From Octopus sinensis (taxonomy: Eukaryota), in assembly GCF_006345805.1 (NCBI RefSeq), contig NW_021834209.1, positions 1-50,759 of the forward strand: a stretch of 50,759 nt of DNA, in the 5' to 3' direction. The position numbers and the translations under genes were made by a program. Numbering within the stretch: the first letter of the stretch is position 1; the number at the start of each line of letters is the position of its first letter. Positions 1 through 50,759 of the stretch are shown piece by piece. The notes under the pieces were generated by a model. The model searched no databases, had not been told where the DNA came from, and was given only the letters and a program-made list of their open reading frames with translations.

Positions 1-50
1 AACTGAACCCCGGACTGTGTGGTTGGGAGACAAACTGCTTACCATGCAAC
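1..50 (-). mobile_element. SINE family S2 head fragment (cut by the window edge)
   Basis: actgaaccccggactgtgtggttgggagacaaactgcttacca matches the S2 head at 30733-30775. Confidence 0.6.
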
Positions 51-275
51 AAACTCCCCAATATAACATGATGATATCTACAATTCTATAAAGCGTCCTC
101 ATGAACCAAAGATAAAGTACTCAATACGTCGCTTCAGTGCATGTATTTTATTTATCATAATATCATTTGCGATATAAATAGTATTACATTTCCAACAAAA
201 TATTTTTCATTCGATAACGCAACAGCTGCCTCAGGTATTGCTAACCTCTAGCATCAAGTTCATATTAGCGAACCC

Positions 276-330
<55 letters not shown>

Positions 331-381
331 CTACTAGCTATCTATCTATCTATCTATCTACCTACCTACCTACCTACCTAC

Positions 382-461
<80 letters not shown>

Positions 462-669
462 TTCAGTAATGATAAACTGAAATTTCAACATGGGACCACA
501 GACTTCAGATAAATTAACCTCATAATCCATATTTGGGTCAGCAAACTAATATGTAGAATTTATGCTGCGATGCGCTGCTCCTCGACCTCTGCAAGTCCAC
601 CCTGGGCCCCTCCACCCATTCCCTATAACTAAAAAGTTTAGAGGTTTCAAGTGCTGCTTGAAGTCAGTT

Positions 670-835
670 CTCCAACCTCCAGTACTTCACCGTTACTTTA
701 TATTTATTCAGTCTATCGTTCCTGGGGAGATATAAAGGTAAAGATAAACCCGGCCGGCTGGATTTTGAACCCAGAACTTAAGAGCCTATTACTAATACCG
801 TAAGTCATTTTTGTCCGATGCTCAACCGATTCTTT
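670..835 (-). mobile_element. Old, degraded S1-related SINE
   Basis: Reverse complement retains gaatcggttgagcatcggacaaaaatgacttacggtatt...ttctgggttcaaaatcc...ctttacctttat. Confidence 0.5.
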
Positions 836-910
836 GATCCTCTTCTATTTTGACCGAAGTATTCATTGTCATTTCCAATTCACTGATTGCTCTCGATAAT
901 TTGTCAGCTT

Positions 911-1321
911 AAGGCGGTGAGCTGGCAGAAACGTTAGCTCACCTGCCAGGCGAAATGCTTAGCGGTATTTCGTCTGACGTTACGTTCTGAGTTCAAATTC
1001 CACCGAGGTCGACTTTGCCGTTCATCCTTTCGGGGTCGATAAATTAAGTACCAGTTACGCACTGGGGTCGATGTAATCGACTGAATCCGTTTGTCTGACC
1101 TTGTTTGTCCCCTCTGTGTTTAGCCCCTTGTGGGTAGTAAAGAAATTGAAATAGGTATTTCGTCTGTTTTTACGTTCTGAGTTCAAATTCCACCGAAGTC
1201 GACTTTGCCTTTCATCCTTTCGAGGTCGATAAATTAAGTACCAGTTGCGTATTGGATTCGATCTAATTGACTGGCCCCCTCCCCCAAAATTTCGGGACTT
1301 GTGACTAGAGTAGAAAAGAAT
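911..1321 (+). mobile_element. tRNA-derived SINE family S1, dimeric form (unit 1 with Tx1-like tail, unit 2 with a different tail)
   Basis: Head ggcggtgagctggcagaaacgttagc (A-box-like) and GTTCAAATTCC (B-box-like). Body duplicated at 965-1146 and 1153-1321. Same architecture at 35887-36275. Confidence 0.85.
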
Positions 1322-1353
1322 GATATATCAGCTCGCATTTTGTCTCACATAGT

Positions 1354-1413
<60 letters not shown>

Positions 1414-1440
1414 TCACTCTCACTCTGTCTGTCTGTCGTT

Positions 1441-1582
1441 AATGAAATAATAGATTTCTGTGTGCGGAGTGACACATTAGATTCGTATGAGCGTAGAATA
1501 AAATCATAGACTCCAACATACAGAATAAAACGGTAATTTTCTGTGTAGAATGAAATAATGGATTTCTATGAATAGAACGAAT
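1441..1582. repeat. Degenerate ~27-bp minisatellite (gAATGAAATAATAGATTTCTGTGTGta-like, about 5 units)
   Basis: Recurrent aatgaaataat.gatttct / aataaaa...tag units. Confidence 0.5.
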
Positions 1583-2862
1583 CGTTGTGCGTTCCCAGGA
1601 ATTCTTCTTGATTTGTTTGTCCGACTTTTGTATTTCTCAAACTTTCAGAATTTTCTGGAGAACCAAAGTCCAGCAGACAAATATCAAAGACTACCTAACA
1701 ATCATTTTAAACATGCAATCAAGTATACAAGACGCAGATAATCTTCAGCAAACTTAGTGTATTAAAATATAACAATAAAAATACCAAATGAGATATTCCT
1801 TCTCAGTATTGGCGGCCGAGGATATTGTATATGAATGACATCCATAAATAAGACCGGTGCCTCACAGAATTTAACAATCTACCAACGTTACTAAATATAT
1901 AAATAATTTCTGACTTTCTATTACTTCACTGGTGATTAAAGCAACGATTCTGATGAAAAATTAATAAATATACAGCATGATTAATACCTGCCGGATTTGA
2001 ACTCAAAACTTCAAACTGAAACTGATGCCAACTTTATACCATCAAGACATTTTCTATCCGGCGCTTTACTTCGGCTTCCACCCCCGCCACCGGCTCCAAA
2101 TCAAATATTACCAAATACAATATTATCAAGTAATGAATTATCAGATAATATTACACATGTGTATTACATTCCGAAAATTTCTTCGGGCGACCCGAAATGT
2201 TGGAAAGTGCATCTTAGAATTTCTTCTTGACATATTATATTATATTTTTGTGTTGTCTACAACATTTGTTCTCATTGTACATTTTTTTCTTTCTTTCGCT
2301 ACTTTTATTCTCACTCTTTGCACTTCCTTTATCAGCCATATACCATATGCCATGTTCCAATCAGGGGTGAAATTGTTTTGTTATACTTAAGAATGCCTAA
2401 TAACCCATACATATCTCCACCAAGTTTTTAAAGACTCAGAACGCGTTGGAACTCCAGTACTTTGCTATTTCATTCCGAAGCATAAATCGTCCAAGAGAAG
2501 AATGCATTAAAAATATACAAAAATTTTATAAGGGTAAACATAACTTTCTTAATCTGGAGTATCTTAGAAGTGTCGGAATTCAAGAGGAGAAATTATATAT
2601 ACTTGAGGGCCAAATGTGTTGGTTGTCAAGTAGCTTGAAGAATTTAGAATTGTCAAAACACTGGGGGTGTTCTTCACTGAATACAATGCATAGAACTCAA
2701 GCTATTTCCAAGAGGGGAAAATATTTTAGCTAAAATGCTAATTTAATGCAAACCTCAACCTCTCTCTCTCTCCCTCTCTCTTTCTCATCTCTCTCTCTCT
2801 TCTCTCTACTCATTCGCTTAAAAGTCAGAACCTTGGGGGTTTGACAGGTTGAGAAATTCGTA

Positions 2863-2924
<62 letters not shown>

Positions 2925-3270
2925 TGTGTGTGTGTATATAAACATGATATAATGTACGTGCATAATATATAATATAATGCATATATATGTATATATATAT
3001 ATATATGCACACACACATATGCATGCACAGATGCGCACATACATGCACACACACAAACCTATAGAATCTTAATGGATTCCAGTACCTGTGTTGAAATGGA
3101 TTCTGAATTAAATAAAACCATAAAAAGCTATATTAATTTACAAATTCTTTCGGTGGAAAGCAAAGTAAAGAAAAATAACCAAAGAAGGCAAAAACAACAA
3201 TCAGAACAATATAGCGAAGGTATCAGTTAGTTAATAGGAGAATTTGTAGAAGAGCTAGGTGAGGTACAGT

Positions 3271-3306
3271 ATCTAACGTTTCGGAGGCTTGTCTTTCGTC
3301 AGAAAA
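3271..3306 (-). ncRNA. Degraded hammerhead-like motif of the 25674 type
   Basis: UUUU-CUGACGA-AAGACAAGCCUCC-GAAA-CGUU-AGAU; stem II is decayed. Confidence 0.45.
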
Positions 3307-3722
3307 TGAGAAAGAAATGAAAAAGAAACCGAGATTGTTTAAAGGCAAGCAAATGTCATAAGCAAATATTTAATTTATCAAGATACATAATTTTAGTAAA
3401 ATATTTATGAAAGCACAAAAATATGAGGAGAATTGATTAGATGACTATTGTTGTTTAATTTCTAATGGGGTTTCGATACCCCCCATTCAAAAATATGTTA
3501 ATTTCTTTGGATACCATATATGTAACTGAAATGCTTTCTCATTCACCATCGCACAACGAATCTAACACTGTCGTCACTAACGTTGGTAGTCTCACATCAG
3601 ACACTTGTGTTTATTTAAGGCCTCATAAAGGGTCTCCTTTTAGGGAGGCTGGAAACCAGCAGATTACTTTTTTACCAGCTAGAATGATTGCAACAGAACG
3701 GACTGCACACACACGCACACAC

Positions 3723-3758
<36 letters not shown>

Positions 3759-5045
3759 AAGATGTTACAGAATATATATATATCACAAAACACGATAATA
3801 GATGAAGACATGAAGACACCTGACAGTATAATCGTAGAGAAACGATATACGCATCGAAATGAAACGAAGAAGCTGGACATTTATGGTAAGTGTTGTCAGC
3901 TCCAATGATGGTTCTGAAGTAATCACAGAAGCGATTCTATGCCAGGGTCATGTCACACCCCATATCGCCCCCACGCCAGCGACAGAAAGTTCTTAACCTC
4001 CTTTTTCCCCATGGGGTCGCCATCCGGTTACCTCCCCACTCGATTTCGTTTATATCTCAGTGTAGGTGTTTCATAGCACCAAGCTATCACCAGCTTGTCA
4101 TATGATGTTGGGCTCAGTTACATGACCACTCGTCATCATAAACAGTATCTTCTTCTCGACATAGAACTTATAGTTCATTACCTCTTGCATCACGTGTGTC
4201 CGTCAATGAATTTTCCCATCTTCAACTGAAGTATGAGACATTTTCATTTTGGCACCGCCATTTTCAACTGAGGTTTCATGCATCACCGTTTTGGCGCCGC
4301 CAATTTGGCTTCCCTGATTTGACGCTGACTTATTTGACTTCAGTCATTTTAATACTTCTCCCGTTATTTGACGCTTTACCACCTCTCTATATATATGTGT
4401 CACTCCCTTTCTTTCCCCCCTCTCTCTTTCTTTTGTGTATGTCTGTGTTTATGCGAATGAGCACATTTCTTTTTATGTGTACGTTAAGAGGGAAAGTGTT
4501 TATGGTAAACGCTTTCACATAATAAATTGCTATGTCTCTATCTGCCAACCTCTACGCGCATATGGGTATGTGCACTTGCCTCCAGTGCCAAAATGTACCG
4601 TCGCCAGTTCAGCCTGAATGATCAGTGAACCATGTCAACTCGTCAACATCAAAACACCTACAACCATCGTCTCATAGCTGTACAAGTGGTAGACAACGAC
4701 TTGCATGAAGTTGCTGCAACTGGCATTGATGGCCTAGCTGGAGCACATACTCTACTTGAGTGTCATAATGACGCCTGACAACGCAGAAACATGAGTCACC
4801 CGACTCTGAACATTAAGACCCGGTCATGGTCGAGAAACCGTCAGCAATTCCCAGCCACAACAATTGCTAGTTACAGCAACTAGCAAAGCCAATCTTTTTT
4901 ATCAAGACAATCTGGCATGTTGTTACCGTTTGTGGGACTACAAGAGCAAGGAGAAAGTTAAAACTTGACGCTTATCGAGTAGACGTCTATTATTTTACAG
5001 CTATAACTCGGTACAGATTTGTTCATTGACACCCAGTAAGCACGA

Positions 5046-5050
5046 TACAT

Positions 5051-5099
<49 letters not shown>

Positions 5100-5142
5100 C
5101 ATATATATATGTACATACATACATACATACACACACACGCGC

Positions 5143-5173
<31 letters not shown>

Positions 5174-5210
5174 ATATTGGCACACATATGTATATATATA
5201 TATGTACATG

Positions 5211-5258
<48 letters not shown>

Positions 5259-5271
5259 ACAAACACACATG

Positions 5272-5321
<50 letters not shown>

Positions 5322-5323
5322 TT

Positions 5324-5403
<80 letters not shown>

Positions 5404-5610
5404 TGTATATATATATGTATGTGTATATATACATATATGCATATACATATATAGAAATATATAAAAAGAAAAAAAATAATATATATATACATATATATAT
5501 ATATATACATATATATATTTATATATATTCTTGTATACATATACAAATATGTACTTATACACACACATATATGCACGCATGCACAAGTATGCACGTGTAC
5601 ACACATCCAT
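5046..5610. repeat. Compound microsatellite (ATAC)n/(CA)n/(TA)n/(GA)n/(GATA)n, representative of dozens of such tracts
   Basis: Seen directly. Similar tracts at 276-460, 2860-3055, 6138-6420, 11838-11930, 12525-12851, 18731-18890, 22048-22200, 29400-29830, 34270-34650, 34890-35170, 41475-41760 and 42650-42760. Confidence 0.95.
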
Positions 5611-6218
5611 AAATATCTTCATGCACAACCAATGAAACGTTTACAGGCACACAAACACGTATATGTATGCGTGTGTTCGCATGAGTGTGTGCGTGCGCGT
5701 ACGTGTGTGCGTCTGTGTGTGCATATGTAATTCTAGTATGCCTCTAATGAAATTCGTATGTCTTCCCTCGTATCAACATATGGTGCAGCAGCCATTGCTG
5801 TGGAGTCGACTTTACGCCTTTCTTCCTAACAGTTGTTTCGACTTCATCACAATCGTTATTCAAGTCTTGCTTCAACCGAACCAAGCCTTTCGTCCGACTT
5901 TATCACATCTCTTTAGATTTCTTATCAAAAATTCCCCCTCTTGCCAAACGTATTTCTCTTCATATCTAACAATTTATATTGTTTATAATGAATTACATTC
6001 GTGAAATGATCTGTGTAATAGTTAAATTGTTTTCTGGCGCAACACGTCGCTACAATTAACGGCATCTTTGATGAACGAGAGATCACCCCAAACTATTTCT
6101 TCGCGAAAAGAACACAAGAACTGCAGGAGCGATGCCAATATATATACATACACACACTTACACACACACACACACACACATATATATAATATATATATAT
6201 ATGTATACATATATATTT

Positions 6219-6344
<126 letters not shown>

Positions 6345-6356
6345 TATATATATTAT

Positions 6357-6421
<65 letters not shown>

Positions 6422-6908
6422 CTAAAATATTCTAGAATATTTCAATGTGTGCCGCAGATGGCACAGTGTATGAGGTATGCGTTTTGACAGGATAAAAAGT
6501 TAAAAGTCACTGGTTAAAAGTACACACATCTCGTCGCCGGCGATGTTGTGCGGGGTGTCCTAAGAAGGCGTTGAGAGTTTAAAGAATTATCAGCAATAGG
6601 AACTACCGCGTTGCACAGACACGTTCATGGAATTGTCTTGGGTAATTCCATAGCTGGCTTCTTCCTTCTTACATGTTTTGCATAAAAAATATTTGTTCCA
6701 CTAGATACAGACAAGGTCACCACAGCAGAACAAAGACGGTGGCGTATTTTGTCGAACACTCTACGAAATCGACCGAACCTCTGCTCTGAAATACATCCTT
6801 GCTTTATCAATCAATTCCACACAGCCAGGTCCTGTTTCCAGTTGGGGGCCAAAGATTGTTTGTAATCAGATCTAGTGTCGGTCGGGCATTCGATTGCAGA
6901 TTCAGAAT

Positions 6909-6943
<35 letters not shown>

Positions 6944-6944
6944 T

Positions 6945-6977
<33 letters not shown>

Positions 6978-7379
6978 GGAAAGAAAGAGATAAAGTGAAA
7001 GAGAAAGCGTGCGCATGTGTGTATGTAATTGTATATGTATATATTTTTATATGTATACATGTATACATTCATGCATTATTACATACTCCTCCATGCACAC
7101 ACACACACACACTTATTTTCTGCTTCCCATATACACTGCATTAATATTCCTCGGATTTTCCGTTGCGTTGTTGCTTTTATTGAACTCATAAAGCAAAATA
7201 TGCCGAATGTGCTCTTTTGCCACTTCCATTACAGCTTTGAAAAAATAACTGTTAAAACCGAACTGCACTCTTGAAAACTTGCACTAAGAATAAGCACAAG
7301 GTAAAATTACTACCTGCTTTTATAGCAAGTTGATGCAGGTAGCTTATCCTGTATCCCACCCCCAATATATATATATATA

Positions 7380-8257
7380 CTAGCAGACGTACCAGGTAAT
7401 TCCCTGGAAAGCGGGCTTATCCCTTGGTTCCATTCTCATAATTGCTTCTCTAATCCAATAACAACAATACAAAGTATGTAGGCCTTAAAACTGTTTTTGT
7501 GCATCTACAGAGAATACCGAACTGTCTTATATGAGATCTTGTTTTTAGGAATTCCCAATGAGTTATGAATACCTAAACAGTGAAGTCAGTTATGTAATAA
7601 CATGAAATTAGTTACCTGATAGTAAGAATTCAAATAAAGTAGCCCGGAAAGGGCTTTGATATGTTCCCCAGAGCATATAGAACATAGGAGGAGATACTAA
7701 TAATGTATGTATACTAAAATCATGAATCATGTTACGTAATAACAAGCTGATCGAATATGAAATAATAACAATTCAAAGTAAATAACTCTAGAAAGGGCTT
7801 TTGTGCGTTCCCAGAGAATATTACCCTCAGTGGCGCTAGTCACTAACCGAAATAAGTGGATCTATTTTTGAGAAAAATACTATTTACTTATTTAAGCGTT
7901 GTACTGGATGAATTCAGAAAATAACTCTAACAGTTCAAATACTAAGAAATAAGCATACTCAATTTGATTTATACCAAATAATTTTGGAAAATGAATGAAT
8001 GAATTATTTCCCTTGTCTATATATAAGTATCCCTTCCCTTGGTTCTTAAAATAAAATATATTAGATATAAATACGGATCTCATCCAGGGGGCCTATTATC
8101 GATTTTTTCAACAATCTGAGTATGCCATGAGATTTCCAGACATGAGTTCTACTCACGTGTCAAGTTTCACCAAAATAGATAAAACGATGTAAAGGAGGAG
8201 TTAGCTAACAACTCCACAAACGCACCCACACACAGAATTTCGCACATACGTAGTAGA
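7380..8257 (-). mobile_element. Non-autonomous Helitron (family C)
   Basis: Minus strand starts TC (8257) and ends with hairpin CCAGGGAATTACCTGG, a short spacer and CTAG (7380), beside (TA)n. The 5' region has the caagtttca...ggagttag...cacacacag motif shared with the other Helitrons. Confidence 0.7.
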
Positions 8258-8271
8258 TAAATGTATATATA

Positions 8272-8945
8272 CTAGCAGTATCGTCCGGCGTTGCTCGGGT
8301 TTGTAAGGGAAATAACTATATAAGCATTTTTAGAGAGTTATAGCAAAAAAATAGCAAAAAAATGCATTAAAAATGGAATAAAAAATTATGGTAATTTTTT
8401 TTTTAAATCGTTGACTCGTCGTAGACATTTTTAGAGAGTTACTTCCCTTATATAATAGCGAAAAAAATGCATTAAAATGGATAAAAGGATGGTAAATTTT
8501 TTTTTAAATCGTAGACTCATCGTAGACGCTTTTTTAGCAATTTCGGTTTTGGTGTCTTCAAGCCATGAAGTCGTTGTTCTAAAAGAACGCTGGTTTCCTT
8601 GACAACGCTTTACGACGTTGATTTCCTTACACTCCCTTCCCCACAGCTTCACGAGGGAGGGAAGAAGGGGGAGAAGCAACACAGGTGCAAGTGTGAGCGT
8701 GGACGCCAACTCGGCCGCCATCGACACACGAAAAAATATGCATTAAAATGGAATAAAAAATGATGTTAAATTATTTTTAAAATGGTAGACTCATTGTAGA
8801 CGCGCGCTAATACTCAGACGGGCTCGATATGAATCACGACTATAAGATACCCGAATTTGGTTAAACTGCACCGCAAAATGTGGGAGTAGTTAGGAATCTA
8901 AATCGAAGGGGACAGACACTCACACAACTACAGTTTTATATATAT
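8272..8945 (-). mobile_element. Non-autonomous Helitron (family A) with internal ~100-bp duplications
   Basis: 3' end CCCGAGCAACGCCGGACGATACTGCTAG (hairpin plus CTAG). Near-identical to 8947-9445 and 50261-50759. Confidence 0.85.
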
Positions 8946-8946
8946 A

Positions 8947-9436
8947 CTAGCAGTATCGCCCGGCGTTGCTCGGATTTGTAAGGGAAATAACTATATAAGC
9001 ATTTTTAGAGAGTTACTTCCCTTATAAATTCAGGCTTTCTTAGCCATTTTTGTTTTGGTATCTTCAAGCCATGAAGTCGTTGTTCTAAAAGAACGCTGGT
9101 TTCCTTCACAACGCATTACGACGTTGATTTCTTTACACTCCCTTCCCCACAGCTTCACGAGGGAGGGAAGGGGGAGAAGCAAACAGGTGCAGCTGTGAGC
9201 GTGGACGCCAACTCCGCCGCCATCGACACACGATGCATTTTATGCATTAAAATGGAATAAAAAATGATGTTAAATTATTTTTAAAATTGTAGACTCATCG
9301 TTGACGCGCGCTAATAGTCAGACGGGCTCAATATGAATCACGACTATAAGATACCCGGTTTTGGTTAAACTGCACCGCAAAATGTGGGAGGAGTTAGGAA
9401 TCTAAATCGAAGGGGACAGACACTCACACAACTAGA

Positions 9437-9445
<9 letters not shown>
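8947..9445 (-). mobile_element. Non-autonomous Helitron (family A), tandem copy
   Basis: Same CTAG/hairpin end and body as 8272-8945, directly head-to-tail with it. Confidence 0.85.
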
Positions 9446-9489
<44 letters not shown>

Positions 9490-9796
9490 CCTTAAATCCT
9501 TAAAAAGGCTTTAGCCCGAAGGCCGCGGCCATGCTTGGGCACCACCGCTGAATACCAAATGTATACATTTTTATCATTATTTTGCAATTTACTTAATCAT
9601 CGGTATATTATTGTTATTTTATTTTTAATATTTCTATTATATGTAATTTTCTAGATGGTGTAATTTAATTGTTCATTTTGAATTGATAAAAGGTGTTTTT
9701 TTCTAACTTTTATATATATATATTATATTTTGTGAAATTTGATTTAGTATTCCTACATCGAATTTTTCCCTGTAAGTTAGGAATAATATTCCCTCA

Positions 9797-10593
<797 letters not shown>

Positions 10594-10849
10594 TATATGA
10601 TTTTGATTTTTTTTTCCAGTTTCAGCTAATGAGATGTGGCCATGCTGGGGCACCGCCATTTAATATATATATATATAATATAATATAATATAATATAATA
10701 TAATATAACATAAAATAATATAATATAATATAATATAACACAGGGGGAGAAAGAGAAAGACAGAGGATAAAAAGGTTATTGATAGATATTCATGTGTCTA
10801 TGTATAGAAATCTTCGTTTATTTCCAAACGTGTTTTGCGCGCGTTTGTG

Positions 10850-10884
<35 letters not shown>

Positions 10885-11836
10885 ATTTGAGAGACGTAAA
10901 ATTAAAATATAACACTTGTTCCACTCCCACCCCCTTACACCAACTATTATCACCATTAGAGCGCAGCATTTAACACGTCTTCACGTCATTGCTGCTATCA
11001 GCTTTGTCATGCCTTTACGTAGATCTGTCATCACTTGCCAGTTATCGCTGATACTAGCAAATGAGTTCATCTCAACACCATTACCGTATTAGCTTAGTGT
11101 TAATATTGTTTGTGGAAACGCTTCCCAGTGAAAGAAACAGTCAGAAAATATTATGCTTTTTGGATAGATTGTTGCAGTTGATGTTGCTGTTAGCGTATTT
11201 TTAACACCGATGTAGTGTCGATTAACGAAACCTATGAGTTTGTGTATGTTGTCTTAGAAAACAGCAGGAGTGAATATACATGCAATTCGGCAAGCTTTCC
11301 GTAATTCTAGTGAGCGTATTACTTAGTTCCCTGCATATCAAAAAACGAATTTCACCTTACCAATTGACAGACAATTTTTCGCGGCATTGATAAACACTAA
11401 AGAGGGCGAAACCCGTCATTCGTTCTCGTAAGTCACTGCTGCATTGACGTCATATTTTTCTTTTCTATTCTTTTTCTATACCAGCTGATTTTAATGTGGT
11501 TTCTGCAGTCAAGAACGACGAGGATCTTAGTTTTCTTAATCTCTTTCATTTCTTCTCGTTCCAATTTTTGCATCAAACTTCTCCACATTTTTTTCACGTT
11601 TATTCACGTTTTCTTTTCGTATTCTCTCACTGTTCAGTGTCCTTGTTTTCAAAATATATCTAACACATAAGCAGAACCTGAAAGATTTCTTGGAGGTACA
11701 TGGCGTATTCTATAAATATGCCCAGTTAAAGTATCATAAAGGCCTGAAACTATAGGTGGCGCTTTCGGTTATGTATTAAATTGATTTTAGCACTCACAAG
11801 ATGAAGTACGGTTTTTGTTGATTCTACCCCTGTTGG

Positions 11837-11930
<94 letters not shown>

Positions 11931-12638
11931 GTCATATGTACTAAATACAGTATGGTATATGCCGCCTGTTTGCTGTTGCAATATGGCTATAAAGGTAAGA
12001 ATCGAAGCTCCGCAATCTTGAGATCCTGGATTCGATTCCACTCACCGGCATCTTGAGTGTCATTTACTGCTGCCTCAAGACAACCATGTCTTGCCATCGA
12101 AATTGGATAAAGGCGCACAGGATATAGAAACCCACGAGATGGAATATACCGGTAAATTAATGGTGTAACATTGTTATGCAGTAAGGGTACGCACGACTGT
12201 GGGGTACTCGGCCAAATATACATTAAATGTAGAGTTGATTGAACAACTGAATAGTTACGGTCTGGTCAGAAGAATTCTGACCGAAATCAATTTATGAATA
12301 TTTATTTTGTCTGGAATGTAGAATATCTTGGATTTAATATACATAAGTATATTGGCCACAGTCCAATGTGTATCTCTAATAAAGGAACACACACGGCTAT
12401 ACTTAGACATACCTACATTCACACACACACACACACACTCAAATATATGTTTCAAAACGAAGGCTTAAAATCTAGAAGTTAACAACTTGAAACTAATATG
12501 GGTGTATGTGTACGATTTTGTGCGAGTACACACACACACACACACCACAGTGTTATATGTATATGTATGTATATATATATATATACACATACATACAGAC
12601 GTAAATACACACACACGCACTCACACACACATACACAA

Positions 12639-12677
<39 letters not shown>

Positions 12678-12780
12678 ACACACACACACATATATATATA
12701 TATCAACAGAGACAGCCAATCAGATAGACAGATGAATAGATAGAGAGATAGAGATAGATGGATGGATAGGTAGATAGATT

Positions 12781-12853
<73 letters not shown>

Positions 12854-13150
12854 CTTTTTATTGTAGCCACACAGGGCTAAACACAGAATAAAAATGGACA
12901 AAATACAATGTAGAATTTTTTCTTTTCGAGGTGGGATGGGTGGGGCACAAAAAAAAAACACGTTTGATCAATAGGGATCTGTGGGTTGTGTGGTGTATAA
13001 AAAGGCAATATATATATATATATATATATAAGGTTCACAGTTTAGGTGTAGCTTTGGAAAGAAAAACCTACAAAAAAGACCAAGGTCACTTCAGACAATT
13101 CGAAAAAGAACACATGAGTAAGTCGCCTTACTTCTCGTTGTCTCTTTTGG

Positions 13151-16100
13151 TTACAGATTTATGCTTAAAATAGTGTCGTCTTTCATACTGACCATTTTTG
13201 CCACTTTTACCCACTTTTTATTAAAACATTCGTTCGACAAAGCCTTCCTCTCAATTCTCATCCTCCTTTTCAAGTGGTACTTGAAAAAAGTTGACGAGAG
13301 ACTGACCAGAGAGGAAGGTGTTTGTTTGCAGTCCTTTCAAACGCGTCCACCACACACATTCTTTCGCCACAGCCATCAGCGTAACGAAAACCGTTTTCCC
13401 TTCCCGTTTAAAGGAAGGTGGTGAAACAATATTCACGATAGACTCGGCTGATAGGCGAGCCCGACCTACACGCGACAACAGCTGTTCGACGAAGGACCAC
13501 AGCTCTGAAATATCTGGACACTGCACGAGTGCGTGCAGAACGGTTTCGTCGCTCTGACCGCATCTCGGGCAGGACGGTCCGGTGATGGTTTTCGAACCGT
13601 GTCTGTAGTTCTTCTCTCGAACAGGTAATGCGTCTCGATAGCACTGCCAAGCCAGGGATTTCTGGAAGTTATCCATAGGCCCCGGCCCGAACGTCGTCCT
13701 GAACAGGCGGGTTAGGAATTCTTCGTCGACGCCCAGGTTTGCCCCGAGTGTGTCGTCGGACCTCCCCTCCACTAGTCCTCTATAGAACGCTTTAGTCGTT
13801 TGTAAGTTGCACAAGTTTGACCCCGGTCGGCAGAGCTGCTGTAGAGCTTGGCGACACTCTCGGTGCCAATCGCCCAGTTTCGGTCTCTTTTTGATCCACG
13901 TTTGCTGTTCGGTCAGTGAGACGAGCTGCGGGAAGTCGCGCCTCACAAACGGCGCCCACACCTGTTCACCGTCGTCGATGAAGTTCCAGAGATGTCGCAG
14001 TCTCAGCGCATGCCTGCGCATCATCAACCACGGCATGCCCAGTCCTCCATTCAACGGATGTTGACAGCAAATGGACTTCCTCACCATCGGAACGCCACCC
14101 TTCCACAGGAAGCGGAAGAGTATGCGTTCCAGTTTGGTGATGGTGGCGTCGGGACAAGGTACGACGGTCAGGCGGTAATCGATGACGGATGCGATGTACG
14201 CGTTCGCCACCTCCGCCCGGCCTTTTAGAGACAGCTTTCTCTCGGCCCATGTTTGGCTGAGCGACCACTCTACTCGTGATCTCGTCCCAGTTCTTATCCA
14301 TTTGGAGGTCCGGACTGAACCAGACTCCGAGCAATTTAACCGGTCCGTCCGTCTAGCGTCCCACTACTGAGCCGCAGTCGGACGGCATGGGCTTGCTTCT
14401 CCAGGTGCCGAGTAGCAAACCCACTGACTTTTCCGGGTTAATCTTTGCTCCCGTCACCGTTTCGTATTTTCTTAGTGTCTCGCCTATCATCTTTGATGTG
14501 TTTGTCGCTCGACACTATGACGGTGACATCGTCCGCATATGCCGACACGCTCGTCCCGCAACCCAGTTCCCGTGGGATGCCCCTCAGTGTCGCCAGCTTC
14601 CGCAGTAGCGGCTCGAGAGTCAATACATACAGAAGCGCCGACAGGGCACACCCCTGACGGACCGAACGCGTGATGCCAAACGGTTTCGACAGATGACCGT
14701 TCACCCGAATCACCGATCGGATGCCGCTATACAAGGCAGCGATCCAACCGCGGCAGACGGGACCGAAGCCAGCCGCCCTGAGGACGGCCGCCAAGTACCG
14801 ATGGTCGACCCTATCGAAGGCTTTAGACTGATCCAAATTGATCAGTGCCCCACCCATGCCAGGATCCTTAACTACCCTGTCCACAATGTAGCGCATCAGA
14901 TGGAGGTTGTCATGTATGGTTCTGCCCGGCACGGCGCATGTTTGCGCCCTGTCGACCAGTTTACCAATGACAAACGCCAACCTCTCGGCTATTACTTTGG
15001 CCAAAATTTTCAAATCTGCGTTGAGCAGAGTGATGGGCCTGAAATTATCTATAAAATTCCCCTTGTTTGTGTCTTTCTTCAGCAACGTCACTGCACCACG
15101 GCTCACGAAACCGGGGATTCTCCCGTTTTGTTGCCAGTTGCAGTAGACTGATGCCAAGAGGTCGCCAAACAAGTCTGGCATTTGACAATACAGCTCGTAG
15201 GGTAAACCATCCAATCCAGGCGACTTATCCCTCGCGCAGCCCGCCATCGCATCTCGCACGTCAGCGGCTGTGATGGGACTTTCACAACACTCCGCTTCTC
15301 TTGCCGAGAGCCGCGGCAGGTCGGTCAGGTAGGCACTGAAATCCATCCCGCGTTGACCCACCACTCGCACCAAACAGTCGAGCAAAGTGCTGTTGAAAGC
15401 CTCACACATCCTTTCGGGTTCGAGTAAACTGCATCCCTGTTGATCTATTAAAGACCGAATGGTGGCTCTGTTTCCACGCTGCGCCTCCGCTACCCGGGCC
15501 TCTCGCGCAGCTTCGATCCCTTCGTTCCTTAAGGCACGCATTTTAGCTCTGACGACGCAACCTTCGTGCCTGGCGTTGAGGTGTTGGTCGAGGGCCATCC
15601 TCGCAGCCAGCACGTTGGTTGCGCTGCCAGTGGTAAATGCCTCTTCTAGTTTCTTAACTAAGTCTCCCTCTACTCTATTTCGTTCTATCGCTAATTCCTT
15701 GCCAAACCTAATTGATTCCGATTTTATTGCCATTTTCAGGGCGTACCACCAGCGGTTGTTAACGACGGCTCCCGTCAGCGCCCTCTTAATTAACTCGCTA
15801 ATCCGGTTCCTGTAAACCTGTCGCACTAACAGCGACGTGTTCAGTTTCCAGTAACCGGGACCCTGCCTATGTGTTTTATCTAAGTCGAGCGTACACGTAA
15901 CAAATTTGTGGTCTGTGTAGCTGACTATTTTAAATTGTGGACATCCTACACTATCCCTATCCGCTGTCCTGCATAGAATTCTATCTAGATAAGATCTCGA
16001 CGATCCGACGCGGTTTGTCCAAGTCTACGTTGGCACGTTCGGATGGTCGAGTCGGAACCTGTCAGACAAATGGAAACGTCTGAGCAGGTCTTTGAGGCTC

Positions 16101-16597
16101 TTACACCCCCTTCTATTCCTATCCCTTCCCACATAATCTACATGCGTGTCCAAGGTAGCGTTCCAATCCCCTACTCACAGTAAAGGTCTAGACGTACCCA
16201 GGAAAACCTCTAGACGTCTGAAGAAATCCGCCCGACCCATTAAGGACGGTGCATAAACTGCCATCAGACGGAATGCACACCCATTTCTGCCATCCACGTC
16301 CAAGACAACCAGCCTACCCTCCGGGTCTAGGAATATTACTCTTATTTTTACATTTAGACTCTTTCGAAAAGCACCGCGGTACCTCCACCACCCATGTTCG
16401 GCAGGCAGGGAGAAAAATAAATGTCAAATTGATTGCTAAACATGGACTCGAGGGCCCGCAGCTTACTGAGTCTGGTTTCACTGATAGCTACCTATATCCA
16501 CATTCAGTGACTTGATGTCGTTTAGAAGGTAACCTTGCTTCCAAGCCGACGCCAAGCCACGCGCATTCACACAACCTAATTTAAGCATACTTGACAT
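13151..16597 (-). pseudogene. Tx1 ORF2: APE endonuclease, reverse transcriptase and zf-RVT; several frameshifts
   Basis: Starts MSSMLKLGCVNARG (ATG at 16597). APE motifs GDWNA, RSYLDRI, TDHK. RT motifs KSPGLDG, NFRPITLLNADLKILAK, LDQSKAFDRVDH, SVRQGCALS, SAYADD. C-terminal CPRCGQSDETVLHALVQC. Pieces are ORFs 14438..15826, 13966..14334 and 13251..14210; stop TAA at 13151-13153 in the shifted frame. Confidence 0.92.
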
Positions 16598-16662
16598 TTA
16601 CGAAAATTGTGTTTTACACACTACATTAGAAGAGACAAGAGGCAAGAGGGGATGTCACTTAC

Positions 16663-18536
16663 TCATTTTAAAAGTTTCATTTTTTCTTCTTCTTTTGTAT
16701 TGTTTTTGATTAGGTGTTTGTATAGTTTTTTCGACAGGTATCGTTGAAACCCGCCTACCGCATTCGGAAATATTGTTTTCAGTATGTGGTGCTGTGCTTG
16801 TGTTATGTGTAAAATTCTGATGTGTTTCGGTGGTGTGGTGTGCGGATGATTGTTTGTCTTAAAGTCATCTTCACAGATGACCGTGCTGGATGTGATGTAG
16901 TCCATTAATTCTTTATTGCCTGTGTCTATTGCAGTTAGTTGTGTGTGTGGTTTTACAGTTTCATTGCTTTTTTGATTGTCTAGGGGGTTGTTGTCTGGAG
17001 TTAGATATCTCCCTGCTTTACTTCCTTGTTTGGTGGATCTTTTGGATCTTTTCCTTTTACCCCCTGTGGCTATTTGCCATTCCGTCGAACTTTCGTCGTC
17101 CGACGTATCAGTATGGGGTAGAGGCAAAGCATTTGCATTACTATGTATGCTTGTATAAATTGTTGATGTTTTGTGCGGTGTTGTTGTGGTGTTAGGGGTA
17201 GAATTTGTCTTCTCGTCACTGTTTTCTGTCTTTTAATTGTCATCCTCGGTGTGGGTGTTGGTCTATTTTTTGTTGATTCAACATGTTTAATTGGTTGTGA
17301 CGTCAACGGTGATTGTGTTGGTACTGTTTCTTTTCTTGGTGATGTTGTTGGGGTTTGTTTGCTGGTTTGTTGTTTTTCTTGGCATTGTTCCATAATTGAG
17401 TGTGTTGGTGTTGGTGTTGGCAACAAGGGCTTTTTATTTGTTTTCTGATTTGTTCTTTCTTGTTTTTTCTGTACCAGAGCGCACTTGGCAATTAAATGTT
17501 CGGGGCTGCCACAGTTGTAGCATCTAGGCTTTTTGCCTTCTGCTACAACATATAGGCATTGCCCATTTTCCAAGTGGATCTTATCCGGTAGGCTCTCGAT
17601 AGAGGCCCCCTCAATCTGTATGGTCACCACTATTGTCTTCCCACCCCAAATGTCGCCAAGGTACACGGCGGTTTCCAAAATGTTGATATTTTTAAAATGG
17701 TAACAGATTGCCCCTGTTATCCATTTGTTAGGAATCTCGGGAGGTACATTTTTAATAGTGATTCGACTCACTCTCTGGTTTTTATAGTATGGGACCATGA
17801 TGATTTTATCATTTCCCAGAGACTCAGTAGAGTGAGCTTTTGCCACTTCCTGGTTAGGGAAGCGGACCACTACTGTGTTAAACTGGGGACCCCAGTTTAT
17901 ATATTCTTTTTCTTTCATTATGTTTTTTAAGCATTTTTCTACATCCGTTTTTGTAATCTGTTCATTTAGTTTTTTGTTTTTTCTTATAATTTTATAAATA
18001 ATTGTCTTATTTTCTATTTCTTGCTTTATGTGTTGAGGTGCATGCAGCACTAAATCTTGTCCACGGGTTGTAAAGAGAGCTCTTGTTTCTATGAGCTCTT
18101 CATTTGTAAATATTACAATCTCCTTCTTCTGGCGCAGAGTGTCGGCGAAATTTACTGGTGTTGTTGATTTTTTTGTATTAACATCTTCACTATTAGATAG
18201 TTCATTTTTATTGTTGTTCTTGTTGTTGCTGTTGTTTTTGTCAATAGTTTTCGTGTGAGTTTTATTTTTATCATTTATGTTGGTGGTGGTGGTGGTGGTG
18301 GTGGTGGTGGAGGTGGTGGTGGTAGCAGTAGTAGTCTCGTGGTTGCTGTTGTTAGTGGTGGTGGTGGTGGTGACAGGGCTGTTACCGCACGTGGTTGCAG
18401 CGTTCATTCCACCGATATTCATGTTTGCACTTTCCGTGCATGTGTTCTTTTTTTCTTCTCCTAGCGTTTCCAAACTAGGAAAATGCTGGTCCATAAAGGA
18501 ACGCGACCAGCGTTCTACAATAAAATTTCTCGACAT
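16663..18536 (-). pseudogene. Tx1 ORF1 (Gag-like nucleic-acid-binding protein with zinc knuckle), one apparent frameshift near 17100-17130
   Basis: ORF 17070..18536 contains CYNCGSPEHLIAKC (CX2CX4HX4C) and a Thr/Asn low-complexity N-terminus. ORF 16663..17127 continues it (EWQIATGGKRKRSKR basic motif) and stops just upstream of the ORF2 ATG. Confidence 0.8.
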
Positions 18537-18729
18537 TTTCTAATGTCGAGAAGAAAATTACAGAAATGGGGTTGAAACTGCCCCTAGGGGCGAATTCCTC
18601 CCTTGGAAAAGCACTCAAACGAAAGTTGGGTGCCTTACACACCTTATTTGCAAAAATGTACACAAAATATGGGCTATAAATAGTCAAAATAAACGATTAC
18701 CTTCGGAGCCGAAGTGACAGCACGTTCGT

Positions 18730-18811
<82 letters not shown>

Positions 18812-18842
18812 GATAGATAGATATAGATAGATAGATAGATAG

Positions 18843-18892
<50 letters not shown>

Positions 18893-19050
18893 ACTAATGA
18901 ACAGACATACATTCGAACAGAGCAACTGACAGATAGATAGTTAAATAGATAAGCAGACACAGAGATAGACAGACGGACACCCATAAATATTGAGAGACGA
19001 ATAGAAAGAGAGATAGATAGATATGTAGACAGTTGAATGGATAGGTAGAT

Positions 19051-20054
19051 AACCTTCTTTATTGGCCACACAAGGCTGAACACAGAGGGGACAAATACAA
19101 ATGTAGAGTTTTTCTTTTCGGAAATGAAAAACAAAAAGGGAATAAAAGAGAAAAAGATACAATTCCGATCAAAAGGGATCGTGTATCACAGAAGAATTTT
19201 AAAAATGTAAAAAGCAAGATTAAGTTTATCCGTGGAAAGAAAAGCCTACGGAAAAGACCACGCTAACCACAGACAGGAAGGGAATAAACACGAGAGCAAA
19301 GTGCTCTCCCTCTCTCTTTTTTCGATTTACAGAATCATTCTCAAATTGGTCTCGTCACTCGCACGCACCATCTTTGCTACATTCATCCACCTTTTTCCGA
19401 AACTTTCACGAGACAAAACCTGCCTCTCCATTCTCCTTTTCCTTTTCAAGTGGTACTTGAAAAAGTTGATCAGCGATTGGCCATAGAGGTAAGTGTTTTT
19501 CTCTAATCCTTTCGCTCGAGTCTACCACACATTCTTTCACCATGGCCACCAGTACGATGAAGACTGCCTTGCCTTCCCGGCTGAGGGAAGGTAGCGGGAC
19601 AGTTGTGAAGATAGACTCGGCCGAGAGGCGGGCTCGTCCCACACGTGACAGCAGCCGTTCAGCATAAGCCCAGAGGTTCGAAATAGCTGGACACTGCACG
19701 AATGCGTGCTGAACGGTTTCGTCTCTCTGGCTGCATCTCGGGCAAGTCGGTCTGATGTGTCTCGAACCATGCCTGTAGAGCTTATCACGAACAGGTAATG
19801 CTTCTCGATAGCACTGCCAGGCCAGGGATCTTTGATGATTGCCTATAGGTCCTGGCCCGAAAGTTATCCTGAACAGGCAGATCAAGTGTCTCTCGTCGAC
19901 GCCCAGATTCTGCCCGAGAACGTCGTCGCACCTCCTCTCCACTAATCTTCTATAGAACGCCTTTGTTGTAATGAAGTCGGACGGCAGAGTTGCTTGAGAG
20001 CAACGCGACACTCGCGGTGTCATTCGCATAGCCTCGGTCTCTGCTTGATCCACG
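19051..20054 (-). mobile_element. 5'-truncated Tx1 LINE, related but distinct subfamily (ORF2 C-terminus plus 3' UTR)
   Basis: ORF 19406..20053 aligns by eye with 13251..14210 (TTKAFYR, FGPGP, SLAWQCYR.ALPVR, CPRCSQRDETVQHAFVQC). The 3' end AATAAAGAAGG is followed by degenerate (TATC)n. Confidence 0.9.
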
Positions 20055-20234
20055 ACTGCAGCTTATAATTTAGTATTCGCTTTCCGTTTACATCTATAAA
20101 GGAAATTATTCTAACACGTCCTACCGTCGGATGATCTCTCATCATTAATGGATAAAAACATTCGAATCTTTATCCCCTGCAAGAGAACTTCTGACGATTA
20201 GCTATTTAAAGCAAGCACAAACTAGAACGTTGCT

Positions 20235-20283
20235 TCTACCTACCTACCTACCTACCTACCTACCTACCTACCTACCTACCTAC

Positions 20284-20333
<50 letters not shown>

Positions 20334-20454
20334 GTCTGTCTGTCTGGCTGTCTGTCAGCCTGTCTACCTATCTATCACCACCACCACCATCACCACCACC
20401 ACCACCATCACCATCACCACCACCACCACCACCACCGCAGGCGCTACTCCCACC

Positions 20455-20500
<46 letters not shown>

Positions 20501-20526
20501 TACTATTACTACTACTACTACTACTA

Positions 20527-20560
<34 letters not shown>

Positions 20561-20667
20561 CTCTTTGTCGTTGTTGTCGTCCTGCTTGATATACCATTCA
20601 TCGCTACTCCTACCAACACATTCATCAACAATCGTCAACGCACATCATCATCATCATTAACAACGTT

Positions 20668-20704
<37 letters not shown>

Positions 20705-20910
20705 ACAACATCATCATCGTTGTCGTCGTCGTCGTCTGCAGCACCGGCAGCAGCTGAAGCAAATTCTTCTCCTGCTTCTTTACCTGTCTTCCTTACAATA
20801 ACAACTCCTGGAATATAACTCCATCGCCGCCACCACCACCACCACCACCACCATCACCGGCACTCCCCACCACCACTATTTCCACTGCCATTACGACAAC
20901 AACCACCTTC
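20235..20910. repeat. Cascade of tetra- and trinucleotide repeats (CCTA)n-(TCTA)n-(CAC)n-(CTA)n-(CAT)n
   Basis: Seen directly. Confidence 0.95.
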
Positions 20911-21072
20911 CCATATAAATTCTCTTAAATGTCACTGTAAATATAAATATTAAAAAAAGTAAAAAAAAAAAGGATCCTCCGTCGATGAACTACGATTCAC
21001 TGATTTATATTGAAAGTGGCTGAATATTTCAAATATTGTTAATGTAAGATTCAGAAAGAGTTAATGTGGCAT

Positions 21073-21570
21073 GTGAAGGCGTCTGGCTTAGTGGTTAGGG
21101 GCATTCGACTCACGATCTTACAAGCGTGAGTTCAAATCCCTGCGACGCATTGTGTCCTTGAGCAAGACACATTATTTACATTTCACAGATATTTTTTCTT
21201 ATTTAGTTTGTTGTTAGCACAACGTTTCAGCTGATATATTCTCCTGTATTCATCACGTGTCCTGAGCAAATTTCGAACCTGGGTTCGAAATATCCGTCAA
21301 ATGTAAACAGTATACATAATTCCTCATCTCTCAAATATAGAACTTTATTTCACGTTGCTCCAGTCCACTCAGCTGGCAAAAATGAGTTGCAGCTGTATTT
21401 TAAAGGGGCCAGCTTTATCACACTGTATGTCACGCTGAATCTCCCTGAGAACTACGTTAGGGGTACACGTGTCTGTGGATTACTCAGCCACTTACACATT
21501 AATTTCACGAGAAAGCTGTTCCGCTGATCGTATCAGCTGGGCCCCTCGTCGTCGTAACCGATGGAGTGCT
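21073..21570 (+). mobile_element. tRNA-derived SINE family S3, interrupted by a fold-back insert at about 21175-21341
   Basis: gtgaaggcgtctggcttagtggttagg (A box)...gagttcaaatccc (B box)...ccttgagcaagacac, then the insert, then tttatttcacgttgctccagtccactcagctgg...cgtcgtaaccgatgg. Homologous to 44955-45275. Confidence 0.85.
21175..21341 (-). mobile_element. Small fold-back insert with a degraded hammerhead-like motif, nested in a SINE
   Basis: Inverted 20-mers tttacatttcacagatattt / aaatatccgtcaaatgtaaa. Minus strand ACAC-GUGAUGA-...CAGCU-GAAA-CGUU-GUG. Flanks acattattt / actttattt resemble a TSD. Confidence 0.6.
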
Positions 21571-21814
21571 TAAGGAAAAAGTGTGCCGTGGTTGGACTGT
21601 AATATTACAGTCTTCCGTACAGTTTCCTTCTGTCTAGATTCACTTCCAACCACCGAGTACTTCAGCATACCATAGCCATCACTCTAATTACTTACATTTG
21701 GAACGAAAGGAAGAAGAAAGAAAGCATCGTTTTTTTTTCTACCGAAAATGATACACACACACACAGACACACAGACACACACACAGACACACAGACACAC
21801 ACACAGACACACAG

Positions 21815-21846
<32 letters not shown>

Positions 21847-22046
21847 CTGTATAGATACACACACACACACATATATATATATATCTATATATATCTATAT
21901 ATATATATATACACATATATATTCGTATGACTATACATACACACACGCACATATATATATATTTACGATAATTTACCCATTTTTATGATTAAATACAACT
22001 TTCTAAGACTTGATATGTTATGATGAAACAGATGTATTTAGCTGCA

Positions 22047-22143
<97 letters not shown>

Positions 22144-23653
22144 ATATATACACAAACACATATACGTATGTGTGTGTGTATGTATGTACGCATGCGTAGT
22201 ATAAATGTGTGAGATATTTAGCGTAGGTCTCACCACTTCACAACTTCTGAATTGAATAATGCATGTTTGTTTCGTTGTAGTTTTGATTAAAAATCACAGC
22301 TGCTTTATTTTGAGATTTATCAGTTGTAAGGGGCAAGTTTTGATAAAATATGCTTTGAACATCTGGCTGTAATATTAATAAAGATCGTATTTGTATGCCC
22401 TCTAGACAAATTAGCACCTCAGCATGTATTCTCGTCTGCTGACGGTTTCAATGTGTTTTACATTTCCTGCCTCTCTTTGATATCAACTGATTTCGGGGAA
22501 AGAGGCGCAACACTGAAATGTATCTTTTCAGTTGTGTATGTTCCAGGTATGTTGGTTGTTGTATTAAAGAAAGCCGCATCATTGCGTAGCTTTTAATAAA
22601 GATTACACAAAGAAACTATGAAGTAATGATATATATCAGCGCTAACCATGCTTTAGTTTTCAACCTTTGATGTCAATGAAATTCAATCCGGTTACATTTC
22701 ACCATTAGATATTGTTAGATATTGCAATGCTGGCATTAATTGAGTATCTTTTATTTTTCAATTATCTCACAAAATGTTTTCGTTATATAATAAAGCACTT
22801 CGTAAACAGTGGCATCGAGGTGTAATAAGGTTTTGCGGCCTCCTCATTGCTTCGCTTCATTTCTGATGACGACAATAACAAGGGTGGGACCCAATAACTG
22901 TAGAGAAATAAATACCACAAGGCATATTTATTTAACTGCATCGCTTAATTGCCTTTATTACGCACGTATACATGTTTCATCTATACTTAATCACCCACGC
23001 ATACACACGTGCATATACAATGAGCTTCTGTATAGTTTCCGTCTACCCAAACTTACATGGTATTAGCAGCAGACATTTACTATTTACCGCGCAGTAGGGG
23101 GCTAATCCGGAAACACGGGGCTGCACAGTGAACTTCTTAAGCATGGGGCAACCTTGATAATTGTGATTTAGAAATTCGGTTGCGAACGGCGACGAAAGAA
23201 CTTTGACTAACAAACTAACGATCGAGTATTTAACGAGCACATTAAAAAAACGATCGATTTGGTTAGTTGGTTAGATATTTAACCAAGTGACTAACAATAA
23301 AGAAGTGATATGGAACCAGTGCGTGTGTTATCTCAAAACACAACACGATGTAATTTAAAGAATATGAATTAAAATTGATAACTCTTCTGCGAGAAAATTC
23401 GTATGAAAATATTTCACTATTTGAATTATAATACTCAGTATATTTTAATCGGTTTCGTCGACTACTCAGATAATATAGTGTGGACAATGGTCCCCTAATG
23501 AGGTCAGAATAATATCGAAGCATATCAGGAGCTTTCAGTTTTACTTACTACAAAATGAAAATATTTAGTAATCGCTATTAAGTAACATACGACATAAATG
23601 TCTGTTGTTTGACTTCCCCAATCACGCTACACATTGTGTGTGTGTGTATATAT

Positions 23654-23739
<86 letters not shown>

Positions 23740-23895
23740 GAGTGGGGAATACATAAGAGAGTTATCATTAGAGAGTTATCAAGATGTGTGTTATATAACT
23801 TGCTTTCAAACACACATTTTATTTTATGTGCGACGCAGAAAAGGCTTTTCGATGGAGTAAATTGTGATTATGTAAATAAGGCTAGAAAATTAACT

Positions 23896-24262
23896 GGCGT
23901 GGCTGTATGGTACAAAGCTAGCTTCCCAACCACATGGTTCTGGGTCTGTCCCACTACGTGGTAGCTTCTGCTGTTGTCTTCTGCTGTAGGCTCGGGCCGA
24001 CCAAAGCCTTGTTGACGGAAACTGAAAGAAGCCAGTTGTGTATACATATATATATATATGCATATATCTATGTAAGAGACATTGTGCGTGTGCTTGTACC
24101 CCCTCACACACACCGCTTGGCAGCGGTGTTGATTTGTTTATGTCCCCGTTAACGGTTTAACAAAATCAATCGACAGAATAATAACCAGACTTTAAAATTT
24201 AAGTACTGGGGTCGATTTGCTCCACTGCACGGCTGCAGTCCAATGATTGAAATAAATAAATG
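23896..24262 (+). mobile_element. tRNA-derived SINE family S2 (internal TA/TG microsatellite)
   Basis: ggcgtggctgtatggt...cccaaccacatggttctggg...ctcgggccgaccaaagccttg...gacggaaactgaaagaagc...agtactggggtcgattt. Confidence 0.8.
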
Positions 24263-24319
24263 ATAATAAAAAAGATTAAAAAAGAAAATGAGTGATATTT
24301 TGGGAAAATAATTATTACC

Positions 24320-24705
24320 AGCCACATGGTTCCGAGTTCAGTCCCACTGCGTGGCACCTTGGCTAAGTGTCTTCTACTAAAGCCTCGGGCCGACCAAAGA
24401 CTTGTGAGTAGACGGAAACTGAAAGAAGCTCGTTGTATATATGTATATATCTATATGTATATATATGTGTGTGTATGTGTGTGTATATGTTTGTGTGTCT
24501 GTGTTTGTCCCCCCCACCCCCACATCGCTTGACAACCGAAGCTGGTGTGTTTACGTCCCTGTAACTTAGCGGTTCGGCAAAAAAGACCGATAGAATAAGT
24601 ACGAAGCGTACAAAGAATAAGTCCTGGAGTCGATTTGCTCGACTAAAGGCGGTGCTCCAGCATGGCCGCAGTCAAATGACTGAAATAAGTTAAAGAGTAA
24701 AAGAG
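24320..24705 (+). mobile_element. SINE family S2
   Basis: ccacatggttccgagttcagtcccactgcgtggcaccttgg through ggcggtgctccagcatggccgcagtcaaatgactgaaa, with a short A-rich tail. Confidence 0.88.
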
Positions 24706-25562
24706 TAAACGATATTGCTTCATGTATGTGTGTGTGTGTGCGCGCGCACGCACGTTGTATGTAATTATTCCGAAATAGTGTAACAGGGGCGATAATCATG
24801 GATTTTGATCGCCGTCGGATGTTGCTAAGATGTTCTCAGGAACTGATGTTAACAAATGGCAATAATGATTAGAAGAGATTAGTGAAGCAACCAGTGTGCT
24901 TGGATATAATACTACGTTGATCCCGCTCAGACAACGCTCAAAACAATTCGCCATTCTATATTGGGGTTGGTGTCTGGGCAATTATGAACTGACATCTTGA
25001 TTTATTCCATTGAATACAAATGAATGCAAATAAAATAAGAAATGGAATAAAATTTTGGCAACATCATAATTATATCATGGAGGTTTGCCAGAAAACAATA
25101 ACTATATTTATCTGCTATGACTTTAAATACAACATCTGTGATATAAATTCGTGTGATGAATGGCTTTTATTTTCAATAAACCAAAGATTATATGTCTGAA
25201 GCGGGATGGTGGCATGGATACGGTGGTCTGAAATGGTAATGCCTTATGTAAATGAACCAACGGTGTAAGGAAAGTGGTTGGTTAGAGATCGGGGATGGAA
25301 AACCGCAACGGATTGTTACTCCATATTCACTGTAAAAATGGTGAACGGCGGCGGTGGTGGTGGTGGTGAAGGCGGGTTAGTATTTACGGTTAAACATTGG
25401 GGAACAGGGGCAGACCGAAATCGCAAAATGCTTCTTCCCTGCTACAAGCACTGAGAATGCTGTCAGTTCTCTAATCTTTACTGGTCTAAATTACCAAAAT
25501 GTGACCGGCCCAGGGCCTTGTGAGTGAATGTACTTAATGGAAACTGTGAGGAAGCTAGCTGC

Positions 25563-25600
<38 letters not shown>

Positions 25601-25673
25601 AATGTGACCACGTGTATACCGTTGGCGATTTTTTTCCTCCGTCTTCCCTTCCTTGGATCTTTCCTTTTCCTAT

Positions 25674-25708
25674 GTTTCTGACGAAGAGCTCCGCTCGAAA
25701 CGTTAAAT
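25674..25708 (+). ncRNA. Minimal type I hammerhead ribozyme-like motif with intact core, in a ~215-bp element (25597-25812) in (TA)n
   Basis: GUUU-CUGACGA-A-GAGC-UCC-GCUC-GAAA-CGUU-AAAU; the palindrome AACGUU replaces stem III. Confidence 0.7.
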
Positions 25709-26274
25709 CCTCCTTCTTTCTTTCCTTTCCTGAGCGTCCAATAATACTATACTTGTTCCACGTCCTCGCGTTGTTGCGTTTTCTCATTGTGTTTTCATGT
25801 TTGGATTAACTATATATATATATATATATGCATGCATATATGTACGTGCATATGTATGTATGTATGTATGCATGTAAGTATGTATGTATTTTAGGATGTG
25901 TTTGTCCTCCACTCTAGCGCTCGAGAATGTTTTTTTCATATCCCTCGAATCCTAATTGTTCAGCAAGAGGCTGCTAGAATAAATATCAGGCTTATAAAAT
26001 AAGTATTTGGGGTTGAAATGTAATCACGACAGTCATAAAGTGGTGGATTTTCCGTTGGTTTCCCCGATGAGGGTACTTTTGTTGTTTAACTGAATTCTTA
26101 CTGGTGTAAGTGGCCGAGTATTCCACAGAGCGCCGTACTCTTAAAGAACTCTGCAGGCTAACTAAGCGTGAGACTCGGTGACAAGTCTGAACTTTTTAAT
26201 TGCCATTGCAATACAGAGATTGAGAGAGGAAAGAAGGAAAAAGGAAAGGAGAACTGACTTCTACTTGTTCAATA

Positions 26275-26500
26275 CCTATTTCTTTACTACCCACAAGGGG
26301 CTACACACAGAGGGGACAAACAAGGACGAACAAAGGGATTAAGTCGATTACATCGACCCCAGTGCGTAACTGGTACTTAATTTATCGATCCCGAAAGAAT
26401 GAAAGGCAAAGTCGACCTCGGCGGAATTGAACGTAACGGTAGACGAAATACGGCTACGCATTTCGCCCGGCGTGCTAACGTTTCTGCCAGCTCGCCGCCA
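26275..26500 (-). mobile_element. SINE family S1 with Tx1-like tail
   Basis: Reverse complement of the 911-1146 unit with an internal deletion. Confidence 0.85.
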
Positions 26501-27984
26501 TTATTGTTCAATGTCTATCAACGCCAGGTCTTGAAATCAAAAGGCAGACCCTGTCACAAACCAATTGAGCTAACCATGACCCACGTCAGCAAATAGTGTA
26601 GTTATTCAGGCCCCATGCCAAGAAGCAGAATAGTTACACTTGACCCCCACCCCAAACAAGCAGAGTTGTTACAACAATTATTACTAATCAACAAGAAAAG
26701 TTACACAACAACAAGCACAACAACATATTGAAGATGAAATGTAGCGGAATGTTTTGCCGAATTAGTAAACATGGTGACACTCTATTTATAAATGGATGTC
26801 AGATTACGAACAGATGTAGGAGTAGATTAACGACAAATGCGAAGGATTTATAACTATTTTGATCCGATATTAATCCAGATTAAGGGTACATTGTGAAATA
26901 TCTCCTAAATAAACAATCTCACAGGAATGTGTAATTAAAATTACTCGACATTACAAGTGGCCTAAAAGCCCAGAAAAAAGCCCCCTCAGTATCAATATTT
27001 GCCATATTTCAGCACGCAAATACCTCTTAATCGGGTTAAAACTAATATATATTTTCATCTAGAAGGAAAACAGTTAATTCTCTTAAACACTATATTGTAA
27101 GATAAGGATAAGTGAGGCCGTTATTGGGGATTTTAAACAATCAGACCGGAGTGACGAAGGATCGAATTTTTCCTCATGCAGTTTATGATAAGATTTAACG
27201 CTTCAAACCGAAACTGTCGTCCTTCTTTAGCCATCAGTCGGCCCTCATGGAGCAAAGACGTTCCAGCCTTGGCCGTCACTCTTTTTATGTTTTAAGTAAT
27301 TTTATGTATGAATATATTTTTAAATCAGTCCGTCCTTTTTACGTGTTGCGGTACATAACACTCATGTTTATGCTGACGATGCTGTTGCTGTTAAGCCCTG
27401 ATCGAACCGAATTGAGAAGAATCAATAATCAAAGGAAATCCGTCTATGATTCGGCGTCTGTAACACTGTTACTCGAAGCGACATTCCTTGTTTACGACAT
27501 TAGACAATGATTCTGCTGTTGTTTCTAGCAGGCGGTGAACCAGCATACAAGTATCCTCTTCAACAAAGTAGGTACTATACACCAAATTAAGGGCGTCTGT
27601 GGGGTCAGTCAACCTGCTAAAAATATTAATCTTTATGACGAGATGAAAATGTGTGGAAGGCTTTCGATATAAGATCGCTTAATCTGGACAGATTCGATAC
27701 TAAAGAATGTCAACTTGAAATATTACTTACACTAAAATTGATACGTGTGTATGTATGTATGTATGTATGTATGTATGTATGTATGTATGTATGTATGTAT
27801 GTATGAGCAATCACTCGAACGCTTACATTGGAAATAAGATATTACTAGTGTTAGGTGAATATTTATAATAACAGTAGCATAGATTGTTTCAGGTTTAATA
27901 GCATTATATGGCCATAAAATTTTAAATTAGCACGAATCATAACGATACACGAAGCATTACCCTGCTTAAAAATAAAGGGTAATA

Positions 27985-28304
27985 GGGTAAAGACCCCTTT
28001 CAGTCATGAATGGTTATGGTATTGCACCTGGAAAGTTCCTCTCCAAAGCACAAGTCCGGGCAAGACTAGCAGCCGCCCATACATACCAGCCTCCACGTCA
28101 CCGATGTTATCCAAGGGAAAGGCAAAGGGGCCGATACAGCTTGGCACTTGTGACGTCGCAACTTATTTCTACAGATGAGTGAACTACAGTAACATGAAAT
28201 GAAGCGTCTTGCTCAAGAACACAATAGACAGCCCCGTCCGGGAATCGAACTCACTATCTCATGAGTGAGCCCGACGCTCTAATCACTGAGTCATGCGCCT
28301 TCAC
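27985..28304 (-). mobile_element. tRNA-derived SINE with an S3-like head/core and a different 3' tail
   Basis: Minus strand gtgaaggcgcatgactcagtgattagagcgtcgg...gagttcgattcccgg...ttgagcaagacgc...cactcatctgtagaaat, then an unrelated tail. Confidence 0.8.
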
Positions 28305-28409
28305 CTTTACATTTACCTTTATACACCTATGTATCATACATACATACACACACAGATATATAACAGATTATTGCACAAGGAATAAAAAAATTATTTAATG
28401 AATTTCATT

Positions 28410-28490
28410 AGCTTACACCTGTTTCGGGTACAAGATGCGATGCACATATAGTTAAGTGTTTGTACATCGCATTATAGCTTCGTCGGAGCT
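28410..28490 (-). ncRNA. Hammerhead-like motif with extended stem II
   Basis: AGCU-CCGACGA-...AUGCGAUGUACA/UGUGCAUCGCAU hairpin...-C-GAAA-CAGGUG-UA-AGCU. Confidence 0.55.
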
Positions 28491-28738
28491 TAAAAACAGA
28501 AGTGCAATTTTATTTTGGAAAGCATGTATATATATATATACATCCTATATAGGTAACATCAACAAAAAAAGTACTCTTTCCAGTGAGAGAAAAATATCAA
28601 TTTAATACACAACCGAAAGAGCTACTCATAGTTTCATAATACTTTTTAATGTTACTCTAACTAGGCATAATTATAAAATGCGTCATGTATCTCCAACCAA
28701 TCTTTCAGGCGATGTTTATACGTTATAAATATTTTAAA

Positions 28739-28972
28739 AGGCGGCGAGCTGGCAGAAACGTTAGCACCCTGGACGAAATGCTTATTGGTATTTCGTTTGT
28801 CTCTACGTTCTGAGTTCAAATTCCGCCGAGGTCGACTTTGCCTTTCATCCTTTCAGGGTCGATTAAATAAGTACCAGATACGCACTGGGGTCGATGTAAT
28901 CGACTTAATCCCTTTGTCGGTCCTTGTTTGTCCCCTCTATGTTTAGCTCTTTGTGGGTAATAAAAAAAATAT
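28739..28972 (+). mobile_element. SINE family S1 monomer with Tx1-like tail
   Basis: Full head-body-tail match to 911-1146, ending gggtaataaaaaaaat. Confidence 0.88.
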
Positions 28973-29457
28973 AAATATTTTAAATCTAGGATACTGGACA
29001 GAAGGAATTGGTAGGTGTATTGAGTTCTAACGCCAAGTTATTAATATCGGTATACCTATGCGAAATATTAATACAGATATCAATGTGTGTGTATGTGTGT
29101 GTGCAATGTGGAGGCACAAGCGTCTGAGTTCATAAATATAATAACGTAGATATTTTGTCATTGTATTTTATTCCATTTCTTTCCCTTTTCATGGAGGTTT
29201 TCTGGACGATTCAAGGAGGGCCTAAAACAAATGCCTTGGAATCTTCGAGATTTTGAAGTAGGTGTATGAAGACATATCACGTGATGAGAAAATCTGGAAA
29301 TGCAAACTGGTGGCCATACATAAGGGGATCAGAATGAAAATACAATTCTGTTGACCCTACAGTTTCTTTCGTAGTGTGTGAAGTTCTGTAACCGCATTTA
29401 TATATGGATAGATAGATAGATAGATAGATAGATGATAGATAGATGGATAGATAGATT

Positions 29458-29502
<45 letters not shown>

Positions 29503-29509
29503 CAGACAG

Positions 29510-29548
<39 letters not shown>

Positions 29549-29550
29549 AT

Positions 29551-29595
<45 letters not shown>

Positions 29596-29608
29596 CATAT
29601 ATATATAT

Positions 29609-29646
<38 letters not shown>

Positions 29647-29671
29647 GATAGATAAATAGATAGATAGATAT

Positions 29672-29757
<86 letters not shown>

Positions 29758-30468
29758 GGATAGATAGAAAGAAAGATAAGTAGATAAATAAATAGATAGA
29801 TCGAGAAATAGATAGATATAAATATATACAAACATAAATATATGAATTTATATGCATAAATTTTATAGGAAATGGCTAACTTTTACTTCGTAGTTAGCGC
29901 TCGGGTTTTCATTAGGAAGTCTGGTGAGGGCTATTAAAAAGAAAGTTCGAGATAGGTGTCAACATTTTCCTTGTAACTATAGAATAATTGTGATACTACA
30001 ATGACAGATACTCCAATTTCATGCTTGATTATATTTTCGTATAATGATAGGAGGAAACGAGCATTAATACAGGTAGATGTGTGTATTTGGGTATGCATGC
30101 ATATATTATTTTTATATACACACACATACAGATACATACATATATATATATATATACATATATATATACACATACGTGTGTACATACACACACACTTACA
30201 CACACATACACACACATGCATATATATATATACATAAATAGATATAAAATGACGATGTGGATAAGCTTGGGTTTTCACAAAAAGTAATGAACCAAGTGAT
30301 TTCCACAATACAAATAAATTCTGTAGGTGGGACAGTAAAAATGTGTAAGACATTCCTCAATTTTAAAACGTCACATCGTTTTTGCAATCTACATTCCAAC
30401 GATATTCAAATTTGTTTAATGATATGCAAACAATTGCATCTATATATATCTTAGCATAAAAAATGTGT

Positions 30469-30534
<66 letters not shown>

Positions 30535-30567
30535 AAGCCATCTATCTAGATACATACACGCACACAA

Positions 30568-30627
<60 letters not shown>

Positions 30628-30631
<4 letters not shown>

Positions 30632-31158
30632 GACGGGCTTCTTTCAGTTTTCTTCTACCAAATCGACATACAAGGCTCTGGTCGGCCCGAGGCTATAGGA
30701 GAAAACACTTGCCGAAGGTGCAACGCAATGGGACTGAACCTGGAACCATGTGGTTGGTAAGCAGGCTGCTTACAACAGTCATATTATTTTATTCTTCTAT
30801 TTGTTTCAGTCATTTGACTGCAGCCATGCTGCAGCACCGCCTTAAAAGATTTTAGTTGAAGAAGTCGACACCATGAATCATTCTTTCTACGCTTCGTACT
30901 TATTCTATCGATCTTTTTAGTCGAAGCACTATATTATTGGAATATAAACACACCAGCATCGGTTGTCAAGAGATGGTGGGGGGATAAACACACCAACACA
31001 CATATATCTATATACAACGGGCTTCTTTTGAGACCAAATCCAGTCTTAATGCTTTGGTCGGTTGAGGCTTTAGTAGAAGACACCTGCCCAACGTGCCACG
31101 CAGTGGGACTGAACTCTGAACCACATGGTTGGGAAACAAGGTTCTTACCGCACAGCTA
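30628..31158 (-). mobile_element. Two adjacent S2 SINEs (5' half 30628-30777; near-full copy 30797-31158)
   Basis: Reverse complements of 24320-24705. Confidence 0.85.
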
Positions 31159-31288
31159 CACACACACACACACACACACACAACACATATATATATATAT
31201 ATATATACATATGCAAAGAGGAGATAGCTATACAAGCACACGCATACATAGGTATATATATATATATATATATATGTGTGTTTGTATG

Positions 31289-31342
<54 letters not shown>

Positions 31343-31614
31343 TTGTTGTGTGTGGTGTGTGTGTGTAAATGAATATTTGTGTATGTAATTTAGACGTTAT
31401 TTTTCTTATCGGAACGCCCAGAATGCCACATTGGTGCTGTTTGTGGAAATATTCCGCTGGGTAAACCTACAGGTATGTGTGTCAAGTGTTCCGGGGGTAG
31501 ATTCCTTGTATATTCAGGCTAGAAGGGTCATTTACCCAAAAAGGTACACAGCAGGGGTATATGGCACGCTGAAAAAAAGCCACACGTCCTCCCATTACAA
31601 AAATACATGCACTC

Positions 31615-31647
<33 letters not shown>

Positions 31648-31678
31648 TGTATGTATGTATGTATGTATGTAGTAACAA

Positions 31679-31718
<40 letters not shown>

Positions 31719-32157
31719 CGTGCATAAATATACCTACATAAATACACACATTGTTATAGCATAGGAATTTACACAACTAACATATATATATACTAGCTCT
31801 TCCTGAAGTGTTATAAATCTGAAATTTGCTATCGTGTCACATATTTCTTCCTTACATACATGCATACACGCATACATACAGGCATACATACATACACACA
31901 CACTTTAAAGGATGATGGTTCCTTTAAAACCATTCTACCAAGTAGTTGGCCGATCAAATTTTATTCTACATCAAAAAGAGAAAGAGAATAATATACCCAC
32001 CTACCTACCTACCTACCTACCTACCTACCTACCTACCTACCTATATACATACATACATACATAGAGAGAGTTTACGAAAAAAAAAAACGAAGGACGAAGA
32101 CATGCGGTGTGCAAAAGAAACAGATGTATTAGTATAACGCTCAGGAATAGAAAAAGT

Positions 32158-32193
32158 CTTTTACGTTTCGAGCCTACACTCTTCTACAGAAAG
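32158..32193 (-). ncRNA. Hammerhead-like motif (CUGUAGA core variant) in a ~210-bp element (32062-32271)
   Basis: CUUU-CUGUAGA-A-GAGU-GUAG-GCUC-GAAA-CG-UA-AAAG. The downstream UUCCUGAGCGU...UAAUAC is shared with the 25597 element. Confidence 0.6.
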
Positions 32194-33008
32194 GGACACA
32201 GAAAAAAACAAGGAGAGAAACAAGGAGAGAAAAAAATGTGTGCAGTGACTAACGATCTATCATGGCGACTGACATACATACATGCATACATGAGAAACAA
32301 TAATTACACACATGCAAATCGTAAATAAAATGAACTTCCAAAACCTCAGTTTCTATACAATGTCTTCACATTTATACCAATAATAATTAGTATAATTGGT
32401 TTTTGCAAATTAATGACCTGGAAAATCTGGAGTTTTCAGAAAAATAAATCAACCAGCTAGCACTGCCATTGCAAATACAATCTGTATGCGGAACCATAAT
32501 ACTATGCAAGACTTTTCTCAAATCCATAATGGGAATTTGGTTTTACTATTTACATTCCATCGATGAAACTTTTTATTTGTACCAGACCATCTGGTTGCTT
32601 GCAAGAAGACTTCGAATAATTGAAAATGGAAAGAAATGACTGGTGATGCAGTAGCATCACTTCTTCAGCCCATTTCTTTCGAAGAATTACTTCACGTTTG
32701 GTTTTCTCGTCATTGATAATGTCTCATAGGGTTACTGAAGGTCTGCACAGCACTTACAAGTCCTACCCTACCATTATAAAGTGAAACCCTCCTGCAGCAG
32801 CCCGTCCACGTAGTTATGGTTTCTTTAGTTTGTTTGTTCCTAAACAACACTTATTTTAGTGCTATTGACACCACCGGATTGAATGGTACTGCACAAGTGT
32901 CGAAACCATAATAATACCCGAGGGGCAGCTGATGAAGGACGTATGTTGGATTGTTGCTATGGCTGTGGAATAGTATTATAACACATCATTTATATATATA
33001 TATATATA

Positions 33009-33377
33009 CTAGCAGTATCGCCCGGCGTTGCTCAGGTTTGTAAGGGAAATAACTATAAAGCATTTTTAGAGAGTTATAGCCAAAAAATAGCAAAAAAATG
33101 GAAAAAAAATGATGGTAAATCTTTTTTTGAGAGTTAAAAAAGGTCGAGTTGCGTCCCCTAGACAGTCTGTGGTTTGTGTTTCTGATTCTCGACCCCATGT
33201 CGAATTTATCAATTTTTTTCAGAACTGGGGGAATTTTTCAAAATTTTCGCTGCGTTAGTTTTGAATTATGACATTGGGCTATGTGTGTGTCAAGTTTCAT
33301 CAGAATCGGTTGAAAGCCGTGGTCAGGGTGAGGGTACAAGCAAACAGACACACAGAAACACACACAGACAAACTGCC

Positions 33378-33385
<8 letters not shown>
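33009..33385 (-). mobile_element. Non-autonomous Helitron (family B)
   Basis: Same CTAG/hairpin 3' end as family A with a different body. Near-identical to 45443-45820; sits in (TA)n. Confidence 0.85.
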
Positions 33386-33441
<56 letters not shown>

Positions 33442-33519
33442 ATGTGTGTCTGTGTTTGTGTGCGTGGAGGGGGTATGTGCGTTTGTGTGTGTGTGTGTGT
33501 GTTTGTGTCTTTGTGTTTG

Positions 33520-33712
33520 TACTTCCACTTAACAACTGCTATTTGTTTTATGTCCCCGTGTTTTGCCCCGAAACTTAGTATTTCGGGGCAAATGTGACAA
33601 ATAGAAAGACTAACAGAATGAAAAATATAAATACTGGAATCGATCTGTTCAAGGCGATGCCCCAGCATGGGCGCATGCCAATGACCGAAACAGGTTAAGG
33701 GCATAAAATAAT
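33520..33712 (+). mobile_element. SINE family S2, degraded 3' half
   Basis: tttatgtccccgt...actggaatcgatctgttc...ggcgatgccccagcatgg...aatgaccgaaac. Confidence 0.6.
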
Positions 33713-34286
33713 AGATAAAAACCAAGCTGAACCATGTCTTTAAAAAGCTTTGAGATCGATCCGATCCGTTTCAGAGCTAACTTGGGGCTAAACTCCATCA
33801 CATATTACAACAACAGTAACAACAACAACAATAACAACAACAACAACAACAGCAGCAGCAGCAGCAGCAACAACAACAACAACAACAGTAACGATAACCT
33901 AAATGAAGGTGACATTGGATAATGGAGTCCTTAATAGTATGAAAATATTTCTCCCCTATATTTCACCCGTCCTAACTGGTTGCCTCAGCCTAATCTGTGT
34001 AGTTTTCTAATTCCTGCATCCACTAATCGCTTTAATCTGCTTTAATCCATCAGTAAATATTATTTGACCATCCGTCAATACACAGTAAAGTCGATCTATT
34101 CACAAAAGCCCCCCAACACCCACCCTTCCCTTACACACTTCACACTTCCCGTCTTCCTTTTTCGTCTTTCTTTCTTTCTTTTTGCGTTTTCGTCTATTTT
34201 TCGTATAATACTTCGGATCTGTTTCTCAAATACTCCTCGTTACATTCTTCCTCTTCACCAGCTCCCTGTTTCTCTATCTCTCTCTT

Positions 34287-34335
<49 letters not shown>

Positions 34336-34399
34336 ACTTTATTTGTGGGTTAACAAATTTTGTTGAGCGCTCATTCTCACTGTTCGATACTAGCACGCG

Positions 34400-34490
<91 letters not shown>

Positions 34491-34525
34491 ATATATTTAT
34501 TTATATATATATATATACACACACA

Positions 34526-34625
<100 letters not shown>

Positions 34626-34889
34626 CACACAAACAACACACAACACACATCCAGAACCACGCTAATAGCTTAAGAGTGAAATTTACAATTTCTCGGTTTT
34701 CTTTGAATCGATTTTGATAAAACTTTTCCCAGCTGGTCTGCACATCTCTGGCAACACTGTTGTTAATTTTCATTATTCTGTATAACATCCTTTTTTTTAT
34801 GTCAGATTCTGCAGTTTTGGGTGAACCCCGCTTCACAGAAAAGTGAGAAATCATAAATTTCACTCTTAAGCTATTAGCGTCGTTCTGGT

Positions 34890-34957
<68 letters not shown>

Positions 34958-35028
34958 CATTCATATGTGTGCACATATACATAGATTTATATACATACGC
35001 CACACACACACACATATATATGTATACT

Positions 35029-35076
<48 letters not shown>

Positions 35077-35108
35077 GGGTGTGTATATATACGTGTATAT
35101 ATATATAT

Positions 35109-35147
<39 letters not shown>

Positions 35148-35185
35148 GTATGTATATGTATATGTATGTGGACACACATGAATGT

Positions 35186-35342
35186 AAGGCATGTCCCAAA
35201 AAATTTACTTCCCACCCATATGGTTCCGGGTTCAGTCCCGTTGCGTGGTACCTTGAGCAAGTGTCTTCAACTAAAGCCACGGGCCAACCCAAGACTTGTG
35301 ATTGGATTTGTCAAACGGAAACTGAAAGAAGCCCGCTGCATA
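35186..35342 (+). mobile_element. SINE family S2, 5' half
   Basis: tggttccgggttcagtcccgttgcgtggtaccttgagcaagtgtcttc...cggaaactgaaagaagccc. Confidence 0.8.
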
Positions 35343-35886
35343 CATGCGTTAGTGTGTGTTGTGTGTGCTTGTGTGTGTGCGCGTGTACGTATACAACAGT
35401 AATGGTGCCAGCTAGGACAAAGCAACAGCAAGAAGCGAATAATAATTTCTTCAAATATTCTTGGAATTTAAATCTAATTCCAATCAACACCACACACCCC
35501 ACCAACACCACCACAACTCTTTTTAGTCAGAACTATTTGAAAATCGTGACTTCTCATCCCGATTAACGGATGTAATTTAATCCGGTCTAATCTTGTATTA
35601 AAGAGGTAAATCACATAGCTATTAGAAGCAGGAAGAGGGGGAGATGAGGGGGAGGGCTAATGAAGGGGAAAAGTTAATAAAGAGATTTAAACGATAATTC
35701 CTTGATATACATTTGTTGCGGTTTAGAATTAATATTTTAATTTCAGGTTATGACAGCTCCCTTTATAGGAATGTGGCTTTAAGGGGTCACTGTTTGGGAA
35801 GAGGTGTAGATTTAGAGAATACGTTCTGTCGTTGATGTTAAGGAAGGAAGTGTGAATTTAAGGGATTAATATTAAGGAGCAGGAAG

Positions 35887-36755
35887 GAGGCGAACTGGCA
35901 GAATCGTCAGCATGCTTAGCAGTATTTCGTTTGCCGTTACGTTCTGAGTTCAAATTCCGCCGAGGTCGACTTTGCCTTTTATCCTTTCGGGGTCGATTAA
36001 ATTAAGTACCAGTTACGTACTGGGGTCGATATAATCAACTTAATCCGTTTGTCGGTCCTTGTTTGTCCTCTCTGTCTTTAGCCCCTTGTGGGTAGTAAAG
36101 AAATAGGTATTGCGTCTGTCTTTACGTTCTGAGTTCAAATCCCGCCGAGGTCGACTTTTCCTTTCATCCTTTCGGGGTTGATAAATCAAGTATCAGCCGC
36201 GCACTGGGATCGATCTAATCGACTGGCCCCCTCTCCCCTAAAATTTCGGGCCTTGTGCCTAGAGTAGAAAAGCATATATACAACGGCCCATGCCAGTTGC
36301 GTACTGGGGTTGATCTAATCGACAGGCACCCTCCCCCCAAATTTCGGGCCTTGTACTTTGAGTAGAAAAGAATATTAGGGAACATGAAGTTGGTGAGCTG
36401 GCAGAATCGTTAGCAGGCCGGGCGAAATTATAAGTGGTATTTCGCTCGTCTTTATGTTCTGTGTTCGAATTCCGCCAAGGTCGACTTTGCTTTTCTTCCT
36501 TTGGAGGTTAATAAAATAAGTACCAGTTGAGCACTGCGGTTGATGTAATCGACTTACGAAATTCCTGGCCTTGTACCAAAATTTGAAATTAATATCAAGG
36601 AAGAGGAATATGGCTTTAGGCACAAGGCCCGAAATTTTGGGGGAGGGGTCAGTCAATTAGATCGACTCCAGTACGCAATGGTGCTTAATTTATCGACCAC
36701 GAAAGGCAAAGTCGACCTCGACAGAATTTGAACGTTTCTGCCAGCTAGCCGCCTT
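35887..36755. mobile_element. Cluster of S1 SINEs: dimer (35887-36275), duplicated tail (36293-36374), monomer with a third tail type (36391-36597), inverted partial copy (36614-36755)
   Basis: Repeated gttctgagttcaaattccgccgaggtcgactttgcctttcatcctttcggggtcgat body in both orientations. Confidence 0.85.
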
Positions 36756-36844
36756 ACGAATAAGGCTTTACAAATGTTTAATGTTAACGTGGAAGTGAAG
36801 TTTTAGGGGAAGATAATATTAAGGAAGGGGTTGTGGATTTAGAG

Positions 36845-37173
36845 CAGTGATTCTCAACAATGGTTCCCTTCGATTACTATTTTATGCTGGTGCACTCCCA
36901 TAGCCATCTGATGTTTAAGATCTAGATTTATTGATATTTCTTTCCATTTCTTATTTTGTTATTCGCTTGTTTACTCATTTACTCATTCGCTCATTCACTT
37001 GTATAGGTTGAACGACGTAAAACGTTTATGAAAGAAACGTAGCAGTTTCTTACAAGATTCATTTGAATCAAAACTTCTCTTGGATCCTTAAAATAACACA
37101 ACGGATTCTCAATTTACTATTTTGCTAGCATGGACTCCCAAAAATCTTATATGGCCCCTGTTGACAACGAATG
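36845..37173. mobile_element. hAT (Charlie-like) MITE
   Basis: Degenerate TIRs CAGTGATTCTCAAC / GTTGACAACGAATG. The 8-bp flanks ATTTAGAG / GTTTAGGG resemble a decayed TSD. Confidence 0.6.
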
Positions 37174-37227
37174 GTTTAGGGGATAGTTGATGTTATTATT
37201 ATTATCATTATTATTATTATTATTATT

Positions 37228-37755
37228 GAGTGAGAAAGCAGTTCATGCCATCAAAGTGACACTGGGGTAAAATATACGAAGCCCAGTAATACTCATCATG
37301 ACTACCCGTCTGATAAGGGTACACTAGGTACATGCATCACAACCAAATGTACGCGACATGGTGATCTCATATAAAAATAAACAGCACATGACCTTGCAGG
37401 TGGGGCCAGTTAGAATTTTCTTCTGGTCGAGTAACCCATCCCGCTCAAAAGGTCCCTGAATAAGGATTGTTTAAGGATGTTGAACAAAACACCCATGTTT
37501 CCAGAGGTGAATTATCTAAACCTCCAAAGAATCCCTCTCAACACATGGATATGATGCTTCCTCACTACTTCTGCTCCTGATCAGAGATGCACATATTGTC
37601 AGCCACTAAGGGACATGCTCAACTGGTTAAGGTCAAACAACTGACAAGCAAATCTGTGGCATTGAGCAGAATATTTCCTGTAGCCCATCTTTTATACCAA
37701 GACAAAACAATGATCAGTTAAGATCAGAAGCCATGAGAGCCACTGCCTGGTACTG

Positions 37756-37757
<2 letters not shown>
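37228..37757. mobile_element. About 530-bp non-coding interspersed repeat embedded in (ATT)n
   Basis: Non-repetitive block sharply bounded by (ATT)n on both sides with no ORF. I recognise it as a recurrent octopus repeat from memory only. Confidence 0.55.
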
Positions 37758-37819
<62 letters not shown>

Positions 37820-37820
<1 letters not shown>

Positions 37821-38287
37821 TATGTTTGACTTTTGCTCTACATTTGCACATGCTGGCTCCAAATTTCCACCCAGAGACCTCAAGAGAACAACATTGGAAG
37901 TTCATGTTGTGTTTTATGTCTAGGGTGCCATATATTTGGTTTTTTTACTTAGTGTTGTACTAGTGAATGTCTAAACAACCGTACGTTATGTTTTGTTCGT
38001 TTAAAACTTGAGATTACATAGAAAGTATTTTGCGTAGGATATGAGCAGTTCCTGAGCACTATCTTTTGATTTCTTCTGCCATTTCGGGGTTTCACGGTAT
38101 CTGAGTTAGGTAGCAATCAGCCCCTTTTGCTATCATTCCCAGGGCACCTATGACAACAGGTATTGTTTTAGTTTTCAGGTTCTACATTTTGCTGATTTCT
38201 ATTTCAAGATCTTTATATTGCTCTCAGATTTTGGTAGGGTCTTGACAGATACGTTTTATATCGATTGGGACAGTCATATCAATGAGG
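37820..38287 (-). mobile_element. Second, more degraded R4/Dong-like RLE LINE 3' fragment in (TAA)n
   Basis: Minus strand gives LIDMTVP...KDLEIEISKM.NLKTKTIPVVIGALGMIAKG...GTAHILRKILSM* (stop 38014-38016), homologous to 10011..10310. (TTA)n on both flanks. Confidence 0.85.
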
Positions 38288-39001
38288 ATTATTATTATTA
38301 TTATTATTATTTTATTATATTTTATTATTATTATTATTATTTATTATTATTGCTCATGTTAGTGTTTCAGTTATACATGTTTCTCATAAAGCGTTGTCCC
38401 TTCCTTCCTATTACAATTATTTTTACACAAATCGTTCAGCCATCCTTAATGTATCTGAATCCCCGGCTAATCTCTCATACAATACTCACTGTTTGATAGC
38501 TGCAAATTTCAAACGTTTTTAAACCTAATTCTCACTAATCTTCCTTTATTAGAACGTTGATTGGCTATATGAGTTAATCGGTTAATCGGGTGTAATTATG
38601 AAAGAATGCTGACAAAATCAACTACAATGTAGAACTGGAATCCTTAATGTCTTACTTATTGGCAAAACGCGAAAATCCTTCGGGTTTCAACGAAGATTTG
38701 GATCACGGAGAAAATGTTTATCAGTTCCTGGGGCCAGGGTCTCTGAATGATGCATTCGTTGATACCCACTCTCTGCTTCCGGTCACATGCATACGACTAA
38801 ACAAACAAACACATATACACACATAGCCGTATGCGCACATACACATACAGGGGCACACGTACATGTAGGTATGCACACACACATACAAGTGCACACAATT
38901 CTGTACACACATGTACACACGCATACATACATACAATCGCATACACACACGCATACAAACAATCGCACGCGAACACACGTGAAAGCGCACACTCATAAAG
39001 G

Positions 39002-39036
<35 letters not shown>

Positions 39037-39229
39037 ACTCTTAATCCTGCACATACTTTTGCACATAAACACACATACACAAACACACACACACACACAC
39101 ACATACACACACTCCTAATCCTGCACATAGATACAGATCGATATTTAAATCTAATTCTTGAAATCTTTCGAAACAGGAAAAAATTCTGTGGTTCGGATGA
39201 ACTCTAAACCGTAAATGAGGAACAAATCA

Positions 39230-39283
<54 letters not shown>

Positions 39284-39285
39284 AC

Positions 39286-39367
<82 letters not shown>

Positions 39368-39427
39368 GTCTATATGCATGTGTATTTACACATACATTTG
39401 CACACACGTATATATGTATATACATAA

Positions 39428-39992
39428 GACGCTAGTTAAGGAGTGCGGGGCGGTTCGACACTTTTGAGGGAGCGCGTATTCTGCATGAATAACTTACGCG
39501 CGCTGCTCGAAAGCGCACTGCTGGTGTAGTGAATGGGGAAAGCTTGGTCTGCAATGTTTGCAGTCGTGTATTCTTGTCAAGAGTTCGTTCCTTTTCGAGC
39601 CATGCCTGGCTCGTAAGGGCTGGTTTCCCAGTTACCTTGGCGTATAGGTTCCCCGCCTGGACGGGACGCCGGTCCGCCGCAGGTGAGCTGCAAAATGCAG
39701 GAGGAAAGAGTGAGAGAAAGTTGTGGCGAAAAAGTCAGCAGAAGTTCGCCATTACCTTCTGCTAGAGCCGCGTGTAGCTTAGGTGTTTTGCTCATAAACA
39801 CACACATCCCCCGGTCTGAGATTCGAACCCGCGATCCCTCGACCGCGAGTCCACTGCTCTAACCACTAGGTCATGTAGGGCTCATTAGCCACTAACAGAC
39901 CAACAAATGCAAAATATAAGTTAGCCCTAGAGCGCACAATGTTCCTGAAGGTCAGCAATAGTCTTCCTCGGTTACCAATGGACGGCCATCAT
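39428..39992 (+). mobile_element. RTE-like LINE 3' fragment (C-terminal C2H2 zinc finger) interrupted by a SINE
   Basis: Reads [41 protein letters not shown], then the SINE at 39583-39876, then GLISH*QTNKCKI*. A short 3' UTR ends ggacggccatcat followed by (AT)n. Confidence 0.7.
39583..39876 (-). mobile_element. tRNA-derived SINE family S4 nested in the RTE fragment
   Basis: Minus strand catgacctagtggttagagcagtggactcgcggtc...gggttcgaatctc (A and B boxes). Core ttcgccacaactttctctcactctttc is shared with 41764-42066. Confidence 0.85.
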
Positions 39993-40014
39993 ATATATAT
40001 ATTTATATATATAT

Positions 40015-40551
40015 AGCAATAATAATTCTCTAAACGAGATATAGACAGTAACTGCTCCATAACATAAGGGACGTTAGCCATCTGAATGTGGCTAGGGACA
40101 GGGCAGGGCGGTGGGGGTGTTACTGATGCATTTAGCCCCAGGCGATCATCAACGTCACCAGGAGGGCTGACGCCATCACGGCGTCCTCTAGCCTGCAAAG
40201 GGAGATCATTCCCCGAAGAAGCGGATGCCACATACGGACCTAGGTTTCAAGGTATTTGCCTATTATCAACGCATGGTAGGCACCGCTCCTCGACGAACAA
40301 CTCTCTGTGCAGGATATATATAAAGATTTCACAGTAAATACATTACTGATGTAGAAATCCGTTCGACAGCATAATAATTCTCTAAACGAGATATAGTCAG
40401 TAACTGCTCCATAACATAAGGGACGTTAGCCATCTGAATGTGGGCTAGGGACAGGGCACAGGGCGGTGGGGTTGTTACTGATGCATTTAGCCCACGGCGA
40501 TCATCACGTCACCAGGAGGGCTGACGCCATCACGGCGTCCTGTAGCCTGCA
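40015..40551 (-). mobile_element. 352-bp unit in 1.5 tandem copies carrying a hammerhead-like motif (retrozyme / Penelope pLTR-like)
   Basis: 40021-40197 is repeated at 40373-40551 (period 352), with (TA)n on both flanks. The motif is at 40232-40298. Confidence 0.7.
40232..40298 (-). ncRNA. Minimal type I hammerhead ribozyme-like motif, core altered
   Basis: GUUCG-UCGAGGA-[GCGGUGCCUA...UAGGCAAAUACCUU stem II]-GAAA-CCUAGG (palindromic stem III)-UC-CGUAU. Confidence 0.6.
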
Positions 40552-40570
40552 TATATATATATATATATAT

Positions 40571-40615
<45 letters not shown>

Positions 40616-41245
40616 ATATATATAGATATATATATATATATATATGTCATTAGGTCTGTATAATATATATCTGTATCTTTCTGTCTATCTGTCTCTTCCT
40701 CTCTCCTCTATATATTTATATATTATATATAATAATATATATAATATATATATTATATATATAATATAGAATATAATCTATATATATATATACGTATATA
40801 TATATACATATACATATACATATGTATGTATATATGTTTCATGTATGTATGTATGTACCTCCTACATGCTCCAAATCTTCGAAGGTGGTGGTCATTTCGC
40901 CGCGGACCCTCTGCGCTTACACTCCAATAATCGTCATGCTTCAAACCAGACGCTTGTGTTTCTCTTACGTTGCCGTAAACTGACAGAGGCCATCATTCTC
41001 AACAGTCGACTTTACGCATCTATATGTAAACTAGAAATGACAGAATACAGCTACAAGGTAAACATAGATAAGACAACTAAATATATGGTTGTTATACAGA
41101 TAGCCCTAGAACCTGTTGTGTTTATTTCTAAAAATATATGGAGGCGGGTATAATCAGAATGTAGTATTATCTGTTGGCTCGCTCCCCTCTCTCTCTTTCT
41201 CTCTCCTCTCCGTCTCTCTTTCTCTCTCTCCTCTTTATATATATA

Positions 41246-41474
41246 TTTTCTTTATACCCACAAGGGGCCAAACACAGAGGGGACAAACAAGGACCGACAA
41301 ACGGATTAAGTCGATTACATCGACCCCAGTGGGTAACGGTCTTATTTAATCGACCCCGAAAGAAGAAAGGCAAAGTCGACCTCGGCGGAATTTGAACTCA
41401 GGACGTAACGGCAGACGAAATACGGCTCTACGCATTTCGCCCGACGTGCTAACGTTTCTGCCACTCGCCGCCTT
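41246..41474 (-). mobile_element. SINE family S1 monomer in (TA)n
   Basis: Reverse complement of the 28739-28972 type, with (TA)n on both sides. Confidence 0.85.
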
Positions 41475-41563
41475 TATATATATATATAGTATATTATATA
41501 TATATATATATAATATATATATATATATATAATATATAATATATATATATATATATATATGAA

Positions 41564-41603
<40 letters not shown>

Positions 41604-41631
41604 CGATATATATATATATATATATAATATA

Positions 41632-41673
<42 letters not shown>

Positions 41674-41763
41674 ATATATATATATATATATATATTATCT
41701 ATATATATATATAATTATATCTTATATATATATATAATATAATGTAATGTATGTGTGTGTGTT

Positions 41764-42066
41764 GTGGAGGCGCAATGGCCCAGTGGTTAGGATCGCGGTT
41801 GTAGGATCGCGTTTCGATTCCCAGACGAGCGTTGTGAATGTTTATTGAGCGAAAATACCTAAAAGCTCCACGAGGCTCCAGTAGGGGATGGTGGCGACCC
41901 CTGCTGTACTCTTTCGCCACAACTTTCTCTCATTCTTTCTTCTGTTGGTCTGCTCGCTTAGCCAGCGAGGTGGAGTCATTTGAAGGCTAAAACAATGCGA
42001 AGCGCATTGTGACCAGCGATGTGTAGCAACATCTTATAGCCTGGTCGGTCACGGTGATCACAGTGA
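41764..42066 (+). mobile_element. SINE family S4 (same core, different 3' tail)
   Basis: gtggaggcgcaatggcccagtggttagg...ttcgattccc...ctctttcgccacaactttctctcattctttc...ggtcacggtgatcacagtga. Confidence 0.82.
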
Positions 42067-42164
42067 CCCACACACACACACATACACACACACATATATA
42101 TATGCACATACATATAGTAATTATTCATAAGCGTATACAGATGTGCATATACAAACACAACACC

Positions 42165-42214
<50 letters not shown>

Positions 42215-42249
42215 TATAATATATTATATATATGTATAATATATATATA

Positions 42250-42282
<33 letters not shown>

Positions 42283-42645
42283 TATCTATAATCTATATAT
42301 AGATAATATATATCTATCTATATGGCATGTATATATATATATATATATATATATAGTATCCATGTATAGATATATATACGTTGGTGTGTGCATGTGTTAT
42401 AAATATGAAAGTAAGAAAGCTGCCATACTTATTGTTCGAATGCATGTTAGCAAATGATGGTAGGCAAATGGTAATGGTGTCTCTAAGTAGATACTTTGTT
42501 GCTACTGTTGTGTTTGAGTTGCCATCATGGTTGGAACACTGCACACCGTGCATTTGCGTTTGAAAACTTTTGTCAACCTGTAAATGGTGTGAGCCTTTGT
42601 TGTGGCACGCTTTATGTGTATACCTGTGTGTGTTTGATTGTGTGC

Positions 42646-42698
<53 letters not shown>

Positions 42699-43570
42699 GA
42701 GAGAAAAAGAAAAAAGCAAGAAAGAGAGAGGAAGAGAGAGAGAAAGAGGGTGAGAGAGAAATCTTCAAGAGTACCATTTTGATTTCGGAGAAATAACTTC
42801 ATTTGCACGGTTTTAAAATGAAATTCATTTCAATCCCGGTTGCCGGCGCGTTATACTGGCTGACATTTGTGTCGCCGCAAACGGTTGATTTATGGATGAA
42901 GGAGGAACCAATGCCCGCAGCAGAGAATTTAGACTTTATCTCAAACAAAGAATTAACAATAATATTCATGTGAATATTTTAAATTCTGATAAACGACCCT
43001 GGATAACAAATCTTTTGAGGTATTCTTCGTAAAACTGTTTAGTTTCGACACTGGTCTTCTCTCATTTCCAAAATGGCGTCATTTCGATTGTCACCGTCGT
43101 TATTTTACCATTGAACCACTGATATAGATAAAATATTTTTATCTACGCGTCTAACAATAGTTGTACTGAAGACTCTTGAAGAGTCGATATTCGTTGGAAG
43201 ATTTATAAAAATATTGTTGTAAATAGACACAAAATGGCTAAACATTGTTATTATTCGTTTTTCAACTTTTATTAAAGACAAAAACAAAAATGTACTTCAG
43301 TTTCTTTTTGATAACAATTGAACAAATCCAGATGTCTGTCTGGTAGAGACAAGAAAAAAAAGAATTTGGCCTCAATCTGAATCCGCTTTGTACTGGTGAA
43401 ACGCTCGCAGCCATTTTCACTACAAACAATTGTTTTGTGTAGATAAAGACAGGACCAATACTTTCATCAAGTTCTCCCTTCTGCACAAACAGACAGACAT
43501 CTTGTTTAACATTAAAGAGACGCGACCAAGATTTCCACTGCAACAAACAGGAACATATTTCAAAAATAAT

Positions 43571-43624
<54 letters not shown>

Positions 43625-43889
43625 ATGTGTGTGTGTGTGTATGTGTGTGTGTGTGTTGTTTTCTTTTCTTTGTCTTTGAGATTTATTTAAGTGCTTCTTA
43701 ATGAAGTTCAAGTCGGTTGCTAACAAAGTGAGAAGACGTTTTGAGTTGAGAGAATTTCCCAGCATTTCTAAATATGGCGTTGAGTTATTGTGTGTATAGA
43801 TGTAAGTATATATACATCTGCACTTACGTTCTATGGGAACACATCAGCTTAGTACTTCGGTGTTTGGGCGCGCACGTGTGCATGTCATA

Positions 43890-43936
<47 letters not shown>

Positions 43937-44440
43937 ACAGAGACTTCAGTTTGGACGAAAGTGAAATATTTGCATATTAAGGAGCGGAACCCTATCATTG
44001 TCAATACGAGGGCTACCATTGGTTTCGGGTGGAAATCAGATATTTTGAGATTTTGTATGAAAGGTCTACGTAAGGCAGATATGTCTACCGAGCAAAAGGA
44101 ATTATTCATTTCTTATTTAGAAATATTTGACAAACGAAAGACTATTCTGCAGACCTATATACGGTATCATTGTTTCATAAAACCAGTGGTAGCCTGCATA
44201 TGAATTTACCGTGTTACAGTCAATGAGGATATGTGTGTGTGTGAACGGGTAGAAGGGGTTTGGGTGTGTGTACATACTCACGAACATAGATACATACATA
44301 CATATATATAATGTGTATGATATAGTATATATAAAGTGTATATGTATATATATGTATATGTGTGTGTATCTATATATACATATATATATATATATATATA
44401 CATATATATAGTATATAATTTATTACATATATGTAATATG

Positions 44441-44689
44441 TATATGATGAAATGAAAGAATGGAGTCGAACGAAGATGTTAACAAATTCCTTTACTCTCG
44501 ACATATGTTTCGAAGACAACCTTTTTTCATTCCAAGGAATAAGAGTGCATTATGCAATCTTCTTATCAGGAAAGAAGGGGCACCCTTTATTCCTTTGGAA
44601 TGAAAACATGTTGTCTTCGAAACATATGTCGAGAGTAAAGAATTTTGTTAACATCTTCGTTCGACTCCATTCTTTCATTTAGTCATATA
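44441..44689. mobile_element. Fold-back element (~105-bp inverted arms) containing a hammerhead-like motif (44495-44575, minus strand)
   Basis: Arms 44441-44548 and 44580-44689 are near-perfect reverse complements. Minus strand UUC-CUGAUAA-GAAGA...UCUUC-GAAA-CAUAUG-UC-GAG. Confidence 0.75.
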
Positions 44690-44886
44690 CAACACACAAA
44701 TTTCTGCACATGAACCCGAGTTTCTTCTACCCTTGGACAGGTCGCTTCAACCGTGTTTCTGACGTGAATTTGCTACCCAGGTTTCGGTTAAACGAATTTT
44801 CCATGCTGACGATAAACATAGGATAATTCATTCACCTATTTAAATATTCATATATGTATATGTGTATATATACATATATATGTGTG

Positions 44887-44930
<44 letters not shown>

Positions 44931-44954
44931 TGTATGTATATATATATAAATGGT

Positions 44955-45275
44955 TTACCGTCGGTTACGACGATGAGTGTCCCAGTTGATGCGACGAACG
45001 GAACAGCCTGCTGCTCGTGAAATTAGCGTGCATGTGACTGAGTACTCGATAGACACGCGTACTCCTGACGTAGTTCTCAGGAAGATTGAGAGTGACACCA
45101 AATGACAAAAGCATGCTTTTTGAATTACAGGTAACACTGATTTTTGCCAGGTGAGAGGATTGGTGCAACGATGAATAAAATGTCTTGCCGAAGTACACAA
45201 TGCGCAGCCAAGAATCGAACTCACGACCTTATGACCGTTAGTCGAATACCCTAACCACTAAGCCATGCCCCTTCA
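44955..45275 (-). mobile_element. SINE family S3
   Basis: Reverse complement of 21073-21570 without the insert. Confidence 0.85.
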
Positions 45276-45380
45276 CACACCCACACACACCGCACAAACA
45301 CACACACACCACAATACACACACACGACACACACACATGCGCACACAACATATAAACATACATGCATACATACGTTATCT

Positions 45381-45428
<48 letters not shown>

Positions 45429-45442
45429 ATATATATTATATA

Positions 45443-45820
45443 CTAGCAGTATCGCCCGGCGTTTGCTCGGGTTGTAAGGAAATAACTATAAAGCATTTTT
45501 AGAGAGTTATAGCCAAAAAATAGCAAAAAAATGGAAAAAATGATGGTAAATTTTTTTTTAGTTAACAAAGGTGGAGTTGCGTCCCATGACAGTTTGCAGT
45601 TTGTGTTTCTTCTGATTCTCGACCCCATGTCGAATTTATCGATTTTTTCGGAACTGGGGGAACTTTTCAAAATTTTCGCTGCTGCGTTAGTTTTGAATTA
45701 TGACATTGGGCTATGTGTGTGTCAAGTTTCATCAGAATCGGTTGAAAGACGTGGTCAGGGTGAGGGTACAAGCAAACAGACATACAGAAACACGCACAGA
45801 CAAACTGCCGTTTATATAGA
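45443..45820 (-). mobile_element. Non-autonomous Helitron (family B)
   Basis: 5' TC at 45820 and 3' hairpin plus CTAG at 45443. Copy of 33009-33385. Confidence 0.85.
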
Positions 45821-45963
45821 GAAAGATATACGCACACGTAAATTTGCATATGTATATTTATATAAGTATATGTATAAATACATACAAAATTACACAAATT
45901 TATATATAAATATGTACACACACACACACACACACAGATATATATATATATATATATAATGTA

Positions 45964-46461
45964 CAATTATAAATAAGGGCAAAACAAAAAAAAAATTCTA
46001 TGCCAATGTGCTGCCAAAACTAGACCTTATATTGTCTAATCACATACAATATTCTTCACTATAAATACACAATGTGTTGAAACGAAGAAAGAAAGCTGAC
46101 AGAAATTTGAAGAAAAAAAAATAACTTGCTACAAAATTTCTGTTTAGATATACTTGGGGTACTTAAATGTACACATGACTTTGCATCTGCTTTTTCCCTA
46201 GGTATATGTAAGTGTTCCATTTATTTTTAATCAAGTTTTCCGCTGAGGAAGGAAGAATCCTTGTGGATTAATCCAGAAATCGGTCCAATTCGGGAATAAC
46301 GATTTTTTTTTCTTTAAATTTCTGGTAGCTTGCTTTCTTCGTTTCAACACGCTGTGTATTTACAGTGGAAAAATATTGTATGTGGTGATTGAGGATCTAA
46401 GGTCTATTTTTCAGCATAATGGCATAGAAATTTCTTTTTCTTTTGCCCTTATTTATAATTG
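45964..46461. mobile_element. Fold-back element (~155-bp diverged inverted arms) with a hammerhead-like motif in the loop (46240-46290, plus strand)
   Basis: caattataaataagggcaaaa...cactataaatacacaatgtgttgaaacgaagaaag matches the reverse complement of 46303-46461. Loop: CG-CUGAGGA-AGGAAGAAUCC-UUGU-GGAUUAAUCCA-GAAA-UCGG-UC-C. Confidence 0.72.
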
Positions 46462-46548
46462 TTTCTATTTTCACCTTGAAAGGTATTTTAATATGCCGGC
46501 CACTGATAAAACCTTTTTAGAAAAATGTTATCTTTATATTAGAAGTAA

Positions 46549-46581
<33 letters not shown>

Positions 46582-47214
46582 TGTATGTATGTATGTATGT
46601 ATGTATGTATGTATGTATGTATGTGTGTACGTATGATGTGTGTGTGTGTTTGTGTGTGTGTATACATATACACTCAGATATATAAATATAGTTTTATATG
46701 TACAAACATGCACAGCTGTACAGACATTGTGTGAATGTTTCTCTCCGTGCTGCTCCATAAGTTATGCGCGCGGCTGATAGAGTTTGATAGATTATGTCAT
46801 GGGAGCTGAAGAATAATGGTCAGGAAGTGAACTAATGCCAACTTTTAGATAAGTTCTGAGACTGTACAAAACCTCCCCCAAAGAAGCTCCTACCATTATT
46901 TATTTTGGTTAAGTTAAAGAATATATTCTATTAATCATAAGAATATCTCTTTAAGATGGAGATATTGGTTTGGGTGGGGGTGGGGGTGGAATTAAAGACG
47001 TAATAAAGACGGCTCGACGGTTACCTGGGATATCTCTGATGACGTCACCTTCTGCCTGCACGAGTGACGTCACTCCTTCCCTATCATTATTATTGCACAT
47101 AAACATACATTTAGTAGCAAAGGTGTAATGCGTTCCTCCTAGACAGTCGCCCTATATGCTAGAAATAGTAGCTGTTTAACATCAATTCCTCACCTAAATG
47201 ATCGCGTGGAAGTT

Positions 47215-47700
47215 CCTGGTCTAGTCAGGTGTGGGAGCATGCGCCGTTGTATCGCGTTGCTGCATTCACTATTTGTCGGTATATTCCCCGGGAGTTCTCC
47301 CGGGTCACCCATTCAGTAGAATCCCAGTTAGTCCCCGTCTCCGCAAGACACCTCCTCATCTGCCGTGACGATGTGACATTTGGTTGACCAGCACGAGCCT
47401 CTTGCTCGGCTGGATCCTCAACGAAGAGAACGCAGTAAGCAGAGGGTAACTCGGAAAATCGTACCATGTGACCAAACAGCCTGAGCTAGCGCTCCCAAAT
47501 AATACAAGTTTCAGGACGCTTCTCAGTTTCTGAGTAGAGTCGTTGGTTGGATACGAAATCCAGCGAATGGTAATCCATAATCTATAATCCTGCGAAGCTT
47601 CCGGGTACCAAAGGAGTTCGGGTGGCTCATAAGGACCCTGGACAGTGTCCATGTCTCACAACTATAGAACAGGACGGGAATGACGATAAAGCTCTGCGCA
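47215..47700 (-). mobile_element. Degraded RTE-clade LINE 3' fragment
   Basis: Minus-strand peptides VLFYSCETWTLSR, NSFGTRKLRRI, LRLFGHMVRF and GQPNVT match the RTE post-RT motifs LLYGxETWTL / LRRI / WxGHVxR / GRP. Frameshifted. Confidence 0.8.
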
Positions 47701-47779
47701 GGTGCAATTTCCGGGCATGCAAACATACGTGATAGGCATAGCCCGGGTTGTTTTTGTTTAGGGCAGCCCCGAGGTTGAA

Positions 47780-49190
47780 CATCACCACCACCACCACCAC
47801 CACCAATACCACCAGCACCAGCACCACCAGCACACACGCACCACAGCACACCACAGCCAACCACGCAACCACCAAAGCACCACAGCCAGCACCAACACAC
47901 AGACCAGCACCACACCACCACCCCACCACCAACCCGACACTAAACAACACCACCCACCACCACCAACAAAACAACAACACTATCACACACACACAACAAC
48001 ATCACAGACCATACATCATCCTAGCAACACCAGCACCACCACAACCACAACTACCTACACCATCAGACCAATCAAACCAACCACTACACTACCACCACCA
48101 CAAGCACCAACACCGCCGCCACAACGCCGCAACACTATCTATCATAACTATCTACTCACTACACTACTATCTACAACCTACGTCAACCACTACTACTTCG
48201 CCACCAACCACCGCCGCCGCTGCCGCCGCTATCTATTACTATTACTACTACTACTACTATACTACTACTACTACTACTACACCACCACCACACCAACACC
48301 ACACTATACTCACTATACTACTACTACAACTACCATACTACTACCACCACCACCACCACCCCACCACCACTACCACCACTACTAATACTACTACTACGAC
48401 TACCACCACTACTACAAATATCGCCACCTTAAAAGAAGAACTGCAACGTGACCATCCCTACCGCCCACCATCATTACCAGCACAATAAGATCACCACCGA
48501 CACCACCACCAGCACTACAACAAGATTAACAACACTATCAGCTCCAGCTTCACCTCCACCAGTGCCAGCACCTCCATCGCCACTATCACCAACATCGCTA
48601 CCACCACCGCCCGGAACAACAACAACTAGATTAACAACAACATCAGCGCCAGCGCCACCACTATCATCGCCACTTTATATTTTTATCCCAAACAAATGTA
48701 AATAGATATTTGTGTAGAAGACACAAGATAGATGTATTTATAGGGACGGTATTGTTTTGACAATAGGAAAGGTAAGGAATGATAAGGGTGGGGGGTAGGG
48801 ATGAGGGAGAGAGAGAGAGAGGAAGGAAGAGAGGTAGACATGTAAGAGAGGTATATGAGAGAGAGATAGCAAGAAAGGTCGAGAGAAAGAAAGGAAGGAA
48901 GAAGTGCAGTGGGGGGGGGGCAGAAGAAAAAGCAACGAAACAAAAGAAGATAAAGAAGATAATATGAAAGAAGAAGTGATATGGAATGAAAGGAGGAAGG
49001 AGAGAAGGAATGACCCGAATGAAAGATAAATAGATTGATGGGTTGAAATAACAAGGAATTATAGGGTGAGCGGCAGAGTGAAGAAGGAAAAGAAGAAGAA
49101 GAAGGAAAAGAAGAGGGGAAAAATAGATAAAACATGAAACAATAATGTGAAAGGAAAAAAAGGAGAATGAATAAAGAAGAGGCCACACCC
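47780..49190. repeat. Degenerate (CAC)/(TAC) low-complexity region followed by a purine-rich (GA/GAA) region
   Basis: Seen directly; the ORFs here are poly-Thr/His/Tyr or poly-Phe/Ser read-through. Confidence 0.85.
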
Positions 49191-49591
49191 GGTTTATAGA
49201 CTTGGGTGGGTATGAAGGAGGTATTCGGGGTATACAGGTAGAGTGTGAGAGGATTTATGAAGAATCGACAAAGTTTTCAAGCCGTGCACACATAGGCATA
49301 CGGGTATACACACACACGCACGCACACACACAAATATGCGCACACACACACAAATATGCGGACACATACATTCACATACACGCACATACCCCCGCACAAA
49401 CACGCGCGCGTGTGTATGTAACACACGCGTGCGCACACATATTTACATAATAATGTACACGTGCACTCACACATATATACATAAAAATGAAAAACTGCTT
49501 ATTAATCAGTGTGGAGTTTGTAAGTCTTACTAAAGGAAAGCAATTATTAAAGTCTACATTCTCTAGAAAACACTTAAAAATTCCAATTCTC

Positions 49592-49628
<37 letters not shown>

Positions 49629-50260
49629 CCTTTCACACGTTGCCTTCAGGCCCTAAGGTCATGTTTCCCAGCGCTCGCCAGTTACCTCTCTCGTCCCTGC
49701 CAGAACAAAGGCCTTCGTTCGTCTTTTTCGTTTGTTCTCTTGTTTATTTTGATTTCTCGTATTGTTGTTTATTTCTCGTTTTGTATTTTCTTGTACATGT
49801 ATCTTTAATTTTGTATTTTTTTCTTGTATTTTTTTGTGCAGTTCTTTGTTACGTCCCTTTTTGTGTTACATTATTTTCTTGCTCGTTTTACCCCTCTACG
49901 AGGTTATTTTATTTTAATTCTCTCGTAGGAAGGCCTAGCATGACCAGACTGTCTTGCCTTCGAAACACGCTATGTCTCCTAGTGACAGCTGATGAAGGGG
50001 ATTTTTCCTTGTGTAGCATGTCCTGTACCTCGTTTTTCTGCTGTACATAATGTTTTTCCCGTTTTCGTTTTCGTCCTGTTCCATGTCTCTGTCCTTCTGT
50101 TGTAACAAAATGACTCTTCCGTTTTCGTTTCTGTTGATTTTTACGTCTTTTCGTGGTGACCTGTACGTATATATATTTATATATGCATGTATATATACAC
50201 GTAGATGTCGGTATGTTTGTATGTATGCATATATTTTATTTATTACACTATATATATATA

Positions 50261-50759
50261 TCTATATATATATAAAACTGTAGTTGTGTGAGTGTCTGTC
50301 CCCTTCGATTTAGATTCCTAACTACTCCCAAATTTTGCGGTGCATTTAACAAATTCGGGTATCTTATAGTCGTGATTCATATCGAGCCCGTCTGGGTATT
50401 AGCGCGTCTACGATGAGTCTACGATTTTAAAAATAATTTAACATCATTTTTGATTCCATTTTAATGCATAATTTTCGTGTGTCGATGGCGGCGGAGTTGG
50501 CGTCCATGGTCACACCTGCACCTGTTTGCTTCTCCCCCTTCTTCACTCCCTCGTGAAGCTGTGGGGAAGGAAGTGTAAGGAAATCAAAGTCGTAAAGCGT
50601 TGTCAAGGAGACCAGCGTTCTTTTAGAACAACGACTTCATGGCTTAAGACACCAAAACAGAAATGGCTAAGAAAGCCCGAATTGGCATCTATAAGGGAAG
50701 TAACTCTCTAAAAATGCTTATATAGTTATTTCCCTTACAAACTCTGAGCACGCCGGGCG
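50261..50759 (+). mobile_element. Non-autonomous Helitron (family A), 3' end cut by the window edge
   Basis: Starts TCTATATATA at 50261 and is the reverse complement of 8947-9445. Ends in the hairpin gagcacgccgggcg. Confidence 0.85.

What the first reader, a model, noticed from the sequence alone, without database searches (positions are those of the whole stretch)
19055..19095. SINE-LINE partnership visible in one window: the S1 SINE tail equals the Tx1 3' end
Seen: the Tx1 3' terminus (reverse complement of 19055-19095, TTTGTCCCCTCTGTGTTCAGCCTTGTGTGGCCAATAAAGAA) aligns without gaps at 34/41 to the SINE tail at 1104-1144 (TTTGTCCCCTCTGTGTTTAGCCCCTTGTGGGTAGTAAAGAA). The tail recurs near 26280, 28927, 36062 and 41248, and the long Tx1 has a related end (12855-12900). 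All keep a small GCC(C)...GG(C/G) stem-loop before the A-rich end. Established: stringent LINEs recognise a 3' stem-loop, and SINEs parasitise them by sharing it; this is classic for L2, CR1 and RTE and much less often reported for the L1/Tx1 group. Inference: S1 was mobilised by, or took its tail from, this Tx1 lineage.
Basis: partly seen in the sequence, partly recalled or inferred. Interest (0 to 1): 0.72.

Follow-up and report, generated by a model that had tools for sequence, protein, structure and literature searches.

The report
Octopus SINE borrows Tx1 hairpin tail
A very abundant short jumping repeat (SINE) in this animal genome, likely an octopus's, ends in the same predicted hairpin tail as a whole group of Tx1-like LINE retrotransposons, and it likely borrows the copying enzyme of a sister LINE family found elsewhere in the genome, not that of the microsatellite-targeting copies beside it.

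Summary
The 34/41 match is real (best of 200 shuffled windows 26/41), and the tail belongs to the LINEs: 30 of 30 protein-picked copies of the long element's family carry it. The pairing needs correcting. Both window LINEs belong to families sitting in (TATC)n with a 6-nt loop; the SINE has a 5-nt loop, avoids TATC (0 of 30 random copies) and has target-site duplications. Family F, found outside the window, matches the SINE's last 27 nt at 26-27/27 in 28 of 34 copies (window family B: 18-22/27), is never followed by TATC (0 of 30), has uninterrupted ORF2 frames and shares a junction inside the SINE head. Family G matches the upstream 32 nt best; no family matched the whole tail. ORF1-only elements share it too. 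Stem covariation held in the F clade plus ORF1-only set, not in a cross-family alignment. Mobilisation is inferred, not assayed. A 2013 table lists no animal SINE with an L1/Tx1-derived tail; Repbase and Dfam were not searchable. This scan found the same system before on other DNA of this genome.

The parts
19052..20061 (-). Short, 5'-truncated Tx1-like LINE (family B): end of ORF2 with zf-RVT, plus 3' UTR
   Evidence: zf-RVT 5.4e-10; 5' junction
19055..19095 (-). Family B 3' tail shared with the SINE (34/41)
19065..19076 (-). Predicted hairpin of the family B tail: stem GCC/GGC, 6-nt loop
18732..19051 (.). Degenerate (TATC)n/(TA)n tract between the two LINEs; target-type repeat of families A and B
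12853..18729 (-). Full-length Tx1-like LINE (family A, young). ORF1 with zinc knuckle in frame 17070-18539; ORF2 homology 16579-13257 split over three frames; 3' tail at about 12853-12900
12722..12852 (.). (TATC)n tract after the long LINE's 3' end
911..1146 (+). SINE copy with Tx1-type tail. A-box-like 923-933, B-box-like 991-1000, tail about 1085-1146, predicted hairpin 1123-1135 (GCCC/GGGU, loop CUUGU)
1154..1327 (+). Second SINE unit starting at SINE position 50 and ending in a different (non-Tx1-type) tail
26270..26499 (-). SINE copy with Tx1-type tail
28738..28968 (+). SINE copy with Tx1-type tail and a duplication of about 14 bp on both sides
35884..36280 (+). SINE copy with Tx1-type tail (35884-36104), followed by a second unit from position 50 with the other tail
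41247..41474 (-). SINE copy with Tx1-type tail

Best explanation
The SINE ends in the 3' tail shared by a radiation of Tx1-like LINEs in this genome and is likely copied in trans by the non-microsatellite families of that radiation, above all family F, rather than by the (TATC)n-targeting families A and B in the window. Shown: tail homology, the family-level identities, the target flanks, the duplications, and uninterrupted ORF2 frames in F. Inferred: the SINE is a Pol III transcript; a Tx1 ORF2 protein binds its predicted stem-loop, with the loop giving family specificity as shown for zebrafish L2; it nicks a loosely chosen target and primes reverse transcription at the AAUAAAGAAAU end, leaving duplications of about 13-19 bp. 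Also inferred: the tail is a mosaic (upstream half most like family G, last 27 nt like family F), built by template switching or inherited from an unsampled or extinct family. ORF1-only elements are a second group of passengers on the same machinery.
For: Terminus identity to the SINE majority's last 27 nt: F copies 27/27 in 8, 26/27 in 20, 24-25/27 in 5 and 13/27 in 1 of 34; B copies 18-22/27 in 29 and 7/27 in 1 of 30. Local score over those 27 nt: F 54/54, window B 23/54, window A 22/54. The upstream 32 nt score best against G (50-51/64). Targets: SINE followed by TATC-type repeat in 0 of 30 random and 0 of 30 BLAST-picked copies, and in 2 of 89 across all fetched DNA. F: 0 of 30. A: 30 of 30. 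Background 0.12%. Duplications: SINE 10 nt or more in 15 of 30 versus 3.3% of mismatched controls; F 17 bp in L322 and L267; G 11-19 bp in about ten copies, mostly starting 5-6 nt after AATAAA like the SINE's. Shared junction at SINE position 16-17: 5 SINE tails and 5 ORF1-only tails, 2 of 34 F, one F2 (L340). A C at the last stem position goes with an AAGA junction in SINEs (10 of 22 versus 2 of 67, Fisher p=6e-6), and the same pair of traits marks an F subfamily (L410, L412, L438, L446). Covariation in 29 F-clade, ORF1-only and SINE tails: 87% paired versus 79% shuffled (0 of 500), 8 cells with both sides changed, slid controls 19-48%. F ORF2 frames of 1128 and 1025 aa carry EN, RT and zf-RVT. 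Divergence ranges overlap: SINE 0.034-0.306, F 0.017-0.099. RTE- and CR1-like 3' ends did not carry the tail. Loop-specific recognition by ORF2: PMC4176376 (abstract).
Against: No family examined matched the whole tail (about 105 of the 150 listed zf-RVT hits, out of 24,041 candidates). F's 3' junctions are varied and do not reproduce the SINE's strong GGT/TAT bias: AGGT follows 1 of 30 F copies versus 7 of 29 random SINEs. Only 4 of 16 truncated F copies gave an exact duplication of 11 nt or more. F is younger on median (0.042) than the SINE (0.081), whereas window family B (0.098, range 0.055-0.141) overlaps the SINE in age. All LINE age samples were picked by similarity. A MAFFT alignment of 18 family tails gave no consensus fold, and pairing was below shuffles (25% versus 31%). 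The one search set was chosen by clade and anchored on AATAAA, and its sequences are related. The loop CUUGU also occurs in the (ATT)n-associated family D and in the SINE's other tails, so the loop alone does not single out F. No mobilisation or binding was assayed.
Confidence: 0.72

Rival explanations
1. The window lineage (family B or its ancestor) is the mobiliser. TATC targeting comes from pairing of the LINE's own read-through RNA end, so a SINE with another RNA end lands elsewhere.
For: 34/41 match. B overlaps the SINE in divergence. Some B copies are not in TATC. SINE duplications often begin with the bases that follow its tail.
Against: Different loop length and stem. 18-22/27 terminus identity versus 26-27/27 for most F copies. 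Full-length A copies have TATC on the 5' side as well (27 of 30). Target choice in Tx1 is attributed mainly to the endonuclease (PMC4494074, passage).
Confidence: 0.08
2. The direction is partly reversed or mutual: family F, or a subfamily, took its last 27 nt from the far more abundant SINE, so terminus identity does not name the mobiliser.
For: About 2x10^5 SINE tails by extrapolation from 31 in 400 kb. F copies lie next to SINE heads. Parallel C/AAGA variants occur in both.
Against: The CCC-loop-GGGU stem runs through F, F2 and F3, a well-supported ORF2 clade (99/99). The overall tail plan is common to all families, so the tail is old in the LINEs.
Confidence: 0.1
3. The tail was captured once from a Tx1-like element, but the SINE is now copied by another LINE clade, for example the unknown partner of its other tails, which share the loop CUUGU.
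For: The same head and body occur with two other tails carrying GGC-CUUGU-GCC and ending in (ATT)n. No LINE with those tails was found.
Against: The exact Tx1-type terminus, junction offset and duplication length are kept. The Tx1-tailed SINEs do not end in (ATT)n. RTE- and CR1-like ends lack the tail.
Confidence: 0.07
4. Chance similarity, or SINE fragments that landed at LINE ends.
For: The tail is short and U/C-rich.
Against: Shuffle maximum 26/41. Tail in 30 of 30 protein-picked copies. Reversed-sequence control gave no hit.
Confidence: 0.01

Closest known systems
Stringent SINE/LINE pairs with a shared 3' stem-loop (eel UnaL2/UnaSINE, zebrafish ZfL2-1/2; PMC4176376 abstract; PMC3747384 passages and Table 1)
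   Same: Short shared 3' tail with a predicted stem-loop before the terminus; family-specific loop; tRNA-type SINE head.
   Different: Those partners are L2, CR1, RTE, I and others. Table 1 of PMC3747384 lists no animal SINE with an L1/Tx1 tail. Recognition was assayed there, not here.
L1-clade pairs ZmSINE2/3 with LINE1-1_ZM (maize) and SINEX-3_CR with L1-1_CR (PMC3472496, part 1 of 3 read; PMC3747384)
   Same: L1-group LINE with a conserved tail of about 45-80 nt, a hairpin with compensatory changes, shared with SINEs.
   Different: Plants and a green alga. Here an animal, Tx1-like elements with no long poly(A), and many sister families with different targets sharing one tail plan.
SINEU and Tx1-Mar of crocodilians (PMC4494074; part 2 of 5, passages and section 16 read)
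   Same: SINE inferred to be mobilised by Tx1 from shared target preference and overlapping ages.
   Different: SINEU has snRNA heads and poly(A), and the paper found no LINE similar to the 3' half of SINEU-1. Here the link is a shared structured tail.
Kibi and Koshi, microsatellite-targeting Tx1 (PMC4494074, passage)
   Same: Window families A and B sit in one microsatellite on both sides, as Kibi does in (TC)n and Koshi in (TTC)n.
   Different: The repeat is (TATC)n. Relationship to Kibi/Koshi was not tested by tree.
HAL1 (half-L1) (search listing only; definition recalled)
   Same: Family E elements of about 1.5-1.7 kb carry an ORF1-like gene and a LINE tail, with no endonuclease within 30 of 30 fetched loci.
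   Different: Derived from Tx1-like elements with a zinc-knuckle ORF1, and sharing the structured tail with a SINE.
Octopus tRNA-SINEs OR1/OR2/OK (Ohshima and Okada 1994; seen only as citations in PMC4758252, PMC4824008, PMC5804259; the name OK is recalled)
   Same: tRNA-type SINEs of octopus; this SINE may be one of them.
   Different: The passages read name no LINE partner.

Membership tests
tRNA-derived SINE | Short, non-coding, dispersed at high copy number | tested here: met
   About 231-236 bp; 31 tails in 400 kb of arbitrarily placed stretches
tRNA-derived SINE | [quoted passage not shown] | tested here: inconclusive
   Box-like motifs at 923 and 991 by a recalled regex; ARAGORN 0 genes; no Rfam tRNA hit
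tRNA-derived SINE | Target-site duplications | tested here: met
   15 of 30 with 10 nt or more versus 3.3% control
Deu/Nin-domain SINE superfamily | Conserved central domain | not testable with these tools
   Resemblance is recalled only; an exact 21-nt text search found 0 papers
L1/Tx1 group of LINEs | ORF2 with AP endonuclease, RT and C-terminal zinc motif | tested here: met
   best PDB match human L1 ORF2p, 234 bits, versus 88 for R2
Tx1 clade | ORF1 with CCHC zinc knuckle (feature recalled) | tested here: met
   (two of five knuckle hits below Pfam's cut-off)
Tx1 clade | Target preference in many families | tested here: met
   A in (TATC)n 27 of 30 and 30 of 30; D followed by (ATT)n; F none detected
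Tx1 clade | RT phylogeny groups with named Tx1 elements | tested here: inconclusive
   No named Tx1 reference was available. Best named relatives are unannotated fish proteins with ZCCHC3-type ORF1 domains (329-365 bits). The tree only orders the families of this genome.
Stringent SINE/LINE pair (SINE with family F) | Shared 3' terminal sequence | tested here: met
   26-27/27 in 28 of 34 F copies
Stringent SINE/LINE pair (SINE with family F) | Conserved stem-loop with compensatory changes | tested here: inconclusive
   Met in the anchored F-clade/ORF1-only set and per sequence (hairpin score sum 136 versus shuffle maximum 108.5); not met in the cross-family MAFFT alignment
Stringent SINE/LINE pair (SINE with family F) | Shared insertion signature and concurrent activity | tested here: inconclusive
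   Same junction offset, duplication size and SINE-head junction; junction bases differ; age samples small and biased
Stringent SINE/LINE pair (SINE with family F) | Tail required for mobilisation by that ORF2 | not testable with these tools
   Needs an assay
Stringent SINE/LINE pair (SINE with window families A/B) | Shared target preference | tested here: not met
   A 30 of 30 and B 20 of 30 followed by TATC-type repeat; SINE 0 of 30 random
HAL1-like ORF1-only element (family E) | ORF1 followed directly by the LINE 3' tail, no ORF2 | tested here: met
   no endonuclease hit in 30 of 30 loci; tails lie shortly after the ORF1 match

The most novel reading that the evidence does not exclude
Animal Tx1-like LINEs are stringent-type elements, and this genome holds a whole natural series of them. 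One tail plan with swapped stems and loops is paired with different targets ((TATC)n, (ATT)n, U1 snRNA, the SINE's own head, or none). A SINE of about 200,000 copies and ORF1-only elements ride on it by patching their tails from several families. It would be the first animal tRNA-SINE with a Tx1-derived structured tail, and a ready test set for how the L1 group moved between stringent and relaxed RNA recognition.
Probability: 0.45. Interest if true: 0.68.

Novelty: new variant of a known kind. Interest (0 to 1): 0.5.

Why it matters
[quoted passage not shown] An animal Tx1-like radiation with a conserved, covarying 3' hairpin used by a very abundant SINE supports stringent recognition in that branch. 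It also offers natural loop variants and uninterrupted ORF2 frames for testing it. It names a likely engine for one of the commonest repeats of this genome. The principle itself (shared-tail parasitism, tail swapping) is well established.

Tried and rejected
The first self-BLAST was swamped by microsatellites and was repeated after masking. The first 5' junction analysis was confounded by TATC inside the reference and was redone. Rfam and ARAGORN gave nothing for the SINE head. An RVT_1 family search returned RTE-like, CR1-like and unplaced-contig elements; none carried the Tx1-type tail or the SINE's other two tails at its own end, so the partner of those two tails was not found. Cross-family covariation on a MAFFT alignment failed because stems and loops differ in length. 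A search for one LINE family matching the whole SINE tail found none. A test of whether F, or the subfamily of L414, homes strictly to the SINE head gave only 2 of 34; the strictly homing family of earlier notes was not sampled here. BLASTP of an F ORF1 against a fish relative matched only the zinc knuckle. An exact-text search for a SINE 21-mer found 0 papers; look-up by sequence in earlier notes found nothing. Literature searches for an animal Tx1-tailed SINE or an octopus SINE partner listed no such report. The library lacks most subscription papers, Ohshima and Okada 1994 was not read, Repbase and Dfam are not searchable, and no supplements were opened (the repeat library of PMC13282606 may bear on novelty). 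No read data, structure or complex prediction was run.

Full report
Observation. The match is as described: 34/41 ungapped between the reverse complement of 19055-19095 and 1104-1144, with four more SINE tails at 30-33/41 and the long LINE end at 27/41. Two hundred block-shuffled windows never exceeded 26/41. The window is contig C10680 of a 2.72 Gb animal genome; octopus is my inference from size and repeat content.

Anatomy of the window. A full-length LINE lies on the minus strand at 12853-18729. It has a zinc-knuckle ORF1 and an ORF2 (RVT_1, zf-RVT) broken over three frames; I call its family A. A 5'-truncated LINE at 19052-20061 (family B) lies directly upstream, separated by a TATC/TA tract. 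Five SINE copies of about 231-236 bp carry the shared tail. Two of them are followed by a second unit that starts at SINE position 50 and ends in another tail. Box-like motifs lie at 923 and 991, but neither Rfam nor ARAGORN recognised a tRNA.

The tail belongs to the LINEs. Thirty family A copies were picked by protein similarity alone, and all 30 carry the tail. Of 29 other family B copies, 28 carry it whole and one has an internal deletion (that query included the tail). So it is not a stray SINE fragment. In 400 kb of arbitrarily placed genome, a tail profile found 31 SINE tails (about 2x10^5 by extrapolation), one further LINE tail and two weak hits, and none in reversed sequence.

The window LINEs insert differently from the SINE. 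Family A has a TATC-type repeat in 27 of 30 5' flanks and 30 of 30 3' flanks. Family B has it in 9 of 29 and 20 of 30, against a background of 0.12%. This is like the microsatellite-targeting Tx1 families Kibi and Koshi (PMC4494074, passage). The SINE had it in 0 of 30 random and 0 of 30 BLAST-picked copies and 2 of 89 across all fetched DNA. It has duplications of 10 nt or more in 15 of 30 copies against 3.3% of controls. The hairpins differ too: a 6-nt loop in A, B and C, and a 5-nt loop CUUGU in the SINE.

A better partner lies elsewhere. Weak profile hits led to family D (ORF2 about 63% identical to A, followed by (ATT)n, loop CUUGU) and to family E, ORF1-only elements with the SINE's stem-loop. 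A zf-RVT search then gave family F in 13 of its first 30 loci. F ends in the SINE's terminus: 27/27 in 8, 26/27 in 20, 24-25/27 in 5 and 13/27 in 1 of 34 copies, against 18-22/27 in 29 of 30 B copies. F was followed by TATC in 0 of 30. It showed 17-bp duplications in two copies, though only 4 of 16 truncated copies gave an exact one of 11 nt or more. It has uninterrupted ORF2 frames of 1128 and 1025 aa with EN, RT and zf-RVT. Family G matches the upstream 32 nt of the SINE tail best (50-51/64 against 18 for F and 26 for B) but has another hairpin. No family among about 105 of 150 listed hits matched the whole tail. In a tree of the ORF2 C-terminus, A, B, C and D group together (91/79), apart from the F clade (99/99), G (98/100) and H/U (100/99); the root is unsure.

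Shared signatures. Prompted by earlier notes, I checked what follows each tail. Of 119 SINE tails, 45 run into SINE sequence: 29 at position 50 and 5 at position 16-17. The 16-17 junction also follows 5 ORF1-only tails, 2 of 34 F tails and one F2 tail. In SINEs, a C at the last stem position goes with an AAGA junction (10 of 22 against 2 of 67; p=6e-6; copies are not independent), and an F subfamily shows the same pair. Against this, the SINE's frequent AGGT junction (7 of 29) is rare in F (1 of 30), and its ATAT junction looks more like some G copies. More than one family may therefore have carried it.

Structure. Each of 28 tails has a 3-6 bp hairpin ending within 3 nt of the AATAAA; singly few are significant, but the summed score is 136 against a shuffle maximum of 108.5. 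A MAFFT alignment of 18 family tails gave no consensus fold and pairing below shuffles. In 29 F-clade, ORF1-only and SINE tails anchored on AATAAA, 87% of cells pair against 79% shuffled (0 of 500). The second pair is CG 19, AU 3, UA 2, GC 1, and slid controls give 19-48%. That set was chosen by clade and its members are related, so this is support, not proof.

Ages. Median distance to the majority: SINE 0.081 (0.034-0.306, n=28, random), F 0.042 (0.017-0.099, n=15), B 0.098 (n=30), A 0.009 (n=30), G3 0.033 (n=8), E 0.063 (n=7). The LINE samples are similarity-picked. A is younger than any sampled SINE; both B and F overlap it. A published Octopus vulgaris annotation lists 13 recently active L1-Tx1 families and many recently active SINEs; a search of its main text found no occurrence of 'partner' (PMC13282606, passages).

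Mechanism. Most likely (0.72) the SINE RNA is bound at its 3' stem-loop by an F-clade ORF2 and reverse-transcribed at a loosely chosen nick. Its tail was assembled from Tx1-like ends by template switching or came from an unsampled family. Homology, targets and duplications are shown; binding and mobilisation are inferred from the L2 precedent, where the loop gives specificity (PMC4176376, abstract). The window's own lineage (0.08), reverse transfer from SINE to LINE (0.10) and a non-Tx1 mobiliser (0.07) are the rivals.

Comparison with what is known. Shared tails are classic. For the L1 clade a 2012-2013 survey found 3 SINEs, in maize and Chlamydomonas, and its table has no animal case (PMC3472496 part 1; PMC3747384 passages and Table 1). 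SINEU was tied to Tx1-Mar by target preference, without a shared tail for SINEU-1 (PMC4494074). Bivalve SINE partners are CR1, CR1-Zenon, L2 and Nimb (PMC11481361, passages; PMC4824008, passages). My nine paper searches listed no Tx1-tailed animal SINE, but Repbase, Dfam, the 1994 octopus SINE paper and supplements were not seen. The label Tx1 rests on domain order, a zinc-knuckle ORF1, target preference and closer similarity to fish elements than to human L1, not on a tree with named references.

Verdict. It is a new variant of a known kind, interest 0.5. Earlier unreviewed notes of this scan describe the same system on other DNA of this genome. Families E and F were found here before that look-up, and the notes are not counted as evidence.

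Noticed in passing
L281:2228-2391 (+) (same place as L339): A Tx1-like tail is followed within 7 bases by a full-length U1 snRNA match (Rfam 125 bits); possibly a U1-associated family. One locus only.
   Followed up: partly
window 1154-1327, 36106-36280; L053, L058, L060: SINE chains whose later units start at position 50. Three of 10 chains examined are flanked by a single duplication, so they moved as one unit.
   Followed up: partly
window 1272-1327 and random loci L061-L130: The same SINE head and body occur with two other tails (stem GGC/GCC, loop CUUGU, ending in ATT repeats); no LINE partner was found.
   Followed up: partly
L211-L235, L291-L320: A large, diverse set of ORF1-only (HAL1-like) elements with Tx1-type tails; the ORF1 hit list shows evenly spaced copies about 1.75 kb apart.
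   Followed up: partly
L236-L260: Family D: Tx1-like elements nearly all followed by (ATT)n.
   Followed up: partly
L282-L287, L323, L324, L331, L451-L470: Families H2 and F2 are repeatedly followed by one fixed non-microsatellite sequence each, suggesting further specific targets or tandem arrays.
   Followed up: no
window 9797-10370 (+): Short 3' fragment of another retroelement (ORF 9942-10310, no Pfam hit; by recall like a Dong/R4 restriction-type endonuclease) with internal 56-bp repeats.
   Followed up: no
window 8264-9440, 33009-33343, 45443-45775, 50275-50759: A repeat family of about 0.5 kb with copies 91-97% alike, next to (TA)n tracts.
   Followed up: no
L161-L190: The top RVT_1 hits lie on unplaced contigs and form families not seen among 20 chromosomal hits; they may come from another organism in the assembly.
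   Followed up: no
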